A stretch of 64,000 nt of DNA from sequence record NC_047838.1; one strand, given 5' to 3'. Every line of letters starts with the position of its first letter. Position 1 is the stretch's first letter. The notes under the pieces were generated by a model. The model was not told where the DNA came from. It searched no databases and saw only the letters and a program-made list of their open reading frames with translations. Shown piece after piece: positions 1 to 64,000 of the stretch. The position numbers and the translations under genes are program-made.

Positions 1-1
1 T

Positions 2-355
2 GTGGGTGACTCTGAGATTAACGTAAAGACTCCGGCATACGCTCATCATAGTGAGATCAGAAAGATCATACGCAAGCATTTTAAGAAAGCAGACATTCAC
101 AGATGCGGTTTTCTTTCACTTCCTATTGATGAGATTGTAGGAGCACATATTGACGAGGGTACATATTACCTGACAAGGAATCGCTATCATCTTTCTATAC
201 TCGGACGCTATCAGTATTTTTGCGGGAAAGAAAGTGTGATTGTGGAACCAGGAACTCTTCTGTGGTTCAACAATAAATTACCTCATGGCACCGTTAACAT
301 CGGTGATGAGACACGCATAACATTTGTATTTGATATCCCTCATGGACAAAGTTGA
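2..355 (+). CDS. Asp/Asn beta-hydroxylase-like 2OG-Fe(II) oxygenase (5' truncated by window)
   Basis: HxD (AHID) plus distal His (PHGTVN) and RITFVFD strand of a double-stranded beta-helix dioxygenase. Confidence 0.7.
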   Translation: MGDSEINVKTPAYAHHSEIRKIIRKHFKKADIHRCGFLSLPIDEIVGAHIDEGTYYLTRNRYHLSILGRYQYFCGKESVIVEPGTLLWFNNKLPHGTVNIGDETRITFVFDIPHGQS

Positions 356-1718
356 AATCCTTATCCTAAGAAACCTACTCTTTAATGAGGAATATCTTCG
401 TAAGGTTGTTCCTTTTATCAAGGCAGAATATTTTGAGGAGATAACTCAGAAAGTAATCTTTGAAGAGATTTGGAACTTCGTTCAAGAATATAATCAAGCA
501 ACGACAAAGGAAGTTCTCTGTATTGAGATTGAGAAACGTAGCGATATTACCGATGCTTCGTTTAAAGAAATCACGCAACTGATTAGTTACTTGGAAGATG
601 TTCCAACAGACTATGATTGGTTGCTAGATACCACAGAGAAGTGGTGCCGTGATCGTGCTATCTATCTGGCACTAATGGAATCCATCGCTCTTGCAGATGG
701 AAAGGATAAAGAAAAGGATCGTGATGCGATCCCCAGCATTCTGTCAGATGCTCTGGCAGTTTCATTTGACACCCATGTGGGTCATGATTACTTACTCGAT
801 TATGAGGCGAGATATGAATCCTACCATCGCAAAGAAGACAAGATCGAATTCGACCTTGAGTTTTTCAATAAGATTACGAAAGGTGGTCTCCCGAACAAAA
901 CGCTTAATATTGCTCTTGCTGGCACTGGGGTCGGGAAATCTCTGTTTATGTGTCACGTCGCATCTGGAGCTCTCCTCGACGGAAAAAACGTATTATATAT
1001 CACGATGGAAATGGCTGAGGAAAAGATTGCAGAGAGAATTGATGCTAATCTTCTCAACGTCCCTATCCAGGAGATAACAGAACTTCCTAAGGTGATGTTT
1101 GAGGATAAGGTGACAAAGTTAGCACAGAAAACTCAAGGCACTCTTATAATTAAAGAGTATCCAACGGCATCTGCACATGCTGGACACTTTAGGGCACTTC
1201 TTAATGAACTTGCACTTAAGAAGTCATTTAGACCTGATATTATTTTCATCGATTACCTTAATATATGTGCTTCCAGCAGGTATCGCGGAAACAGCACTGT
1301 CAATTCATATAGTTATATCAAAGCTATTGCTGAAGAGCTTAGAGGACTGGCTGTTGAAGCAAACGTCCCTATCGTATCTGCCACGCAGACCACTCGTTCT
1401 GGTTATGGTAGCTCTGATGTTGAGCTTACTGATACTAGTGAGTCCTTTGGTCTCCCTGCTACTGCTGATCTTATGTTTGCCCTTATTTCTACAGAAGAGC
1501 TTGAGGGGTTGGGACAAATTATGGTGAAGCAGTTGAAGAATCGTTATAATGATTTGTCGGTGTTCAAGCGTTTTGTGGTTGGCATCGACCGTGCCAAGAT
1601 GCGACTCTATGATTGTGAACAGACAGCACAGAATGATATTCTTGACAGCGGTCAGGATGAAGAGTATAATTATGAAGAATCAAAACCAAAGAAATCGTTT
1701 GAGGGGTTCAAGTTTTGA
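342..1718 (+). CDS. gp41: T4-like replicative DNA helicase
   Basis: Walker A AGTGVGKS, ITMEMAEEKIAERIDAN, IFIDYLNI, ATQTTRSG, KQLKNRYND; start moved to ATG 342. Confidence 0.97.
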   Translation: MDKVEILILRNLLFNEEYLRKVVPFIKAEYFEEITQKVIFEEIWNFVQEYNQATTKEVLCIEIEKRSDITDASFKEITQLISYLEDVPTDYDWLLDTTEKWCRDRAIYLALMESIALADGKDKEKDRDAIPSILSDALAVSFDTHVGHDYLLDYEARYESYHRKEDKIEFDLEFFNKITKGGLPNKTLNIALAGTGVGKSLFMCHVASGALLDGKNVLYITMEMAEEKIAERIDANLLNVPIQEITELPKVMFEDKVTKLAQKTQGTLIIKEYPTASAHAGHFRALLNELALKKSFRPDIIFIDYLNICASSRYRGNSTVNSYSYIKAIAEELRGLAVEANVPIVSATQTTRSGYGSSDVELTDTSESFGLPATADLMFALISTEELEGLGQIMVKQLKNRYNDLSVFKRFVVGIDRAKMRLYDCEQTAQNDILDSGQDEEYNYEESKPKKSFEGFKF

Positions 1719-2029
1719 ACGGATACTATTCAGTTTTCAATCCCCGTGGAGAGAAAATCGCTGACTGCGGTATCGAAAGAGATGCAGTCAATCTTATTGG
1801 TATGAGAAACCGTCGATGGGATGGTCATTACTACCAATTCAATCCTCTTCCTGGCGAGATCGTTGAAACCAAACTTCTTGAAAGACCTAAACTTCCTACT
1901 AAAGACATCGTAGTCAACATGGATGGTGGAGTCGGTGGATCATGGAGAGAGGTTGAGACCATCGAAATCAAAGGACAAAAATTACATCTACAGCAATCAG
2001 ATTTACCCAAAGCAAATTATGACCGTTGA
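1715..2029 (+). CDS. hypothetical protein
   Basis: 104 aa ORF overlapping the gp41 stop and the mazG start. Confidence 0.6.
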   Translation: MNGYYSVFNPRGEKIADCGIERDAVNLIGMRNRRWDGHYYQFNPLPGEIVETKLLERPKLPTKDIVVNMDGGVGGSWREVETIEIKGQKLHLQQSDLPKANYDR

Positions 2030-2423
2030 CACCGCTAAATATCTTGAGTTCGTTGAAGGAGTGACCAGTCCTCCTAGTCTTGACTGGCCTGTGCTTGCTG
2101 CTCGACTGAGTGAACTAGAAGTTAATGACTGCAACGTCACTCAACTGATGACTGCTGCACTTGGTTTGACTGCTGAGTCTGGTGAGTTTACTGAAGTTGT
2201 GAAGAAGATCTTCCTGCAGGGTAAACCCTACACCGAAGAGAATATCTTCCACATGAAGCGTGAACTGGGTGATATCTGCTGGTATCTTGCTCAGGCATGT
2301 ATGGCACTCGACACCACCTTTGATGAAGTCATCGAGATGAATGTTGAGAAACTTCAGTCTCGCTATCCTGGTGGTAGTTTTGATGTTCACAAGTCTGAGA
2401 ATCGTCAAGACGGTGACGTTTGA
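2019..2423 (+). CDS. mazG: MazG-like nucleotide pyrophosphohydrolase
   Basis: LGLTAESGEFTEVVKK and KRELGDICWY motifs; NVEKLQSRYP; start at ATG 2019. Confidence 0.9.
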   Translation: MTVDTAKYLEFVEGVTSPPSLDWPVLAARLSELEVNDCNVTQLMTAALGLTAESGEFTEVVKKIFLQGKPYTEENIFHMKRELGDICWYLAQACMALDTTFDEVIEMNVEKLQSRYPGGSFDVHKSENRQDGDV

Positions 2424-2437
2424 CCCTTCGGGGTTGC

Positions 2438-2510
2438 GGGGTTATAGCTCAGTTGGTAGAGCGCCTGCTTTGCAAGCAGGATGTCAGCGGTTCGAGTCCG
2501 CTTAACTCCA
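2438..2510 (+). tRNA. tRNA-Ala(UGC)
   Basis: GGGGTTA/TAACTCC acceptor stem, CCTGC-TTTGCAA-GCAGG anticodon arm, TTCGAGT T-loop; CCA not encoded. Confidence 0.96.
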
Positions 2511-2516
2511 TAAATA
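2509..2516 (+). promoter_or_regulatory. T4-type late promoter candidate CATAAATA
   Basis: One mismatch to TATAAATA; overlaps the tRNA 3' end, 14 nt before the ATG at 2530. Confidence 0.55.
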
Positions 2517-2529
2517 TCTAAAAAGGGTA

Positions 2530-3828
2530 ATGGCGAAAAGTCTCCTTGATACAGATTTATATACTAAAACAGTCACGGTTATCAACGACAACCTTTATGA
2601 TCTGGGTATGTCAATTGATACTAAAAGAACTGAAGGATCATACATCTTTGTTATGTGTGATGAGGATAGACTCGAAACTCAAGAGTCTTTGGAGATGGAA
2701 ATTGAGAGAGTTTCTGGACTTCGTTGCAGCAGAAAATATGTCAAGTCAAAATCATCAACAGATTTAACGCAGGTTGAGGGGTTTGGAAAAAAATTAAATA
2801 TTGTTTTTAAAAACACCAGGGGTGGGATGCAGGAAACCACCCTCAATTCTACTATTACTGAATTGTTTCCAGCTATTGCTTTTGAAGCAGGTATTAGTAC
2901 AGATCTTGATCCGGCTATATTTTATAATAAACTTGTAGAGGCAAACGATCCAAAATTTGGTGCGTATAAAAATAAGAGTGCATATGATGCGGGCAAACCA
3001 TTTTTAGATAAAGCACCAACTTCCTCTAAATTTGAGGAGAAAACAACAAACGCTCAAGCAATTACAGAGTGGTTGATTGGTGAGAACAAAAGAAAAAAAA
3101 TTAAAAAAGTTGTCTGGGGATATCGCAATAATTTAAAACCAGATGGAGTTGCACCCAATCACAAGGGAGATATTTTTGCTGTTTTTGATGATGGTAATAT
3201 TTTAGGAATCTCCTTGAAGGCAGGTGGAGCAAAAACTGCTGAACCACAATTTAACAGTTACGTAAGACCTATCTTTACTTCTTTTGGAATGCTTAATGAC
3301 TATGCAAAACTTGAGAAACAATCTTACGAGACTTTCTACAAAGGTATCCCTGGGATTACGCCTGAGAATACTTATGGAAAGCAACAAATGACAAAAGTCA
3401 TAGGTGCCTTTGAAAAAAATAATTTAAAACAATATGAAATGCTATATGATGCACAACTTGAATTTGTGAGAGAGTATATTTGTGACATGATGAACAAATA
3501 TCCTGCCAAAGCAAAGAATTGGTTGTTGCGTGAAGTTGCAGCAGAACAAGAAGGTGTTCCCTTGATTGTTTTGAAAGCAGCAGGTAAGACAACTAAGATT
3601 GTTGACGACGAGAATGTAATTAAGGATTGTGTTCAGACATCTAAAAAAGCAAATGGAATAAAAGCATACCCTTCAAAAACATCAAAACAAAATTGGCATA
3701 TTGATTTAACGTGTAGAACTCATACTACAACCTTGAATTTTTCTATTAGAACAAACAAAACTGGGATCAGTCATAAATTGGGTCAGTATATCAATCTCGC
3801 AGTTAAGTTTAACGGAATCGCTAAATAA
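2530..3828 (+). CDS. hypothetical protein, possible PD-(D/E)XK nuclease fold
   Basis: KGDIFAVFDDGNILGISLKAG resembles the D..(S/E)xK active site of restriction-like nucleases; visibly AT-rich. Confidence 0.5.
   Translation: MAKSLLDTDLYTKTVTVINDNLYDLGMSIDTKRTEGSYIFVMCDEDRLETQESLEMEIERVSGLRCSRKYVKSKSSTDLTQVEGFGKKLNIVFKNTRGGMQETTLNSTITELFPAIAFEAGISTDLDPAIFYNKLVEANDPKFGAYKNKSAYDAGKPFLDKAPTSSKFEEKTTNAQAITEWLIGENKRKKIKKVVWGYRNNLKPDGVAPNHKGDIFAVFDDGNILGISLKAGGAKTAEPQFNSYVRPIFTSFGMLNDYAKLEKQSYETFYKGIPGITPENTYGKQQMTKVIGAFEKNNLKQYEMLYDAQLEFVREYICDMMNKYPAKAKNWLLREVAAEQEGVPLIVLKAAGKTTKIVDDENVIKDCVQTSKKANGIKAYPSKTSKQNWHIDLTCRTHTTTLNFSIRTNKTGISHKLGQYINLAVKFNGIAK
3821..3827 (+). promoter_or_regulatory. late promoter candidate CTAAATA
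   Basis: TAAATA core upstream of the ATG at 3851. Confidence 0.55.
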
Positions 3829-3850
3829 TGTATAAGGATTATCAATATAA

Positions 3851-5086
3851 ATGAAAAGTTTATTTCAGTTCCTAAATGAGGCGCAATCACAAGCGTCGAT
3901 GCAGGCGAAAAAACTGAATTTGAAAAGCGATGGCCATGGAGGTTGGTTAGACTCCAAGGGTAAATTTGTTGCGACTACAGAAGATGGTAAGTTAAAGTTT
4001 TTAGATAAGAAACAAGCAAAAGCACAAGATGAACCAAGTGCAAAACCAAAAGCAACTCAAGCAGAACCTGAAGCAAAGACTAAGAAACCTGCAACTCAAG
4101 AGACTGGCACGAAGAAAGCAGAAGCAGGTGATGGAGATCAAACTTCTGGGGAGACAACAGAAACCCTGACCGTTGCATTCGGTCGTTTTAATCCACCGAC
4201 TGTAGGACATGGTAAGTTACTTGCCGCGGCCAAGAAAGCGTCGGCAGGTGAAGACATGAAGATCTATCCTTCACGTTCACAGGATGCTAAGAAGAATCCT
4301 CTTGATCCTGACATGAAGGTTTCGTTTATGAAGAAAATGTTCCCTGATTATGCAGAGAACATTATTAATGATGATGAGATGAAGTCTATCTTCAACGTTC
4401 TCACCACGGCAGATGAGCAAGGGTATCGCAACGTCAACATCATCGTAGGTTCAGACCGTCAATCTGAGTTTGAAAATCTGGCAACCAAATATAATGGTGA
4501 CCTGTATAACTTTGAGAACATCCGTGTTATCTCTGCTGGTGTGAGAGATGCGGATGCTGAAGGTGTTGAGGGAATGTCAGCATCTAAGATGAGAAAGGCA
4601 GTCATGGATGATGACTTTAAAGCATTCCGTAGTGGCACACCAAAAGAATTGGATGATGGCGACACTCAGGCATTATTTGATGCAGTCCGTGCTGGCATGG
4701 GTATCAAGAAAAAGAAAGCAGAAGTTGCTGAGATGTGGCAGATTGCTCCCAAGTATGATCAAAGAGGTCTGCGCGAGCAGTATGTGAACGGACTAATCTA
4801 TCGTCTTGGTGATATTGTAGAAAGTCTGCATACAGGATTGGTTGGTACGATTATCCGCAGAGGAACTAATCACCTGATCTGTGTCACGAAAGAGGACTAT
4901 ATGTTTAAGTCCTGGATCCGTGATGTCATGGAATACACTGAGAAGAAAATGGAACGTCGTATGAGAGTTCCTGGAAAACCAAACACACTCGAAGGAACTG
5001 GTGGTTATACGAAGAATGCTATGGCAGCAACTGGCACATCTAGTATCAAGAATTTCATAAATAAGTATAAGATTAAAAAGTCATAG
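3851..5086 (+). CDS. cytidylyltransferase/NMNAT-like nucleotidyltransferase with N-terminal low-complexity region
   Basis: AFGRFNPPTVGHGKLL (T/HxGH), IIVGSDR, SASKMR motifs; N-terminus MKSLFQFLNEA. Confidence 0.8.
   Translation: MKSLFQFLNEAQSQASMQAKKLNLKSDGHGGWLDSKGKFVATTEDGKLKFLDKKQAKAQDEPSAKPKATQAEPEAKTKKPATQETGTKKAEAGDGDQTSGETTETLTVAFGRFNPPTVGHGKLLAAAKKASAGEDMKIYPSRSQDAKKNPLDPDMKVSFMKKMFPDYAENIINDDEMKSIFNVLTTADEQGYRNVNIIVGSDRQSEFENLATKYNGDLYNFENIRVISAGVRDADAEGVEGMSASKMRKAVMDDDFKAFRSGTPKELDDGDTQALFDAVRAGMGIKKKKAEVAEMWQIAPKYDQRGLREQYVNGLIYRLGDIVESLHTGLVGTIIRRGTNHLICVTKEDYMFKSWIRDVMEYTEKKMERRMRVPGKPNTLEGTGGYTKNAMAATGTSSIKNFINKYKIKKS
5056..5063 (+). promoter_or_regulatory. late promoter candidate CATAAATA
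   Basis: 30 nt upstream of the ATG at 5094. Confidence 0.55.
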
Positions 5087-5093
5087 AATTACC

Positions 5094-6698
5094 ATGTCTA
5101 ATGGAATCGGTAAAAATCCTTTAAACGATATTTCAAAGGTATACTTAGATCAAATCGTTGAGAAGAAGAAAGACGATACCTATCTTGAACCTGACATGAA
5201 GAAGCGTCAGGCAAATAATGAGAAGGCACGCAAAGAACTTGCCAAGGGTCCTCAAATGAAGAACCCCCATTTTGAATCTGCTGAGAAGAGTGGTTGGGAT
5301 GCTGTCAATTCCCTCGCAGATGTATATAAGAATATGAATGAAGAAGAAGTTGATGAAGCGATGAGTTCATATGATAGAAATCGTAAGAGAGCAGCACAGA
5401 GAGCAGCAGACAGAAATGCTGCCAGAGCAGCAGGTAAGACAGGTGTAGTTCCTGGAGTTGGATATGTGTCTCCTAGAAAGGAGAAAGAATCATATGTTGA
5501 TTCTGCAGGCACAACCAGACATAAGTCAGGCGCAAAGATGGAAGCACTTGATCCTGTCGGTAAGGAAGACGGTGATGTTAATAATGATGGTAAGAAAGAC
5601 AGCACCGATTCTTACCTGATGAAGCGCCGCAAGGCAATTGGTAATGCGATGAAAAAGAAACTCAAAGAGTCAAGATCACTCTCTGAGGTTATGACTGATG
5701 AGGTTGATGAAAAACCCATCAAAGAAAAGAACGTAAAGAATAAGATCAAAATTAGTCCTAAACTGGGTGAAGCAGTTGAGGACCTTGGTGGTGAACTGCT
5801 TGAAATGACTGAAGTTGATGAAGCAGTCTACGGTGGCACTCCTAAAGAGGAACCAAAAGACAAGCGCATGGTTGTCACTAATGCTGATAAGAAAGGAAAC
5901 ACACCTGCTTATCGTGCATTCAAAGCAGGTGACAAGCGTTACAAGGCTGCTGATCACATGAAAGAAGAGCAGGTTGATGAAGAGAAGAAACCTTTACCCA
6001 AGACAAAGATGTTCCGCAAAGCGGGCAACTTAGGACGTGATGCAATTAGCACTCCTATCGATCCTGAGAAACGTCAGAAGGCATACGATCGTTCTAAGAA
6101 GATTATCAAAACTTTGAACCAGAATGAGGATGTAAGCCTGGGAAAGTCACCAGAAACCTCAGAAATTCCTGAGGAGATGTCTCCACAGGAGATTCAACTT
6201 CAAAAGAAAAAAGCAACCATCGATAAGATGATTGCTCAAAGAAGAAAGACTGAACTTGCAAAAGGTAATGCTCCTACCAAAACCATGGGTGAAGGCAAGG
6301 GAGATCCTTGCTGGGACACTCACAAGCAAGTTGGTATGAAGAAGAAAGGAAACCGTATGGTTCCTAATTGTGTTCCCAAGAATGAGGAAGTAGAACTTGA
6401 TGAACGTACCCGTTTCGCAAAAGAAACAGGTAAAGATTTCAAGACTGGTAATCCATCTGAAAAGGGTGGCACCAGAACTGGCAAGTCTGCTTTTGATAAA
6501 GTAAGTCGCGATATGCGTAAGACTGGTGGTGTAATGTCCTCCAGAGGCAAAGGTATTCAACCTCAAGGTAAGAAGAAGGTCAAAGGTGCTAAGGGTTACA
6601 AAGGTGTAACTCCTGTAGATAAGATTAGGAACAGACTTGCTCAAAAGAGAGCAGCAAAACCTAACCCCTATAGAGCAAGAGCAGGTGAGTCCGACTGA
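5094..6698 (+). CDS. modular K/E-rich protein, probable head-internal protein
   Basis: Basic modules separated by acidic VDE/LKE/MGE/LDE sites; late promoter. Confidence 0.6.
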   Translation: MSNGIGKNPLNDISKVYLDQIVEKKKDDTYLEPDMKKRQANNEKARKELAKGPQMKNPHFESAEKSGWDAVNSLADVYKNMNEEEVDEAMSSYDRNRKRAAQRAADRNAARAAGKTGVVPGVGYVSPRKEKESYVDSAGTTRHKSGAKMEALDPVGKEDGDVNNDGKKDSTDSYLMKRRKAIGNAMKKKLKESRSLSEVMTDEVDEKPIKEKNVKNKIKISPKLGEAVEDLGGELLEMTEVDEAVYGGTPKEEPKDKRMVVTNADKKGNTPAYRAFKAGDKRYKAADHMKEEQVDEEKKPLPKTKMFRKAGNLGRDAISTPIDPEKRQKAYDRSKKIIKTLNQNEDVSLGKSPETSEIPEEMSPQEIQLQKKKATIDKMIAQRRKTELAKGNAPTKTMGEGKGDPCWDTHKQVGMKKKGNRMVPNCVPKNEEVELDERTRFAKETGKDFKTGNPSEKGGTRTGKSAFDKVSRDMRKTGGVMSSRGKGIQPQGKKKVKGAKGYKGVTPVDKIRNRLAQKRAAKPNPYRARAGESD

Positions 6699-7162
6699 TG
6701 CCTGCTCTCTCTAAAAAACAACAGCGATTCTTTGGAATCGTTCGTGCGATTCAAAAAGGAGAACAAGCACCTACCACTCCTGAAACTGCTAAGGCAGCAA
6801 GGGATATGAAGAAGGGTGATGTAAAAGATTTTGCATCAACCAAACATAAAGGTTTGCCTGAGAAAAAGGTCAAGAAAGAAGAGACTGATTACAAGTCAAG
6901 AGATAAAATTATGAAGAAAGCAAATCCTCTTCATAAACATCTTTACAAGAACCTTCATAAGAAGGATAAGACTGGTGATGTAAATGAAGAAAGTAAGTAT
7001 GATAGGTATGATACTGAAAAGAAAAAGTTTGCCAAGACCGACAAACGAATGAAGTTTGGTAAGTTCTATGACAAGGCAAAGGAGGCAAAGAATCGTCTTC
7101 GTCCTGGTGAAGTGAAACGTTACGACAAAAAACTTGGTAAGTACGTTTCTAATAAAGATTGA
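6698..7162 (+). CDS. DUF3008-like basic protein
   Basis: MPALSKKQQRFFG...DFASTKHKGLPEK pattern; TGATG coupling to the previous gene. Confidence 0.6.
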   Translation: MPALSKKQQRFFGIVRAIQKGEQAPTTPETAKAARDMKKGDVKDFASTKHKGLPEKKVKKEETDYKSRDKIMKKANPLHKHLYKNLHKKDKTGDVNEESKYDRYDTEKKKFAKTDKRMKFGKFYDKAKEAKNRLRPGEVKRYDKKLGKYVSNKD

Positions 7163-7192
7163 CGATATATATAATAGTTACTGAGGTTCATC

Positions 7193-7396
7193 ATGCTCGC
7201 ATTCCTTTTACCTTTAGCATCTAAGATTATTTCTGATGCAGTTGCCAAGATTCCAGAGAACGAGGAACTTGGAGAGAAGTTAGTTGAGATCTGCTTAGTC
7301 ATCTTAGGCAAGGCAGTTAAGCTTACAAAAACCGATATGGACGACCAATTATTGGAGGTCGTAACCAAAGCAATCGCTGCCCGTGAGGGTGAGTGA
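7193..7396 (+). CDS. hypothetical protein
   Basis: 67 aa helical ORF with GAGG RBS. Confidence 0.7.
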   Translation: MLAFLLPLASKIISDAVAKIPENEELGEKLVEICLVILGKAVKLTKTDMDDQLLEVVTKAIAAREGE

Positions 7397-7399
7397 TTT

Positions 7400-7407
7400 T
7401 ATAAATA
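7400..7407 (+). promoter_or_regulatory. T4 late promoter TATAAATA
   Basis: Exact consensus, 32 nt before the ATG at 7440. Confidence 0.8.
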
Positions 7408-7439
7408 TCTAATATCAAGTAAATTTTAGAGAGAAAGAC

Positions 7440-8243
7440 ATGGCACTCTGGGGAAATACCGATGCAATTAGTGTGAAGAGTGGTGGCACCGTTGCTATTA
7501 ATTATGCTACAGGGGCTGTAACTGGTGCTGGCACTAGTTTTGGTGTGAGTGGTTTTGCTGATGTTGGCGACATCCTGAGAGTTGGAACTCGTGTAGGAAC
7601 TGGTACATATTTTGGTGATGCTGTAATCGTTGCTGTTGCAAGCACAATTTCTTGCACCATCGGATCCACGATTGGTCTGCTTCATGCTGGTCCTAATGCA
7701 CACACTTCAACTGGTGCAACTACCTTCCAGGTAAGCAGACTTCCAAAATACACCACCACGCAGCCTCGCTTCAGTCAGGACACTGACTTTAATAAAGCGG
7801 ATGCTACCACAGCAACCGTAACAACTGCATCTGCAACTGGTGTAGCTGGTGTTGGAACAGATATTATTCCTGTTTCAGTATTAGGTGTTGTCAATACTAA
7901 TAGCGATACTCTCGTAAATGACAGCAACAACATTAAGATTTCCTCAGTTAATGCAACACAAGTAAGTCTTGCATCAACAATCTCTGCTGGAATCTCTACT
8001 GGAGACACCTTGACCTTCCAGAGAACTGCTGGTGGATATGAAGCAAATGTCTATGCTGTTGCTGAAGGTGGTAAGGAGTCTGCTGCTGGTGGACAGTACC
8101 AGGTTGACCATGCTGGTTGGGTTGGTGTTACCACATACGTTGACAACCATGGCAACCTGAGAGTCAAGAAAGAGACTCTCGTCGCGATGTCTGGTATTAC
8201 TACGGGCAACGTACCTCTCTATGATTCTGATCCCCTTGCATGA
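7440..8243 (+). CDS. probable virion structural protein (G/T/A/V-rich, beta-rich)
   Basis: MALWGNTD start, HAGWVGVTTY...KKETLVAMS end; exact late promoter. Confidence 0.6.
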   Translation: MALWGNTDAISVKSGGTVAINYATGAVTGAGTSFGVSGFADVGDILRVGTRVGTGTYFGDAVIVAVASTISCTIGSTIGLLHAGPNAHTSTGATTFQVSRLPKYTTTQPRFSQDTDFNKADATTATVTTASATGVAGVGTDIIPVSVLGVVNTNSDTLVNDSNNIKISSVNATQVSLASTISAGISTGDTLTFQRTAGGYEANVYAVAEGGKESAAGGQYQVDHAGWVGVTTYVDNHGNLRVKKETLVAMSGITTGNVPLYDSDPLA

Positions 8244-8250
8244 TGACTGA

Positions 8251-8643
8251 ATGATCTTTAATGAATTGAATGAGGATAACTTCCTCCTCTTCGCTATTAA
8301 AAATTATGAAAATCCTCAGGCAGTTACCAAAGAGGATTTTGATAAAGATCTAAATCACTTTAAGTATATCAAACGATTACTGAAGCGATATAAGAATACG
8401 GGTCAACTTAAGACTCATCTTCTTTTAAACCACTTTATCATTCTTTATAATATTTTTGGTGAAGCAACAACACCCATGTTGTTCTTTAAAATTGAAGAGG
8501 ATTTGTGGTCTTCCATGAAAAGTTTTATCATTTTTCTTGGAAGATTTCCTGAATATCCTCACTCATCGATTCATGATATCCAGGTCGATATGTTTTGTTT
8601 ATCGGAACTCTACAAGATCTATAATGAAAAAGAGTCCTCTTGA
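8251..8643 (+). CDS. conserved T4-like hypothetical protein
   Basis: FAIKNYENPQ...LLLNHFIILYNIFG pattern recalled from myoviruses upstream of primase. Confidence 0.7.
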   Translation: MIFNELNEDNFLLFAIKNYENPQAVTKEDFDKDLNHFKYIKRLLKRYKNTGQLKTHLLLNHFIILYNIFGEATTPMLFFKIEEDLWSSMKSFIIFLGRFPEYPHSSIHDIQVDMFCLSELYKIYNEKESS

Positions 8644-8836
8644 TAAGATTATTCAGATGATTCGTGAGGATGCTCCCACGAATGCGATGGCACATGGGAA
8701 GATTGCAGGGTCAGTAGAGGCTGGAGATGATCCTCCAGTAAGAAAGAAAAAGAAAAAGAATTATGCATATGGTGGTCACGGCAGCAGGAGAGTCTGGTTA
8801 GATTACTTCAGAAAGCAAAATGGCAGAGCAAATTAA
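8624..8836 (+). CDS. small basic hypothetical protein
   Basis: MKKSPLDKIIQMIREDAPTNA; start at ATG 8624. Confidence 0.6.
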   Translation: MKKSPLDKIIQMIREDAPTNAMAHGKIAGSVEAGDDPPVRKKKKKNYAYGGHGSRRVWLDYFRKQNGRAN

Positions 8837-9221
8837 ACTTGCGGTCCTAGAAGAGAAACTTCAAAACTTTGAGACATTAGTCTCTAGGTTGGACTCTGCT
8901 ATTGAAAAAATTGCTGAGGTAAATAATAACGTGAGTAGGATGCTTGCCGTTCATGAGGAAAGAATTACGAAGCAAGAGGAAATCGACGCGGTGTTGTTTG
9001 ATAAAATCGACAAACTCCGTGATAAAATGGACAGCGATCATGACATCGTTACTCAACGATTATCATTATTGGAACGGAAACTTTGGATTGGCATCGGAAT
9101 ACTGGGAGCAGTTGTAGCACTTACCAATCCTCAAGCAATCAAGACTCTCAGACCCTTGTTATCCTCTGCTGAAAGTGCTATAGTGGCACCAGCAGTTGCT
9201 TTTGTGGATGGATCATATTGA
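8820..9221 (+). CDS. coiled-coil protein with C-terminal TM segment
   Basis: Heptad pattern followed by LWIGIGILGAVVAL. Confidence 0.65.
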   Translation: MAEQIKLAVLEEKLQNFETLVSRLDSAIEKIAEVNNNVSRMLAVHEERITKQEEIDAVLFDKIDKLRDKMDSDHDIVTQRLSLLERKLWIGIGILGAVVALTNPQAIKTLRPLLSSAESAIVAPAVAFVDGSY

Positions 9222-10176
9222 CTCCAAGTTTATTGGACTCGTATCTTCACGGTTAGAAAAATTCAAGAGGGTAAAGGCGAATCTGTATAACTTTCGCTGC
9301 CCCATCTGTGGAGACTCTAAGAAGAACAAGAGTAAGACTAGAGGTTATTTGTATGCCGTGAAGGCAAACACTAACTTTAAGTGCCACAACTGTGGTGCTT
9401 CGATGTCACTTAACAACTTCTTGAAAGAAGTGGATCCTGTTATCCATAAGCAATATACTATGGAGAAGTTCAAGCAGGGACATACTGGTAGAAACTTTGT
9501 TACTGAAGAACCTGTCTTCAAGTTTGAGGCACCTAAATTTAAGAAGAAACTGAAACTTCCTAAGGCATCTGAGCATCCTAGATCTGCCGGATATCTAACG
9601 GCACGGAAACTCAATCCCGATGATTTCTACTATGCCAAACACTTTAAGAAGTTTGCCAACAGTCTCAAACCAACCTTTGATAGTGAGGAGCATGATGAAG
9701 AACGCATCATTATTCCTCTTTATTATGAAAAGAACTTAATTGGATTCCAGGGAAGATCCCTAGGTCCGAGCAAGGTTAAATACATTACCGTGATGCTTGA
9801 TGATGACGCACCAAAAATCTACGGATTGGATAACATCAGAAGAGATGCTCCAGTCTACGTTACAGAAGGACCTTTCGACAGCACGTTCATTTGCAACGCG
9901 ATTGCTATGTGCGGAGCTGACGCTGATGTTGGTCGTTGGGGGATTAGCAATCCTGTGTGGATCTATGATAACGAACCACGCAATAGAGAGATCACCAACC
10001 GTATCTCCAAAACAATTGATGCAGGTTACTCTGTAGTTATCTGGCCAAATGGCATAGATGATAAGGACATAAATGATATGGTGATGTCTGGACTGGACGT
10101 GCAGTCTGTGGTAGAATCAAACACTTATAGTGGATTAGAAGCAAAACTTAAATTCAACACTTGGAAGAAGATATGA
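9208..10176 (+). CDS. gp61: T4-like DNA primase
   Basis: Zn finger CPICGDS...CHNCG; TOPRIM VTEGPFDS and YDNEPRN. Confidence 0.96.
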   Translation: MDHIDSKFIGLVSSRLEKFKRVKANLYNFRCPICGDSKKNKSKTRGYLYAVKANTNFKCHNCGASMSLNNFLKEVDPVIHKQYTMEKFKQGHTGRNFVTEEPVFKFEAPKFKKKLKLPKASEHPRSAGYLTARKLNPDDFYYAKHFKKFANSLKPTFDSEEHDEERIIIPLYYEKNLIGFQGRSLGPSKVKYITVMLDDDAPKIYGLDNIRRDAPVYVTEGPFDSTFICNAIAMCGADADVGRWGISNPVWIYDNEPRNREITNRISKTIDAGYSVVIWPNGIDDKDINDMVMSGLDVQSVVESNTYSGLEAKLKFNTWKKI

Positions 10177-12470
10177 GTAACGGTATTAAAGTTCAGAAGA
10201 GAGATGGGCGAATTGAGTCTCTTGACCTAGACAAGATGCATTTGATGGTTGACGAGGCAACCAAGGGTCTTGCAGGGGTGTCTGCGAGTCAAGTTGAGAT
10301 GAAGTCGGGTATCCAGTTTTATGATGGCATCACCACCGCAGAGATTCAAGAAATTCTGATTAAGGCAGCAAGTGATCTGATTGATTTAGATCACCCGAAC
10401 TATCAGTTTGTAGCAGCACGTCTGCTTCTCTTTAGTCTCCGTAAGAGTCTCTACGGAAAGATGAGAGAACTTCCTCATCTTGAGAATCACATCTATAGTT
10501 GTACAAATATTGATGTGTATGACAAAGAGATCTTCGTCAAGTATTCAAAGGAAGAGATTGATAAGGCAAACGGATATATTGATCATCACCGTGATTTCTT
10601 GTTCACCTATGCTGGTTTGAGGCAGGTTGCGGATAAATACCTAGTACAGGACAGGAGCAGTGGCGGAGTCTATGAGACTCCTCAGTTCATGTACATGATG
10701 ATTGCTCTCACTATCTTCCAAGAATATCCTAAAGACACTAGGATGTCTTACGTTAAGAGGTACTATGACGCAATCTCCAGACACCGACTCAACATTCCCA
10801 CACCTATCATGGCAGGAGTGCGAACTCCACTTCGACAGTTTGCTAGCTGTGTTCTTGTTGATGTTGATGACACCCTCGATTCTATCTTTAGCTCTGATAT
10901 GGCAATTGGCCGCTACGTTGCACAAAGGGCGGGAATCGGTATCAACGCAGGTAGAATCCGTGGCATCAACAGTAAAATCAGAGGTGGAGAAGTCCAGCAC
11001 ACTGGCGTTGTTCCGTTTCTCAAAAAATTTGAATCGACTGTCAGATGCTGTACGCAAAATGGCATCAGAGGTGGATCAGCTACGGTTCACTTTCCAATCT
11101 GGCACCAAGAAATCGAAGACATCATCGTACTCAAGAACAACAAAGGAACCGAAGACAACCGCGTAAGAAAACTTGACTACTCTATCCAGATTACAAAACT
11201 TTTCTACGAACGTTTCATCCAAGATGCGGAGATTAGCTTATTCTCACCGCATGACACGCCGGGTCTCTATGATGCTTTTGGGACTGATCGTTTTGACGAC
11301 TTATATGTTAGTTACGAACGAGATGAGTCTATTCCTAGAAAAACTATCGGGGCACAAAAATTGATCCTTGATCTTCTCAAGGAGAGAGCAGAGACTGGTC
11401 GAATCTATATCATGAACCTTGACCACTGCAATACTCACTCTTCCTTCAAAGACAAGGTAGAGATGTCTAATCTTTGTCAAGAAATTACTCTGCCAACTTA
11501 TCCTCTTCAGCATATTGATGATGAGTTTGGTGAGATTGCTCTGTGTATTCTGTCTGCCATCAACGTTGGTAAGGTCAAGTCTGATGAGGAGTTGGAAGAT
11601 CTCTGTGATCTTTCTGTACGTTCCCTTGATGAATTGATTGATTATCAGGAGTATCCAGTCAAGGCAGCAGAGGTCGCTACAAAGGCACGTAGGTCCCTTG
11701 GAATTGGTTTTATTGGTTTGGCACACTATCTTGCTAAACTTGGATTTAAATATGGATCTCAAGAGGCATGGGATGCTGTTCATGGTCTCTCAGAATCATT
11801 CCAATTCTACCTCCTTAAGTCATCAAACAAACTTGCTCAGGAGAAAGGACACTGCTCTAACTTTGGTCGCACTAAGTATGCAGATGGTATCCTGCCGATT
11901 GATACATACAAGAAGGATGTAGATGAAATCAGCACTCAGGAGTATCAGCATGATTGGGAGTCTCTTAGAGCATCTATCTTGGAGACAGGACTGCGACACA
12001 GCACTCTGTCCGCACAAATGCCTTCAGAGAGTAGTTCCGTTGTGTCAAACGCAACCAACGGAATCGAACCACCGCGTGGATTTTTGTCCATTAAGAAATC
12101 AAAGAAAGGACCTCTTAAGCAGGTTGTTCCGTCTTATACAACGTTGAAAAATAACTACACACTTTTGTGGGACATGCCTGATAACACAGGTTACATAAAT
12201 GTGGTGGCAGTTATGCAAAAATTCTTTGATCAAGCCATATCTGGTAACTGGTCGTATAATCCCGAACACTTTGATGATAATGAGGTCCCTGTTTCTGTGA
12301 TGGCAAATGATCTGCTGACTACATATAAGTATGGTTGGAAGACTTCATACTATCAAAATACAAATGACCTCAAGAGTGATGAGGTTGAGGAGGAGAAGTC
12401 TGACTTAAATAATCTGTTAAACGAATTAGAACAAGCCGAGGAGGGAGAGTGTGAATCCTGTGCAGTTTAA
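10173..12470 (+). CDS. nrdA: class Ia ribonucleotide reductase alpha subunit
   Basis: ATP cone, PTPIMAG, SCVL, SNLCQEI, C-terminal CESC; uninterrupted. Confidence 0.98.
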   Translation: MSNGIKVQKRDGRIESLDLDKMHLMVDEATKGLAGVSASQVEMKSGIQFYDGITTAEIQEILIKAASDLIDLDHPNYQFVAARLLLFSLRKSLYGKMRELPHLENHIYSCTNIDVYDKEIFVKYSKEEIDKANGYIDHHRDFLFTYAGLRQVADKYLVQDRSSGGVYETPQFMYMMIALTIFQEYPKDTRMSYVKRYYDAISRHRLNIPTPIMAGVRTPLRQFASCVLVDVDDTLDSIFSSDMAIGRYVAQRAGIGINAGRIRGINSKIRGGEVQHTGVVPFLKKFESTVRCCTQNGIRGGSATVHFPIWHQEIEDIIVLKNNKGTEDNRVRKLDYSIQITKLFYERFIQDAEISLFSPHDTPGLYDAFGTDRFDDLYVSYERDESIPRKTIGAQKLILDLLKERAETGRIYIMNLDHCNTHSSFKDKVEMSNLCQEITLPTYPLQHIDDEFGEIALCILSAINVGKVKSDEELEDLCDLSVRSLDELIDYQEYPVKAAEVATKARRSLGIGFIGLAHYLAKLGFKYGSQEAWDAVHGLSESFQFYLLKSSNKLAQEKGHCSNFGRTKYADGILPIDTYKKDVDEISTQEYQHDWESLRASILETGLRHSTLSAQMPSESSSVVSNATNGIEPPRGFLSIKKSKKGPLKQVVPSYTTLKNNYTLLWDMPDNTGYINVVAVMQKFFDQAISGNWSYNPEHFDDNEVPVSVMANDLLTTYKYGWKTSYYQNTNDLKSDEVEEEKSDLNNLLNELEQAEEGECESCAV

Positions 12471-13641
12471 GGTGTCGTCAGTGGAAGATGTGAAAACTAA
12501 AGTTAAAGGCATGACTGTCTTTAACACCGAACAAGTTAATACTAAAAAGCAACCGATGTTCTTCGGTAAACCTCTGGGAGTCCAGAGATACGATTCATAC
12601 AAATACCCAGTATTCGATAAACTTACAACGCAACAATTAGGATACTTCTGGAGACCAGAAGAAGTTTCACTACAGAAAGACCGTGGGGATTATCAAACAC
12701 TTCGCCCAGAACAAAAGCATATCTATACCTCTAACCTCAAGTACCAGATTATGCTTGACTCCATTCAAGGGCGTGGTCCTGGGATGGCTTTTATTCCTTA
12801 CTGTAGCTTACCTGAACTAGAGGCATGTATGGAGGTCTGGGGATTCATGGAGATGATCCATAGTCGCTCCTACACATACATTATCAAGAACATCTACAGC
12901 GACCCCTCAGAGGTCTTTGATAAGATTGTCACCGATGACCGTATCCTAGAGCGTGCTAGCAGCGTCACACAGGGGTATGACGACTTTATTCAGAGTGCTC
13001 ATCAATATGATGGTAGCACCATGTGGGAACTTGCCACGGAGGGACATATTGGAGGTCAATATGATCGCCGTGAGGTGAAGCGTAAACTTTATAGAGCAGT
13101 TGCAAATGTCAACATCCTGGAAGGAATACGGTTTTATGTTTCTTTTGCTTGCAGTTTTGCTTTTGGTGAACTTAAACTCATGGAGGGTTCTGCAAAAATT
13201 ATCTCCCTTATTGCTAGAGATGAGAATCAACACCTCGCCATCACCCAAAACATTCTGAACAAGTGGAGATCAGGTGATGATCCTGAGATGAAGCAGATCA
13301 TGAAAGAAGAGGAGGAGTGGACTCTCAAAGCATTTGATAATGCAGTCAACGAAGAGAAACGTTGGGCAGACTATCTGTTCAGAGATGGATCGATGATTGG
13401 TTTGAATGACAAGTTGCTTCAGCAATATGTTGAGTGGATTGCTAATCGTCGTCTGAAAGCGATTGGTCTGAAACCACAGTATGATATTGCAGCAAGTAAC
13501 AACCCTCTGCCCTGGACGCAGCATTGGATCTCTTCTAAGGGTCTTCAGGTAGCACCACAGGAGACTGAGGTAGAGTCCTACGTTGTCGGTGGTATCAAGC
13601 AAGATGTGAAAAAGGACACATTTAGTGGTTTTAAGCTCTGA
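12451..13641 (+). CDS. nrdB: class Ia ribonucleotide reductase beta subunit
   Basis: FWRPEEV, EMIHSRSY, LEGIRFY, DENQH, PQETEVESY. Confidence 0.98.
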   Translation: MNPVQFKVSSVEDVKTKVKGMTVFNTEQVNTKKQPMFFGKPLGVQRYDSYKYPVFDKLTTQQLGYFWRPEEVSLQKDRGDYQTLRPEQKHIYTSNLKYQIMLDSIQGRGPGMAFIPYCSLPELEACMEVWGFMEMIHSRSYTYIIKNIYSDPSEVFDKIVTDDRILERASSVTQGYDDFIQSAHQYDGSTMWELATEGHIGGQYDRREVKRKLYRAVANVNILEGIRFYVSFACSFAFGELKLMEGSAKIISLIARDENQHLAITQNILNKWRSGDDPEMKQIMKEEEEWTLKAFDNAVNEEKRWADYLFRDGSMIGLNDKLLQQYVEWIANRRLKAIGLKPQYDIAASNNPLPWTQHWISSKGLQVAPQETEVESYVVGGIKQDVKKDTFSGFKL

Positions 13642-13679
13642 TTGTTGCTTAAATAGGGAGGAGTGATTCTCCTCCCATC

Positions 13680-13835
13680 GTGCCTAGAAATATGTTGACT
13701 AAAGACGAGATCAAGGTTAGAGTCTTGAAGTTGAAAAACGAATTGATTCATGAACAAGAACCTGTGATGTACAAAGATCTTGCTCATAAATACCTCAATA
13801 AGGTATTAGACATTCTGGATGAGTATCGAAGTTGA
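13680..13835 (+). CDS. small hypothetical protein (51 aa, not in ORF track)
   Basis: GTG start; MPRNMLTKDEIKVRVLKLKNE...; follows TTAAATA at 13649. Confidence 0.55.
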   Translation: MPRNMLTKDEIKVRVLKLKNELIHEQEPVMYKDLAHKYLNKVLDILDEYRS

Positions 13836-14262
13836 TTATGAAAACCCCTGGATATTTGAAGGAACCCCTTTTTTATCTGAGAATATTGACGATAACTTCG
13901 GTTTTGTCTATCTCATTACAAATCTCACAAACAATCGCCAGTACATCGGTAGAAAATACTTTTGGAAGTTCCGAACTCCAAAAGGTAAAAAACGAAAAGT
14001 AAAATCCGAATCTGATTGGAAAAACTATTATGGGTCTTGTCCAGAACTTAAAGAAGACATTGAACGAATGGGGCGACAGAATTTTAGTCGCACTATCCTC
14101 TCAGTACATAAAACATCTGGCAAAACAAACTTTGAAGAAACAAGACAACTCTTCGTCAACGGGGTACTCACCGAGACCCTTGACAGCGGAGTCCCAAGAT
14201 ACTACAATGGAAACATCCTCAACAGATATTTCCGAAAAGACTACTATGAAGGAGACGGTTGA
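13819..14262 (+). CDS. GIY-YIG endonuclease
   Basis: GFVYLITNLTNNRQYIGRK motif; late E and YYNGNI Asn. Confidence 0.85.
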   Translation: MSIEVDYENPWIFEGTPFLSENIDDNFGFVYLITNLTNNRQYIGRKYFWKFRTPKGKKRKVKSESDWKNYYGSCPELKEDIERMGRQNFSRTILSVHKTSGKTNFEETRQLFVNGVLTETLDSGVPRYYNGNILNRYFRKDYYEGDG

Positions 14263-14473
14263 CATCGTTAATCACATTCGTGAATGGGCAGTTGATCAAG
14301 TAGAATCTAAGGATGACTTTGATGAAATTGCAGATAGGTTTGCACTCATCGAAGAATACAAGGAATGGTTCAACCTTGAAGACGACCTTGAAATTGTAAG
14401 TCTTGACCAAATCAAAGAAGACGAGTATAATGACTTTGTTGATTACATGAATGACGGCATGGAACGCGGTTGA
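14246..14473 (+). CDS. acidic hypothetical protein
   Basis: Start moved to ATG 14246 (MKETVDIVNHIREWA). Confidence 0.6.
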   Translation: MKETVDIVNHIREWAVDQVESKDDFDEIADRFALIEEYKEWFNLEDDLEIVSLDQIKEDEYNDFVDYMNDGMERG

Positions 14474-14482
14474 TTCTTATTT

Positions 14483-14556
<74 letters not shown>

Positions 14557-14608
14557 CTGGGCATCAGGAGAGACCACCACCACCTCCTCTCCTGTGTAAG
14601 ACCCGCTT

Positions 14609-14679
14609 GCGAGTGTGGTGTAGCGGTAACATGCGAGCCTTCCAAGCTCTTGTCACGGGTTCGATCCCCGTCACTCGCT
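14609..14679 (+). tRNA. tRNA-Gly(UCC)
   Basis: GCGAGTG/CACTCGC acceptor; loop CTTCCAA; TTCGATC T-loop. Confidence 0.95.
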
Positions 14680-14805
14680 TAACGGATTAGCGACATCCGT
14701 GCTCACATCTCCGAGAGAAAAAAGAATCGGAACAACAACCCATGTGAGAGAGGGGTGGGATCCCCCTTGGTGCTACCGCTGCTGACGAGTAGCGGTTATT
14801 CTCAA
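14680..14805 (+). ncRNA. candidate structured ncRNA (four hairpins) between tRNA-Gly and tRNA-Asn
   Basis: ACGGAT/ATCCGT, CTCACAT/ATGTGAG with inner TCCGA/TCGGA, AGGGG/CCCCT, ACCGCTGCT/AGTAGCGGT. Confidence 0.45.
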
Positions 14806-14878
14806 TCCTCTATAGCTCAGTTGGTAGAGCAGGTGACTGTTAATCACCCTGTCCCTGGTTCGAGTCCAGGTGGAGGAG
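14806..14878 (+). tRNA. tRNA-Asn(GUU)
   Basis: TCCTCTA/TGGAGGA acceptor; GGTGA-CTGTTAA-TCACC. Confidence 0.96.
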
Positions 14879-14881
14879 TAC

Positions 14882-14953
14882 GGGAGTTTGGCGCAGCGGT
14901 AGCGCATCTGCTTTACACGCAGCTGGTCACTGGTTCGATCCCAGTAACTCCCA
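14882..14953 (+). tRNA. tRNA-Val(UAC)
   Basis: GGGAGTT/AACTCCC acceptor; loop TTTACAC. Confidence 0.94.
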
Positions 14954-14977
14954 TTCCCTCTAAGAGGTCTATGAAAA

Positions 14978-15226
14978 ATGATTACCGTAAGATGCAAAGA
15001 ATGTGGAAAGGAATTGACTTCCACTAGTAAGGTTCAATTCTGTGGTTGCCCCAACCAAGTAAGAGTTGTGGACAACAAAGTTGGTGCTGTTGACTTGGAT
15101 AAAGTCGTAATGGTATCTAACAACGTAGAGAATAAGATTAACAGTCATTTCTCTAGATCAGAACTCCTCTATCAAGAGGAGAGACGTAGGCGCAAAGTTC
15201 GTAGACTGGACTTTGAAGTCAAATAA
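14978..15226 (+). CDS. small Zn-binding hypothetical protein
   Basis: CKEC...CGC motif. Confidence 0.7.
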   Translation: MITVRCKECGKELTSTSKVQFCGCPNQVRVVDNKVGAVDLDKVVMVSNNVENKINSHFSRSELLYQEERRRRKVRRLDFEVK

Positions 15227-15313
15227 GGAAGAGTGGTCGAGTGGTTTATGGCACTGGTCTTGAAAACCAGCGAGGGTGCAAGTCCTCCGTGGGTTCAAAT
15301 CCCACCTCTTCCG
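15227..15313 (+). tRNA. tRNA-Ser(UGA)
   Basis: GGAAGAG/CTCTTCC acceptor; CTGGT-CTTGAAA-ACCAG; long variable arm. Confidence 0.96.
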
Positions 15314-15389
15314 TTATAATTTCCTAATATTTAATATTTTTGTAACAGTCTGATACACTAGATAGGTTGTAGGCAATCTTTCTACCACC

Positions 15390-15545
15390 ATGCATCCCGA
15401 CGAGTTACAAAACTGGCAGATTATCAAAGAGAAATTTGAGGAAAACGGCACAACAGACAACTACTTTTACAAGCGAGCTTGTGCTATAGTAAGCGGGCAA
15501 CCGGACCCGATGAGTAATTTACCAAATGTCTCACAGGATGGATGA
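15390..15545 (+). CDS. small hypothetical protein (51 aa, not in ORF track)
   Basis: MHPDELQNWQIIKEKFEENG...YFYKRACAIVSG. Confidence 0.55.
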   Translation: MHPDELQNWQIIKEKFEENGTTDNYFYKRACAIVSGQPDPMSNLPNVSQDG

Positions 15546-15708
15546 GATCAAACCTGAGCACTACCTTACTAAAAAAGAGTGCCAGGAGATGATCGACAAA
15601 GCAATTGACAAACACAATAAAACTGCTACAGTTATAAGTGCCATCCTCGGCGGTATCCTCCTTGCGTTTTATTCGCATGGTGTGCTATCATTAGTAGGTC
15701 GAGTGTAG
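15526..15708 (+). CDS. small membrane protein
   Basis: ECQEMIDKAIDKHN followed by one hydrophobic segment. Confidence 0.65.
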   Translation: MSHRMDEIKPEHYLTKKECQEMIDKAIDKHNKTATVISAILGGILLAFYSHGVLSLVGRV

Positions 15709-15759
15709 GCTGCGGTAACCCCCTTGGTAGTTCAGGGTTAGCGGCGACAGGAACTACCA
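15709..15759 (+). ncRNA. candidate H-type pseudoknot directly 5' of tRNA-Pro
   Basis: Stem GCTGC-TAACCC/GGGTTA-GCGGC; loop TGGTAGTTC (15725-15733) perfectly complementary to GAACTACCA (15751-15759). Confidence 0.55.
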
Positions 15760-15762
15760 CCA

Positions 15763-15836
15763 CGGGGTGTAGCTCAGTTTGGTAGAGCACTCGCTTTGGG
15801 AGCGAGTGGCCGAAGGTTCAAATCCTTTCACCCCGA
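15763..15836 (+). tRNA. tRNA-Pro(UGG)
   Basis: CGGGGTG/CACCCCG acceptor; CTCGC-TTTGGGA-GCGAG. Confidence 0.96.
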
Positions 15837-15857
15837 TTGCTTATACATAATGGCAAG

Positions 15858-16028
15858 ATGCAATTTTTTTCTGTGGAATACTGGCAGGAGAACTGGGAAA
15901 CTCTCATGGAGAGAGTGGAGAATGGGGAAACAATTGGTGTAGAGAATGAGAACGGAGATAGAGCAGTAATGGTTCCAGCGGATGATGAAATCATACGCTT
16001 ATACACAGATCACGAAGAAGGATCGTAG
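15858..16028 (+). CDS. small acidic protein resembling the Phd/YefM antitoxin N-domain
   Basis: NWETLMERVENGETIGV...AVMVP; start at ATG 15858. Confidence 0.5.
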   Translation: MQFFSVEYWQENWETLMERVENGETIGVENENGDRAVMVPADDEIIRLYTDHEEGS

Positions 16029-16101
16029 GGGGGTTTAGCAATCTGGTGAATGCAGCAAACTCATAATTTGCCTAAGGTGAGTTCGATCCTCACAACCCCT
16101 A
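16029..16101 (+). tRNA. tRNA with CAU anticodon (elongator Met or Ile2)
   Basis: GGGGGTT/AACCCCT acceptor; GCAAA-CTCATAA-TTTGC lacks the initiator 3 G:C pairs. Confidence 0.88.
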
Positions 16102-16130
16102 TTGACGGTTCTCCGTCATTCCCTTATAAT
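16102..16130 (+). promoter_or_regulatory. sigma70-type early promoter
   Basis: TTGACG-17 nt-TATAAT. Confidence 0.8.
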
Positions 16131-16152
16131 ACTAAGGTCAACAAGCAAGAAA

Positions 16153-16365
16153 ATGACACTGACTAGTAAGTTCAAGAAAGACATTCAAACCCTCCGTGGT
16201 GCTGTAAACGGTGAGTTTTTCCTTGATGTGAAGAATCCGAAACTTCTCAAAAAGGTTCGTCGTTATTATGAGAATAACGGAGTTGTATTTTCTGGCGATG
16301 CTCTTGACGACTATGATATTCTAATGGAGCAAATCGCAATTGATCTTGAAGCAGTAGAGGCATGA
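16153..16365 (+). CDS. hypothetical protein
   Basis: Start moved to ATG 16153, downstream of the promoter. Confidence 0.7.
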   Translation: MTLTSKFKKDIQTLRGAVNGEFFLDVKNPKLLKKVRRYYENNGVVFSGDALDDYDILMEQIAIDLEAVEA

Positions 16366-16595
16366 AAATTCTTCTAGAGCGTTTCCCTTATCGTTATGTT
16401 GAGTCTGGCACACTTGAAAATGGTATGCCAGACTATCGCATTCAAAAAGCACATGAGTATACCAAGCGATACTCTGACATGTATCTTCTTGACAATCAGA
16501 TGCAACTTCTGACTGCCATGGATGATTTTGAATACACCAAATGGTTGGACCCTGCAGGTGTTCCTTGCTACATCAAAGACTCGGTAAGTCGTTAA
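16362..16595 (+). CDS. hypothetical protein
   Basis: ATGA-coupled 77 aa ORF. Confidence 0.7.
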   Translation: MKILLERFPYRYVESGTLENGMPDYRIQKAHEYTKRYSDMYLLDNQMQLLTAMDDFEYTKWLDPAGVPCYIKDSVSR

Positions 16596-16667
16596 ACTAG
16601 CCCTGGTCGGGATACCCCCAAGTCACGGATGGACTATAACAGAACTGGTGGAGTCATTAGACCCTCT
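16596..16667 (+). ncRNA. candidate structured RNA, possibly the 5' part of a manA-class motif
   Basis: GGG-ATA-CCC, AGTC/GACT and GTC/GAC hairpins plus a TGGTG motif; resemblance to manA is from memory only. Confidence 0.35.
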
Positions 16668-16672
16668 AAAAA

Positions 16673-16679
16673 CTAAATA
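16673..16679 (+). promoter_or_regulatory. late promoter candidate CTAAATA
   Basis: 25 nt before the ATG at 16705. Confidence 0.6.
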
Positions 16680-16704
16680 ATACAAGAGTAAATTCTTTAG
16701 TAAA

Positions 16705-16905
16705 ATGGCAACAAAAGGAACGGCAGCAAAGTCTGCAAGTGGTGCATCGATGTCTAAGTATGATGTCGAAGTAGAGGCACGACTTAATCAAATTGAAGCG
16801 AGACTCGCAGAGATGGAAGTTAAACTTTATGAAGGTTCTGACGACTCTGTGAAAGCACAGTTGGAAGATCTTATTAAAAGACTACAGCGCAAAATGAGTT
16901 TCTGA
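16705..16905 (+). CDS. small coiled-coil hypothetical protein
   Basis: MATKGTAAKSASGASMSKYDVEVEARL. Confidence 0.7.
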   Translation: MATKGTAAKSASGASMSKYDVEVEARLNQIEARLAEMEVKLYEGSDDSVKAQLEDLIKRLQRKMSF

Positions 16906-17000
16906 TGGTTTCTTGCTTTACCTAAGAGCAAGTGGTGCGGATGGAGGTAACACTCCCGCCCTGTTTCTTGCTTCAGGTTAAAGAGCAAGTGGCGTGCATG
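16906..17000 (+). ncRNA. wcaG-class RNA motif
   Basis: Two repeats of GTTTCTTGCTT..AAGAGCAAG-TGGYG flanking a GCGG..GGAG/CTCC-CGC hairpin; upstream of a nucleotide-sugar epimerase, the known wcaG RNA context. Confidence 0.7.
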
Positions 17001-17012
17001 AAAGACCTTACG

Positions 17013-17041
17013 AGGGGTGGTTGTGTAAACCGCCCCTTTTT
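17013..17041 (+). terminator. intrinsic terminator, overlapped by a possible TTGTGT-17-TATGAT promoter (17021-17049)
   Basis: AGGGGTGGTT/AACCGCCCCT stem followed by a short T run. Confidence 0.55.
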
Positions 17042-17075
17042 GCTATGATATATAAGGAGGAAAATTACTATTATT

Positions 17076-18161
17076 ATGTCTCAGTATAAGAAGACAGCAC
17101 TTGTTCTTGGTGCTGGTGGATTTATTGGAAGTCATATGGTCAAACGCCTACGCGCTGAGGGATATTGGGTGCGCGGTGTGGACCTTAAGGATACTGAGTT
17201 TTCATCGACTCAAGCACATGAATTTGTCACCGGTGATCTACGTGATGTGAGGTTTGTTCGTGAGTGTATCCAGTTCAAAGGATACCCTGGCAACTTTAAT
17301 GCAAACGTACCTTATCAGTATGTTGAACCTTTTGATGAGATCTATCAGTTTGCTGCTGATATGGGTGGAGCAGGATTTGTCTTTACTGGAGAGAATGATG
17401 CAGAGATTATGCATAACTCCTGTACTATTAACTTGAATGTTCTTGAGGAAGTTCGTAAACTGAACGAGACCTTCGATGGTGTTGTAAAAGAATGGACGGA
17501 AGCAAATCGTCCTAAGTTGGATCAACCCACCAAGATCTTCTACTCTGGATCTGCTTGCATGTATCCTGAGTATAATCAACTTGACCCTGATAACCCTGAT
17601 TGCCGTGAAGAATCAGCATACCCAGCAGCACCAGACTCAGAGTATGGGTGGGAGAAACTCTTCAGTGAGCGGTTGTATCTCGCTTATAATAGGAATCATG
17701 GCATTCCTATTTGTATTGCTCGCTACCACAATATCTTCGGACCAGAAGGAACCTGGGAGGGAGGAAGAGAGAAAGCGCCAGCTGCAATCTGCCGCAAGGT
17801 CGCTTATCTCCCGGAGTCGGGTGGAGCAATCGAGGTGTGGGGAGATGGTCTACAGACTCGTTCCTTCCTGTTCATTGATGAATGCATCGAAGCGACTTGG
17901 AGACTAATGCAGTCTGACTTCCAAGGACCTGTGAATATTGGTTCTGAAGAGATGGTTACAATCAATCAACTCGTGGATACCGTTGCTAAAGTTTCTGGTA
18001 AGGATGTGAACAAGATTCATATCGATGGTCCTCTTGGAGTCCGTGGTCGTAACTCTAACAACGATCTGATTCGTGAGAATCTTGGATGGGATTATCAGAT
18101 GACTCTTGAGGAGGGCATCGCTAAAACTTATGCATGGATTGAGGAGCAAACTAAACAGTGA
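17076..18161 (+). CDS. NAD-dependent epimerase, GDP-mannose 3,5-epimerase-like
   Basis: GAGGFIGSH, AADMGGAGF, SGSACMYP, YGWEK, GREKAPAA. Confidence 0.85.
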   Translation: MSQYKKTALVLGAGGFIGSHMVKRLRAEGYWVRGVDLKDTEFSSTQAHEFVTGDLRDVRFVRECIQFKGYPGNFNANVPYQYVEPFDEIYQFAADMGGAGFVFTGENDAEIMHNSCTINLNVLEEVRKLNETFDGVVKEWTEANRPKLDQPTKIFYSGSACMYPEYNQLDPDNPDCREESAYPAAPDSEYGWEKLFSERLYLAYNRNHGIPICIARYHNIFGPEGTWEGGREKAPAAICRKVAYLPESGGAIEVWGDGLQTRSFLFIDECIEATWRLMQSDFQGPVNIGSEEMVTINQLVDTVAKVSGKDVNKIHIDGPLGVRGRNSNNDLIRENLGWDYQMTLEEGIAKTYAWIEEQTKQ

Positions 18162-18964
18162 TTGGATTTAATTATCTTGGCAAACTGGGGCAACTTGGAA
18201 ATCAAATGTTCCAGGTTGCTGCCCTGAAAGGTATTGCTGCCAATCGTGGTTTTAACTTTTGCTTTCCAAACCATGATGAAGTTTTTGATGATGGTATCGG
18301 AAACAAACTGCACATCGAATTGTTCAAACCATTCAAGTTGTCTCGCACCAGTCAACTGAATCTTCAGGCAATTGATCCTGACAGACCTGTAGTTCAGGAG
18401 CAAGGATTTCAATTCAACGAAACTCTGTTTAATGAGTGTCCTGACTGGGTGAGTCTGTATGGATTCTTCCAGACTGAAAAATACTTCAAGCATATTGAAG
18501 ATGAGATCCGTGAGGACTTCTCATTTAAGGATGAGATTGAGGGACCATGTAAGGAGATGATTGAAGCAGTTGAAGAACCGATTGGTCTTCACATTCGTAG
18601 AGGAGATTTTCTTACGAATAACGCTAATCACAACAATCTGACCCTTGAATACTATGCTGAAGCATTAGATAAATTTAAGTCAGATAGAAATGTGATTATT
18701 TTTTCTGATGATACTGAGTGGTGTAAGCAACAGGAACTGTTCTCTGGCGATAGATTCCTTGTCTCAGAAAGTGGCAACCCATATGTTGATCTCTGTCTGA
18801 TGAGCATGTGCTCTGACTTTATTATTGCCAACAGCACGTTCTCCTGGTGGGGTGCATGGTTGGCGAATAGAGGTACAGTCATCGCTCCTAAGAAATGGTT
18901 CGGACCTAATAACGCACACCTAGATACTAGTGACTTATATCCTGAGAGTTGGACTGTGATATGA
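18158..18964 (+). CDS. GT11 alpha-1,2-fucosyltransferase-like
   Basis: GQLGNQMFQ, HIRRGDF, IFSDD, ANSTFSWWGAWL. Confidence 0.9.
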   Translation: MIGFNYLGKLGQLGNQMFQVAALKGIAANRGFNFCFPNHDEVFDDGIGNKLHIELFKPFKLSRTSQLNLQAIDPDRPVVQEQGFQFNETLFNECPDWVSLYGFFQTEKYFKHIEDEIREDFSFKDEIEGPCKEMIEAVEEPIGLHIRRGDFLTNNANHNNLTLEYYAEALDKFKSDRNVIIFSDDTEWCKQQELFSGDRFLVSESGNPYVDLCLMSMCSDFIIANSTFSWWGAWLANRGTVIAPKKWFGPNNAHLDTSDLYPESWTVI

Positions 18965-19677
18965 AACTTGCCGTTGTTTTTATTGGCACAGGTGACTATA
19001 TTAACTTCTTACCTTCATATTATGAGGCATGTGAAGAGTTTCTAGTCCCTAATACTGAGAAGACATACTTTGTTTTTACTGATGGTGACATCGGTGATCC
19101 TCCAGAGAATGTGAAACTGTATGAGCAAGAGCATCTGCCTTGGCCATATATCACTCTGGAGCGTTTTAAGTATATCTTAAAAGCAGAGTCTGACCTAGCA
19201 GAATTTGATTATGTTCTCTTCCTAGATGCAGACACCCGTGTGGTTGAGACTGTGACTGAGGAAGAATTGTTCACCGACAAGAAATATATTGGTGTTCATC
19301 ACCCCTGCCATTTCTTGGGTATGCCACCTCATGACAACCCTCCTGGTGCCTTTGAGACACGCTTTGAATCTGCTGCTGGTATTTCAGGTGATGATGACAC
19401 CTCAATTTACTTCCAGGGGTGTCTGTGGGGAGGTAAGATGCCCTATGTTCTTGATATGATTAGGGAGTTGGCACAGAGAACTCAGTTTGATTTAAATCGT
19501 GATGTCATCGCACAGTGGCATGATGAGAGTCAGATGAATAAATTCTTTTGTGAACGCAGAGAAGACGTTCATGTGATGGGACCAGAATATGCATACCCAG
19601 AATGCTTTGGAGCATACTGCACCTTTGAACCCAAAATCGTGCATCTAGCAAAGGACAATTCAAAGTATCAGCAGTAA
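18961..19677 (+). CDS. GT6 family glycosyltransferase
   Basis: FIGTGDY, WPYITLERF, FLDAD, WHDESQMNK. Confidence 0.85.
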   Translation: MKLAVVFIGTGDYINFLPSYYEACEEFLVPNTEKTYFVFTDGDIGDPPENVKLYEQEHLPWPYITLERFKYILKAESDLAEFDYVLFLDADTRVVETVTEEELFTDKKYIGVHHPCHFLGMPPHDNPPGAFETRFESAAGISGDDDTSIYFQGCLWGGKMPYVLDMIRELAQRTQFDLNRDVIAQWHDESQMNKFFCERREDVHVMGPEYAYPECFGAYCTFEPKIVHLAKDNSKYQQ

Positions 19678-20357
19678 TGTTTAACAGGTATGTAAATAAA
19701 GCAGACTTGCTTATCTACAGTAAGTTTATTTTAGATAATCAGTATCCTGATAGATACAGGATGAAGAACGATCAAGAGCAGCACCTTTATAAGACACCTG
19801 ATTGTTATTCAAAGTGGGCGTCTATCCTGATGATGTTTAATGAGATTAAAAAGGATGGTATAAAGGTTGTCGATCTGGGTGTAGGTGAGGGACCAGTTCC
19901 ACATATTATCTGTGACCAAGGATATGATGTCACAGGTGTTGATAATATGAGAATAGATCATCCATTTAAGACTAGTCTGGTACAGATGATTTTAAGAGAT
20001 GCCATCGAATTTCTTACAGATATTGAGGAAGAATCAGTTGATGTATTTACTGACAGTTGCTCTGTAACTCACTTTGATTTTGGTGGTGGACAAAATCCTG
20101 GATGGAAAAATGTGTTATCTAGTGTGTATCAAAAATTAAAACCAGGTGGATACTTTCTAATCGCTAGTGATTGTCATGCTCTACCTGAGAGAAAAACAAA
20201 CGGAGAGTTTTTGTTAGGAGAGGAAATTGCTGCTACTGCAAAGGAGTGTGGATTTACGTTGACCACAGAGTTTAATAATGATAAGATGGATATAATTTAT
20301 AGAAACGCTGGTCGAGAAACAGACTTATCCGTTGCAACCTTTATGTTAAAAAAATGA
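19677..20357 (+). CDS. class I SAM-dependent methyltransferase
   Basis: VVDLGVGEG motif I; LKPGGY. Confidence 0.8.
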   Translation: MFNRYVNKADLLIYSKFILDNQYPDRYRMKNDQEQHLYKTPDCYSKWASILMMFNEIKKDGIKVVDLGVGEGPVPHIICDQGYDVTGVDNMRIDHPFKTSLVQMILRDAIEFLTDIEEESVDVFTDSCSVTHFDFGGGQNPGWKNVLSSVYQKLKPGGYFLIASDCHALPERKTNGEFLLGEEIAATAKECGFTLTTEFNNDKMDIIYRNAGRETDLSVATFMLKK

Positions 20358-20890
20358 TTAAACTTGTTATTCTTGATGTCGATGGTGTAATGACTGACGG
20401 CAAGAAGTATTATGATCGTGACGGTAATGTCGTGATGAAAAACTTCTGTGATAAAGACTGGACTGCAGTCAAACGCTTTCGTGCGATTGGAATCCCTGTT
20501 GTATTTTTGACAGGCGACCCCTTCAACGCCAAAATTCTAAGTAATAGAAACTTACCATACGTTGTCAATCGTGGTGAAGGATTTCATAGAGATAAGGTAA
20601 ATTTCCTTGATGAGATTCTTCTTGACTACAATTGTGGAGCAGAGGATGTTGTTTATCTGGGTGACGATCTGTTTGATTATGGTATAATGGAGGCAGTAGG
20701 ACACCCTTACTCCATGGCAGACTCTCCTGCTATGCTTCAGAACATTTCTGTGCCTCTTGCCTGCAAGGGTGGAGAGAATGCTATCATGTATCTGTACGAA
20801 GATCTGGAGGAACTGGAGATTATTCCTCGTATTCCTTATGATGTTGTCATGGAAAAAATCTACGAACTTGATTTGAAGGAAAAATTCTGA
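20354..20890 (+). CDS. KdsC-like HAD phosphatase
   Basis: ILDVDGVMTDG, LTG, YLGDDLFD. Confidence 0.8.
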   Translation: MIKLVILDVDGVMTDGKKYYDRDGNVVMKNFCDKDWTAVKRFRAIGIPVVFLTGDPFNAKILSNRNLPYVVNRGEGFHRDKVNFLDEILLDYNCGAEDVVYLGDDLFDYGIMEAVGHPYSMADSPAMLQNISVPLACKGGENAIMYLYEDLEELEIIPRIPYDVVMEKIYELDLKEKF

Positions 20891-21561
20891 TGAAAGATAT
20901 TTCTCTTTATGGTCACTTGACGATTGATACGATTGTCGATGGTGTTAAAGAAAGAAAGACTCTGGGTTCTATGGCAAACGTCTGGAAAGCGTTGCTAGAA
21001 CTAGATGCGACCCTTGATATTGGTCTCTCACCTATTGATGTGGGTCAAGCGTTGATCTATATCGATAAACCTGCTGCTCAACGGTACTCAAAGGTGCAGT
21101 TGAGTCTGGTAGAACATCAGGCAAAGATCTACTCATCGAAGATTCATCACCTGATTTACCTTAATGAGTTGACTCGGACTGATTTCATCCCTGCTCTGGA
21201 CGGTATTATCACCGCAGACATCTGTCCTGGTAGGTCTGTCAATAAAGAGTTACTCAAGCATGTAGACTATCTGTTTATTTCTGATGAGGATATTGATGGT
21301 GACTTGTCTGACTACACAGAGGTAACAAGAGGATGGGTAATTCTGCATAGTGCCTCTGGTAGTGTGGTCTCAAACGGTGAGAAGGAGTTTTTCTACAAGT
21401 TGCCAGAGGATTTGATGCTCAGGGATGTGAATGTCCTTGGTGCAGGTGATACATTTGCCTCTTGTTTCTTGCATAAATTACTACAGAATGAAGGAGATAT
21501 CCACAACTGGATTGAATTTGCTCATTTAAAGACGACTGAAATCATTAGGAATTCAATATGA
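20890..21561 (+). CDS. PfkB family sugar kinase
   Basis: NVLGAGDTFASCF anion-hole motif. Confidence 0.75.
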   Translation: MKDISLYGHLTIDTIVDGVKERKTLGSMANVWKALLELDATLDIGLSPIDVGQALIYIDKPAAQRYSKVQLSLVEHQAKIYSSKIHHLIYLNELTRTDFIPALDGIITADICPGRSVNKELLKHVDYLFISDEDIDGDLSDYTEVTRGWVILHSASGSVVSNGEKEFFYKLPEDLMLRDVNVLGAGDTFASCFLHKLLQNEGDIHNWIEFAHLKTTEIIRNSI

Positions 21562-22715
21562 AACCAAATATCCTTGTCCCTATGGCAGGACTTGGGAGCC
21601 GCTTCATCAAAGAAGGGTTCAAGGTTCCCAAGCAGTTAATTAATATCAAAGATAAACATCTGATTGACATCTCTCTTGATTGTTTGGATTATGAGGGATG
21701 CAATCTTATTTTTGTGGTTCGTGATGAGACAGTCTATAATCACCACATGGACGAACTTCTGCGTAAGAAGTTTGGTGACGACATCAAAGTAGTTATTCTC
21801 GATAAACTAACAGATGGATCGGTTTCTAGTTGTCTTTACGCCGAAGAATATATTGACAACGATGCTCCTCTTATTATTCATACTCTGGATATTGAGTTTA
21901 GACCCGTTTTTAATCCTCATGTTATGACAGAGATGGATGCTGATGGACTGATCCTCACATTCAAATCAAACTCTGCAAACTACAGTTATGCTAAGGTCGG
22001 TGACGATGGATTTGTCACGGAGACTGCAGAGAAGAAAGCAATTAGCAATAATGCCTGTGTAGGAATCTATGGATTCAAGAAAGGATCTGACTTCTGCAAG
22101 TATGCACGAGACATGATCAACCGTGACCTACGCACTAAGAATGAGTTTTATATCTCTCCACTTTACAATCTTTTGATTGAAGACAACAAACAGATCAAGA
22201 CACGATCTGTAGATAAAATGCATGTCTTTGGAACTCCTGATGAATATCACTTCTACAAAGATAATGTCACTCGTCGTATTGGTGATAAACCTATTGCCAT
22301 TTGTTCTGATCATTCTGGCTTTGAGGCAAAAGAAATCTTCAAAGAAGTTCTAGACAAGCATGGTCTGGAGTATATTGACTTTGGAACTGTGTTGAATCGT
22401 GATTGTGACTACCGTGATTACATCGCATCAGCAGTCAAATCTATCGGTGAGCGTGATTGTGACTATGGATTTGGGTTTTGTCGCACAGGTCAAGGTGTGA
22501 ATATCTGTGCAAACAAGTACAAAGGTATTAGATCTGCTCTGATTTATGATAATTTTGCTATGGAAATGTCAATCCGACACAACTGTGCAAACTTTTTTGC
22601 TATCCCAGCAAAGGATGCAGACTATGATGTATTAGATAAGTATCTTGAGATCTGTTCCTCCAATACCTTTGATGGTGGTCGTCATCAGATTCGTATTCAG
22701 GAGTTGGAGAAGTGA
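21558..22715 (+). CDS. sugar-phosphate nucleotidyltransferase fused to an RpiB-family isomerase
   Basis: N-terminal VPMAGLGSRF...FGTPDE; C-terminal (from about 22290) SDHSG, FCRTGQG, ANKYKGIR, RHNCAN, GGRH. Confidence 0.85.
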   Translation: MKPNILVPMAGLGSRFIKEGFKVPKQLINIKDKHLIDISLDCLDYEGCNLIFVVRDETVYNHHMDELLRKKFGDDIKVVILDKLTDGSVSSCLYAEEYIDNDAPLIIHTLDIEFRPVFNPHVMTEMDADGLILTFKSNSANYSYAKVGDDGFVTETAEKKAISNNACVGIYGFKKGSDFCKYARDMINRDLRTKNEFYISPLYNLLIEDNKQIKTRSVDKMHVFGTPDEYHFYKDNVTRRIGDKPIAICSDHSGFEAKEIFKEVLDKHGLEYIDFGTVLNRDCDYRDYIASAVKSIGERDCDYGFGFCRTGQGVNICANKYKGIRSALIYDNFAMEMSIRHNCANFFAIPAKDADYDVLDKYLEICSSNTFDGGRHQIRIQELEK

Positions 22716-23032
22716 TTGAAGCAAATATTCAAGACTTTCATGGGGGATGGTTCGTAGGAGACTTCGATCCATCCCTTTTCAAGAACCCATTTTTTGAGGT
22801 TGCACACCATAAACATGAGAAAGGATGTGAAACATTCCCTCATTTTCACAAAGTCACTAATGAGTTGAACTATATTGTGAGTGGTGAACTCATGGTTTCT
22901 GGTAAACATTTGAAAGCAGGAGACATGTGGATCTATGAACCGAATGAAGTCTCTGATGTTGAGTTCCTTGAGGACTCTGAATTGATTATTGTAAGGTGGC
23001 CATCTATTCCCTCTGATAAGTATCCAGCATGA
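22712..23032 (+). CDS. cupin-domain protein
   Basis: GGWFVGDFDP...HFHKVTNELNYIVSG. Confidence 0.75.
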   Translation: MIEANIQDFHGGWFVGDFDPSLFKNPFFEVAHHKHEKGCETFPHFHKVTNELNYIVSGELMVSGKHLKAGDMWIYEPNEVSDVEFLEDSELIIVRWPSIPSDKYPA

Positions 23033-23781
23033 AACTAGCACTTTGTTTTTCGGGGCAACCCAGGTTCACAGAGGAGTGTTCTGGTAGCATTCTTGCTAAT
23101 GTTATCCAAAATCATGACGTTGATGTCTTCGCACACCTGTGGTTTGACGAAGATTTGCAGACAAAACCCTATAAATTTGGTGGAACTGGTGCATGGGAGG
23201 CACAGAGAATCCAAGAGAATGCTATTGAGACCTTCCAAAAGATCTACCAACCTGTCAGTCTGGCAGTAGAAAAGAGCAAATTCTTTGGTGATCCTGACCT
23301 TGATGCTGACTTTGAGGCATCAGAAGCAAAGTATTGGCCAGGTGGTATTGAAGAGCAACCAGACTTTCAGAAGAGACAAATCAACAACAGTCTCTCATAT
23401 TTCTACAGTCTCTGTGAGGCAAATAGATTAAGAAAACTGTATGAATATGATAATAAGATAAAATATGATTATGTAATTAGATGTAGAACCGATAGCGTGG
23501 TGCAAGTTCCCATCCCATATGAGAAATTTGACCCTAATGCAATCCATTTTACGTCACTTCAAGCACCTCCACCGTTCCTGAATGACTGGTTTAACTTCGG
23601 TGGACCCGAAGCGATGGAGTCATTTATGGGTGTATTCCCTCTCCTTCGCAGTTTGATCCGCTCAACTAAGGAGAGACGTGAGGGAACATGGTGCATCGAA
23701 CTAATTCATGTGGAGTTGCTAGATAGAATGGGCATCCCCATGCAGAGGCATCCAATCCCCGTCACACTTCCAAGATTCTGA
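23029..23781 (+). CDS. putative glycosyltransferase (paralog of 27869)
   Basis: ALCFSGQPRF, YDYVIRCRTD, DWF motifs. Confidence 0.6.
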   Translation: MKLALCFSGQPRFTEECSGSILANVIQNHDVDVFAHLWFDEDLQTKPYKFGGTGAWEAQRIQENAIETFQKIYQPVSLAVEKSKFFGDPDLDADFEASEAKYWPGGIEEQPDFQKRQINNSLSYFYSLCEANRLRKLYEYDNKIKYDYVIRCRTDSVVQVPIPYEKFDPNAIHFTSLQAPPPFLNDWFNFGGPEAMESFMGVFPLLRSLIRSTKERREGTWCIELIHVELLDRMGIPMQRHPIPVTLPRF

Positions 23782-23782
23782 T

Positions 23783-25357
23783 ATGAAAGTTGTAATTCCC
23801 ATGTCTGGGATGAGTCGTAGATTCTCAGTAGCAGGTTATAAAGATCCAAAATACCTTTTAGAGATTGATGGCATGACTGTCATCGAACATATTGTCAATC
23901 TGTATCCAAAAGACTCAGAGTTTGTATTCATTATTAATGACAAACATGAGAAAGAGACTGAAGTAGTTGAAGTTTTGAACCGTATTACAGATGATCCGAC
24001 CATCATTACCATCAATCAACATAAGAAAGGACCAGTTCATACGGTATTAGAGGCAGAGAGATTTATCGATGATGATGAACCTGTCATCGTTAATTACTGT
24101 GACTTCTCTATGAAGTGGGACTACGATGACTTTGTTTCTCACGTCGAAGACACCGAGTGTGATGGGTCTGTGATCTCATATACTGGATTCCACCCTCACA
24201 TGCTGGGTAGTGATAACTATGCTTTCTGTAGATTAAGAGAAGGATCATATCAGATCGAAGAGATTAGAGAGAAGCAACCATTTACTGACAACAAGATGTC
24301 AGAGTATGCCTCTACTGGCACTTACTATTTCAAGAAAGGTAAGTATATCAAGCATTATTTTCAGCAATTGATTGATGAAGAAATCAGTTGTAAGGATGAA
24401 TATTATGTCAGTCTTGTTTACAACTTGATGATTAAGGATGGACTTTATAACACCGTATATGAGGTCCCAAACATGCTTCAGTGGGGAACACCACTAGATG
24501 TGAAGATGTATCAGCAGTGGTCAAATTACTATGCTGACAATATGAATGGCATCAAACTTCTTAAAATTAAGGGATGCACCACCGTCATTCCCATGGCAGG
24601 TGCAGGTAGTAGATTCTCAAAAGAAGGATACGGAGTTCCCAAACCATTTCTTGAAGTGAATGGTGGATATATGATCAATCAGGCACTCCGATGCCTTCCT
24701 GAAACTGATAATAAGATCTTTGCATGTCTCAGATCTCATATGAGTATGCTGCCCCTAGAGGACTTTGAAAACGTTGTTTGGATTGATGAGGTCACAGAGG
24801 GACAAGCTTGCACCACAGAATTATTGGTTGACAAAGTGAACGAGGGTGATTCAATTCTACTCTCTGCATGTGATAATGGTGCTCTCTATGACTCAGATAA
24901 GTTTGCAGACCTTATTGAGAATGTTGAGAATGATATTGTAGTCTGGAGTTATAGAAATAATTACACAGCACACCACAATCCCAACATGTATTCGTGGTTA
25001 GATGTGGATGATGATGGAAATGTTAACAAGGTAAATGTCAAGAAATTCCCATATGGATCAAACCCTGTAGATGAATATGCTATAGTAGGGACTATGTTCT
25101 TTAGAAATAAAGAAGTTTATAAAAAATCTCTTGAACGACTGTATGAAATCGATGAGAGAGTTAACGGTGAGTTCTATGTAGATACACTATTGAACACCGC
25201 AATAGAACTTGGATACAAGGTCAAGAATTTTGAGATTGATCACTATATTTGTTGGGGAACACCTAACGATTTAAAGACTTATAGATACTGGCAAAGATTT
25301 TTTACATCTGTAGATTGGCACCCTTATGACTACTATAAAGATTTCTTCACAGATTAG
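23783..25357 (+). CDS. tandem double sugar-phosphate nucleotidyltransferase
   Basis: Two domains, IPMSGMSRRF..WGTPLD and (from about 24578) IPMAGAGSRF..WGTPND. Confidence 0.8.
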   Translation: MKVVIPMSGMSRRFSVAGYKDPKYLLEIDGMTVIEHIVNLYPKDSEFVFIINDKHEKETEVVEVLNRITDDPTIITINQHKKGPVHTVLEAERFIDDDEPVIVNYCDFSMKWDYDDFVSHVEDTECDGSVISYTGFHPHMLGSDNYAFCRLREGSYQIEEIREKQPFTDNKMSEYASTGTYYFKKGKYIKHYFQQLIDEEISCKDEYYVSLVYNLMIKDGLYNTVYEVPNMLQWGTPLDVKMYQQWSNYYADNMNGIKLLKIKGCTTVIPMAGAGSRFSKEGYGVPKPFLEVNGGYMINQALRCLPETDNKIFACLRSHMSMLPLEDFENVVWIDEVTEGQACTTELLVDKVNEGDSILLSACDNGALYDSDKFADLIENVENDIVVWSYRNNYTAHHNPNMYSWLDVDDDGNVNKVNVKKFPYGSNPVDEYAIVGTMFFRNKEVYKKSLERLYEIDERVNGEFYVDTLLNTAIELGYKVKNFEIDHYICWGTPNDLKTYRYWQRFFTSVDWHPYDYYKDFFTD

Positions 25358-26438
25358 ATACTGGGACCAAAGTCCAACTAGAAGAATCACACCTACGGAC
25401 AGGAATGGTAGGACAATTGAGGTAGCATATTTTCATCTCGCTCAATTCACAGGATATTCTAAACATTATCCTCTTCCACTTCTTTACTCTTATAAGAATA
25501 AAAAACTCTCTCTACCTTTGAGAGAAAAGTTCATGTCTTTGGACAGAGGAACAGTCTATGAAGCAAGTGATATGTTTTTTGAGGATGAACTTCCTGAGGT
25601 GCAAAAGACAGTAGACATTCCCGTGTTTTACTTCGTGTATAACATGGCAAACTATTACCATTTTATCTACGATACACTGCCATATCTGTACTCTTACTTT
25701 AATGAGAAGAAGATTCACCCTGACATGAAACTCCTTGTCAGTCCGCCTGAGGGTCAGGATGATCTGTATCCTTTCGTATGGGACTCTTTGAACATGCTGG
25801 GGATTACGAAAGATGATGTGGTGTTTCTTGACCCAGAAGTGATGTATAACCGTGTATGTGTGTCATCTTCTCTGACACATAATGGTCTCTCTAACTGTCC
25901 ACCCCATGACGGTGTGTTTGAGATTTTGAATAGTTTGAAGAGTGACTATATTGGTCCAGAAAAGATTTATATCTCACGTCGCACCTGGGTTCACAATAAA
26001 AAAGACAACATCGGAACGGACTATACAGAACGTCGTCGCTGTGTAAATGAAGATCAGATGGCACAGATCTTTAAACTGTATGGATTTAAAGAAATTTTCT
26101 GTGAGAACTTGACAATGGAGGAGAAGATTGGTATGTTTAGGACTGCAAAATATGTCGCAGGTCCTATAGGTGGTGGGATGTGCAATCTTATTTTCTCTCC
26201 TTCAGAGACCAAAGTTATGTCAATCAATAGTCCTACATTCATGGATGTGAACTTGAGATTCGCATACTCTATGGTTCATACCGATCTCTTTAACTTTGAA
26301 CATACAGAGTTTGTGGATAGGCAGGAGGAGAGTGTTGAGAGTGAGGGATCTCTATCTATTACTGGGGGTCTTAATTCACCTTGGCAAGTTGATCTAAATA
26401 AACTATCCAAAATTCTTGATAAATGGATTCAATCATAG
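25326..26438 (+). CDS. GT61/DUF563-like glycosyltransferase
   Basis: NYYHF, IYISRR, RRCVNE, GPIGGGMCNLIF. Confidence 0.75.
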   Translation: MTTIKISSQIRYWDQSPTRRITPTDRNGRTIEVAYFHLAQFTGYSKHYPLPLLYSYKNKKLSLPLREKFMSLDRGTVYEASDMFFEDELPEVQKTVDIPVFYFVYNMANYYHFIYDTLPYLYSYFNEKKIHPDMKLLVSPPEGQDDLYPFVWDSLNMLGITKDDVVFLDPEVMYNRVCVSSSLTHNGLSNCPPHDGVFEILNSLKSDYIGPEKIYISRRTWVHNKKDNIGTDYTERRRCVNEDQMAQIFKLYGFKEIFCENLTMEEKIGMFRTAKYVAGPIGGGMCNLIFSPSETKVMSINSPTFMDVNLRFAYSMVHTDLFNFEHTEFVDRQEESVESEGSLSITGGLNSPWQVDLNKLSKILDKWIQS

Positions 26439-27085
26439 AGTTAGCAAGGACGTTAGGTCCATATGCTATATGCGGGGAGGGTAACGTCTCCGTGAAGGAT
26501 GATGACTGTTTCTGGGTGAAAGCAAGTGGTACATCACTTGACACTCTTGAGAAGAAAGATCTTGTCGCGTGCAAGATGAGTGGTGTGCCTTTTGATTCTC
26601 TGGGCATCAAACCAAGTATTGAAACTTCTTTTCATGCATGGTTGCAGCGTGAGTTTGATGCTATCAAGTATGTGGCACACACTCATCCTCCCAAGACGAT
26701 GCAGGTTGTGTGTTCAGAGCAGATTTACTCGTTTGCTGAGCATAGATTGTTTCCTGATCAGGTGGTGAGGAACGGTGCAAAGTCTTGCGTCGTGCCATAT
26801 GCCATGCCAGGTAAACCACTTTTAGAAGAAATTAAGAAGAGTGTTCTTGCATTTATAGAGGTTGAGGAATATTTTCCTAAATTGATCTTACTGCAGAATC
26901 ATGGTATAATTGTAGCGTCTACCTCACACAAAGAGTGTATTGCATCTACTCTGATGTGTGAAAAATCTGCAGAGATCTTTATTGGTGCAAAGGTTCTGGG
27001 TCAAACTAGATTCCTTTCTGCTGAAGAGGTTGAAGAAATTGACAAGTGTCCAAGCGAAGAAAGAAGGAGAATGATGTATCGATGA
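26423..27085 (+). CDS. class II aldolase/adducin family protein
   Basis: GEGNVS, PSIETSFH, AHTHP, LQNHG. Confidence 0.88.
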   Translation: MDSIIELARTLGPYAICGEGNVSVKDDDCFWVKASGTSLDTLEKKDLVACKMSGVPFDSLGIKPSIETSFHAWLQREFDAIKYVAHTHPPKTMQVVCSEQIYSFAEHRLFPDQVVRNGAKSCVVPYAMPGKPLLEEIKKSVLAFIEVEEYFPKLILLQNHGIIVASTSHKECIASTLMCEKSAEIFIGAKVLGQTRFLSAEEVEEIDKCPSEERRRMMYR

Positions 27086-27390
27086 TAATCTACGTTGATA
27101 TTGACGAGACCATTTGTCATAGAGAAACTTCTACTGACTTTGGAGTGACGCATGACTATACGAAAGCAAAACCCATTCAAGAAAACATAGATAAGATTAA
27201 TAAGTTGTATGATGATGGTCATACAATTGTCTATTGGACTGCACGAGGCAGTAGAAAACAGATTGACTGGACTGAACTTACTAAGAATCAATTGGAAGAG
27301 TGGGGTGCCAAGTATAATGAACTGAGAACTGACAAACCTTTCTATGATCTTTTTGTTGAAGATAAATCATGTGTGATCGAACAACTTTAA
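27082..27390 (+). CDS. small HAD-like phosphatase (capsule biosynthesis type)
   Basis: YVDIDETIC, WTARG, KPFYDLFVEDK; start at 27082. Confidence 0.75.
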   Translation: MIIYVDIDETICHRETSTDFGVTHDYTKAKPIQENIDKINKLYDDGHTIVYWTARGSRKQIDWTELTKNQLEEWGAKYNELRTDKPFYDLFVEDKSCVIEQL

Positions 27391-27872
27391 AAATTATTTC
27401 TCACCGAGGTAATATTAAAGGACCTCAACCAGACAAAGAAAATAGACCTAGTTACATCGATTGTGCTATTGGTAATGGATATCAGGTAGAGATTGATGTC
27501 AATCTACGTGATGGTGAACTGTGGTTAGGTCATGATGAACCTCAGTATAAGATCAATCATAAGTGGATTGATGAGAGAGCAGATTATCTGTGGTTGCACT
27601 GCAAGGACTTTGATGCGGCTAGAGAGTGCTGGCAATATCAAGCATTCTGTCACTCTGGTGATCCATTCGTTTACACCTCTAACGGTAAGATCTGGTTGCA
27701 TGGTGAGAATGACAACCTATATACCCTTGACGACATGACTATTATTCCAGTCATTAACGAAGAGGATTCAAAGTCCTTTGGCACTATGTTGCTGAGAGGG
27801 TCTACACAATTTTTTGGAATGCCTTTTGGTGTTTGTACTGACTACCCTGCCATTATTGGAGAATATGTATGA
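27369..27872 (+). CDS. glycerophosphodiester phosphodiesterase-like protein
   Basis: IISHRG, EN, VEIDV, LGHD, VCTD. Confidence 0.7.
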   Translation: MCDRTTLKIISHRGNIKGPQPDKENRPSYIDCAIGNGYQVEIDVNLRDGELWLGHDEPQYKINHKWIDERADYLWLHCKDFDAARECWQYQAFCHSGDPFVYTSNGKIWLHGENDNLYTLDDMTIIPVINEEDSKSFGTMLLRGSTQFFGMPFGVCTDYPAIIGEYV

Positions 27873-28624
27873 GTAAGAAATTTGCGGTTTGTTTTTCTGG
27901 GTATCCTAGATTCGTTAGACAACAATTTAAGAGCATCAAAGAGAACTTCTTAGATGGTCTGGGTGACTATGATGTCTACGCTAAGTTCCAATGGAAAGAC
28001 GATTACGAAAATATTCAGATTCATCATGAGTATGATGATAAGTTTGAGGTCAACGAACTTGAGGACTTCAAAGAACTGTATGCAGACAAACTGAAGAAGA
28101 TTGAGGTTATTGAACCATACAAGTTTGACTTAGAGTTTAGTGACCAGAGTGCTGAAGGAGATATGTTCCTGTCCAAAGAGCAGGCAAAGGATGTTGGATA
28201 TCGAATGAAGTGCCAGTTCCAAGGTATTGCTGACTGTATTGACATCATCGACAATATCGAGGACTATGATTATGTTGTCCGCATGAGGACTGATGTGACC
28301 TTCATGTCTGAGATTGAGATGAAGGACCTTGAGACTGATGTCATCATGAATCAGGATGGTTTTGTTGCTGGTCGTGATCGTCCCTGGTCTGATTGGTTCT
28401 TCATCTCTCCGGTCAAGGATGTTCAGTTCTTTCATGATATGGCAAAGATTGAGGAGCACTTTAGTGGGGGTGTCAGACACACCCATAACGTCCTTGCAGA
28501 GGTCGGACGTAAGTATGGCATGGAATACTTTGAGTTCTATGTTAGAACTCCCACAGCAACTGGTGGTGATATTGGCACACCGTTTAAGAAACAAACTAAC
28601 AAGTATACTGTTATTGCACGATGA
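27869..28624 (+). CDS. putative glycosyltransferase (paralog of 23029)
   Basis: AVCFSGYPRF, YDYVVRMRTD, SDWF. Confidence 0.6.
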   Translation: MSKKFAVCFSGYPRFVRQQFKSIKENFLDGLGDYDVYAKFQWKDDYENIQIHHEYDDKFEVNELEDFKELYADKLKKIEVIEPYKFDLEFSDQSAEGDMFLSKEQAKDVGYRMKCQFQGIADCIDIIDNIEDYDYVVRMRTDVTFMSEIEMKDLETDVIMNQDGFVAGRDRPWSDWFFISPVKDVQFFHDMAKIEEHFSGGVRHTHNVLAEVGRKYGMEYFEFYVRTPTATGGDIGTPFKKQTNKYTVIAR

Positions 28625-29637
28625 CTACAGTTTTTGCCAAGGCACCGTTGCGTTTAGCGATGGCAGGTGGCGGAACTGATCTTCTGCCATACTGGAGACA
28701 TTATGGTGGTGTGGTATTGAATGGGACGATTGACCAGTATGCTTACTGTAAGATTGAACCATACCATGAGTGGTTGTTTAAGAGTGTTGATCTTGAAGAG
28801 GAGGAGGGGTATTTTCCTCTAGGTGATCAGTATGTTGACACAAAATTAAAACTGCTGATCAATACATATCAATACCTTACAAAGGGTATTGATAGGCATC
28901 CTGTTAAGATCACAACATTTGTTGAGGCACCTCCTGGTAGTGGTCTTGGTAGTTCTAGTGCTCTTGTAGTAGCACTTATCTCTGCTATTGCTGAGTATTA
29001 CAGCATCCCTCTAGGCGAATATGATGTTGCAGAGTATGCTGTAGAGATTGAAAGAAATATTTGTAACCTTCCAGGTGGTAAGCAGGATCAATTTGCTGCT
29101 GCATTTGGTGGGTTTAACTTTATTGAGTTCTTGCCTGACGGTAGGACAATTGTGAATCCTTTGAGACTTAATCCAAAGACTCAGAACATGCTTGAGTTGA
29201 GCACGGTCTTGTATTACGTCGGCAAACCAAGGATGGACGAGAGAGTTATTGAGAATACTTCACTTAATCTCCTCAATAACGATGAAGCAACTCTACAAGC
29301 AACACATAGAATCAAATCTGCTGCCATAGAATACAAGAGAAGTCTTCTTCTAGGTGATGTTGATAAGATCTGTGAGACCATGAACACCTATTGGAAGAAC
29401 AAAATTCAGACTAATGAGAAGGTTGTCTCTCCTGAGTTGCTAGATAGTTATGAGTTTGCTCTTAAGAACGGAGCGAAAGCTGCTAAGATATCTGGTGCTG
29501 GTGGCGGTGGTCACATGATTCTCTTCACAGATTTTGAGAGGAGACATCAACTTATTTCTGCTCTGAAAAAGAGAAAGAAGGGAAGAGTGGTGCCATTTAA
29601 GTTCGTCAAACATGGGGTTGATGTATGGAGACCGTAG
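28621..29637 (+). CDS. hddA: D-glycero-alpha-D-manno-heptose 7-phosphate kinase-like GHMP kinase
   Basis: KAPLRLAMAGGGTD, PPGSGLGSSS, GGKQDQ, GAGGGG. Confidence 0.88.
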   Translation: MTTVFAKAPLRLAMAGGGTDLLPYWRHYGGVVLNGTIDQYAYCKIEPYHEWLFKSVDLEEEEGYFPLGDQYVDTKLKLLINTYQYLTKGIDRHPVKITTFVEAPPGSGLGSSSALVVALISAIAEYYSIPLGEYDVAEYAVEIERNICNLPGGKQDQFAAAFGGFNFIEFLPDGRTIVNPLRLNPKTQNMLELSTVLYYVGKPRMDERVIENTSLNLLNNDEATLQATHRIKSAAIEYKRSLLLGDVDKICETMNTYWKNKIQTNEKVVSPELLDSYEFALKNGAKAAKISGAGGGGHMILFTDFERRHQLISALKKRKKGRVVPFKFVKHGVDVWRP

Positions 29638-29975
29638 AACTTCATCCAAAAGGATGGGGATACGAAAAATGGATTGTCAATACTGATGAGTATTGTGGCA
29701 AACTTCTCTTCTTTGAAGAAGGAAAGAGGTGTTCGTGGCACTATCATAAACTGAAAGATGAAACTTTCTATCTTCAGTCTGGTAAGATGTTGCTTTATTA
29801 TGGAGACTCTGACGATCTGAACTTAGCAAAGGACCGTATCTTAGAACCAGGAGACAAGTTTCATATCTACCGTGGATTGAGACATCAGATGGTTGCAGTT
29901 GAACCGTCTGAACTTTTTGAATTTTCAACACAACATTTTGAAGATGATAGTTACAGAGTTATCAAAGGGGACTAA
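29625..29975 (+). CDS. cupin protein (sugar isomerase/epimerase-like)
   Basis: KGWGYEKW, SWHYHKLKDETF, GLRHQM. Confidence 0.75.
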   Translation: METVELHPKGWGYEKWIVNTDEYCGKLLFFEEGKRCSWHYHKLKDETFYLQSGKMLLYYGDSDDLNLAKDRILEPGDKFHIYRGLRHQMVAVEPSELFEFSTQHFEDDSYRVIKGD

Positions 29976-30594
29976 GTTATATCTGCTGGTAGGTGGTCGT
30001 GGAACTAGATTAGCGTCTGTAACTAACGGTAAACCTAAACCTCTTGTAGATATTCAAGAGCAATCATTCCTTGATATTGTTTTAGACAACTTATCTGGGT
30101 TTGATGTCACCTTGATATGCTCTGATTTAAACTACGAATACTTTAAAACTTACCGTAGGTCTGGTTATGAAGTATTCAACGAAGGCATTCCCTCAGGAAC
30201 TGGTGGATTTTTACGGAAAGTAAATCTACCAGATTCTTTTTATGTGATGAATGGTGACACCTTTTTCTCTGGTGATTTGAACCTGGATTGTGATGAGTCA
30301 ACTATCTTTGTTGCTGAAGAAGATGTGACTCATGACGTTGGATACATCCAAGGAGAGGATGGAAAGGTGAAATGTTTTGTAGAAAAGAATCCTGATGCAT
30401 CTGGTAAGGAACTTGTGAGTCTTGGTATCTACAAATTGTTTAAGAAAGATATAGATATTCCGAATAAGTTGCCCGTCAGTATGGAATATGATATACTACC
30501 AAAGATGGAACTATGTTACAAAATTCTAAAGACTAGAAGGTTCGACATCGGAACTCCTGAAAGATTACAAACATTCAAAGACTGGGTATGTTAA
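29944..30594 (+). CDS. hddC: heptose-1-phosphate guanylyltransferase-like nucleotidyltransferase
   Basis: LVGGRGTRL, PKPL, GTGG, NGDTF, FDIGTPE; start at ATG 29944. Confidence 0.75.
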   Translation: MIVTELSKGTKLYLLVGGRGTRLASVTNGKPKPLVDIQEQSFLDIVLDNLSGFDVTLICSDLNYEYFKTYRRSGYEVFNEGIPSGTGGFLRKVNLPDSFYVMNGDTFFSGDLNLDCDESTIFVAEEDVTHDVGYIQGEDGKVKCFVEKNPDASGKELVSLGIYKLFKKDIDIPNKLPVSMEYDILPKMELCYKILKTRRFDIGTPERLQTFKDWVC

Positions 30595-31406
30595 AGATTA
30601 TTGGTGCCACCGGTAATGTTGGCAAAAGACTTTTAGAAAAATCTCTTGATGTTTGGCATGATGATGTAGAAGCGATTGCTACACGTCTTGATAAAGATGA
30701 ATTGGAATATGATTTTGACTCTCTTAATCATGAAGATGTGATTGCTTTTTGTGCAGCAATCTCTGAACCGACTGTTTGTGCTAATAATCCTGAACTGGCT
30801 AGGAAAGTCAACGTAACTAAAACGATTGAGTTTATTGAAAAGTCAACTCAGAGGGGAGCAAGAGTTGTGTTTCTCTCAAGTGATGCGGTGTATGGTAATA
30901 TTGATAATCAATTTGATGAGCAGTGGCATAAAGATCCGATTGGTGTCTATGGTGAGATGAAGTCTGAAGTTGAGGAATATTTCAGAGGAAGTCCTGATGT
31001 CAAAGTGCTTAGGTCATCGTTCAACTTCTTCAAAGAGGATAGATTTACATCGTATCTGCAGAAGTGTGCATTAAATCATGAGGTTGCGGAGGTATTCTCT
31101 CCTTTTGAAAGATCTATTATTCATCGTGATGATACAGTTGATGCTATACTAAGTCTTTCTAGAAACTGGGAGGGTCCTCAGTTCATCAATTGTGGTGGTC
31201 CTCATACTATTTGTAGGTCTGAGTTTGCTCAAATTTTGAAGGAAGAGGTGTTCCCTTCTCTTCAAATTGAGATTGTCAGACCACCTGAAAAATTCTATCA
31301 AGACAGACCTGGCACGGTATCGATGATCTCAAATCCTCTTGTTAATGTGCTTGGCAGACCACAAAGAACGTTGAGAGAGGCAATTCGCATGGAGTTTGAC
31401 GTATGA
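30588..31406 (+). CDS. extended SDR reductase (RmlD-like)
   Basis: GATGNVG, SSDAVY, YGEMK. Confidence 0.75.
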   Translation: MLKIIGATGNVGKRLLEKSLDVWHDDVEAIATRLDKDELEYDFDSLNHEDVIAFCAAISEPTVCANNPELARKVNVTKTIEFIEKSTQRGARVVFLSSDAVYGNIDNQFDEQWHKDPIGVYGEMKSEVEEYFRGSPDVKVLRSSFNFFKEDRFTSYLQKCALNHEVAEVFSPFERSIIHRDDTVDAILSLSRNWEGPQFINCGGPHTICRSEFAQILKEEVFPSLQIEIVRPPEKFYQDRPGTVSMISNPLVNVLGRPQRTLREAIRMEFDV

Positions 31407-32422
31407 AAAGAGTATTGATCACCGGAATCACAGGTCAAGTTGGTTCTCAATTAGCAGATTATATTCTCAATAACACCGATTACGAAGTAGTTGGTATGAT
31501 GCGGTGGCAAGAACCACTTGATAACATCTATCACCTGACTGATCGTATCAATAAGAAAGACAGAATCAGCATTTACTATGCTGATTTGAATGATGGCATG
31601 TCCATCAGGAGAATGATTGAGGAGATTAGACCCGACTATATCTCTCATCTTGCTGCACAGTCATATCCAAAGACATCGTTTGATATTCCTATCGAAACTC
31701 TGCAAACAAACATCATCGGCACCGCTAATTTGCTTGAGGCAATCCGTCAGACACCAAAGTATGACCCTGTGGTGCATGTTTGCTCGTCATCTGAGGTCTA
31801 TGGTAAGACACCGACAGGAGTTGTGCTTAATGAAGACACTCAAATGCATGGAGCAAGTCCATATAGTATCAGCAAAATTGGAACAGATCACCTAGGAAAA
31901 TTCTATGGTGAGGCATATGGTCTGAAAACATTTATGACTCGTATGGGAACTCATACTGGACCTAGAAGGAGTGATGTTTTCTTTGAGAGCACGGTAGCAA
32001 AACAGATTGCTTTGATTGAAGCAGGTTATCAAGAACCTTATGTGTACGTTGGCAACTTGTCCAGCACTAGAACATTTCAAGATGCACGAGATGCGGTAAG
32101 AGCTTACTACCTGTTGCTTGAAGCAAGTGCTGAGGGTAGGATTGCACCAGGAGAACACTTTAATATCGCTGGTGACGAGGCATATAACCTGGAGGATGTT
32201 GTTAACCTGTTGCTGAGTTTTAGCACAAAGAGAGGTATTACAGTCAAAACTGATGTAAATCGTCTGAGACCTATCGATGCAGACTATCAGATGTTTGACA
32301 ACGCTAAAATTAAAAGTGTGATTGATTGGAAACCTGAGATTCCTACCAGACAAATGTTTCTTGATCTTTTAGTCCACTGGAGAGAGCAGATTAAGGGTGG
32401 TCGTGTGCCCCTGAATCGTTGA
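31403..32422 (+). CDS. gmd: GDP-sugar 4,6-dehydratase (Gmd/DmhA-like)
   Basis: TGITGQVG, HLAAQS, SSSEVYG, YSISK, RTFQDARD. Confidence 0.85.
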   Translation: MKRVLITGITGQVGSQLADYILNNTDYEVVGMMRWQEPLDNIYHLTDRINKKDRISIYYADLNDGMSIRRMIEEIRPDYISHLAAQSYPKTSFDIPIETLQTNIIGTANLLEAIRQTPKYDPVVHVCSSSEVYGKTPTGVVLNEDTQMHGASPYSISKIGTDHLGKFYGEAYGLKTFMTRMGTHTGPRRSDVFFESTVAKQIALIEAGYQEPYVYVGNLSSTRTFQDARDAVRAYYLLLEASAEGRIAPGEHFNIAGDEAYNLEDVVNLLLSFSTKRGITVKTDVNRLRPIDADYQMFDNAKIKSVIDWKPEIPTRQMFLDLLVHWREQIKGGRVPLNR

Positions 32423-32447
32423 CTTGAGAGACAATATATACTATGAT
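32419..32447 (+). promoter_or_regulatory. sigma70-type early promoter inside the glycan island
   Basis: TTGACT-17 nt-TATGAT. Confidence 0.7.
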
Positions 32448-32467
32448 TGAAGAAACATATTGTCTGT

Positions 32468-33439
32468 ATGAAAATTGTTATCTGGGGTCATCCCCTTGGG
32501 ACGCATACTCATTCATATTCTAATCACGGATATTACCGAGCATTTAAACAACTAGGACATGATGTCCACTGGTTCCCTGATGAAGAACCACCAGAGGACT
32601 TTGACTTCTCCAACACCATCTTTATTGGTGAGGGAGATAGTGGTGCAAAACATATTCCCATCAACGACACTAGCACATACTTCATGATGTACCTTCCTGA
32701 TCCCAGGAGGTTTGATGGTGTCAAGAATCTAATCGATGTTCGTCTGACTGCAAAGAACTGTAAGGATCACATCTACGACTTCTCATTTGACGCGAGCAAG
32801 TGTAAGTCCATGGGTCCTAGCGTGTGGTTTGAACCTAAGAAAGAAGGTCTCATTCACTTCAAGAACGACTATGTAGACGCAGAGATTCCTGATACAAACA
32901 AGATGTATATCAGTTGGGCAACGGATCTGCTGCCTGATGAGATTGACTTTGATGAGATGTATCGTGAGCGTGAGAAAGCTATCTGGTTCTGTGGAACAAT
33001 CTCACCTCATGGTCAAGCAGAGAACTGGTCTAACTGGGAACCATTTATTGAGCAGTGTTCTAGTCATGGCTTAGATTTTCATTATAACGATGTGTGGCAG
33101 AATCCTTTGTCATTTGCTGATGTAATGGATCTGACCCGTCGATCTATGCTTGGTATCGATATTCGTGGTAAGTGGCACGTAGAGACCCGTGTGGTGACCT
33201 GTCGTGTGTTTAAGAACATCAGTTATGGTCATCTCGGCATGACTAACTCAGAGCAGATCTATCAAGAGATGGATGGCAATATGATTTACAATCCTGATCC
33301 TGCTCAACTATTCCATGATGGAATGAAGAATCGAACCAACTTTGATTTGATTCGTAAAGGTATGCAGTATGTCAAAGAGAATCACACATACATCAATCGT
33401 GCTACCTCCCTGTTGAAAGTATTTGAAGAAGTATCATGA
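32468..33439 (+). CDS. putative glycosyltransferase (GT-B like)
   Basis: HTHSY...RVFKNISYGHLG...HTYINR; start at ATG 32468. Confidence 0.6.
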   Translation: MKIVIWGHPLGTHTHSYSNHGYYRAFKQLGHDVHWFPDEEPPEDFDFSNTIFIGEGDSGAKHIPINDTSTYFMMYLPDPRRFDGVKNLIDVRLTAKNCKDHIYDFSFDASKCKSMGPSVWFEPKKEGLIHFKNDYVDAEIPDTNKMYISWATDLLPDEIDFDEMYREREKAIWFCGTISPHGQAENWSNWEPFIEQCSSHGLDFHYNDVWQNPLSFADVMDLTRRSMLGIDIRGKWHVETRVVTCRVFKNISYGHLGMTNSEQIYQEMDGNMIYNPDPAQLFHDGMKNRTNFDLIRKGMQYVKENHTYINRATSLLKVFEEVS

Positions 33440-34242
33440 ATAAAGCAACTATTGTCTCTGCTCTCTTTAATATTGAGAGAGAGGTTATGGATGGTAGACC
33501 TTGGGAGGAGTATCTTAAATGGTTTGACATCTTTCTGAAACTTAAGACACCGATGGTTCTCTTTGTCACAGAGGACCTTGTGGAGTTTATTGACGAAAGA
33601 CGTAAGGATATTCCAACTAAAGTCATCGTTCAGAAGACAGAAGACATCCCATACTTCTATCTTCATGACCAGATTCAAGAGATTCTTGACTCTGAAGAAT
33701 ACAAAGAGAAGATCTCTGATCCTGATAGGATTGAGTGTAATCATGCTATGTATTCTGTTATTCAGTATTCCAAATTCCCTTGGATGAAGAAAGCAGCAGA
33801 ACTGAATCCACATGACTCTGATGTATTCTTCTGGTTGGATGCTGGTGGATCTAGATTCTTCGGTGACTTTGACCTGAACAAAGAGTTCCCAGGTAAACCC
33901 GCATATGAATCCCTGGAGGAGATGGGTGAAAGTTTCTTGATTCAGATGAATTGTGATTACTACCCTGATCTATTTCAGAAGAAAGAACTCACCCTGTCAT
34001 ACCTCTTTGACAATAGATCATATGTTCTGGGTTCTCTGTTTGGTGGACATAAGAACTCTGTTGCAAAGGTGTGTGATATGGTAGAGGACATTCTGTTGAA
34101 CAGAATGATCAAGAAAGGTAATGTAAATAACGAACAGATTGCTCTAGGATACTTGGTTAAGAAGCATCCTGATGAGTTTTCTGTGTACTCCAGGACGAAT
34201 GGAGAGCACATGGACATCTTTAACGTATTAGCAAGCGAATGA
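33436..34242 (+). CDS. HtrL/YibB-like putative glycosyltransferase
   Basis: YSKF, FFWLDAG, LFGG, NNEQ. Confidence 0.65.
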   Translation: MNKATIVSALFNIEREVMDGRPWEEYLKWFDIFLKLKTPMVLFVTEDLVEFIDERRKDIPTKVIVQKTEDIPYFYLHDQIQEILDSEEYKEKISDPDRIECNHAMYSVIQYSKFPWMKKAAELNPHDSDVFFWLDAGGSRFFGDFDLNKEFPGKPAYESLEEMGESFLIQMNCDYYPDLFQKKELTLSYLFDNRSYVLGSLFGGHKNSVAKVCDMVEDILLNRMIKKGNVNNEQIALGYLVKKHPDEFSVYSRTNGEHMDIFNVLASE

Positions 34243-35192
34243 AAGTAGCAATTGTTGGACCTGGCATCATGCCTATCCCACCTACAGGATGGGGTGCAGT
34301 TGAGATTCTGATCTGGGATCAGAAACTTGCTCTTGAGAAACTGGGTCATGAAGTTCAGATTGTAAATACACCTAACCCTGTTGAAATTATTCAACAGATC
34401 AACGCATATCGACCCGACTTTGTTCATGTTCAGTATGATGACTTTGTTGAGGTTGTTCCCTACATTCAGTATCCTTGTGCGATTACCAGTCACTTTGGAT
34501 ATCTAGAGCAACCAAGTAGGTGGGATTACTATGGTCCTAGGGTAGCAAAGAAATTTGTAGAACTTAAACCAAATGTATTCTGTTTGTCTCAGGGCATTAA
34601 GGATACTTACAATAGTATGATGGGATTTAAAGATGAGAATCTTTTTGTCACACCTAACGGAGTCAACCTCACTAACTTCAAAGTTTCTGACAATCCTGAG
34701 TGTCCTGACAAGTCTATCTACCTTGCTAAGATTGACTATCGTAAGCGTCAGCACATGTTCCAGAGTATTGAGAGTCTGTATTTTGCTGGCAATAATGCAG
34801 ACCCCCGCTTTGATGTAAACACCAGATACCTGGGTGAGTGGTCCAAGGATCACCTCTATAACAACCTGACAGAGTTTGGCAACCTAATCCTACTGAGTGA
34901 TGGTGAAGCACATCCTCTGGTCTGTCTTGAGGCATTTGCTGCAGGTCTTGGTGTGGTTGTAAGTGAGTGGGCTGCTGCCAACCTAGATACTAGTAAGGGA
35001 TTTATCACAGTCATACCCGAATCGAAGATTAGCGATATCGAGTTTGTAGAATCGGAGATTATTAAGAACAGAGAATACTCTGCAGCAAATCGGGAAGAGA
35101 TTCTTGACTATGCAAAAGAGTTTGAATGGTCTAGAATAGTTGATGAATACTATGTGCCCGCGATGAACAAGATTATTGAGAGATATCAATGA
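34239..35192 (+). CDS. GT4-like glycosyltransferase
   Basis: PPTGWGAVE, TPNG, EAHPLVCLEAFAAG. Confidence 0.8.
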   Translation: MKVAIVGPGIMPIPPTGWGAVEILIWDQKLALEKLGHEVQIVNTPNPVEIIQQINAYRPDFVHVQYDDFVEVVPYIQYPCAITSHFGYLEQPSRWDYYGPRVAKKFVELKPNVFCLSQGIKDTYNSMMGFKDENLFVTPNGVNLTNFKVSDNPECPDKSIYLAKIDYRKRQHMFQSIESLYFAGNNADPRFDVNTRYLGEWSKDHLYNNLTEFGNLILLSDGEAHPLVCLEAFAAGLGVVVSEWAAANLDTSKGFITVIPESKISDIEFVESEIIKNREYSAANREEILDYAKEFEWSRIVDEYYVPAMNKIIERYQ

Positions 35193-36763
35193 AGAATCTG
35201 GTTAGTATTTTTGCAGGTCATGATGCAAACATTTCTTTCTATAGTGCAAAGGAAGATAAGTATTACACAATTGAGATTGAGAGACTTGTAAAGAAGAGAT
35301 ATTTTCGTCTGCATGTAGATAATGACGAGCAGACTGTTCGTGATATTCTTTTCGAGTGTAGAAATATTGCTGCCACAGAGTGGGGTATCACTAACGACTA
35401 TGAGACAGTTCTCGTCTCATCTGATGGTTGGATTAGTCCACCATCCATCATCAAAGAGGTGTTCAACACAGAGTCTGTGAAGACTGTTGCCCGACACCAT
35501 GAGACCCATGCTGCTGCAGCATTCTACAAGTCCCCATTTGATGAGGCACTTATCATCTCCTACGATGGTGGTGGCGATGATGGATTCTTTAACGTCTATC
35601 GTGGAGGACCTGATGGTATTGAAAGTTTTGAAAGCATTCAGGCAGACTTTGGTGGTGCCTATCTTTTGTGTGGATCTCTAATTCGTGAGGTAGCAGAGAA
35701 GAGTAGACATCAACTTGCTCTGTCTGGAAAGTTGATGGGTCTCTGTGCATATGGAAACGTCGTAGAGGAATACATTCCTGCATTTGAGAAGTTCTTCTTT
35801 GACAAGGACTACAAGAGACTTGCAGAGGAAACTGGTCTGCCTCTAAAGAATGTTGATGATCCATGGGCAAATCCTCTGGAGAACTGGGTCTTTGAGGGTC
35901 AGCAAGGATACGATATTGCTGCTACGGCACAGCAGGCATTTGAGAATGCATTCTTTACTGTCTTGCAGAGATACGAACCCGATCTTCCCCTGGTCCTTAC
36001 AGGTGGATGTGCCCTTAATGTGCTGGTAAATGAGAAGATCAAACAGGTAAGCACGCGACCTTTGTATGTCCCACCTGATCCCCATGATGGTAGTCTTTCT
36101 TTAGGACACCTGTTCTTGTATAAGAAACCAACCAAGAAAGTAGACATTACATATGCTGGTCTGCCTCTGGTTGACCGACATAGACTGAAGCGTGAGATCA
36201 AAAACTATAATGCCAAGAAGATTACCAAGGCAGATGCTGCTGAACTTCTGAAGCAAGGCAACATTATTGGATTTGTGTATGGAGATTCTGAGGTAGGACC
36301 ACGCGCACTAGGTAATCGTTCTATTGTATGTGACCCTAACATCAAGGAGATGAAGGACATCTTGAATGCTAAGGTCAAGTTCCGTGAATGGTATCGTCCC
36401 TTTGCTCCTTTCTGTAAGAAGGAAGAAGCACACAGATACTTTGACTCACCTAACTTTGAGAACCTTGAGTACATGAGCTATGCTCCTAAGGTTCGTGAAG
36501 AATATATTGAGAAACTGCCATCCATCACTCATGCTGACAATACTGCTAGACTGCAGACTGTCACAGAAGAGTCACACGCACACTTCTATGAGTTGCTTAC
36601 AGAGTTTGGTAAGATCTCAGAGACTAACGTGCTGCTGAATACTTCATTCAACATCAGAGGATTCCCTGTTCTCTCTTCAATTGAGGATGCTTTGTATGCT
36701 CTAAATAACACGCAAATGGATTATGTGGTGATTGAAGATTATCTTTTTGGTAAAGCAGAATGA
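35189..36763 (+). CDS. NodU/CmcH-family carbamoyltransferase
   Basis: GHDA, HHETHAA, DGGGD, GKLMGL, GPRALGNRS, REWYRPFAP, LNTSFN. Confidence 0.92.
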   Translation: MKNLVSIFAGHDANISFYSAKEDKYYTIEIERLVKKRYFRLHVDNDEQTVRDILFECRNIAATEWGITNDYETVLVSSDGWISPPSIIKEVFNTESVKTVARHHETHAAAAFYKSPFDEALIISYDGGGDDGFFNVYRGGPDGIESFESIQADFGGAYLLCGSLIREVAEKSRHQLALSGKLMGLCAYGNVVEEYIPAFEKFFFDKDYKRLAEETGLPLKNVDDPWANPLENWVFEGQQGYDIAATAQQAFENAFFTVLQRYEPDLPLVLTGGCALNVLVNEKIKQVSTRPLYVPPDPHDGSLSLGHLFLYKKPTKKVDITYAGLPLVDRHRLKREIKNYNAKKITKADAAELLKQGNIIGFVYGDSEVGPRALGNRSIVCDPNIKEMKDILNAKVKFREWYRPFAPFCKKEEAHRYFDSPNFENLEYMSYAPKVREEYIEKLPSITHADNTARLQTVTEESHAHFYELLTEFGKISETNVLLNTSFNIRGFPVLSSIEDALYALNNTQMDYVVIEDYLFGKAE

Positions 36764-37617
36764 AATTTGAATTAGGAGATTATACGATTGAGTGTGACAT
36801 AGATCCTACTCAAGAGAACAACGCTAGTGATGAGAGAGTTCCGATTGAGAGTATCGGATTCATCTATAACTGTCTTTTCAAACAGAAGAGAGCATTTGAG
36901 CACTCTGTAGAAGCAATCAGGGAGGTTTATCCTGATGCAAAGATCTATGCTGTCTCTGATGGTGGTCTTGACTACTCATACATGGAGGATGAGAACTTTA
37001 AGTTCTCCATGGAAGAAGATACCGTGTCTGATCTGAAGAAGGTTGGAGGTGAAAACTTCTTAAGTGAAGAGTGTCAGATGTATATTAAGAGAGGCATGGC
37101 AGCAACTCTTGATCGCCTGGAGCGTGGTATCGAATACTGTGGTAATCCAGAGTGGATCTGCATGACAGAACCTGATGTATTGATCCGTGGTAAGTTGACT
37201 GCTCCCGTTAATGGAAAACTCCTTGGATCACGTATCAATTGTGGGTGGAGAACACCAAAAGCACTTGAGCAATTCATGGGTCTCAACGAAGTGATTGCTG
37301 AAGTCGAGGGATCTATTCCAGTTCTGAGATGGGGTGCTGTTCCTGTAGTATTTCATACAGAAACTTTTCTGAAAGCACTTAAAATATACAAAGAAAACTT
37401 TAATATTGTAGACAAGTTCTCTGAGAAACATTACTCACCAGGCACCTTTGACTTGTTTATTGGTCTGGTCTTTGCTTTAATTGGTGAACCAGAAGTCTTT
37501 AACTCTGAGGTAACTGAGTGTCTTAGAAACCCTGGATGGCAGACATCAGGTCATCCAATTGTCCATCAATACAGAGAATATTACGAACAAAGCGATTTTT
37601 ACGGAGTACCAGCATGA
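36760..37617 (+). CDS. hypothetical protein, possible glycosyltransferase
   Basis: In the glycan operon; EPDV motif in a GT-A-like position. Confidence 0.5.
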   Translation: MKFELGDYTIECDIDPTQENNASDERVPIESIGFIYNCLFKQKRAFEHSVEAIREVYPDAKIYAVSDGGLDYSYMEDENFKFSMEEDTVSDLKKVGGENFLSEECQMYIKRGMAATLDRLERGIEYCGNPEWICMTEPDVLIRGKLTAPVNGKLLGSRINCGWRTPKALEQFMGLNEVIAEVEGSIPVLRWGAVPVVFHTETFLKALKIYKENFNIVDKFSEKHYSPGTFDLFIGLVFALIGEPEVFNSEVTECLRNPGWQTSGHPIVHQYREYYEQSDFYGVPA

Positions 37618-38354
37618 ACAGGATTGAAGATTACGCAGCACTAAAGAACAGAATCAACAAGTGGTTGGTTGATTATTTTGATAAAAGCAAGTCGGGGTGC
37701 TTTGTTGTAGGTGTGTCTGGTGGTATTGATTCTGCAGTTGTATCCACGCTGGCTGCTGAGACTGGTAAGCAGGTGTATGCCTTGAACATGCCTATTCATC
37801 AGAAACCAGAGCAAGAAGGACTATCTGCTGCCCATATCGAATGGTTGGAGGAGAAATATCCTAACGTAACTGGTATGAGATTTGATTTGACTGGACTCTT
37901 TGAGTCATTCAAAGATACGATAGGTAAGATTAACGAGACCAATCACTCTCTTGCTAACACCAGATCACGTCTGCGGATGGTGACCCTATATCAAATCGCA
38001 GGAAGATATGGTGGTCTTGTGGTTGGTACAGGAAATAAGGTTGAGGATTACGGTGTAGGATTCTATACTAAATATGGTGACGGTGGAGTTGACATCGCTC
38101 CTATCGCAGACCTTTATAAAACTGAAGTATGGGAACTTGGAAAATTCTTGGGAGTTGACTCAAGGATTATTGAAGCAAAACCAACTGATGGATTATGGGA
38201 TGATGGTAGAAATGATGAAGACCAACTAGGTGCTTCTTACGAAGACCTAGAGTATGCCATGGAGCATGGCACCGGACCTGCTGTTAGAGTCTTGCATGAC
38301 TTTCACGCGCAGAACAAACATAAGATGCAACCAATCCCTACATTCAAACTATGA
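37614..38354 (+). CDS. nadE: NH3-dependent NAD+ synthetase
   Basis: SGGIDS, RLRM, GTGNK.E...GFYTKYGDG, KTEV, PTDGL..DEDQLG; start at ATG 37614. Confidence 0.9.
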   Translation: MNRIEDYAALKNRINKWLVDYFDKSKSGCFVVGVSGGIDSAVVSTLAAETGKQVYALNMPIHQKPEQEGLSAAHIEWLEEKYPNVTGMRFDLTGLFESFKDTIGKINETNHSLANTRSRLRMVTLYQIAGRYGGLVVGTGNKVEDYGVGFYTKYGDGGVDIAPIADLYKTEVWELGKFLGVDSRIIEAKPTDGLWDDGRNDEDQLGASYEDLEYAMEHGTGPAVRVLHDFHAQNKHKMQPIPTFKL

Positions 38355-39130
38355 CGGCAACGATTGAAGATGTAAAAGAGTATTGGAATAGACAACCATG
38401 TAATGTCAAACATTCCAAGAAAGAAGTTGGCACAAGAGAATACTTTGAAGAAGTAGAAAGAAAAAGATACACCGCAGAACCACACATTCCTAGATTTGCT
38501 AACTTTCCTGCATGGAAGGGTAAGAAAGTTCTAGAGATTGGATGTGGTCTTGCGACTGAGGGTATCAACTTTGCTCATGATGGTGCTGATTATACAGCAA
38601 CTGATCTCTCTGCTGAGTCACTTGATCTTGCTAAAAAAAGATTTGAAGTCTATAATAGGGAAGGTAAATTTTATCAAGGGAATGCAGAAGAATTAGATTC
38701 TTTTCTTCCTAGACAAAAATTTGATTTGATTTATTCCTTTGGTGTCATTCACCATAGTCCTAATCCAAGTAAGATCTTTGACCAGATCTATGAATACATG
38801 GATGAGAACAGTGTTTTGAAAATTATGCTGTATGCAAAGGACTCATGGAAAGGTTACATGATTGAGGCAGGGCACGATCAACCAGAAGCACAGTATGGTT
38901 GCCCTATCGCCAACATGTATACTAATGATGAGGTCAAAGAACTGATGCGACATGGATTTGATATCTTGTCAATTGAACAAGATCATATCTTTCCATATCA
39001 AATCGAACCATACAAGCGAGGTGAGTTTGTAAAAGAACCCTGGTTTGAAGCCATGCCCGATGATATATTCAACGCAGTGAAGAAGAAACTTGGTTGGCAT
39101 TTACTTATTACAGCACGGAGATCACGATGA
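38351..39130 (+). CDS. class I SAM-dependent methyltransferase
   Basis: VLEIGCG, YSFGVIHH. Confidence 0.85.
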   Translation: MTATIEDVKEYWNRQPCNVKHSKKEVGTREYFEEVERKRYTAEPHIPRFANFPAWKGKKVLEIGCGLATEGINFAHDGADYTATDLSAESLDLAKKRFEVYNREGKFYQGNAEELDSFLPRQKFDLIYSFGVIHHSPNPSKIFDQIYEYMDENSVLKIMLYAKDSWKGYMIEAGHDQPEAQYGCPIANMYTNDEVKELMRHGFDILSIEQDHIFPYQIEPYKRGEFVKEPWFEAMPDDIFNAVKKKLGWHLLITARRSR

Positions 39131-40365
39131 CTAGAAGACTGTCTACAAAAGTTGCGATGATCGGTGTAGGCAAGTTAGGTCAAGCCTGCGCCGAAGTGAT
39201 GGCAGAAACATATCCTGTAGTTGGATATGATGTTATGCCAAGAGAACCCAGAAACTTCAGGATGGTTGATACTGTCCAGGAAGCAGTAGAGTTTGCAGAT
39301 ATCGTTTTCATCGCTGCTCCTACTCCTCATGACCCTCTGTATGATGGTCGCCAACCAACTGCACACCTACCCAATAAAGACTTTGACTACACAATTGTCA
39401 AAGAGATTATTGGTAATGTGAATCAGTATGCAGACAAGTCTAAACTTGTGGTGCTGATTTCTACAGTTCTTCCTGGCACTACACGTCGTGAACTGGAACC
39501 TCTGATCACTAATGCACGTTTTGTGTATAATCCTTACCTGATTGCCATGGGCACCGTGGGTTGGGACTTCTCTAATCCAGAGATGGTGATGATTGGAACT
39601 GAAGATGGATCAGAGACTGGTGATGCCAGAGAACTGATTAACTTCTATCGTCCTATGATGATCAACGATCCACGCTATGTGGTCGGCACCTGGGATGAGT
39701 GTGAATGTATTAAGATCTTCTACAATACCTTTATCTCTGCCAAACTCAGTCTGGTCAATATGATCCAGGACGTTGCAGAGAAGCAAGGTAATATCAACGT
39801 TGATGTGGTCACAGATGCTCTGAAGAACTCTAATCAGCGTATCATGGGTCCTCGCTACATGAAGGCAGGCATGGGTGATGGAGGTGCCTGTCACCCTAGA
39901 GATAACATCGCCCTGCGTTGGATGTCTGATAACCTTGAACTGGGTTATGACATCTTTGATGCGATCATGGAGGCAAGAGAGATTCAAGCAAAGAACCTTG
40001 CAAAGAAACTCCTTGAACCTGGTCTACCTGTAGTCATCATCGGTAAGGCATATAAACCACACGTTCACTATGTGGATGGTTCATATAGTATTCTGGTTGG
40101 ACACTATGTTGAAGAACTTGGTGGCACCGTGTATTATGATGATGACTACACAGGTGACAAACCTCCTGCAGATCTGGGTGCTGCATCCTATCTGCTAGGA
40201 CATGATCCAGAGTCTGCTTTCCTTGGTTGTCTTGATCCTGACCCTGACAAGGAAGAGTCTTCTATCTTCCCTGCGGGATCTGTGGTTATTGACCCCTGGA
40301 GAAAGTGCCCTGACATTCCAGGATGCACCGTAGTTCACTATGGCAATACTCGATTGAAGAAATGA
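39127..40365 (+). CDS. ugd: UDP-glucose/GDP-mannose 6-dehydrogenase family
   Basis: GVGKLG, PTP, STVLPGT, KIFYN, GGACHPRD; start at ATG 39127. Confidence 0.88.
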   Translation: MTRRLSTKVAMIGVGKLGQACAEVMAETYPVVGYDVMPREPRNFRMVDTVQEAVEFADIVFIAAPTPHDPLYDGRQPTAHLPNKDFDYTIVKEIIGNVNQYADKSKLVVLISTVLPGTTRRELEPLITNARFVYNPYLIAMGTVGWDFSNPEMVMIGTEDGSETGDARELINFYRPMMINDPRYVVGTWDECECIKIFYNTFISAKLSLVNMIQDVAEKQGNINVDVVTDALKNSNQRIMGPRYMKAGMGDGGACHPRDNIALRWMSDNLELGYDIFDAIMEAREIQAKNLAKKLLEPGLPVVIIGKAYKPHVHYVDGSYSILVGHYVEELGGTVYYDDDYTGDKPPADLGAASYLLGHDPESAFLGCLDPDPDKEESSIFPAGSVVIDPWRKCPDIPGCTVVHYGNTRLKK

Positions 40366-41198
40366 CCGAACTTGATAGGAACAAATCTGCATACAAGTTG
40401 CAGAACTTTGGTCCCGTATACTGCATCAACCTGGATGATCAGGAAGATCGATGGGAGTATATGGAGAATCAATTTAAATATTGGGAGGTCACAGATTATC
40501 ATCGCATCTCTGCTTATGATGGTAGAGACGATGACCTGAGTGATATTCTGACAGGTAGATATCCTACTAATATGTTGACGGGTGAGATTGGTTGCACAAC
40601 CTCTCACCTTCGTGCCATGAAGCACTTTCTTGAAACATCTGATTCGCCTTATGCAATCATGATGGAGGACGATTGTGATCTGGATATTGTTAGGTTCTGG
40701 AACTTTACCTGGGATGACCTGTATGCACAGTTTCCATATGACTGGGATGTGGTTCAACTTGCGATCATCTGCACGGGAGATCTGCATGTCAAACTACACA
40801 AGAGATTTGTAAATGATTTCTCTACTGCTTGCTATGTCATCAGCAGGTATCATGCCGAGAAACTTGTGCGTCTCCACTGCCGTGGTGAGAAATATAAACT
40901 GGATCAAGGCGTCAAACCCAGACCAGTTGCTGATGATCTGATTTATAATTCAGGTAATACGTTTGCTATCCCTCTCTTGATGTATAAGATTGAGCTAGGA
41001 TCTAGCATTCATGAGGATCATATTGATGCTTTCCATAGGGGTAATCATGAGGCACTATGGAACTACTGGTCTCAACATGGAGCAAATGTTGACATCGCAG
41101 ACTACATGAACTATGATCCTTACCTCGGTCGAATCACCGAGAACTCTGCTGCTCAACGAGCAAAAGAGGCACAAGAGGCGGAAAACCCATCCGCTTGA
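40362..41198 (+). CDS. GT25 family glycosyltransferase
   Basis: YCINLD, RISAYDG, GEIGCTTSH, MEDD; start at ATG 40362. Confidence 0.85.
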   Translation: MTELDRNKSAYKLQNFGPVYCINLDDQEDRWEYMENQFKYWEVTDYHRISAYDGRDDDLSDILTGRYPTNMLTGEIGCTTSHLRAMKHFLETSDSPYAIMMEDDCDLDIVRFWNFTWDDLYAQFPYDWDVVQLAIICTGDLHVKLHKRFVNDFSTACYVISRYHAEKLVRLHCRGEKYKLDQGVKPRPVADDLIYNSGNTFAIPLLMYKIELGSSIHEDHIDAFHRGNHEALWNYWSQHGANVDIADYMNYDPYLGRITENSAAQRAKEAQEAENPSA

Positions 41199-41228
41199 CA
41201 GAAAGTTAAGAAACTGTTAGTATAAATA
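41195..41228 (+). promoter_or_regulatory. overlapping early and late promoter
   Basis: TTGACA-17-TAGTAT with TATAAATA at 41221-41228. Confidence 0.75.
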
Positions 41229-41330
41229 CTTAACCTTTTGTCTTAATATAACAAAAGGTAACGGGGAGTTGTCGATTCCCCTTTCATCTGCGGGTAACCA
41301 TTCCGCAAGTAAACAACGAGGTAAAAACAA

Positions 41331-41696
41331 ATGATCAAATCTGTATTCGCGGCTACTGCTGCTCTGTCCATGTCCGCAGGCGCTGCCCTTGCAGGTCCCT
41401 ACGTCAACGTAGAAGCAAATGCTGGTTGGGTTGGAGATGACTACACTTCAACGACCACAGATATCCACGTAGGCTACGAGGGAGAAGTTGGTGCTGCTTC
41501 ATACTACGTCCAGGCTGGCCCTGCGATCGTGGCTGTTGACGGCGTTGACACCGAAACTCAGTTCTCTGGTAAAGCAGGTCTGGGTATCCCCGTTTCGGAT
41601 GCACTTAGTGCATATGGCGAGGTTTCCTTCCTGACTGCTGATGACGACGATGACTTCGGCGTTGGTGGTAAACTGGGTGTCAAGTACAACTTCTGA
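41331..41696 (+). CDS. small outer-membrane beta-barrel-like protein 1
   Basis: Signal peptide ending ALA-GPY, amphipathic strands, C-terminal GVKYNF. Confidence 0.7.
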   Translation: MIKSVFAATAALSMSAGAALAGPYVNVEANAGWVGDDYTSTTTDIHVGYEGEVGAASYYVQAGPAIVAVDGVDTETQFSGKAGLGIPVSDALSAYGEVSFLTADDDDDFGVGGKLGVKYNF

Positions 41697-41730
41697 GTTG
41701 TAGAGTAGACATATAAACATCTAGATGTAC

Positions 41731-41760
41731 GGGGTTCCTGACGAGGGACCCCATTTTTTT
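41731..41760 (+). terminator. intrinsic terminator
   Basis: GGGGTTCCT-GACG-AGGGACCCC followed by T7. Confidence 0.85.
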
Positions 41761-41892
41761 ATGCTTGGTTTTAGAGAGAGTAAAATTTGGGTTAAACTGT
41801 GCAATATAGTAAGGTTTACCTTTTCTTAAATACAGGATTCATTTATCCTGTTAAAATGTATGGGTAAACTTAAGCAATTTACGCACAAAGAA

Positions 41893-42261
41893 ATGAAAGC
41901 ATTCGCAGTTGCCCTGCTCGGATTGGCGGTTACCGCCCCAGCAATGGCAGGTCCATATGTATCCACCAAGTCCGAGTTCAAGGGCGATGAAGATGGATAT
42001 AGTAAAACAGTTCACCAATCGCGTATTGGTTACGGAACCAAACTTAGTAATGGCATCAAACCCTATGTTGAAGTCGGTGCAGGTCTCTCTGCTGCCGATG
42101 GTGTAGAGGTCTTTGACGGTGATCGTTTCACCGTTGCAGAAGTCGGAGCATCAATCCCCATTACTGAATCTTTCTCTGCAAAGGCAAAGTTCGAGCACAA
42201 GTGGGGCGAAGACGATGCCCGTGATTGGAAGTTTGAAGTCGGTACGAAGTATAAGTTCTGA
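41893..42261 (+). CDS. small outer-membrane beta-barrel-like protein 2
   Basis: Signal peptide ending AMA-GPY, C-terminal GTKYKF; start at ATG 41893. Confidence 0.7.
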   Translation: MKAFAVALLGLAVTAPAMAGPYVSTKSEFKGDEDGYSKTVHQSRIGYGTKLSNGIKPYVEVGAGLSAADGVEVFDGDRFTVAEVGASIPITESFSAKAKFEHKWGEDDARDWKFEVGTKYKF

Positions 42262-42272
42262 GGAATTGAAAA

Positions 42273-43268
42273 ATGAAACGTTCACTTCTCCTTGCGGCAG
42301 GTTTAACTGCTGCTATCAGTATTCCCGCAGTTGCACAGGCTTTCTGGTGGGGTGGGGACAAGAAGGCAGACGCCCCTGTTGCCTTCAAACTCAACGGGGC
42401 AGGTGCGACCTTCCCTGCTCCTTTGTATAACTCCTGGTTCCAATCTTTTGCTAAAGAAACTGGAAATAAAGTGAACTACCAAGCAGTTGGTAGTGGTGCT
42501 GGAGTACGTCAGTATAATGCTAAGACTGTTGACTTTGGTGCCTCTGATGGTGCTGTGTCAGATGCTAAGCAGAAACTGCCGATGATTCACGTCCCTATGA
42601 CTGGTGGTGCTATTGTTCCTGCTTACAACTATCCTGGTTGTGATGCCAAGATGACTCAGACTCAACTCGCTGATGTCTTCCTTGGCAAGATTACCAACTG
42701 GTCTGAGTTTGGTTGTGCCGACAAGAACATCTTGACTGTTCATCGTTCTGATGGTTCTGGCACTACTAAAGGTTTCACCAATTCTCTGTCTGCGTTTTCT
42801 CCTGAGTGGAAAAAGACCATAGGAACTGGTAAGTCAGTTCAGTGGCCTGTTGGTGTTGGCGGCAAAGGTAACTCCGGTGTTGCTGGTACTATCAAGAACC
42901 AGATCGGCGCTATCGGTTATCTGAACTATGGTTATGTGAACGGTGGTAAGTTCCAACAGGTTGCTCTGCAAAACAAGGCAGGTAACTTTGTGAAAGCAAA
43001 CAGCGAAACCTCCGCTGCTGGACTTGCCAAGATCGTCCTAGACGATAAACTTCGTGGGGCAGATCCAAATCCTGCAGGTGCGAATGCTTACCCAATCGTA
43101 TCTCTGACTTGGATCCTTGCCTATCCTGAATCCAAAACTGGAGTAAAGGAAACTCTTCGTTATATGTTGAGTGAAAAAGCACAATCGGTTTCAGATTCTC
43201 TGGGATATGTACCTCTTCCAGAGTCTCTTCGACAGAAATCTCTTGCTGCTGTAGACTCAATTAATTGA
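42273..43268 (+). CDS. pstS: phosphate ABC transporter substrate-binding protein
   Basis: GAGATFP, GSGAG, DFGASD, RSDGSGTT, YPI motifs; signal peptide. Confidence 0.96.
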   Translation: MKRSLLLAAGLTAAISIPAVAQAFWWGGDKKADAPVAFKLNGAGATFPAPLYNSWFQSFAKETGNKVNYQAVGSGAGVRQYNAKTVDFGASDGAVSDAKQKLPMIHVPMTGGAIVPAYNYPGCDAKMTQTQLADVFLGKITNWSEFGCADKNILTVHRSDGSGTTKGFTNSLSAFSPEWKKTIGTGKSVQWPVGVGGKGNSGVAGTIKNQIGAIGYLNYGYVNGGKFQQVALQNKAGNFVKANSETSAAGLAKIVLDDKLRGADPNPAGANAYPIVSLTWILAYPESKTGVKETLRYMLSEKAQSVSDSLGYVPLPESLRQKSLAAVDSIN

Positions 43269-43289
43269 TATAAGTATAAATCACTACAG

Positions 43290-43316
43290 AGGAACCCTTG
43301 ACAGGGTTCCTTTTTT
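43290..43316 (+). terminator. intrinsic terminator whose loop holds the -35 of the hli promoter
   Basis: AGGAACCCT-TGAC-AGGGTTCCT followed by a T run. Confidence 0.8.
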
Positions 43317-43326
43317 ACTATATAAT
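43298..43326 (+). promoter_or_regulatory. sigma70-type early promoter for the hli cluster
   Basis: TTGACA-17-TATAAT. Confidence 0.85.
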
Positions 43327-43352
43327 ATGTAAAGATTTGCAACATAAAGTAA

Positions 43353-43556
43353 ATGACTGTAACGACGAACGAATTTGGTCAACAGAATCTGTTCGCCAAA
43401 GAACCCCAGATGGTAGTAGAATCTTACAACCGTAAGGGGCTTGAATCGCCACAACAATACGCAGAGACCTATAATGGTCGTTGGGCTATGATGGGAATCG
43501 TCTCTGGTTTCATCTCATATGCCTTCACCGGTAACTTCTTCTTCGGCATCTTCTGA
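43353..43556 (+). CDS. hli: high-light inducible protein
   Basis: AETYNGRWAMMG chlorophyll-binding motif. Confidence 0.9.
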   Translation: MTVTTNEFGQQNLFAKEPQMVVESYNRKGLESPQQYAETYNGRWAMMGIVSGFISYAFTGNFFFGIF

Positions 43557-43642
43557 TGACGGAGACTGTATTTACGGTTACTTCAATTGCCTTCCTAGTT
43601 CTGCTAGGATATTCTGTACAACAACTTGCTGAAACTTATTGA
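43556..43642 (+). CDS. 28-aa single-TM peptide (not in ORF track)
   Basis: MTETVFTVTSIAFLVLLGYSVQQLAETY; TGATG-coupled on both sides. Confidence 0.55.
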   Translation: MTETVFTVTSIAFLVLLGYSVQQLAETY

Positions 43643-43866
43643 TGGAAAACTCCCTTCTTGAAATTCTTACTTATTATGTGATTGGAGGTGCCCTTTTGAT
43701 TGGTGCCCCAGGAGTATTCTTCTTTGTTGTATTCATGTCTGCCCTTCAAAATACCAAGGGTCGCATGGTTGGTTACAAAGACCACAAAACATATGGTGAT
43801 TCTTCTATCTACGAGAACACACCTTCCGACAATAGTAAATTTTACCTTACACTAGAAAATGTTTAA
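43642..43866 (+). CDS. small membrane protein
   Basis: Long hydrophobic N-terminal half. Confidence 0.65.
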   Translation: MENSLLEILTYYVIGGALLIGAPGVFFFVVFMSALQNTKGRMVGYKDHKTYGDSSIYENTPSDNSKFYLTLENV

Positions 43867-43969
43867 CGAAAAAGCAGAAAAACTGAATGGACGCGCAGCG
43901 ATGGTCGGTTTCGTCGCCGCTGTTGGATCCTATCTCGCAACAGGTCAAGTCATCCCAGGTTTGTGGTGA
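43859..43969 (+). CDS. hli: high-light inducible protein, 36 aa (not in ORF track)
   Basis: MFNEKAEKLNGRAAMVGF...TGQVIPGLW. Confidence 0.92.
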   Translation: MFNEKAEKLNGRAAMVGFVAAVGSYLATGQVIPGLW

Positions 43970-44106
43970 GCGACATGTTACTCATAGCAACTTCCATGAT
44001 AGGAGGGTTTATCTTTGCTGCCCTATTGACTGATGGAAATGTTGATGATGATGACAACGGTCCAGACGGTGGTCTTATGACCCCTGCATACGTCCCAAAC
44101 TCTTGA
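43966..44106 (+). CDS. 46-aa TM peptide with acidic tail (not in ORF track)
   Basis: GTGA overlap; DDDDNGPDGGLMTP. Confidence 0.55.
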   Translation: MSDMLLIATSMIGGFIFAALLTDGNVDDDDNGPDGGLMTPAYVPNS

Positions 44107-44131
44107 CAAGAAAAATTTAATATTCTATAAT
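44103..44131 (+). promoter_or_regulatory. sigma70-type early promoter
   Basis: TTGACA-17-TATAAT. Confidence 0.85.
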
Positions 44132-44134
44132 ACG

Positions 44135-44157
44135 GGAGCAAACATGCTCCTTTTTTT
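44135..44157 (+). terminator. intrinsic terminator of the hli cluster
   Basis: GGAGCA-AACA-TGCTCC followed by T7. Confidence 0.75.
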
Positions 44158-44553
44158 ATGCTCGCTACAATTCTTGCACTAACGGCAATCGATTATGATC
44201 ACCTAGCAAGGACCATTCAAGTTGAAGCAGCGAAGGGAACGATGGATGAGTATTGCGTGGCAGTATCGGTCTTGAATCGTGTTCGCTCACCACGTTTTCC
44301 TAACACGGTCGCTAGTGTTGTGTATTCTCCTGGACAATATGAGGGTTTCAGCAAATGGCGACCGGTTGCTAATCCTGACCTTGTAAATAGACTTAAGTCC
44401 GTAGAGGGTCGCAAGAACCTTCTAAAGGCATACAGCATCATCGGGGATCGAACTGACTTCAAAGGTCAGAGTCAACTCAAATACAGGGTTGCATCTGAAG
44501 ACCCGATGTGTCATACTAAAGGAAACTTCTATCACCACTTCTGGCAGACATGA
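44158..44553 (+). CDS. SleB/Hydrolase_2 cell wall hydrolase
   Basis: IQVEA, VLNRVRSPRFPNTVASVVYSPGQYEGF. Confidence 0.85.
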   Translation: MLATILALTAIDYDHLARTIQVEAAKGTMDEYCVAVSVLNRVRSPRFPNTVASVVYSPGQYEGFSKWRPVANPDLVNRLKSVEGRKNLLKAYSIIGDRTDFKGQSQLKYRVASEDPMCHTKGNFYHHFWQT

Positions 44554-44945
44554 TTACCACTCTCACAGACGCTCTCAGAGGCATTCTAGGTCTCAATAAA
44601 CCTATTGATGAAGAGAAAGTTGAATGTGCTATTGATGAGGATGTCGTAGAGTGTTCTGAAATGGATGCTCCTTCATATACAGGTATTCCAGCACCTGTAT
44701 ATCTAAAAGATGATGAGTGGTTTGGTCCTGCTTCTGAATACACAGAGAAGCAAAAAGATTATATGGTACAGGAAACTGAAATCAAACGCCAAGAGTTTGA
44801 AAAAAGTTTTTCTGTAGAACCTGAAGATATTCATCAGGTAATGTACGAGATGGCAACCAATAGTGGTGCTACTACGGTTCAACTTGATCCTATTGGTGGA
44901 TCAGAAAACTTCCAAGGAGGATCTGAGAACTTCCATGAACGATGA
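44550..44945 (+). CDS. acidic hypothetical protein
   Basis: ATGA-coupled ORF. Confidence 0.65.
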   Translation: MITTLTDALRGILGLNKPIDEEKVECAIDEDVVECSEMDAPSYTGIPAPVYLKDDEWFGPASEYTEKQKDYMVQETEIKRQEFEKSFSVEPEDIHQVMYEMATNSGATTVQLDPIGGSENFQGGSENFHER

Positions 44946-45156
44946 TTGGCGATATAGTGACGATAAATTAAAACTTCGTCAGCAAGCACTTACCATTCTT
45001 CTTGCAAAGTATGGAAGTGAACTTGACAGCACTAGAAAATCAAAGTATACTAGTCAATCTATATACGAATGTGCCCATGACTGGGTATCTCAAGGTAATG
45101 TAAATTGTAATGGCATTACCGCATACTACGAGGCTTACTATGCAAAAGGTAATTAA
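44935..45156 (+). CDS. hypothetical protein
   Basis: MNDDWRYSDD...YECAHDWVSQG; start at 44935. Confidence 0.65.
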   Translation: MNDDWRYSDDKLKLRQQALTILLAKYGSELDSTRKSKYTSQSIYECAHDWVSQGNVNCNGITAYYEAYYAKGN

Positions 45157-45382
45157 TGTTTTAGCAGTTCTATCGTTCTTAGGAACTGCTGGTATCATCG
45201 GTGGAGGAACAGTTGTTTATCTCCGTCGTGATGCTATCGCTGAAAGTGTCAAAGAGCGTGTTGCTAAAGCGGCAACAGAGGCGATTGCAGGAGCACTTCC
45301 TGGTATGCTAGACGCTGCTATGCCCGAACTTCCTGCTGCTACTGGCGGCGCTATCCCTTCTACAACTGGTCTTCCTTTCTGA
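45140..45382 (+). CDS. membrane-anchored hypothetical protein
   Basis: N-terminal TM segment; start at 45140. Confidence 0.65.
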   Translation: MQKVINVLAVLSFLGTAGIIGGGTVVYLRRDAIAESVKERVAKAATEAIAGALPGMLDAAMPELPAATGGAIPSTTGLPF

Positions 45383-45383
45383 T

Positions 45384-46061
45384 ATGAAAAAACTTATGAT
45401 GGCACTGGCAGCAGCACTTATGACTGCTCCAGTTATGGCAGACCCAATCACAGAAGATGAGTTCTTCACCCCTCATGCTCAGGGGTGCATGTTGCTCCAA
45501 GAATGCACCGATCATGTTCAAGAACTTAAAACAGTTTCTGACCTCAACAAGCATGAGGAACTGGCTGATATTGATTACGGTATTGTTGCTGATGAGTTTA
45601 ACTCTCTCGTCCGATCACTTAATAAGGTCGGAGCTAAGGTTTTTCTAGCAGATATGCGATACTTCCCGGTTGGTCATCGTGGAGTATATCATACTGTAGG
45701 TAACAACTTCTTTCTGAATGTGGCACATATGCATCGTCCTGGCACTATGATGTCAGTTATGCGTCATGAAGGATGGCACGCTGCTCAGGATTGCATGGCA
45801 GGAACAATCGAGAACAACTTTATCGCTATCATTCATGATCAAGAGGATGTACCTCGCATGTATCAGGCAATCGCAAAGAGTGCTTATCAGTCTCAACCAA
45901 AGGCAATTCCTTGGGAGAAAGAAGCATACTGGGCAGGTCATACTGAGGGCATGACTGCGGCAGCACTTGAGTCCTGTGCTGCAGGAACCATGTGGACTGA
46001 TTTTGATCCCACACCCATGACTCGTGAATGGTTGGTTGAAAACGGATTCCTTTCTAAATAG
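45384..46061 (+). CDS. secreted HExxH zinc metallopeptidase-like protein
   Basis: Signal peptide; RHEGWHAAQDC and downstream WEKEA. Confidence 0.65.
   Translation: MKKLMMALAAALMTAPVMADPITEDEFFTPHAQGCMLLQECTDHVQELKTVSDLNKHEELADIDYGIVADEFNSLVRSLNKVGAKVFLADMRYFPVGHRGVYHTVGNNFFLNVAHMHRPGTMMSVMRHEGWHAAQDCMAGTIENNFIAIIHDQEDVPRMYQAIAKSAYQSQPKAIPWEKEAYWAGHTEGMTAAALESCAAGTMWTDFDPTPMTREWLVENGFLSK
46054..46060 (+). promoter_or_regulatory. late promoter candidate CTAAATA
   Basis: 22 nt before the ATG at 46083. Confidence 0.55.
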
Positions 46062-46082
46062 AGTTGCCTTTGCTGGTGACTC

Positions 46083-46538
46083 ATGCCCGAAGAAGTAAAG
46101 AAGGAAGAACCTAAAAAGAAAGGTCCTTTTGGCAGACTGAAAGATAAAGTTGAGGATGCTGATGAACAGATGGCAGTCATCAGCACCTTAGTAAGACTAG
46201 GTATTCTAGTTTGGTCTGGTGGTATTCTTACTCTTAACTATGTGACCATTCCTGGTTTGCCGCAGCAGAAGATCGATCCGACCTTCATAGCCAGCGTGTT
46301 CACTGGGGTTTTAGCTACGTTCGGGGTTCAGACGGCGAAGAAGTCTGGTGATGGCACGATGAAGATGAATGGTGCTAATGGTGTCGCTGCTGCTGGTGGA
46401 CCTGGTGCGATCACCAAGGCAGACCTTGAAAGACTGATCGCTGCTGCTAAGGAAACTGCACCTGCACAGACCATCAGAGTCGAGCAAGGACCAATCAAAA
46501 TCGTAACCGATTCAGAACAACCTCCATACAAAATGTGA
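46083..46538 (+). CDS. two-TM membrane protein
   Basis: LGILVWSGGILTL and FIASVFTGVLATFGV segments. Confidence 0.65.
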   Translation: MPEEVKKEEPKKKGPFGRLKDKVEDADEQMAVISTLVRLGILVWSGGILTLNYVTIPGLPQQKIDPTFIASVFTGVLATFGVQTAKKSGDGTMKMNGANGVAAAGGPGAITKADLERLIAAAKETAPAQTIRVEQGPIKIVTDSEQPPYKM

Positions 46539-46539
46539 T

Positions 46540-47118
46540 ATGAAACCTTACCTCAAGTGGACTGCCATTAGTCTTGGCAGCGTAGTAGCGATTGCACACA
46601 TCGGTGTGCTGGGACATTTGGTTAGGAGAGAACCTGATAGGATTCAGGTCCCGACCATCAACATCCCACGCGGTACTCCATATTCCTCTTACAAAATAGA
46701 GGCGGGTAAGGACGGATATACAATTGAATACAAAGCAAACGATCCTGCTATTCTCGAATCCCAGAGATCATTACATCTTGATCAAGATAAGAAAGGACTC
46801 TTTGGCGGAAAAACTGAGCAGAGAAGAGAGTGGAGACGTGATCAATATACTGCCGAAGGTGTGAGGAACATAGGAGGTGCCGGAACGCTGGCAAGCGAGG
46901 GAAAGTCTGCGAAAGACGTAGAGTGCATCGTGGCGGACGCTGGAGCACGGTCACAAGGTGCGATGGCGGGTAGTGCTGTTGCTACGGGTGTTCTTGTCCC
47001 TGCAGTTGTAAACGTCCCATACATCGGATGGTTGGCAGCAGGTTGGGCAGCATTACTTGGTCAGAATATTGGATCTGCAGCAGGATCTCAGGTCAATTCT
47101 ATGATTAGTGATTGCTGA
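46540..47118 (+). CDS. signal-anchored protein with glycine-zipper-like C-terminus
   Basis: GAMAGSAVATG...GWLAAGWAALLGQNIGSAAG. Confidence 0.6.
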   Translation: MKPYLKWTAISLGSVVAIAHIGVLGHLVRREPDRIQVPTINIPRGTPYSSYKIEAGKDGYTIEYKANDPAILESQRSLHLDQDKKGLFGGKTEQRREWRRDQYTAEGVRNIGGAGTLASEGKSAKDVECIVADAGARSQGAMAGSAVATGVLVPAVVNVPYIGWLAAGWAALLGQNIGSAAGSQVNSMISDC

Positions 47119-47175
47119 CATTTCGGTTTATACACTAAGCAATATTAACTAGATAGTGTAGTTGCACGAACACGT

Positions 47176-47499
47176 ATGAAGTTCTTTTTTGCGCTTCTCG
47201 CTACATTATTTCTTGCTGCTCCAGCATGGGCAGTAGACGTACAAATGGGATCAAATGGTAATCTAGTTTTTGACCCAGAAGAAGTAACTATATCCGCAGG
47301 TGAATCTGTTCACTTTGTTAACAACATGCTTCCACCACATAATGTAATCGTGGAAGATCGTCCAGACTTAGGTCATGAAGCCCTGGCAATGTTACCAGGT
47401 GAAGAGTTTGATGTTGCATTCCCTGAAGCAGGTGACTACACTTATTGGTGTGGTCCTCATAAAGGAGCAGGCATGATTGGAACAGTACATGTAGAATGA
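47176..47499 (+). CDS. petE: plastocyanin
   Basis: PPHNV and YWCGPHKGAGM copper ligands; signal peptide. Confidence 0.96.
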   Translation: MKFFFALLATLFLAAPAWAVDVQMGSNGNLVFDPEEVTISAGESVHFVNNMLPPHNVIVEDRPDLGHEALAMLPGEEFDVAFPEAGDYTYWCGPHKGAGMIGTVHVE

Positions 47500-48002
47500 T
47501 GAAAAAATTCAATGAGGTTACACTAAACATTACTGTAGCGATCATTGGTTTCTTATATCAAGGCAGAGACTATCAACGTTTTTGGGTGCTTGAAGAAATT
47601 GCTAGGGCACCCTACTTTGCTTTTCTCAGCGTGTTGCATTTAAGAGAATCCATGGGGCTACGTGGTCCAGAACACATTTATCTGATGGAGGAACATTTTG
47701 CTCAAACTCTTAACGAGACAGAACATCTGGAATACATGGAAAGTAGGGGTGGCAATTCTTATTGGGTGGATCGCTTTTTCGCCCGACACCTTGTACTTAT
47801 CTACTATTGGGTCAACGTGGTTTATTATTGGGTGGCTCCTCGCGCTGCTTACCATCTCTCCTACGAAGTAGAGATTCATGCAGCAGAGACATATGCCAAG
47901 TATCTTGCTTTGAATGGTCCTGATGATAAGATCCTTGAGATCTTGAACGATGAACTAGAGCATTCAAGAGAACTACATAAAGCAATTGAGATTATCAAAT
48001 GA
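47496..48002 (+). CDS. ptox: plastoquinol terminal oxidase
   Basis: LEEIARAPY, NETEHL, EIHAAETY, DELEH di-iron motifs. Confidence 0.93.
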   Translation: MMKKFNEVTLNITVAIIGFLYQGRDYQRFWVLEEIARAPYFAFLSVLHLRESMGLRGPEHIYLMEEHFAQTLNETEHLEYMESRGGNSYWVDRFFARHLVLIYYWVNVVYYWVAPRAAYHLSYEVEIHAAETYAKYLALNGPDDKILEILNDELEHSRELHKAIEIIK

Positions 48003-48082
48003 GCACTTTGTTTGCATTTGCATTTATTTTGTTGCTAGTTTCTGGGATGCACCTATCATGGCCAGGTAGATACCGAGGTTAA
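47999..48082 (+). CDS. 27-aa hydrophobic peptide (not in ORF track)
   Basis: ATGA overlap with the PTOX stop; MSTLFAFAFILLLVSGMHLSWPGRYRG. Confidence 0.4.
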   Translation: MSTLFAFAFILLLVSGMHLSWPGRYRG

Positions 48083-48083
48083 C

Positions 48084-48317
48084 ATGGATGACAAAGAAAA
48101 GGAGAAACAAAAAAGAATAAAAGAGGTAGCAAGGCATCTTCATCCCCATGATGATGAACCTGATCCTACTGCTTACATGGGGAACTACAATTTTCCTCAA
48201 ATGCTTTTTGCTTTCTGCCTTGGTTTTGTCACCATGTTTGTATTATCAGTAAATGAAATCAACAACTTTAAGGGATGTCCACTCCCAGAATATTTTCAAA
48301 AAGAGGTAAAAGGATGA
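48084..48317 (+). CDS. small membrane protein
   Basis: HPHDDEPDP...PQMLFAFCLG. Confidence 0.65.
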   Translation: MDDKEKEKQKRIKEVARHLHPHDDEPDPTAYMGNYNFPQMLFAFCLGFVTMFVLSVNEINNFKGCPLPEYFQKEVKG

Positions 48318-49351
48318 AGGTAGGAATAATTGGTCTTGGTCGCATGGGGGAGGGTATGTCCCGCCGCATGATGAAAGAAGGTATCGAAGTCTGGGGTTAC
48401 AGGAGGAACTATGAAAAAGCTCAAGAAGCGTATGAAGCAGGTTATGTTAGTGGAGTTGCCGCTTCTCTGGAAAGCCTTGTTCAAGTAGTACATAATCAGG
48501 AAGGTATGGTTGGTAAAGCACCAGGCATCTTTCAACTTGTCATCCCCGCAGAATTAGTAGAGGACACCCTTAATGAGTTACTACCATTACTTGGCGACGG
48601 GGACATTATTATTGACCATGGCAATAGCAACTTTAAGGATTCTCGCAGGAGAGCAGAAAGGTTGGTTAAGTTGGGCATCCAATATATTGACTGCGGTACT
48701 AGTGGTGGAGTTTACGGTCTGGAGCGTGGATACTGTCTTATGGTTGGTGGTGCAGATAGCGCAGTATCTGTCTGTGCCCCCATTTTCCGCGCACTCGCAC
48801 CTGGCATTACCGCTGCAACCCGCACAGATCCATTCACTCGCGCAACTAGTGCCGAGTATGGGTGGTTACACTGTGGAGGACCTGGTGCAGGTCATTTTGT
48901 AAAGATGGTCCATAACGGAGTTGAGTATGGCATCATGCAAGCGTATGCCGAAGGGTTTAATATTCTCCATCATGGTAATCTTGGTTCCCAATATGTTAAG
49001 GAAGGGGATGCTGAGGTTGCTCCGATGGAGAATCCAGAAGATTATCAATATGATATTGACTGTGCTGAAGTGGCTGAGCTTTGGCGTCGTGGTTCTGTTG
49101 TTGGTAGCTGGTTACTTGACCTTACCGCTGATGTATTCCGCAGTGATCATGAACTTAGCAAATTCGATGGAGGAGTATCAGACTCTGGTGAAGGTCGTTG
49201 GACACTTCACGCTGCTGTGGATCTTGGTGTACCCACACCTGTTATATCTGCCGCACTATTTGAACGATTCAACTCAAGGAGATTAGGAGAATTCGGAAAC
49301 AAAATTCTAAACGGGATGAGGTACATGTTCGGAGGTCATCATGTTCGGTGA
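48314..49351 (+). CDS. gnd: 6-phosphogluconate dehydrogenase
   Basis: GLGRMG, DCGTSGG, HFVKMVHNGVEYG, DSGEGRW; start at 48314. Confidence 0.96.
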   Translation: MKVGIIGLGRMGEGMSRRMMKEGIEVWGYRRNYEKAQEAYEAGYVSGVAASLESLVQVVHNQEGMVGKAPGIFQLVIPAELVEDTLNELLPLLGDGDIIIDHGNSNFKDSRRRAERLVKLGIQYIDCGTSGGVYGLERGYCLMVGGADSAVSVCAPIFRALAPGITAATRTDPFTRATSAEYGWLHCGGPGAGHFVKMVHNGVEYGIMQAYAEGFNILHHGNLGSQYVKEGDAEVAPMENPEDYQYDIDCAEVAELWRRGSVVGSWLLDLTADVFRSDHELSKFDGGVSDSGEGRWTLHAAVDLGVPTPVISAALFERFNSRRLGEFGNKILNGMRYMFGGHHVR

Positions 49352-49469
49352 ATTCCTTTTATGGATCGCCCCGATCTTTGTATGTTCCACCATCGCATTT
49401 GGAAGATATAAAGGAGAAAATAATTATTACGAAACAGAGAATTATAAAGGAAATGGAACTGCCCACTAA
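49341..49469 (+). CDS. 42-aa TM peptide bridging gnd and zwf (not in ORF track)
   Basis: GGAGG RBS; MFGEFLLWIAPIFVC...YKGNGTAH. Confidence 0.55.
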   Translation: MFGEFLLWIAPIFVCSTIAFGRYKGENNYYETENYKGNGTAH

Positions 49470-50784
49470 AACGCTAGTCATTTTTGGTGCTACAGGTGAT
49501 CTGTGTCGCAGAAAGTTAATTCCTGCACTAGAAACTCTTCATAAAAAAGGATTACTTCCTGATAACTTTAAAATTATCGGAGCAGCACGTAGGGAAAACA
49601 CACGTCAGAGTTGGTTAGATAGTCTTGGAAAATATTATGAAGCAGACTTTTCTCTAAAACTTGACTATCATAGATGTGATTTGAGTGATGTGGATTCGCT
49701 GCGTTCGATTCCAGTCTCAGATGACATGACATTCTTTTTATCTGTCCCACCAGACAGATATAGTGACGCAATACAAAATCTCAAATCTGCAGGATTAGTA
49801 GATGACCCAGAAAAGAGTAGAGTTATTATTGAGAAACCTTTTGGGACCGATCTTGAATCTGCTAATCATCTACAATCTGTGGTTGCTGGATGTTTACGCG
49901 AGAAACAAGTATATCGCATTGACCATTATCTCGGTAAAGATACTGTTAATAATATCCTTGCCACCCGTTTTAGCAATACTTTATTGGAACCACTTTGGAA
50001 CAGGAATTACATAGAAGAGGTTCAGATCTTTGCTACTGAAACCATAGGGTGTGAGGGTCGGTCACAGTATTACGATGGCGCAGGTGTCGTCCGTGACATG
50101 TTGCAGAATCACATGCTGCAAATCCTGTCACTTATTGCCATGGATGCACCATGTAGGAATGATGCGAAAGAGATTAGACGTGAGAAGGTGAAGGTTCTGG
50201 CTGCCACCCGGTTAGGTCATAAAGTTGTCTTTGGTCAGTATGAATCATATAAGAGTGAGGAGGGTGTAGATACATTCTCAGAAACTCCAACTTATGTTGC
50301 TGGTGACATCTACATCGATAACTGGAGATGGAAAGGAGTGCCATTCCATTTCATGTCAGGTAAAAAGATGCCTTACACCTGCACAGAAGTTGTTATAAAG
50401 TTGAAGGCACCACCTATTGGATTGTTTGATGGTCATGAATTTAATGACCGTATCGTCATGAGATTTCAACCTAATCCTCACCTTGATATTCGTATTGATA
50501 TGAAGTCTCCTGGGTTGGATGATAAGGTGCAAACTGCAACTCTTACGCATCCATATCCTGAGGGAGCAATTGATGGTTATGTAAAACTATTTTATGATTC
50601 TCTGAATGGTGATCAGTCTCACTTCGTTCATGCAGAGGAGGTTCTTGAGTCTTGGAGGATTGTTGATGACTTGCTATGTGTTGGTGATAAATGTCCTATC
50701 AGAACAGCACCATTTATCTACACAGGAGGTTGGGGTCCAACACACAAAACTCAGTTCATAACCAAATGGGATTATCCAGCATAG
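49453..50784 (+). CDS. zwf: glucose-6-phosphate 1-dehydrogenase
   Basis: GATGDL, EKPFG, RIDHYLGK, DMLQNH; start at 49453. Confidence 0.96.
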   Translation: MELPTKTLVIFGATGDLCRRKLIPALETLHKKGLLPDNFKIIGAARRENTRQSWLDSLGKYYEADFSLKLDYHRCDLSDVDSLRSIPVSDDMTFFLSVPPDRYSDAIQNLKSAGLVDDPEKSRVIIEKPFGTDLESANHLQSVVAGCLREKQVYRIDHYLGKDTVNNILATRFSNTLLEPLWNRNYIEEVQIFATETIGCEGRSQYYDGAGVVRDMLQNHMLQILSLIAMDAPCRNDAKEIRREKVKVLAATRLGHKVVFGQYESYKSEEGVDTFSETPTYVAGDIYIDNWRWKGVPFHFMSGKKMPYTCTEVVIKLKAPPIGLFDGHEFNDRIVMRFQPNPHLDIRIDMKSPGLDDKVQTATLTHPYPEGAIDGYVKLFYDSLNGDQSHFVHAEEVLESWRIVDDLLCVGDKCPIRTAPFIYTGGWGPTHKTQFITKWDYPA

Positions 50785-50787
50785 CCT

Positions 50788-50907
50788 ATGGACAAAGACG
50801 AAAAGCGGGAGTTCTACAAGGGACTCAGAGAAAGGATCAAACAACTTAGAATGGAACACCTTTTTGAAGAACCTTGCCCACTTTACGAGGAAGAAGATGA
50901 TTCATAA
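50788..50907 (+). CDS. 39-aa hypothetical peptide (not in ORF track)
   Basis: MDKDEKREFYKGLRERIKQLRMEHLFEEPCPLYE. Confidence 0.5.
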   Translation: MDKDEKREFYKGLRERIKQLRMEHLFEEPCPLYEEEDDS

Positions 50908-51061
50908 AATAGCACACTTTGCTGCATGGACTTTAAATAATCCATATACACTAGCACCCATGTGCATGGCACTAGTGGTTGTTCCTATTATTGGTATGCA
51001 TTTGGTGCATAAGTATGGATGGGAACACTGGGAACCATTTAATCATGAACCTCATTCTTAG
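50897..51061 (+). CDS. small membrane protein
   Basis: PIIGMHLVHKYGWEHWEPF. Confidence 0.6.
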   Translation: MIHKIAHFAAWTLNNPYTLAPMCMALVVVPIIGMHLVHKYGWEHWEPFNHEPHS

Positions 51062-51242
51062 ACCACTTGCAGATGTAAATGATGTAACTTGGAGTATTAT
51101 CTGGATGTTGGTAATACTCCTTGGTGGAGTTTTATACGTTGTTGTCTATATACTAGGAATTGATGAGCGAGAGTCCCATGGGAGCGATGACACCCCCAAG
51201 TCGGAAGAGTTGTTACAATTTCCGAGTGACGAGCATAGATAG
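51045..51242 (+). CDS. small membrane protein
   Basis: DVTWSIIWMLVILLGGV. Confidence 0.55.
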   Translation: MNLILRPLADVNDVTWSIIWMLVILLGGVLYVVVYILGIDERESHGSDDTPKSEELLQFPSDEHR

Positions 51243-51639
51243 AGTGTTGGACGGGGACACTATCGATGTTACAATCGATCTCGGTTTTGACCTTTATAAA
51301 AAAGAGAGAGTTAGAGTTGCTGGGGTTGATACCCCAGAGAAAAGAACCAGAGACCTTGAAGAGAAGGCACTCGGAATCGACGCGACAAACTGGCTCAAGG
51401 AGAAGTTAGAAGGTGCTATATCTGGCGACGACGAGCTCGCTGTTAGAACTGAGTTGGTTGGTGGCATGGGTAAGTACGGTCGCCTTCTTGGTTGGTTATA
51501 TATCGGAGACGCAGAACTATCTTTGAATGAGCAGATGATTGCTGAAGGATATGCCTGGGAATATGATGGTGGCACTAAGCAAAAGAATTTTGAAGAGTTG
51601 AGAGAGATACGTAGATCATTTGGTACGTTAAGTGAATGA
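51178..51639 (+). CDS. thermonuclease (SNase-like) endonuclease
   Basis: VLDGDTI, RVAGVDTPE, KYGRLLG. Confidence 0.88.
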   Translation: MGAMTPPSRKSCYNFRVTSIDRVLDGDTIDVTIDLGFDLYKKERVRVAGVDTPEKRTRDLEEKALGIDATNWLKEKLEGAISGDDELAVRTELVGGMGKYGRLLGWLYIGDAELSLNEQMIAEGYAWEYDGGTKQKNFEELREIRRSFGTLSE

Positions 51640-51833
51640 TGGACACCAAACATCAGGTCATAAATCTGATAAAGATCGTCATTCTATTTCAGTTAGGTAT
51701 AGTTGGTACAACCATAGTCGGATGCTTTCTTCCTATGGTCAATAAATGTGACTCTGATACTAAACAACATATTGCTAATATGATGACTGTTATAACTACT
51801 TCAACATTTGCATTATACGCTGCAGAGAAATGA
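51636..51833 (+). CDS. small two-TM hypothetical protein
   Basis: 65 aa ORF in an AT-rich stretch. Confidence 0.5.
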   Translation: MMDTKHQVINLIKIVILFQLGIVGTTIVGCFLPMVNKCDSDTKQHIANMMTVITTSTFALYAAEK

Positions 51834-52072
51834 AAGACCTTAAGATCCCATTTGCTATTGTATCTTTTTTACTTGTTCAGGGTGCTGGTGCCGTATGGTG
51901 GGCGTCTCAAGTAGATGGTAGAGTGAAAAACTTGGAGACTCAGAGTCTTAACATCGCAAAAGAAAATCGTAGATATATCAAAGAAGTTGTAATGCCATCC
52001 TATAATATTAGTGATGGGTGGAAAAATCCTTACTATGAAGATTGGTTGAAGTCTGGAGGTTGGAAAGACTAA
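51830..52072 (+). CDS. signal-anchored hypothetical protein
   Basis: N-terminal TM segment then short coiled coil. Confidence 0.55.
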   Translation: MKDLKIPFAIVSFLLVQGAGAVWWASQVDGRVKNLETQSLNIAKENRRYIKEVVMPSYNISDGWKNPYYEDWLKSGGWKD

Positions 52073-52867
52073 ATGCCAATTCCTGATATTCGACTTAATA
52101 ATATTAATATACGTGATGTTGTAATTCCTGATGTGCCAAAGTGGATGTCATCAGATCCACCAGTGGCACTTCCTGTTGTCCCTCCAATTACGATGGAGAT
52201 AGGGACTCCTATTGTTAATATTCCTGGGTGCGTTGAGGCACACAAAGACAATAAGGAAAATGTAAACTTAAAGAATGAAGATGATAAAGGTGTGATGACC
52301 TTGTGTGATGCAGGCACACCATATTACACTGCTCTTGATTATGATAGAAATAAAATAAAACTAGAACAAAAACCACCTGAACCACCTGCATACAAAGCAC
52401 CACCAGCACCAGAGGCACCAGAAACTAAAACACCAGCAGTTCCTAAGACAGAGGCACCCATGCCTGAGTGTCCTACCAGAGAACAGCAATTAAAAAACCC
52501 CATAGGAAAAATCCTAGAGGGTAATAAAAAGATTACTGGTTATGAAATGGTTGGAAAGGAATGTTTGATGGTCACGGAACAACTAAGTATTCCAGATCAG
52601 ATTATTGGAAACATTCCTAACGCTGGTGCCGTCACTACTACAGCATCTATCGCTGTTGTGGCAACGACCTCTGCACTGCTCGCAAAGCCTCTTGCTGATC
52701 TTTTGTTAAAGGTTGTGAAACCGACTGTGAAGAAGGTAATGAAGAAGGTTGCGACCTTACGGGGTAAGAAGATCCCGGTACAATCGAAAGGGGAGCGCCT
52801 AGCTGAGCAGCGTCAGAGGAATCAGGCTGTGAAGGCGTTGAGGTCGGTTCGACCGCTGAAGAAATAG
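52073..52867 (+). CDS. Pro-rich protein with Cys pairs and C-terminal TM/basic tail
   Basis: PGCVEAH, LCDAG, PPEPPAYKAPPAPE, ASIAVVATTSALL. Confidence 0.65.
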   Translation: MPIPDIRLNNINIRDVVIPDVPKWMSSDPPVALPVVPPITMEIGTPIVNIPGCVEAHKDNKENVNLKNEDDKGVMTLCDAGTPYYTALDYDRNKIKLEQKPPEPPAYKAPPAPEAPETKTPAVPKTEAPMPECPTREQQLKNPIGKILEGNKKITGYEMVGKECLMVTEQLSIPDQIIGNIPNAGAVTTTASIAVVATTSALLAKPLADLLLKVVKPTVKKVMKKVATLRGKKIPVQSKGERLAEQRQRNQAVKALRSVRPLKK

Positions 52868-53636
52868 GTGGAATCGTGTGGCGATGTTGTGCCACAGTAT
52901 TTACATTTTGAACCAACACATCAGCACATACTTTCGCATAAGGACTTCTGGGGTGGAAGCGAATTCCTTTTTGCAATAACTCTCCACAATTTTTTAGACG
53001 CGCCAACTCAAAATCCAATCTCTTGTTAGCAAGTAATTGACCCTGTAGTGCAATTTGTGTTTCTGCTGCTTGTTTACAACGCTCTTGCAATCCACCATCA
53101 AGTGGTAAAGATAGTGTTGCAGAGAGTCCAATACTAGTACTGTAGTTTCTTGTCATACCAGTTCTTACTGGTTTCTGCCAGAGTTGTGATCCTGGGTTAT
53201 CGGGAACACCATCTCCTTGCACTTCCATGACTGTGATAGTCATGTCTTGACCATCTTCATATGCTCTGACTACTTCACCATCAGAGTTTGTGTAAGTTCT
53301 ATCGTCATACCACTCTTCCCATGGCCAGTTCTTGACATTCTTGGTGACCTCTACTACACGACCCTCAAAGTCTCTGTTGTCATACTGAGGTTCCATGTAG
53401 AAAGTTTCAAAAGGATCCTTATCATTACGAGCATGTGTAATATATGGAGTGAAGTTAGCAGTTGGACCTTGACAACTGATACCACCACCATATGTGTTGG
53501 TAATATAAGGACCTTGTAAAACCTGAATTGCCTGGTTGGTCACCGAGCCTGAACTGTTTGCGATTGGATTAGCAGTCGCAGAAACACCTCCCACGTCAGC
53601 AGCGTTGACGGGAGATGCGATTAACAACCCGATTAT
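52647..53636 (-). CDS. secreted-type hypothetical protein (start uncertain)
   Basis: ASPVNA/ADVGG signal-like site, CQGP, CK..KNC..VC cysteines; no ATG near the apparent start. Confidence 0.65.
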   Translation of the reverse strand: MIGLLIASPVNAADVGGVSATANPIANSSGSVTNQAIQVLQGPYITNTYGGGISCQGPTANFTPYITHARNDKDPFETFYMEPQYDNRDFEGRVVEVTKNVKNWPWEEWYDDRTYTNSDGEVVRAYEDGQDMTITVMEVQGDGVPDNPGSQLWQKPVRTGMTRNYSTSIGLSATLSLPLDGGLQERCKQAAETQIALQGQLLANKRLDFELARLKNCGELLQKGIRFHPRSPYAKVCADVLVQNVNTVAQHRHTIPPISSAVEPTSTPSQPDSSDAAQLGAPLSIVPGSSYPVRSQPSSLPSSQSVSQPLTKDQQEALRAVQRSLPQQR

Positions 53637-54103
53637 TGGGTAAAGACACTTGTGGTATCTGTTACCGAAGTAACCTCTGTTGTTCTTTGAATCACGGTTT
53701 GGTTTGTCATTCCTGGACCTTGATAGGTCTGTGTAAACTGGAATGCTTCCCCTGGATTTGTTATGGTGAAGTTCGAGTTGGAGAAGTCTAGTCCAGTTGC
53801 TGAACTTGTTACTTGTCCTTCGATTCCTCCTAGAGGAGTCACATTCACGCTGTTCGTTACTGTTGGGGGAAGGAGTGACGCTCCGTTGTTGGACACGTTT
53901 GTCCCCGAAACTGAATATTGCCATCCTGTTGCATAGTCTATAGAGTTAATTGTCTCAGTTTGCTTAGAAGTCGTTTCAGTGTGGCTGGTCATCGAGCCCT
54001 GTGTGAAGTTCGGGACCACCGGGACTGCTCCAGCAGATTGGACCAGTCCGTGAATAACTCCAAGAATCAATCCGAGACCGATTGCTTCTTGTAGTCTAGT
54101 CAT
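53633..54103 (-). CDS. secreted T/S-rich beta protein (paralog of 54103..54597)
   Basis: Signal peptide AGA/VP; QYSVSGTNV, GEAFQFTQTY. Confidence 0.75.
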   Translation of the reverse strand: MTRLQEAIGLGLILGVIHGLVQSAGAVPVVPNFTQGSMTSHTETTSKQTETINSIDYATGWQYSVSGTNVSNNGASLLPPTVTNSVNVTPLGGIEGQVTSSATGLDFSNSNFTITNPGEAFQFTQTYQGPGMTNQTVIQRTTEVTSVTDTTSVFTQ

Positions 54104-54597
54104 CAGTCGATCACCGTGATTTCACTTACGAATTGGCCGACGGCAGTAGATCCAGCTCCACCTGCCGTGATGCTAATTCCACCGTCAGTAGCGATAGTAC
54201 CTGCCAGGTCACCAGCAGTTCCAGAGGCATAAGAAGTCTGACTGGAGAAGTTACCAACAGCACCTACGGAAGCAGCTGAACTTGGAACTGCATCACCTTG
54301 AATGTAAGATGCACTAAAGGAGAACGCTTCTCCGTCAGTTGCTTGTGTCACAGCGATGTTTCCAGGACCATAGATTCCACTAGTTAAAGTTCCGGTAGAA
54401 ATGGTTCCTGCTGTGGTTCCGTCAGTAGTATTTACATTCGATCCAGATACGCTGTATTGGGAACCCAAGCGAGTTGCGGTGGTTCTTGCACTATCTACAG
54501 TTAACTGGACACTAGAACTCATTTTATGAACCAGCCCTCCTGCATTTGCTGCAGGTGCTGCCATCAAAATCATGATTAATGGGAGGAGTCTTCTCAT
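54103..54597 (-). CDS. secreted T/S/G-rich beta protein
   Basis: Signal peptide ANA/GG; QYSVSGSNV, GEAFSFSASY. Confidence 0.75.
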   Translation of the reverse strand: MRRLLPLIMILMAAPAANAGGLVHKMSSSVQLTVDSARTTATRLGSQYSVSGSNVNTTDGTTAGTISTGTLTSGIYGPGNIAVTQATDGEAFSFSASYIQGDAVPSSAASVGAVGNFSSQTSYASGTAGDLAGTIATDGGISITAGGAGSTAVGQFVSEITVID

Positions 54598-54619
54598 TAC
54601 TAATCACTCTTTGGGTGTG

Positions 54620-54630
54620 TATTTATTTAG
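54620..54630 (-). promoter_or_regulatory. double late promoter CTAAATAAATA for the minus-strand operon
   Basis: Reverse complement gives overlapping CTAAATA and ATAAATA 22 nt upstream of the ATG at 54597. Confidence 0.65.
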
Positions 54631-54694
54631 AGGTAGATTTTTTTGAAATTGCAACTGAAATATGATCTGGTACAAGGTGATACCGTTTGAGGGG

Positions 54695-54728
54695 TTGACA
54701 GAATTGTGAAGATCGCTTAATATAAATA
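54695..54728 (+). promoter_or_regulatory. psbA overlapping early and late promoter
   Basis: TTGACA-17-TAATAT with TATAAATA at 54721-54728. Confidence 0.8.
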
Positions 54729-54760
54729 CATGGACGGGTGAGGTTTTCCTCACTATCCAA

Positions 54761-54804
54761 ACACGCCTGACCGAGACTAAACAGCGTGTCTAAAAAACAG
54801 TCTC
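54761..54804 (+). ncRNA. PhotoRC-II-class pseudoknot in the psbA leader
   Basis: ACACGC/GCGTGT crossing GAGACT/AGTCTC; known context upstream of cyanophage psbA. Confidence 0.7.
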
Positions 54805-54882
54805 TCATACCAACTCTGGAGGGTAGAGTTGGAATATTTTACTCAGTACTACCCCGTACTAATACATAACCCTTTTTCAAAA

Positions 54883-55959
54883 ATGGCTTCAACACTTTCA
54901 AGACAACAAACCTCTTCGTGGGATAACTTCTGCGAGTGGGTAACTTCTACCAATAACCGCCTCTATGTCGGTTGGTTCGGCGTTCTGATGATCCCAACTC
55001 TGTTGGCAGCAACCATCTGTTTCGTCGTAGCATTCGTCGCTGCTCCTCCTGTGGACATCGATGGCATCCGTGAACCCGTCGCTGGTTCACTTCTGTACGG
55101 TAACAACATCATCTCTGGTGCAGTTGTTCCCTCTTCCAACGCAATTGGTCTTCACTTCTATCCCATCTGGGAAGCCGCATCGCTTGACGAGTGGCTGTAT
55201 AACGGTGGTCCTTTCCAACTCGTAGTCTTCCACTTCCTCATCGGCATCTATGCCTATATGGGTCGTGAGTGGGAACTTTCCTATCGTTTGGGTATGCGCC
55301 CCTGGATCTGCGTTGCATATAGCGCACCTGTCGCTGCTGCTTCTGCTGTGTTCCTCGTTTATCCTTTCGGTCAAGGATCTTTCTCCGATGCTATGCCTCT
55401 TGGTATCTCTGGTACTTTTAACTATATGCTTGTATTCCAAGCAGAACACAATATCCTTATGCATCCGTTCCACATGCTCGGTGTTGCTGGGGTATTCGGT
55501 GGATCTCTGTTCTCTGCTATGCATGGAAGTCTCGTTACTTCTTCGCTGGTCCGTGAAACCACGGAAACTGAGTCCCAAAACTACGGTTACAAGTTCGGTC
55601 AAGAAGAAGAGACCTATAACATCGTTGCCGCTCACGGTTACTTCGGTCGTCTGATTTTCCAGTATGCATCTTTTAACAATTCTAGAAGTCTGCATTTCTT
55701 CCTCGCTGCGTGGCCAGTCGTGGGAATCTGGTTTACCGCCCTCGGCGTCAGCACCATGGCATTCAACCTCAACGGATTCAACTTCAATCAATCCATTATT
55801 GATGGTCAAGGTCGTGTTCTGAACACCTGGGCAGACGTACTCAACCGCGCTGGTCTGGGTATGGAAGTTATGCACGAGCGCAATGCTCACAACTTCCCAC
55901 TCGACCTCGCTGCTGCTGAGTCCACTCCTGTGGCACTCCAAGCACCTGCAGTTGGTTGA
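54883..55959 (+). CDS. psbA: photosystem II D1 protein
   Basis: [22 protein letters not shown]; uninterrupted; start at ATG 54883. Confidence 0.99.
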
Positions 55960-55978
55960 TAAAACCTGCTAGACTTAC

Positions 55979-56006
55979 AGAGGGTCTACGGACCCTCTAT
56001 TTTTTT
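55979..56006 (+). terminator. intrinsic terminator after psbA
   Basis: AGAGGGTC-TACG-GACCCTCT followed by T7. Confidence 0.85.
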
Positions 56007-56039
56007 ACTCTTTAATGTTAAGTAATATTACTTATTCAC

Positions 56040-57095
56040 ATGGTAGCATCAAATTTAACTCTACAACAGAGGGGATGGTTCGATGTCCTGGATGACTGGC
56101 TTAAACGCGACCGCTTTGTCTTTGTGGGCTGGTCTGGACTACTTCTTTTTCCCACTGCTTATCTTGCAATTGGTGGCTGGCTTACTGGCACAACTTTCGT
56201 TACGAGCTGGTACACCCACGGGTTGGCGTCTAGTTACCTTGAGGGCGCTAATTTTCTTACAGCGGCAGTGTCAACTCCTGCTGACGCTATGGGTCATTCT
56301 CTTCTTTTACTTTGGGGTCCTGAAGCTCAGGGGGACTTTATCCGCTGGTGCCAGCTTGGGGGACTCTGGGCTTTTGTGGCGCTCCACGGAGCCTTCGCTC
56401 TTATCGGTTTTATGCTCAGGCAGTTTGAACTTGCTCGTCTAATCGGTATCCGACCCTATAATGCGATTGCTTTTTCTGGTCCTATTGCTGTATTCGTCTC
56501 TGTATTTCTCATCTACCCTCTCGGACAATCCTCTTGGTTCTTTGCGCCGAGTTTCGGTGTCGCGGCGATTTTCCGCTTCCTTCTCTTCCTCCAGGGCTTT
56601 CATAATTGGACGCTCAATCCCTTCCATATGATGGGAGTGGCAGGAATCTTAGGTGGTGCGTTGCTTTCCGCGATCCATGGTGTTACAGTAGAAAACACTC
56701 TGTATCAAGATGGTGAACAAGCAAATACTTTTAAGGCATTCGACTCAACTCAAGAAGAAGAAACCTACTCTATGGTTACGGCAAACCGTTTCTGGTCTCA
56801 GATCTTCGGTATTGCGTTTAGCAATAAGAGGTGGTTGCATTTCTTTATGCTGTTTGTTCCTGTTATGGGTCTGTGGACAAGTTCCATCGGTATTATTGGT
56901 CTTGCTCTCAACCTTCGTGCTTATGACTTTGTTTCCCAAGAAATCAGAGCATCAGAAGACCCAGAGTTTGAAACCTTCTACACCAAGAACATTCTCTTAA
57001 ACGAAGGTCTTCGTGCCTGGATGGCACCTGTTGACCAACCACACGAACAGTTTGTATTCCCAGAAGAAGTTCTTCCAAGAGGTAACGCACTGTGA
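56040..57095 (+). CDS. psbD: photosystem II D2 protein
   Basis: [16 protein letters not shown]...[11 protein letters not shown]. Confidence 0.99.
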
Positions 57096-57310
57096 ACGGT
57101 TGGCTTGTCTTTGTTTATTTCTCATGCTTTGCTGTCATCGCTGGTGCTGCCTTTGCGATGATGTGGGCGAACATTCAGAACATCAATACGATGATGAATG
57201 CTCCACCAAAACCACGTCATCCAGAGGCACCAGCACCTGGTGAAGAAGTCATGTATGTTGATATGACAAGAGAAAGGTTGGAAGACCTTTACAACGAAGA
57301 CAAAAAATGA
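57092..57310 (+). CDS. DUF2973-like small membrane protein
   Basis: N-terminal TM segment then PRHPEAP. Confidence 0.6.
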
Positions 57311-57315
57311 TATAT

Positions 57316-57341
57316 AAAGGGCGTATCAATCGCCCTTTTTT
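57316..57341 (+). terminator. intrinsic terminator
   Basis: AAAGGGCG/CGCCCTTT followed by a T run. Confidence 0.7.
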
Positions 57342-57342
57342 A

Positions 57343-57987
57343 ATGAAAATTTTTCTAGACACAGCTGATACTAATGTCATCAAAGAATATTTTGAGACAG
57401 GGTTAGTGGATGGTGTGACAACCAACCCTACTCTCATCATGAAAAGTGGTAGAAATCCAGAAGAGGTATATCAGGAGATCAAAGATATCGGAGTAGAAGA
57501 TATCAGTATGGAGGTGATGGGCACCGCTGCTGAGATGTATCATGAAGGACGTAGACTTCACATGAAGTTTGGTGATGTTGCTACCATCAAAGTTCCTTGC
57601 ACCAGAGATGGTCTGAGTGTATGTAAGCAACTGTCTGATGAAGGCATCAAGGTCAATGTCACACTCATCTTCTGTGCCTCTCAAGCAGTCCTAGCAGCGA
57701 AGGCAGGGGCAACATACGTTTCTCCCTTTGTAGGACGCTTGGACGACCAGTCAGTAGCGGGTCTGGAGGTTGTACGATCTATCTCTGAACTGTATCGTAT
57801 CCATGGAATCAGAACTCAGGTTCTGTCTGCCTCTATTCGTAGCGTGCAACGTGCTATCAGGTCATGGTATAATGGTGCTGAGATTTGCACGATGCCACCC
57901 AAAGTATTCGATCAGATGTATGATCACATCCTTACCGACAAAGGTATGGAAATTTTTGAAAACGATTGGAAAGGAGTCCAAAAGTAA
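57343..57987 (+). CDS. talC: transaldolase (TalC/MipB type)
   Basis: FLDTAD, GVTTNPTL, IKVP, VNVTLIF, YVSPFVGRLDD; start at 57343. Confidence 0.96.
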   Translation: MKIFLDTADTNVIKEYFETGLVDGVTTNPTLIMKSGRNPEEVYQEIKDIGVEDISMEVMGTAAEMYHEGRRLHMKFGDVATIKVPCTRDGLSVCKQLSDEGIKVNVTLIFCASQAVLAAKAGATYVSPFVGRLDDQSVAGLEVVRSISELYRIHGIRTQVLSASIRSVQRAIRSWYNGAEICTMPPKVFDQMYDHILTDKGMEIFENDWKGVQK

Positions 57988-58220
57988 TGTTTGAAGTTTA
58001 TTCCCGCGACGGATGTCCCTATTGCACCAAGGTTGTTCAGGTGTTACAGTTAGCGGAGTTGAAATTTGTAGAGCACAAACTCGGTAGAGATTTCACTCGT
58101 GACGAGTTCTATAATCAGTTTGGACCTGGTTCAACTTTCCCCAGGGTTAAATATGAAGATAGACTCCTCGGTGGATGCACCGAAACAGTCCAGTACTTAA
58201 GAGAGCAGAAATTAGTCTAA
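57987..58220 (+). CDS. nrdC: glutaredoxin
   Basis: CPYC, TFP, GGC; start at 57987. Confidence 0.9.
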   Translation: MFEVYSRDGCPYCTKVVQVLQLAELKFVEHKLGRDFTRDEFYNQFGPGSTFPRVKYEDRLLGGCTETVQYLREQKLV

Positions 58221-58579
58221 TGGAACAGAACCTCAGCGACATCTTCGATCTAGTAGAACATGCTATTGATAATGCCTTTGAGGGACAAATGAATTTAAAA
58301 TTCTACGACTACTTAAAAGACAACAAAACTAAAAAACACGAAGTTGATACATTCATCGATAGCACCACCGCTACTGAGCTCAACGATCTTACACAAGAAC
58401 TTGAGGAGTATATAAAAGGTGGTGCCGATAATGAGCACAAACAACTTCGCGAAGGTTACGGTCACATTCCTAAACCTCAAGCAAGAAAAATTAAAAATTA
58501 TTTGTATGGCATCTTAGAAGATGCATGGAGGTATAGTGATGACCGAAAACCCGGACGACGAAAAAAGCATTCTAAATAA
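58220..58579 (+). CDS. conserved hypothetical protein
   Basis: LREGYGHIPKPQARKIK; start at 58220. Confidence 0.7.
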   Translation: MEQNLSDIFDLVEHAIDNAFEGQMNLKFYDYLKDNKTKKHEVDTFIDSTTATELNDLTQELEEYIKGGADNEHKQLREGYGHIPKPQARKIKNYLYGILEDAWRYSDDRKPGRRKKHSK

Positions 58580-58745
58580 ATCAGATCCCCATATTAATCG
58601 TGGGGTAGAGTTGCTTCTACGCAACAGGAGGGCAAAACCAGAACAACCAAAAACTTTTCAGGTAAAGTTTGGTAAGATGGTCGCTCTCTTCAAACGAGAG
58701 ATTGTATTCCACCTGAACTTCTACCTGGACATCAGGAAAAAATAA
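58539..58745 (+). CDS. hypothetical protein
   Basis: INRGVELLLRNRR; start at 58539. Confidence 0.6.
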   Translation: MTENPDDEKSILNKSDPHINRGVELLLRNRRAKPEQPKTFQVKFGKMVALFKREIVFHLNFYLDIRKK

Positions 58746-58760
58746 TCTCTGGAGTAGAAA

Positions 58761-58982
58761 ATGTTAGCAGTAACTCTCACTATTGGAACACTTGTTTCCA
58801 TCACTATGTTTTTTGTTGGAGGTATGGTAGGATGGTTAGCAAAAGAGCACGTCTATCAAACCCAACCCGTTTACACTCATCCAGAGATGTTTGATGCAAA
58901 CGGTAATGTCCTACCTGACGAAATTTTAGCAGTACGATTTGAAAACGATTATGAGTCCTACGAAGACGACGATGAAGGTTAA
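58761..58982 (+). CDS. single-TM hypothetical protein
   Basis: TM segment then HPEMFDANG. Confidence 0.65.
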   Translation: MLAVTLTIGTLVSITMFFVGGMVGWLAKEHVYQTQPVYTHPEMFDANGNVLPDEILAVRFENDYESYEDDDEG

Positions 58983-59424
58983 ACTTCCACCCAACCCTTT
59001 CATTCATGAGATTCTTGAACTCGCTAGTAAGCAACGTTCAAAGGCAAAGAAGATTGAGATTCTGAAAGAGTATGAGACTGATGCTCTGAAGACCATCTTT
59101 ATCTGGAACTTTGATGACACCGTGATTTCTGTTGTCCCAGAGGGTGAGGTTCCATTCAAAAAGAATGAAGTTCCTGTAGGAACGGACCACACTTCTCTGC
59201 GACGTGAACACAAGAATCTCTATCACTTTGTGAAAGGTGGTAATGATACTCTCTCTACCATTCGTAGAGAGACCATGTTCATTCAAATGCTGGAAGGATT
59301 GCACCCCGAAGAAGCACAGATTGTTTGCTTAACAAAAGATAAACAATTGCAATCTAAATACAAGATAACTTATGATATGGTCAAAGAAGCTTATCCAGAT
59401 ATTCAATGGGGAGGTCGCTCATGA
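58972..59424 (+). CDS. conserved T4-like hypothetical protein (DUF6433-like)
   Basis: RRETMFIQMLEGLHPEEA; start at 58972. Confidence 0.7.
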   Translation: MKVKLPPNPFIHEILELASKQRSKAKKIEILKEYETDALKTIFIWNFDDTVISVVPEGEVPFKKNEVPVGTDHTSLRREHKNLYHFVKGGNDTLSTIRRETMFIQMLEGLHPEEAQIVCLTKDKQLQSKYKITYDMVKEAYPDIQWGGRS

Positions 59425-59765
59425 CGGTTGAGGTAGCCGAACAACAGCAAGAGGAAATGGCAAGTCATAGTCAAGATGGTAAACCAGTCAACCAATCAGA
59501 TTATGGATGCCAAATCCTTCTCGAAAAAACCTCTATCGAAGCAGCAAACGACAAATCTTTTCCAACAGATGCTAGATTGATCTGGTATATTGTTGATGGG
59601 GTTGAATACGTGGACCTCACACGTTGTGGTAAGGTCTCTAAAATGTTTGACATGTATTATGATAAGTATGGAAAAGGTAGTGTGCAAAGAATTGATTTTG
59701 GATATGGATCTGTGAATCCAAAACTGTGGGGAGTCAAACCTAAGAAAGACAAGAAGAAAAAATGA
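59421..59765 (+). CDS. hypothetical protein
   Basis: FDMYYDKYG...GSVNPKLWG; start at ATG 59421. Confidence 0.65.
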   Translation: MTVEVAEQQQEEMASHSQDGKPVNQSDYGCQILLEKTSIEAANDKSFPTDARLIWYIVDGVEYVDLTRCGKVSKMFDMYYDKYGKGSVQRIDFGYGSVNPKLWGVKPKKDKKKK

Positions 59766-60040
59766 ACGAAGAGGATCTTAAAGAACAAATTAATTCCTTG
59801 ATCCGCGACGAAATCCAAGACGTTATCAACGATTATGTTGATTCGGTTGAGGAAACAAAGAAAGCAGGTCTCGGATTTGTTTCCGCCGATGACGACCAAA
59901 AATTGAAAGTCAAAGTCTCTCAGAAAGAAATTGATAAGATCATCAAGGAATACAAACGCATTAAGAAAGAAGAGAGGTCTAACCTAACTCATATCAAAAA
60001 GTTAGGATTAGTAGACAAACACGGTAACCCGTTAAAATAA
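59762..60040 (+). CDS. hypothetical protein
   Basis: ATGA-coupled ORF. Confidence 0.65.
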   Translation: MNEEDLKEQINSLIRDEIQDVINDYVDSVEETKKAGLGFVSADDDQKLKVKVSQKEIDKIIKEYKRIKKEERSNLTHIKKLGLVDKHGNPLK

Positions 60041-60049
60041 ATACAACAG

Positions 60050-60078
60050 TTGACTTGTCAACGATATTTTGTTATAGT
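60050..60078 (+). promoter_or_regulatory. sigma70-type early promoter (late ATAAATA at 60037-60043 just upstream)
   Basis: TTGACT-17-TATAGT. Confidence 0.7.
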
Positions 60079-60103
60079 CTCACTATGAAAAACTACTTTC
60101 ACC

Positions 60104-60301
60104 ATGTCTTATAAACCATATTCACCTGAGTGGCATCGTAAGAGGTATCTCAAAGAAGCAATCGACACATACTTCGATGACTACGTGGATAATAAAGTAA
60201 TCTATGAAGATATCATGGATATCCTAGGTGCTAGGATGTCTGCTGCGGTTGATGAGGTTAATAAGGTTCTTGATCTTAAAGACAAACTCAAATTGAACTA
60301 A
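60104..60301 (+). CDS. hypothetical protein
   Basis: MSYKPYSPEWHRKRYLKE. Confidence 0.65.
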   Translation: MSYKPYSPEWHRKRYLKEAIDTYFDDYVDNKVIYEDIMDILGARMSAAVDEVNKVLDLKDKLKLN

Positions 60302-60302
60302 C

Positions 60303-60614
60303 ATGCTCTCCACCCAATACAGACTCAGACTTGAGTCCATTTGCAGATGTATTGCGAACAAAGAAGAGGTTCCCCTAGAGGATATGATCTGGGCAGAAAA
60401 ACTTGCCAAAGCACATACTCTTGCTAGAGATTGGTTAAACAAAGCACGTCGTCAGTCCAAAGGTATTGAGGAAGGTAGTACCGATGATTTTTTGAATAAG
60501 ATGGGACTAGGCGACCCCGACCCATCTAATCATAGAACGGGGTTCGGTGGTGCTGATGAGATCGTTGATTGGTTCCAAAGAGACAAGCCCGATGATTGGA
60601 GGCAACGTGACTGA
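60303..60614 (+). CDS. conserved hypothetical protein
   Basis: MLSTQYRLRLESIC...DDWRQRD. Confidence 0.7.
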   Translation: MLSTQYRLRLESICRCIANKEEVPLEDMIWAEKLAKAHTLARDWLNKARRQSKGIEEGSTDDFLNKMGLGDPDPSNHRTGFGGADEIVDWFQRDKPDDWRQRD

Positions 60615-60750
60615 GAAACAAGTTCCATGGTGGACACTGCATGAAGTTGCAGATGAATTGGGTGCTACGCTGAGACACATCTCATGTGTAGATAGTAATG
60701 GTAGAAGGTATAAACGTGTTGTACTAGAGTATGAAGAGGAGGAAGAATGA
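60607..60750 (+). CDS. small hypothetical protein
   Basis: GTG start at 60607. Confidence 0.5.
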   Translation: MTEKQVPWWTLHEVADELGATLRHISCVDSNGRRYKRVVLEYEEEEE

Positions 60751-60986
60751 AACAAGCACTTGTATACTCAAACGGAAGTCAAGAATGCGAAAGGGCAAAG
60801 ATGGTCCTTGAAGCATGTGGTCAAGAGGTGAGAGAGTTTCTACTTGGTGCTGACTTCAGCGACAGACAGTTTCGTGCTGAGTTTGGTAGTGAAGCAGAGT
60901 ATCCTCAGGTTGCTATTGGACTCAATCATCGTGGCACTTTGAAAGAGACTCTCAAGTTCATGTCTGATACCGGGATGTTTGTATAA
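60747..60986 (+). CDS. glutaredoxin-fold protein
   Basis: SQEC (single Cys), YPQV. Confidence 0.65.
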   Translation: MKQALVYSNGSQECERAKMVLEACGQEVREFLLGADFSDRQFRAEFGSEAEYPQVAIGLNHRGTLKETLKFMSDTGMFV

Positions 60987-60988
60987 AC

Positions 60989-61004
60989 TGTATCACAAGT
61001 TACA
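60989..61004. promoter_or_regulatory. NtcA-binding site
   Basis: TGTA-TCACAAGT-TACA, exact TGTA-N8-TACA, ending 7 nt before a -35 box. Confidence 0.7.
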
Positions 61005-61011
61005 AAACTAC

Positions 61012-61040
61012 TTGACTATATAATCTATGAAGGGTATAAT
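61012..61040 (+). promoter_or_regulatory. sigma70-type early promoter
   Basis: TTGACT-17-TATAAT. Confidence 0.85.
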
Positions 61041-61047
61041 AACCCTA

Positions 61048-61126
61048 CGTTCATCCCACATGGGACGCAAGTAAGTCGCGGAACGGATCGTTCATCCCTT
61101 CGGGGACGCAAACGACTGAAGGAACG
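61048..61126 (+). ncRNA. tandem glutamine-riboswitch-like aptamers (glnA/Downstream-peptide class)
   Basis: Two CGTTC-A-TCCC..GGGA-CGCA..GAACG units (61048-61085, 61089-61126); the second has CTGAAG. Confidence 0.75.
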
Positions 61127-61185
61127 GGAAAACGGATCCACCGAAAGGTGAGAAGGTTAACTTTCCATTCATTCAGGACAATCAA

Positions 61186-61353
61186 ATGAACACACTCAAC
61201 CTCATTCGCAAGCAGATCAACAAAGCATCTGCCCTTCATGACGCTCAGATCACTCATACCGCATACCGTGGTATCGTGACCAAAGTTACGAACGTCAAAC
61301 CAACTGAAGTGCATGGTGAATTCACATACCGTGGACGCACCTACACTAAGTGA
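61186..61353 (+). CDS. DUF4278-like 55-aa peptide (not in ORF track)
   Basis: Two YRG motifs (TAYRGIV, FTYRGRTY); AGGA RBS. Confidence 0.8.
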   Translation: MNTLNLIRKQINKASALHDAQITHTAYRGIVTKVTNVKPTEVHGEFTYRGRTYTK

Positions 61354-61379
61354 TTGACTTACACATTTAATATGATAGA

Positions 61380-61405
61380 ATGGGAGGGAAACCTCCCATT
61401 TTTTT
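61380..61405 (+). terminator. intrinsic terminator
   Basis: ATGGGAGG-GAAA-CCTCCCAT followed by T6. Confidence 0.85.
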
Positions 61406-61573
61406 ATGGATAGAGAGAAACTTAAATTAATTGTGAGGAACTTAAAGTCCCTTGTAGATGTACTTGAGTCAGAGGTATACTCTGATGTTGATGCATACAA
61501 ACAACCAGAAAATATTATCACAGACTACGACGAAGTTTATGACGAAGGAGATGATGACGGATACCCCGATTAA
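61406..61573 (+). CDS. 55-aa hypothetical protein (not in ORF track)
   Basis: MDREKLKLIVRNLKSLVDVLESEVYSD. Confidence 0.6.
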   Translation: MDREKLKLIVRNLKSLVDVLESEVYSDVDAYKQPENIITDYDEVYDEGDDDGYPD

Positions 61574-62198
61574 ATTGATCAGCGTCACTCCTGATGCTGA
61601 GAAACACATGGCTTACTGTGCCCGTGTAAGCAATCCAAACAACCAGGAGAACGAAAAGTTTTCTGGTCTGCTCAAGTATTGTGTGAAGCACCAGCACTGG
61701 AGTATCTTTGAGCAGGCATACATGACCCTGGAAATCAATACCACTAGGGGTGTGGCAGCTCAAGTGCTCCGGCACCGTTCGATGACATATCAAGAATTTT
61801 CACAACGCTATGCTGATTCTTCCCTACTCGCGGAGGAGATCCCTCTACCTGAACTACGCAGACAAGACACCAAGAATCGTCAGAATTCTATTGATGATGT
61901 TGACCCGTTCGTGGTTCAGAAATACGAAATGTTGATGCAGCAACACTTCAAAGAGGCGATGGATCTCTATAAGAAGATGCTTGATGATGGGATCGCAAAG
62001 GAGTGTGCTCGTTTTGTGCTCCCCCTGGCAACGCCCACCAGACTCTACATGACGGGTTCAGTTCGCTCATGGATTCATTACATCGAACTGCGGTCTGCTA
62101 ATGGCACTCAGAAAGAGCATATGGATATTGCTCTAGGTGCTAAGAAAATCTTCTGTGAGCAGTTCCCTGCTGTCGCTGAAGCGATGGAGTGGAATTAA
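61551..62198 (+). CDS. thyX: flavin-dependent thymidylate synthase
   Basis: HWSIFE, QVLRHRSMTYQEFSQRY, KECARFVLP; start at 61551 or 61554. Confidence 0.95.
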   Translation: MMTDTPIKLISVTPDAEKHMAYCARVSNPNNQENEKFSGLLKYCVKHQHWSIFEQAYMTLEINTTRGVAAQVLRHRSMTYQEFSQRYADSSLLAEEIPLPELRRQDTKNRQNSIDDVDPFVVQKYEMLMQQHFKEAMDLYKKMLDDGIAKECARFVLPLATPTRLYMTGSVRSWIHYIELRSANGTQKEHMDIALGAKKIFCEQFPAVAEAMEWN

Positions 62199-62204
62199 TA
62201 AATA
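62198..62204 (+). promoter_or_regulatory. late promoter candidate ATAAATA
   Basis: 21 nt before the ATG at 62226. Confidence 0.55.
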
Positions 62205-62225
62205 CAAGTAAAGGATTGAACGTTT

Positions 62226-62468
62226 ATGCCAACGTACCCCGTTATTAATTTAGAGACGAAAGAAAAGAAGACTCTCAGTATGACCATGAAGGAATATTGT
62301 GAGTGGAAAGAACAGAACCCAGGATGGGACAAGGACTGGCAAGCAGGTGTTGCTGGAGTGGGTGAGGTCGGTGAGATATACGACAAACTTAAAAAATCTC
62401 ACCCAGGTTGGAACGATGTTCTTCATAAGGTATCGAAACAACCTCGCTCCAACGTCCGTCCTATCTGA
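62226..62468 (+). CDS. FmdB-like small protein
   Basis: MPTYP start and GWNDVL end; lacks the usual CxxC. Confidence 0.6.
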   Translation: MPTYPVINLETKEKKTLSMTMKEYCEWKEQNPGWDKDWQAGVAGVGEVGEIYDKLKKSHPGWNDVLHKVSKQPRSNVRPI

Positions 62469-62479
62469 CCTTTTCTTCT

Positions 62480-63235
62480 ATGCCAACTAAAAGAAAGTCC
62501 CAATCACCAGTAGTCCCGTTCGGGATGAGCAACAAGCACATGAAAAGAAAAAAACCAATTAACTCAGACTTGATGAAGAACATCGAGCCTCTGACAGAAA
62601 ATCAGGAAGAACTTTTCCGTTGCTACAAGAACGATCAAAACCTTGTCGCATATGGTTGTGCCGGAACTGGTAAGACTTTCATCACACTCTATAATGCACT
62701 TAGAGATGTGTTAGATGTCAAGACACCCTACGAAAAGATCTACATCGTCAGGTCTCTTGTAGCAACCAGAGAGATTGGTTTCCTTCCTGGAGACCATGAG
62801 GATAAGTCCTCTCTCTATCAGATCCCATATAAGAACATGGTCAAATACATGTTCGAGATGCCTACAGACTCTGACTTTGAGATGCTGTATGGTAATCTCA
62901 AAAACCAGGGAACAATCTCATTCTGGTCTACGTCATTCATTCGTGGCACCACACTTGATAATGCAATCATCATCGTTGACGAATTCCAGAATCTAAACTA
63001 TCATGAACTTGATAGTATTATTACAAGGATCGGACAGAACTCTAAGATTATGTTCTGCGGTGATGCTACACAGACCGACCTTCTCAAGACTAATGAGAAG
63101 AATGGAGTTATTGACTTTATGAAGATCCTTCGTATCATGCCTTCAGTTGATATTGTTGAGTTTGGAGTGGAAGATATTGTTCGCTCTGGATTGGTGAAAG
63201 AATACTTACTCGCTAAGATGGAAATGAATTTATGA
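62480..63235 (+). CDS. phoH: PhoH-like ATPase
   Basis: GCAGTGKT, GFLPG, RGTTL, IVDEFQN, GDATQTD, RSGLV. Confidence 0.95.
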   Translation: MPTKRKSQSPVVPFGMSNKHMKRKKPINSDLMKNIEPLTENQEELFRCYKNDQNLVAYGCAGTGKTFITLYNALRDVLDVKTPYEKIYIVRSLVATREIGFLPGDHEDKSSLYQIPYKNMVKYMFEMPTDSDFEMLYGNLKNQGTISFWSTSFIRGTTLDNAIIIVDEFQNLNYHELDSIITRIGQNSKIMFCGDATQTDLLKTNEKNGVIDFMKILRIMPSVDIVEFGVEDIVRSGLVKEYLLAKMEMNL

Positions 63236-63915
63236 TTTTTGAGCATTGTAATTATCTCGGTGATCTTGAACTAAACAAAAAAGAAACCAACGGCATCCGT
63301 CTCTATAACTTACCTAATGGAGAATGGGTGCCTTCTATCACGTCAGTAACTTCTTTCTACAACAGACAGATCTTTGCTAAGTGGCGTGAGAGAATTGGTG
63401 TCGAAGAAGCAAATAGAATCACTAAGAAAGCAACTGCTCGTGGAACTGATTTCCATGAAGCAGTTGAAGTCTATATGAGGAACAAAGAAATAAACTGGGA
63501 TGAGTTTAGACCTGCAACTCAGTTTATGTTTCATCATGCCAAGCCATATCTGGACAAGATAAATAATGTACACGCTATAGAAAGGACTCTGTACTCAGAG
63601 TATCTTGGACTAGCTGGTAGGGTTGACTGCATAGCGGAATACGAAGGAGAGTTAGCAGTCATCGATTTCAAAACATCTGAAAAGATTAAACCTGAAAAGT
63701 GGTTGGAGAACTATTTCGTTCAAGAAATGTTCTATGCAACTGCTTACTACGAACTCACAGGTATCCCTGTCAAAAAACTTATCACTATCATGGTCACACC
63801 TGGTGGCGATGTCAAAGTGTTTGACAAAAGGAACAAAGGGGACTATATTAAATTGTTAGTTCGTTACATTAAAGAATTTGTATCTCACAATCTTAGGACA
63901 GAGAATGGAGAATGA
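63232..63915 (+). CDS. PD-(D/E)XK exonuclease (ExoA/Cas4-like)
   Basis: PSITSV, RGTDFH, AGRVDC, IDFKTS, Q..Y..AY. Confidence 0.88.
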   Translation: MIFEHCNYLGDLELNKKETNGIRLYNLPNGEWVPSITSVTSFYNRQIFAKWRERIGVEEANRITKKATARGTDFHEAVEVYMRNKEINWDEFRPATQFMFHHAKPYLDKINNVHAIERTLYSEYLGLAGRVDCIAEYEGELAVIDFKTSEKIKPEKWLENYFVQEMFYATAYYELTGIPVKKLITIMVTPGGDVKVFDKRNKGDYIKLLVRYIKEFVSHNLRTENGE

Positions 63916-64000
63916 ACTAGAAAAAGTATTAGAATCTAAATTCTTTTGCCCTTCTCGATTTGCACAGGAGATCGAATCTCTTGTAATTAAAAACGCAGAC
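63905..64000 (+). CDS. gp33: late-promoter transcription coactivator (3' truncated by window)
   Basis: MENELEKVLESKFFCPSRFAQEIESLV; usual position after the exonuclease. Confidence 0.75.
   Translation, partial: MENELEKVLESKFFCPSRFAQEIESLVIKNAD

What the first reader, a model, noticed from the sequence alone, without database searches (positions are those of the whole stretch)
52647..54630. Late, minus-strand operon of secreted paralogous beta proteins: candidate phage-encoded surface filament
Seen: the only minus-strand genes in 64 kb, divergent from psbA, behind a double late promoter. Genes A (164 aa) and B (156 aa) have signal peptides and share QYSVSG(S/T)NV and GEAFxFxxxY. Gene C has a signal-like site and several Cys. 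All are T/S/G-rich. Signal peptides argue against cytoplasmic virion assembly. Inference: major, minor and tip or anchor subunits of a fimbria- or curli-like structure built on the infected cell late in infection, for aggregation, grazer avoidance or phage exclusion; the convergent Pro-rich TM gene at 52073 may be an anchor.
Basis: partly seen in the sequence, partly recalled or inferred. Interest (0 to 1): 0.72.

Follow-up and report, generated by a model that had tools for sequence, protein, structure and literature searches.

The report
Late exported-protein operon of cyanophages
Three genes on the "wrong" strand of a marine cyanophage encode proteins that are made late and exported into the host cell envelope, are not known parts of the virus particle, and are packed with conserved gene overlaps; their job is unknown, but they are candidates for the still-missing machinery that opens the host's outer layers.

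Summary
The window is Synechococcus phage Bellamy, a T4-like cyanomyovirus. Genes A (54103-54597), B (53633-54103) and C are the only free-standing minus-strand genes. A and B carry canonical signal peptides and are paralogues (DUF6322). A late-promoter-like motif sits about 25 nt upstream of A.

The cassette is not new. It is Syn9 gp167/166/165 (T4-GC 237/236/235), present in hundreds of cyanomyoviruses and noted in 2010 as a conserved cluster of hypothetical genes. Published data class the P-HM2 homologue of A as late and list no virion proteomic evidence for any member.

New here:
- C most likely starts at a conserved ATG inside B (53924), in B's -1 frame. This gives a basic leader of about 100 aa before a cleavable signal peptide. 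That frame is depleted of stop codons in 96% of 68 loci.
- C's tail overlaps convergent gene D (52073-52867) in antisense, and this overlap is also kept open by selection.
- D and three other small membrane proteins travel with the cassette and form a late "envelope module".

No fold or family match supports a fimbria or curli structure, and none excludes one. My best guess for function, held weakly, is envelope disruption or release in these spanin-less phages.

The parts
54620..54630 (-). Late-promoter-like motif CTAAATAAATA. It contains AATAAATA, a match to NATAAATA, ending 22 nt before A's ATG.
   Evidence: Sequence read. The motif class is enriched upstream of A homologues: 37 of 56 loci against 1.5% background. 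Consensus taken from PMC2984593.
54103..54597 (-). Gene A (Bellamy gp258; Syn9 gp167; T4-GC 237; labelled 'OMP1' in S-RSM2), 164 aa. A Sec-type signal peptide (aa 1-19) precedes a mature protein that is rich in T/S/G/A, has no Cys and is predicted all-beta.
53633..54103 (-). Gene B (gp257; Syn9 gp166; T4-GC 236), 156 aa, Pfam DUF6322. The signal peptide (aa 1-26) is cleaved before an invariant N-terminus, VPVVPNF.QGSMTSHTET. B's ATG overlaps A's stop codon (TGATG).
52647..53924 (-). Gene C, long form (425 aa; gp256; Syn9 gp165; T4-GC 235). It starts at an ATG embedded in B, which GenBank annotates instead as TTG 53627. The mature part (aa 109-425) has an invariant 45-aa N-terminus, a beta-rich core, a long helix, four invariant Cys and an S/P/Q-rich tail.
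53633..53924 (-). Same-strand overlap of B and C. C's leader (aa 1-97) is read in B's -1 (+2) frame.
   Evidence: The frame relation is identical in every locus where B's end was found, about 75, although the gap from B's stop to the VGG motif varies from 35 to 92 nt. The frame is open for about 106 codons against 52 in synonymous shuffles, with P<=0.05 in 96% of 68 loci. It holds a single conserved ATG. The wobble positions of ACA-GGA before TGG are nearly invariant, and wobble T falls from 0.26 to 0.13.
53601..53651 (-). Signal-peptide core of C (aa 92-108, KCLYPIIGLLIASPVNA), with predicted cleavage after Ala108.
   Evidence: Ala at -1 in 65 of 65 loci; uncharged run with median 15 residues (range 10-20); alignment.
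52647..52867 (.). Convergent antisense overlap (221 nt) between C's 3' tail and D's 3' end.
   Evidence: The overlap is 200-335 nt in most loci. D's antisense frame stays open for about 74 codons against 16.5 in synonymous shuffles of D, with P<=0.05 in 46 of 50 loci.
52073..52867 (+). Gene D (gp255; Syn9 gp164; T4-GC 234), 264 aa. It is Pro-rich, has four conserved Cys, a C-terminal hydrophobic segment and a strongly basic tail. It is always adjacent to C.
51636..52072 (+). Two small predicted membrane proteins (gp253, 65 aa; gp254, 80 aa) just upstream of D. They are found in only 8-16 of 86 loci, so they are accessory.
45110..47118 (+). The other half of the conserved module. It holds a 'plasmid stability'-like single-TM protein (45110-45382), a secreted HExxH protein (45384-46061), DUF6450/T4-GC 218 (46083-46538) and T4-GC 219 (46540-47118). 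In Bellamy the gnd/zwf cassette separates this half from D.
   Evidence: PMC3037559 section 27.

Best explanation
Shown. A-B-C is the cyanomyovirus-wide gp167-gp166-gp165 operon. It is transcribed from a T4-type late promoter on the strand opposite to the rest of the genome. A and B are paralogous small proteins (DUF6322), predicted to be rich in beta strands, each with a classical cleavable signal peptide.

Inferred with good support. C is translated from a conserved ATG inside B, in B's -1 frame. The first 100 or so residues are therefore a basic leader with little sequence constraint, followed by a short hydrophobic core and an Ala-x-Ala-type cleavage site. Signal peptidase would discard the whole leader, which would explain why selection keeps that frame open and the ATG in place but hardly constrains the leader's sequence. 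C's low-complexity tail is likewise kept open across the antisense strand of convergent gene D.

Inferred. All three proteins are exported by the host Sec system late in infection and act in the periplasm or outer envelope, not in the virion. They act together with D and three small inner-membrane proteins (T4-GC 218, 'plasmid stability', T4-GC 219), which form one late-expressed module.

Role (weakest step, about 35% on its own). The module remodels or breaches the host envelope at the end of infection. It would be a non-canonical counterpart of the outer-membrane disruption step (spanin-like function) that has not been found in these phages.
For: Conservation and synteny: 360-410 phage records and 80 IMG/VR loci.

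Late timing: promoter motif. In P-HM2, PHM2_191-194 and PHM2_197 are late, PHM2_196 (B) is late in light and middle in dark, and PHM2_195 (C) is the one exception, classed middle. The flanking genes are middle.

Export: signal-peptide statistics and alignments.

Paralogy of A and B.

Internal start of C:
- fixed frame relation despite variable gap lengths;
- stop depletion confined to that frame of B, with controls negative for A, C, D and for B's +1 frame;
- exactly one ATG per locus, re-created at a different Trp codon in the Syn9 group, which lacks the usual Trp;
- invariant wobble bases before the ATG and a shift in wobble composition;
- only 2 of 66 loci have a canonical start codon at B's stop.

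Antisense overlap with D under selection.

Not in virions: PMC3037559 File S1.

Membrane character of the partners.

An open niche for a lysis role: T4 r genes are absent from cyanophages (PMC2984593). Twenty of 91 spanin-less phages infect Prochlorococcus or Synechococcus, and those authors suggest that proteins of non-canonical topology could do the job (PMC6139136).
Against: - There is no experimental evidence for translation from the internal ATG, for export or for any phenotype.
- No Shine-Dalgarno-like element lies at a useful distance from the internal ATG.
- A leader of about 100 aa ahead of a Sec signal is highly unusual.
- The leader's basic charge is mostly a by-product of B's coding sequence (+12.7 observed against +9.3 in shuffles).
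- Synonymous-site entropy in the overlap is only slightly reduced (1.43 against 1.52 bits, P=0.07).
- The P-HM2 homologue of C clusters as 'middle', not late.

Against a lysis role in particular:
- no muralytic, holin, spanin or lipobox feature was found in A-D;
- S-PM2 lyses its host without the cassette (PMC3037559; the cassette was not seen in the 49 kb of S-PM2 examined);
- seven genes is large for a lysis function;
- the conserved-termini, variable-middle pattern of A and B suits a polymer subunit or a surface-binding protein better.
Confidence: 0.5

Rival explanations
1. A (major) and B (minor) polymerise, for example by donor-strand exchange, into a fibre or sheet on or in the envelope of the infected cell. 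C, D or both act as assembly factor or anchor.
For: A and B are small, Cys-free paralogues, predicted to be rich in beta strands. They have conserved N- and C-terminal strands and an indel-rich variable middle. Language-model neighbours of A include the SEF14, Saf, EcpA and FaeF pilins (scores 0.72-0.78). One 44%-identical AlphaFold DB homologue is auto-named DUF4402. The invariant mature N-termini of B and C are predicted to be disordered in a monomer, as expected for segments that fold only on assembly.
Against: The pilin leads fall below the tool's own reliability threshold. Pfam shows no pilin, chaperone, usher, curlin or secretin match in any member. Foldseek and VIA-align find nothing. 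C is unrelated to A and B. No biological rationale has been tested, and no filament has been reported on infected picocyanobacteria in the papers I read.
Confidence: 0.15
2. Receptor masking or exclusion. The exported A, B and C proteins bind or cover envelope receptors late in infection. This would stop progeny, or competing phages, from being wasted on infected cells and lysis debris, in the manner of T5 Llp.
For: The proteins are exported, non-virion and phage-specific. The variable central regions of A, B and C could track receptor diversity. T4's own exclusion and lysis-inhibition genes are missing from cyanophages (PMC2984593).
Against: Known exclusion genes are mostly early, whereas this module is late. 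There is no similarity to Imm, Sp, Llp or Cor families. Nothing here explains the four linked inner-membrane proteins.
Confidence: 0.15
3. Rival for the gene structure only. C is not translated from inside B. It initiates by termination-reinitiation at the codon that overlaps B's stop, and the upstream open frame is not used.
For: In L058 and L079 that codon is GTG, in a GTGA start-stop overlap, which gives a textbook signal peptide. In loci such as P-SSM2 a start there would give M-K plus a hydrophobic core. This start also explains the fixed frame relation.
Against: The codon is ATA or GTA in 64 of 66 loci. In Bellamy a start there leaves no charged n-region and only about 12 residues before the predicted cleavage site. 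It does not explain the stop depletion over about 100 codons, the single conserved ATG or the invariant wobble bases before it.
Confidence: 0.2
4. A, B and C are minor virion or assembly proteins that proteomics has missed.
For: They are expressed late together with structural genes. In S-PM2 the minus-strand genes next to psbA are virion structural proteins, although these are unrelated to A-C.
Against: All three have canonical cleavable signal peptides. No proteomic evidence exists from the S-SM1, Syn9 or S-PM2 virion studies. The cassette is absent from S-PM2, which has the same T4-type virion plan.
Confidence: 0.03

Closest known systems
Syn9 gp164-gp167 / T4-GC 234-237, the 'mobile hypothetical gene cluster' of cyanomyoviruses (Sullivan et al. 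2010, PMC3037559)
   Same: It is the same genes: 50-60% identity to Syn9 and P-SSM2, with the same order and strand arrangement. It was already noted as conserved in 15 of 16 cyanomyoviruses, clustered 'for functional reasons' and linked to a 'plasmid stability' gene.
   Different: The 2010 description gives no function, no mention of export signals, no A/B paralogy and no account of the overlaps. Start-codon annotation of gp165 homologues differs between records: TTG after B in Bellamy, GTG in P-SSM2, and an ATG inside B in Syn9, P-HM2 and S-SM2.
Lambda Rz/Rz1 and other embedded or overlapped spanin gene pairs
   Same: Both are late phage genes for envelope proteins, with one reading frame overprinted on another and both kept by selection. 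Both are frequently mis-annotated. An outer-membrane step is expected after holin and endolysin action.
   Different: No lipobox or lipoprotein is present, and no type II i-spanin with a coiled coil was detected. Here the downstream gene's leader, not its functional domain, lies inside the upstream gene. These phages are formally 'spanin-less' (PMC6139136).
Chaperone-usher and other donor-strand pilins (Saf, SEF14, EcpA, Csu/SCPU)
   Same: Size, signal peptide, predicted beta-strand content, a T/S/G/A-rich composition without Cys, and conserved terminal strands with a variable middle. There are also weak language-model similarities.
   Different: There is no detectable homology, no chaperone or usher gene, and no confident Ig-like model.
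Extended signal peptides (for example ESPR of autotransporters) and long leaders
   Same: In both, an N-terminal extension precedes an otherwise normal n-h-c signal peptide.
   Different: The extension here is about four times longer (median leader 118 aa). It is encoded by overprinting on another gene and shows almost no sequence constraint of its own.
T4 periplasm-acting proteins (holin T, antiholin RI, Sp, Imm)
   Same: Both are proteins of a T4-type phage that act in the envelope.
   Different: There is no sequence or family similarity, and the T4 r genes are reported absent from cyanophages.

Membership tests
Pfam DUF6322 (PF19847) | Significant match to the family HMM above the gathering score | tested here: met
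   B scores E 1.2e-38 and 132 bits against a cut-off of 30.6, covering the full profile.
Pfam DUF6322 (PF19847) | Gene A also belongs to the family (paralogy with B) | tested here: inconclusive
   The local Pfam copy gives A only 13.6 bits, and 27 of 52 A-family members match weakly. However, precomputed PF19847.5 is listed for A's close homologues, Atlas 'OMP1' clusters are 100% DUF6322, and hhalign of A against B gives 95.5% probability, E 1.4e-8.
Chaperone-usher fimbriae | A dedicated periplasmic PapD-like chaperone and an outer-membrane usher encoded with the subunits | tested here: not met
   C, D and their neighbours have no Pfam or NCBIfam match to such families. No ORF in the cassette is of usher size.
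Chaperone-usher fimbriae | An incomplete Ig-like pilin fold completed by a donor strand | tested here: inconclusive
   The model of A is all-beta with long first and last strands, but pLDDT is 62.5 and pTM 0.31. There is no PDB match (Foldseek E 9.8; VIA Z at most 2.4).
Curli (CsgA/CsgB) | Tandem curlin repeats and CsgG/E/F secretion genes | tested here: not met
   No Curlin_rpt or Csg family appears among Pfam matches at E up to 10 for 52 A-family and 42 C-family members. No internal repeats are visible in the alignments.
Two-component spanins (Rz/Rz1 type) | An o-spanin lipoprotein with a lipobox Cys, and an i-spanin with an N-terminal TMD plus a periplasmic coiled coil | tested here: not met
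   A and B have no Cys at all. The cleavage sites are of the Ala-x-Ala type, not a lipobox. Related phages are listed as spanin-less in PMC6139136. C does have a long helix and four Cys, so a functional analogy is not excluded.
Outer-membrane beta-barrel protein (the legacy label 'OMP1') | A C-terminal aromatic beta-signal, aromatic girdles, and an OMP family match | tested here: not met
   The last residue of A is D, R, K, N or H in 57 of 57 sequences, and aromatic content is 5%. There is no OMP family hit.
Overprinted (dual-coding) phage genes | A second reading frame kept open beyond what the first gene's protein sequence and codon usage predict, with a conserved start | tested here: met
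   B/C overlap. C/D antisense overlap. Translation itself is not testable with these tools.
Virion structural proteins of T4-like cyanophages | Detection in purified virions | tested here: not met
   The column 'Existence of Proteomic Data?' is blank for T4-GC 234, 235, 236 and 237, while it reads YES for known structural clusters (PMC3037559 File S1).

The most novel reading that the evidence does not exclude
The seven-gene late module is a previously unrecognised kind of phage envelope machine specific to picocyanobacteria. Four small inner-membrane proteins, D among them, would be coupled to three exported proteins (A, B, C). A and B would polymerise through their conserved terminal strands into a trans-envelope or surface structure that either breaches the outer membrane and S-layer for virion release or coats the dying cell. 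C's expression level would be set by an overprinted, disposable 100-aa leader and by an antisense overlap with D.
Probability: 0.15. Interest if true: 0.85.

Novelty: new variant of a known kind. Interest (0 to 1): 0.55.

Why it matters
T4-like cyanophages kill a large share of the ocean's Prochlorococcus and Synechococcus, yet how they open the cell envelope is unknown. They lack T4's holin and r genes and are catalogued as spanin-less. A module that is late-expressed, exported, absent from virions and conserved in nearly all of these phages is the obvious place to look, and it can be tested directly by deletion, by lambda spanin complementation and by cryo-ET.

Separately, gene C is a clean natural example of a gene overprinted at both ends: its 5' leader lies inside B and its 3' tail runs antisense to D. 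This has practical consequences, because its start codon is annotated in at least three different ways across GenBank records. It also raises a mechanistic question: how does a Sec signal work behind a leader of about 100 residues?

Tried and rejected
- **PDB sequence search with family profiles.** Nothing for A or C. B's E of about 1e-7 to the designed WRAP-T propellers is a sum of eight individually insignificant repeat matches, so it is an artefact.
- **AlphaFold2 of C (long form) and A.** Both models are of low confidence.
- **Structure searches.** Foldseek against PDB and AlphaFold DB clusters, and VIA-align wide search, return only the family's own homologues or trivial long-helix matches.
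- **ESM Atlas.** Own families only, plus sub-threshold pilin leads for A.
- **Exhaustive profile search with C.** 596 cluster representatives were found. The 150 shown are all family members or fragments, so no distant relative was visible.
- **Scan of 185k genomes with A.** Only phage contigs mis-binned into MAGs or SAGs, and no cellular homologue.
- **NCBIfam and PHROGs.** NCBIfam finds nothing; PHROGs finds only unknown-function families 564, 650, 848/1755 and 570.
- **-1 programmed frameshift from B into C.** Rejected. There is no slippery heptamer in the conserved TTT-ACN-CAR-TAR end of B, and a frameshift would not need 100 open codons or an ATG.
- **C as a paralogue of A and B.** Rejected.
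- **Literature.** Doron 2016 (Syn9 transcriptome) and Millard 2004 (origin of the 'OMP1' name) are not in the held library.
- **S-PM2.** The paper reports it as the one phage lacking the cluster. The 49 kb I examined around psbA has none of these gene clusters.
Full report
**Identity and observation**

The window is the last 64 kb of Synechococcus phage Bellamy (MF351863), a T4-like cyanomyovirus of the Kyanoviridae, at 100% identity. The three minus-strand ORFs are gp258 (A, 54103-54597), gp257 (B, 53633-54103) and gp256 (C).

They are the only minus-strand ORFs of at least 90 aa that do not lie mostly inside a plus-strand ORF.

- A begins with a textbook signal peptide ending ANA|GG.
- B's signal peptide is cleaved before an invariant VPVVPNF.
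- C has a short hydrophobic stretch ending VNA|AD and four invariant cysteines.

**How widespread it is**

tblastn finds A in 360 phage records and C in 410, all from Synechococcus or Prochlorococcus phages or marine viral contigs. Eighty IMG/VR loci fetched with C show the same order: A, B, C, then a convergent gene D, the homologue of Bellamy gp255 at 52073-52867.

The homologues are gp167, gp166, gp165 and gp164 in Syn9, PCMG_00245 to PCMG_00242 in P-SSM2, and PHM2_197 to PHM2_194 in P-HM2. The cassette always runs against the surrounding genes. Its neighbour on the A side varies (psbA, hsp20, hli03, talC), so divergence from psbA is a Bellamy/S-SM2 feature and not a property of the cassette.

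A scan of 185,579 genomes found only phage contigs binned into MAGs or single-cell assemblies. I saw no cellular homologue.

**What was already known**

Sullivan et al. [quoted passage not shown] They suggested that the genes are clustered for functional reasons.

Their File S1 has a column 'Existence of Proteomic Data?'. It is blank for T4-GC 234-237, while known structural clusters read YES.

Thompson et al. 2016 (PMC5082946, S2 Table) clustered P-HM2 transcripts in light and in dark:

| P-HM2 gene | Homologue | Light | Dark |
|---|---|---|---|
| PHM2_197 | A | Late (E), with g53 and g48 | Late (E) |
| PHM2_196 | B | Late (D) | Mid (C) |
| PHM2_195 | C | Mid (C) | Mid (C) |
| PHM2_194 | D | Late (D) | Late (D) |
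| PHM2_193 | - | Late (D) | Late (D) |
| PHM2_192 | 'plasmid stability' | Late (E) | Late (D) |
| PHM2_191 | T4-GC 218 | Late (E) | Late (D) |

The flanking genes PHM2_190 and PHM2_198 are middle. A is labelled 'OMP1' in S-RSM2; I could not read the paper that coined the name.

**Promoter**

CTAAATAAATA at 54630-54620 contains one match to the cyanophage late consensus NATAAATA (PMC2984593). The motif class [CT]TA[AT]ATA lies 15-50 nt upstream of A's ATG in 37 of 56 loci. The figures for the other genes are 9 of 65 for B, 0 of 65 for C and 1 of 70 for D, and the background is 1.5% of 36-nt windows. Together with the P-HM2 data this supports 'late'. I see one site rather than a double promoter.

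**A and B are paralogues; C is not**

B is Pfam DUF6322 (E 1.2e-38). A scores below threshold in the local Pfam copy. However, A's close homologues carry precomputed PF19847.5, and Atlas 'OMP1' clusters are 100% DUF6322. hhalign of the A and B alignments gives 95.5% probability and E 1.4e-8, with the two motifs in register.

Both families have no cysteine, few aromatic residues, and conserved N- and C-terminal segments around an indel-rich middle. C shows no relationship to either (probability below 1%).

**The B/C overlap (main new result)**

The distance from B's stop to C's invariant VGGVSATA motif takes at least ten different values between 35 and 92 nt. In every locus where I could place B's stop, about 75 in all, that distance is 2 mod 3, so C is always in B's +2 (-1) frame.

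That frame stays open through the last 100-110 codons of B. Synonymous-codon shuffles that preserve B's protein give a longest open run of about 52 codons, against 106 observed. The excess is significant (P<=0.05) in 96% of 68 loci. It is absent from B's other frame and from both alternative frames of A, C and D.

Within the open stretch every locus has exactly one canonical start codon, an ATG 97-108 codons before B's end. It is created by the Gly-Trp of B's conserved TGW motif. The Syn9 group lacks that Trp. There the open frame is shorter, and an ATG is created at a different Trp codon 55 codons before B's end.

The two four-fold sites just before the ATG (ACA, GGA) have entropies of 0.3 and 0.2 bits, against 1.0-2.0 at most other four-fold sites in B. 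After the ATG, wobble T halves (0.26 to 0.13) and wobble A rises (0.33 to 0.52).

The codon overlapping B's stop is ATA or GTA in 64 of 66 loci and GTG in only two.

I conclude that C most likely starts at 53924 (425 aa). S-SM2, Syn9 and P-HM2 are annotated with an internal start of this kind, and the Bellamy (TTG 53627) and P-SSM2 (GTG) annotations are probably wrong.

The leader is basic. Its median net charge is +13, though this is largely a by-product of B's codons (+12.7 observed against +9.3 in shuffles). Synonymous-site entropy is barely reduced in the overlap.

This fits a leader that only has to stay open. It is followed by an uncharged run of median 15 residues (range 10-20) and by Ala at -1 in 65 of 65 loci. 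That is a signal peptide rather than a membrane anchor, so signal peptidase would remove the whole leader.

**The C/D overlap**

C's S/P/Q-rich tail overlaps D's 3' end in antisense by 200-335 nt in most loci, and by 221 nt in Bellamy. D's antisense frame is open for about 74 codons against 16.5 in synonymous shuffles of D, with P<=0.05 in 46 of 50 loci. About 40% of gene C is therefore dual-coding.

In L069 and L083 D lies on the cassette's own strand directly after C, and the flanking genes on both sides run the other way. D therefore travels with the cassette whichever way it is oriented.

**The wider module**

D is Pro-rich, with four conserved Cys, a hydrophobic C-terminal segment and a basic tail. 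The genes next to D in other phages are all small predicted membrane proteins: Syn9 gp163/T4-GC 219, gp162 'plasmid stability' and gp161/T4-GC 218 (DUF6450).

Bellamy's copies lie at 45110-47118. The gnd/zwf cassette separates them from D, as Sullivan et al. noted for S-SM2. The unit is therefore four membrane proteins plus three exported proteins, late-expressed and not known from virions.

**Fold and family searches**

The AlphaFold2 model of C has pLDDT 48.8. The leader, the invariant N-terminus and the tail are disordered. Strands span 141-271 and a helix spans 277-318. The model of A has pLDDT 62.5 and is all-beta, with long first and last strands.

No search gave a meaningful match outside the families themselves. 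This covers PDB, AlphaFold DB, VIA-align, PDB sequence profiles, NCBIfam, PHROGs and the Atlas. B's apparent hit to the designed WRAP-T proteins is an artefact of repeat summation. The only hint towards pilins is a set of sub-threshold Atlas neighbours of A.

**Interpretation**

Late expression, Sec export, absence from virion proteomes and linkage to inner-membrane proteins all point to action on the host envelope at the end of infection.

Cyanomyoviruses lack T4's r genes. They also make up 20 of the 91 'spanin-less' phages in Kongari et al. 2018, who proposed that proteins of other topologies might substitute. I therefore rank envelope breaching or release first, at about 35%.

A polymer or fibre comes next, at about 15%. 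It is favoured by the pilin-like conservation pattern of A and B but has no machinery to support it. Receptor masking is also at about 15%. The remaining probability is unassigned.

Points against the lysis reading are that S-PM2 lacks the cassette and that no muralytic or lipoprotein component is present.

**Novelty**

The cassette and DUF6322 are already catalogued. The following are, as far as I could find, not described:

- the export signals and the A/B paralogy as a stated result;
- the double overprinting of C;
- the recognition of a seven-gene late envelope module.

It is a new variant of known kinds (phage late envelope genes and overprinted genes), with real potential to address how cyanophages exit their hosts.

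Noticed in passing
window 45384-46061 (+): A 225-aa ORF with a clear signal peptide (MKKLMMALAAALMTAPVMA|DP) and an HExxH motif (HEGWH). It gives a weak Pfam Peptidase_Mx1 hit (E 0.019). It sits between the 'plasmid stability'-like gene and the DUF6450 gene, so it may be a secreted metallopeptidase within the envelope module.
   Followed up: partly
window 45110-47118 (+): Homologues of Syn9 gp162 ('plasmid stability', one TM segment), gp161 (DUF6450, two TM segments) and gp163 (TM segments at both ends). In other phages they adjoin D. In Bellamy the plastocyanin, gnd and zwf genes separate them from it.
   Followed up: partly
window 51636-52072 (+): Two small ORFs just upstream of D: gp253 (65 aa, two hydrophobic segments, holin-like in size) and gp254 (80 aa, an N-terminal hydrophobic segment followed by a charged helix). 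They are present in only 8 and 16 of 86 loci.
   Followed up: partly
window 54695-54728 (+): Upstream of psbA, a sigma-70-like TTGACA-17-TAATAT (10 of 12 matches) overlaps an exact T4 late TATAAATA at 54721-54728. This is one of only three exact copies in the window, which is no more than chance expects (mean 2.07 in shuffles).
   Followed up: no
GenBank records MF351863, GU071092, NC_008296, NC_015284, GU071095: The start of the gp165 homologue is annotated in three incompatible ways: TTG after B, GTG after B, or an ATG inside B. In S-SM2 the B homologue is not annotated at all.
   Followed up: yes
L069:397-2380 and L083:2477-5148: In these two contigs D is inverted onto the cassette's strand and overlaps C's end by about 17-23 nt. 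C then lacks the long S/P/Q tail (382-387 aa).
   Followed up: partly
L055:4307-4804 (also L047, L050-L052): An extra 165-aa ORF on the cassette strand is inserted between C and D, so those loci have no C/D overlap. I did not search it against any family.
   Followed up: no
L088-L100 (genome-contig hits): Cyanophage-like contigs carrying gene A are filed under MAGs or isolates named Lewinella, Euryarchaeota, Bacteroidetes, Nonlabens xiamenensis, Chloroflexota and Gammaproteobacteria. This is probably binning or assembly contamination. One hit is a 194-kb contig in a Synechococcus MAG.
   Followed up: no
L086 (S-PM2 125029-135094): In S-PM2, which lacks the cassette, the minus-strand genes divergent from psbA are three very large virion structural proteins. 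A separate small cluster (p157 'putative lysin', p160 'lipoprotein precursor') might be that phage's own lysis genes.
   Followed up: no
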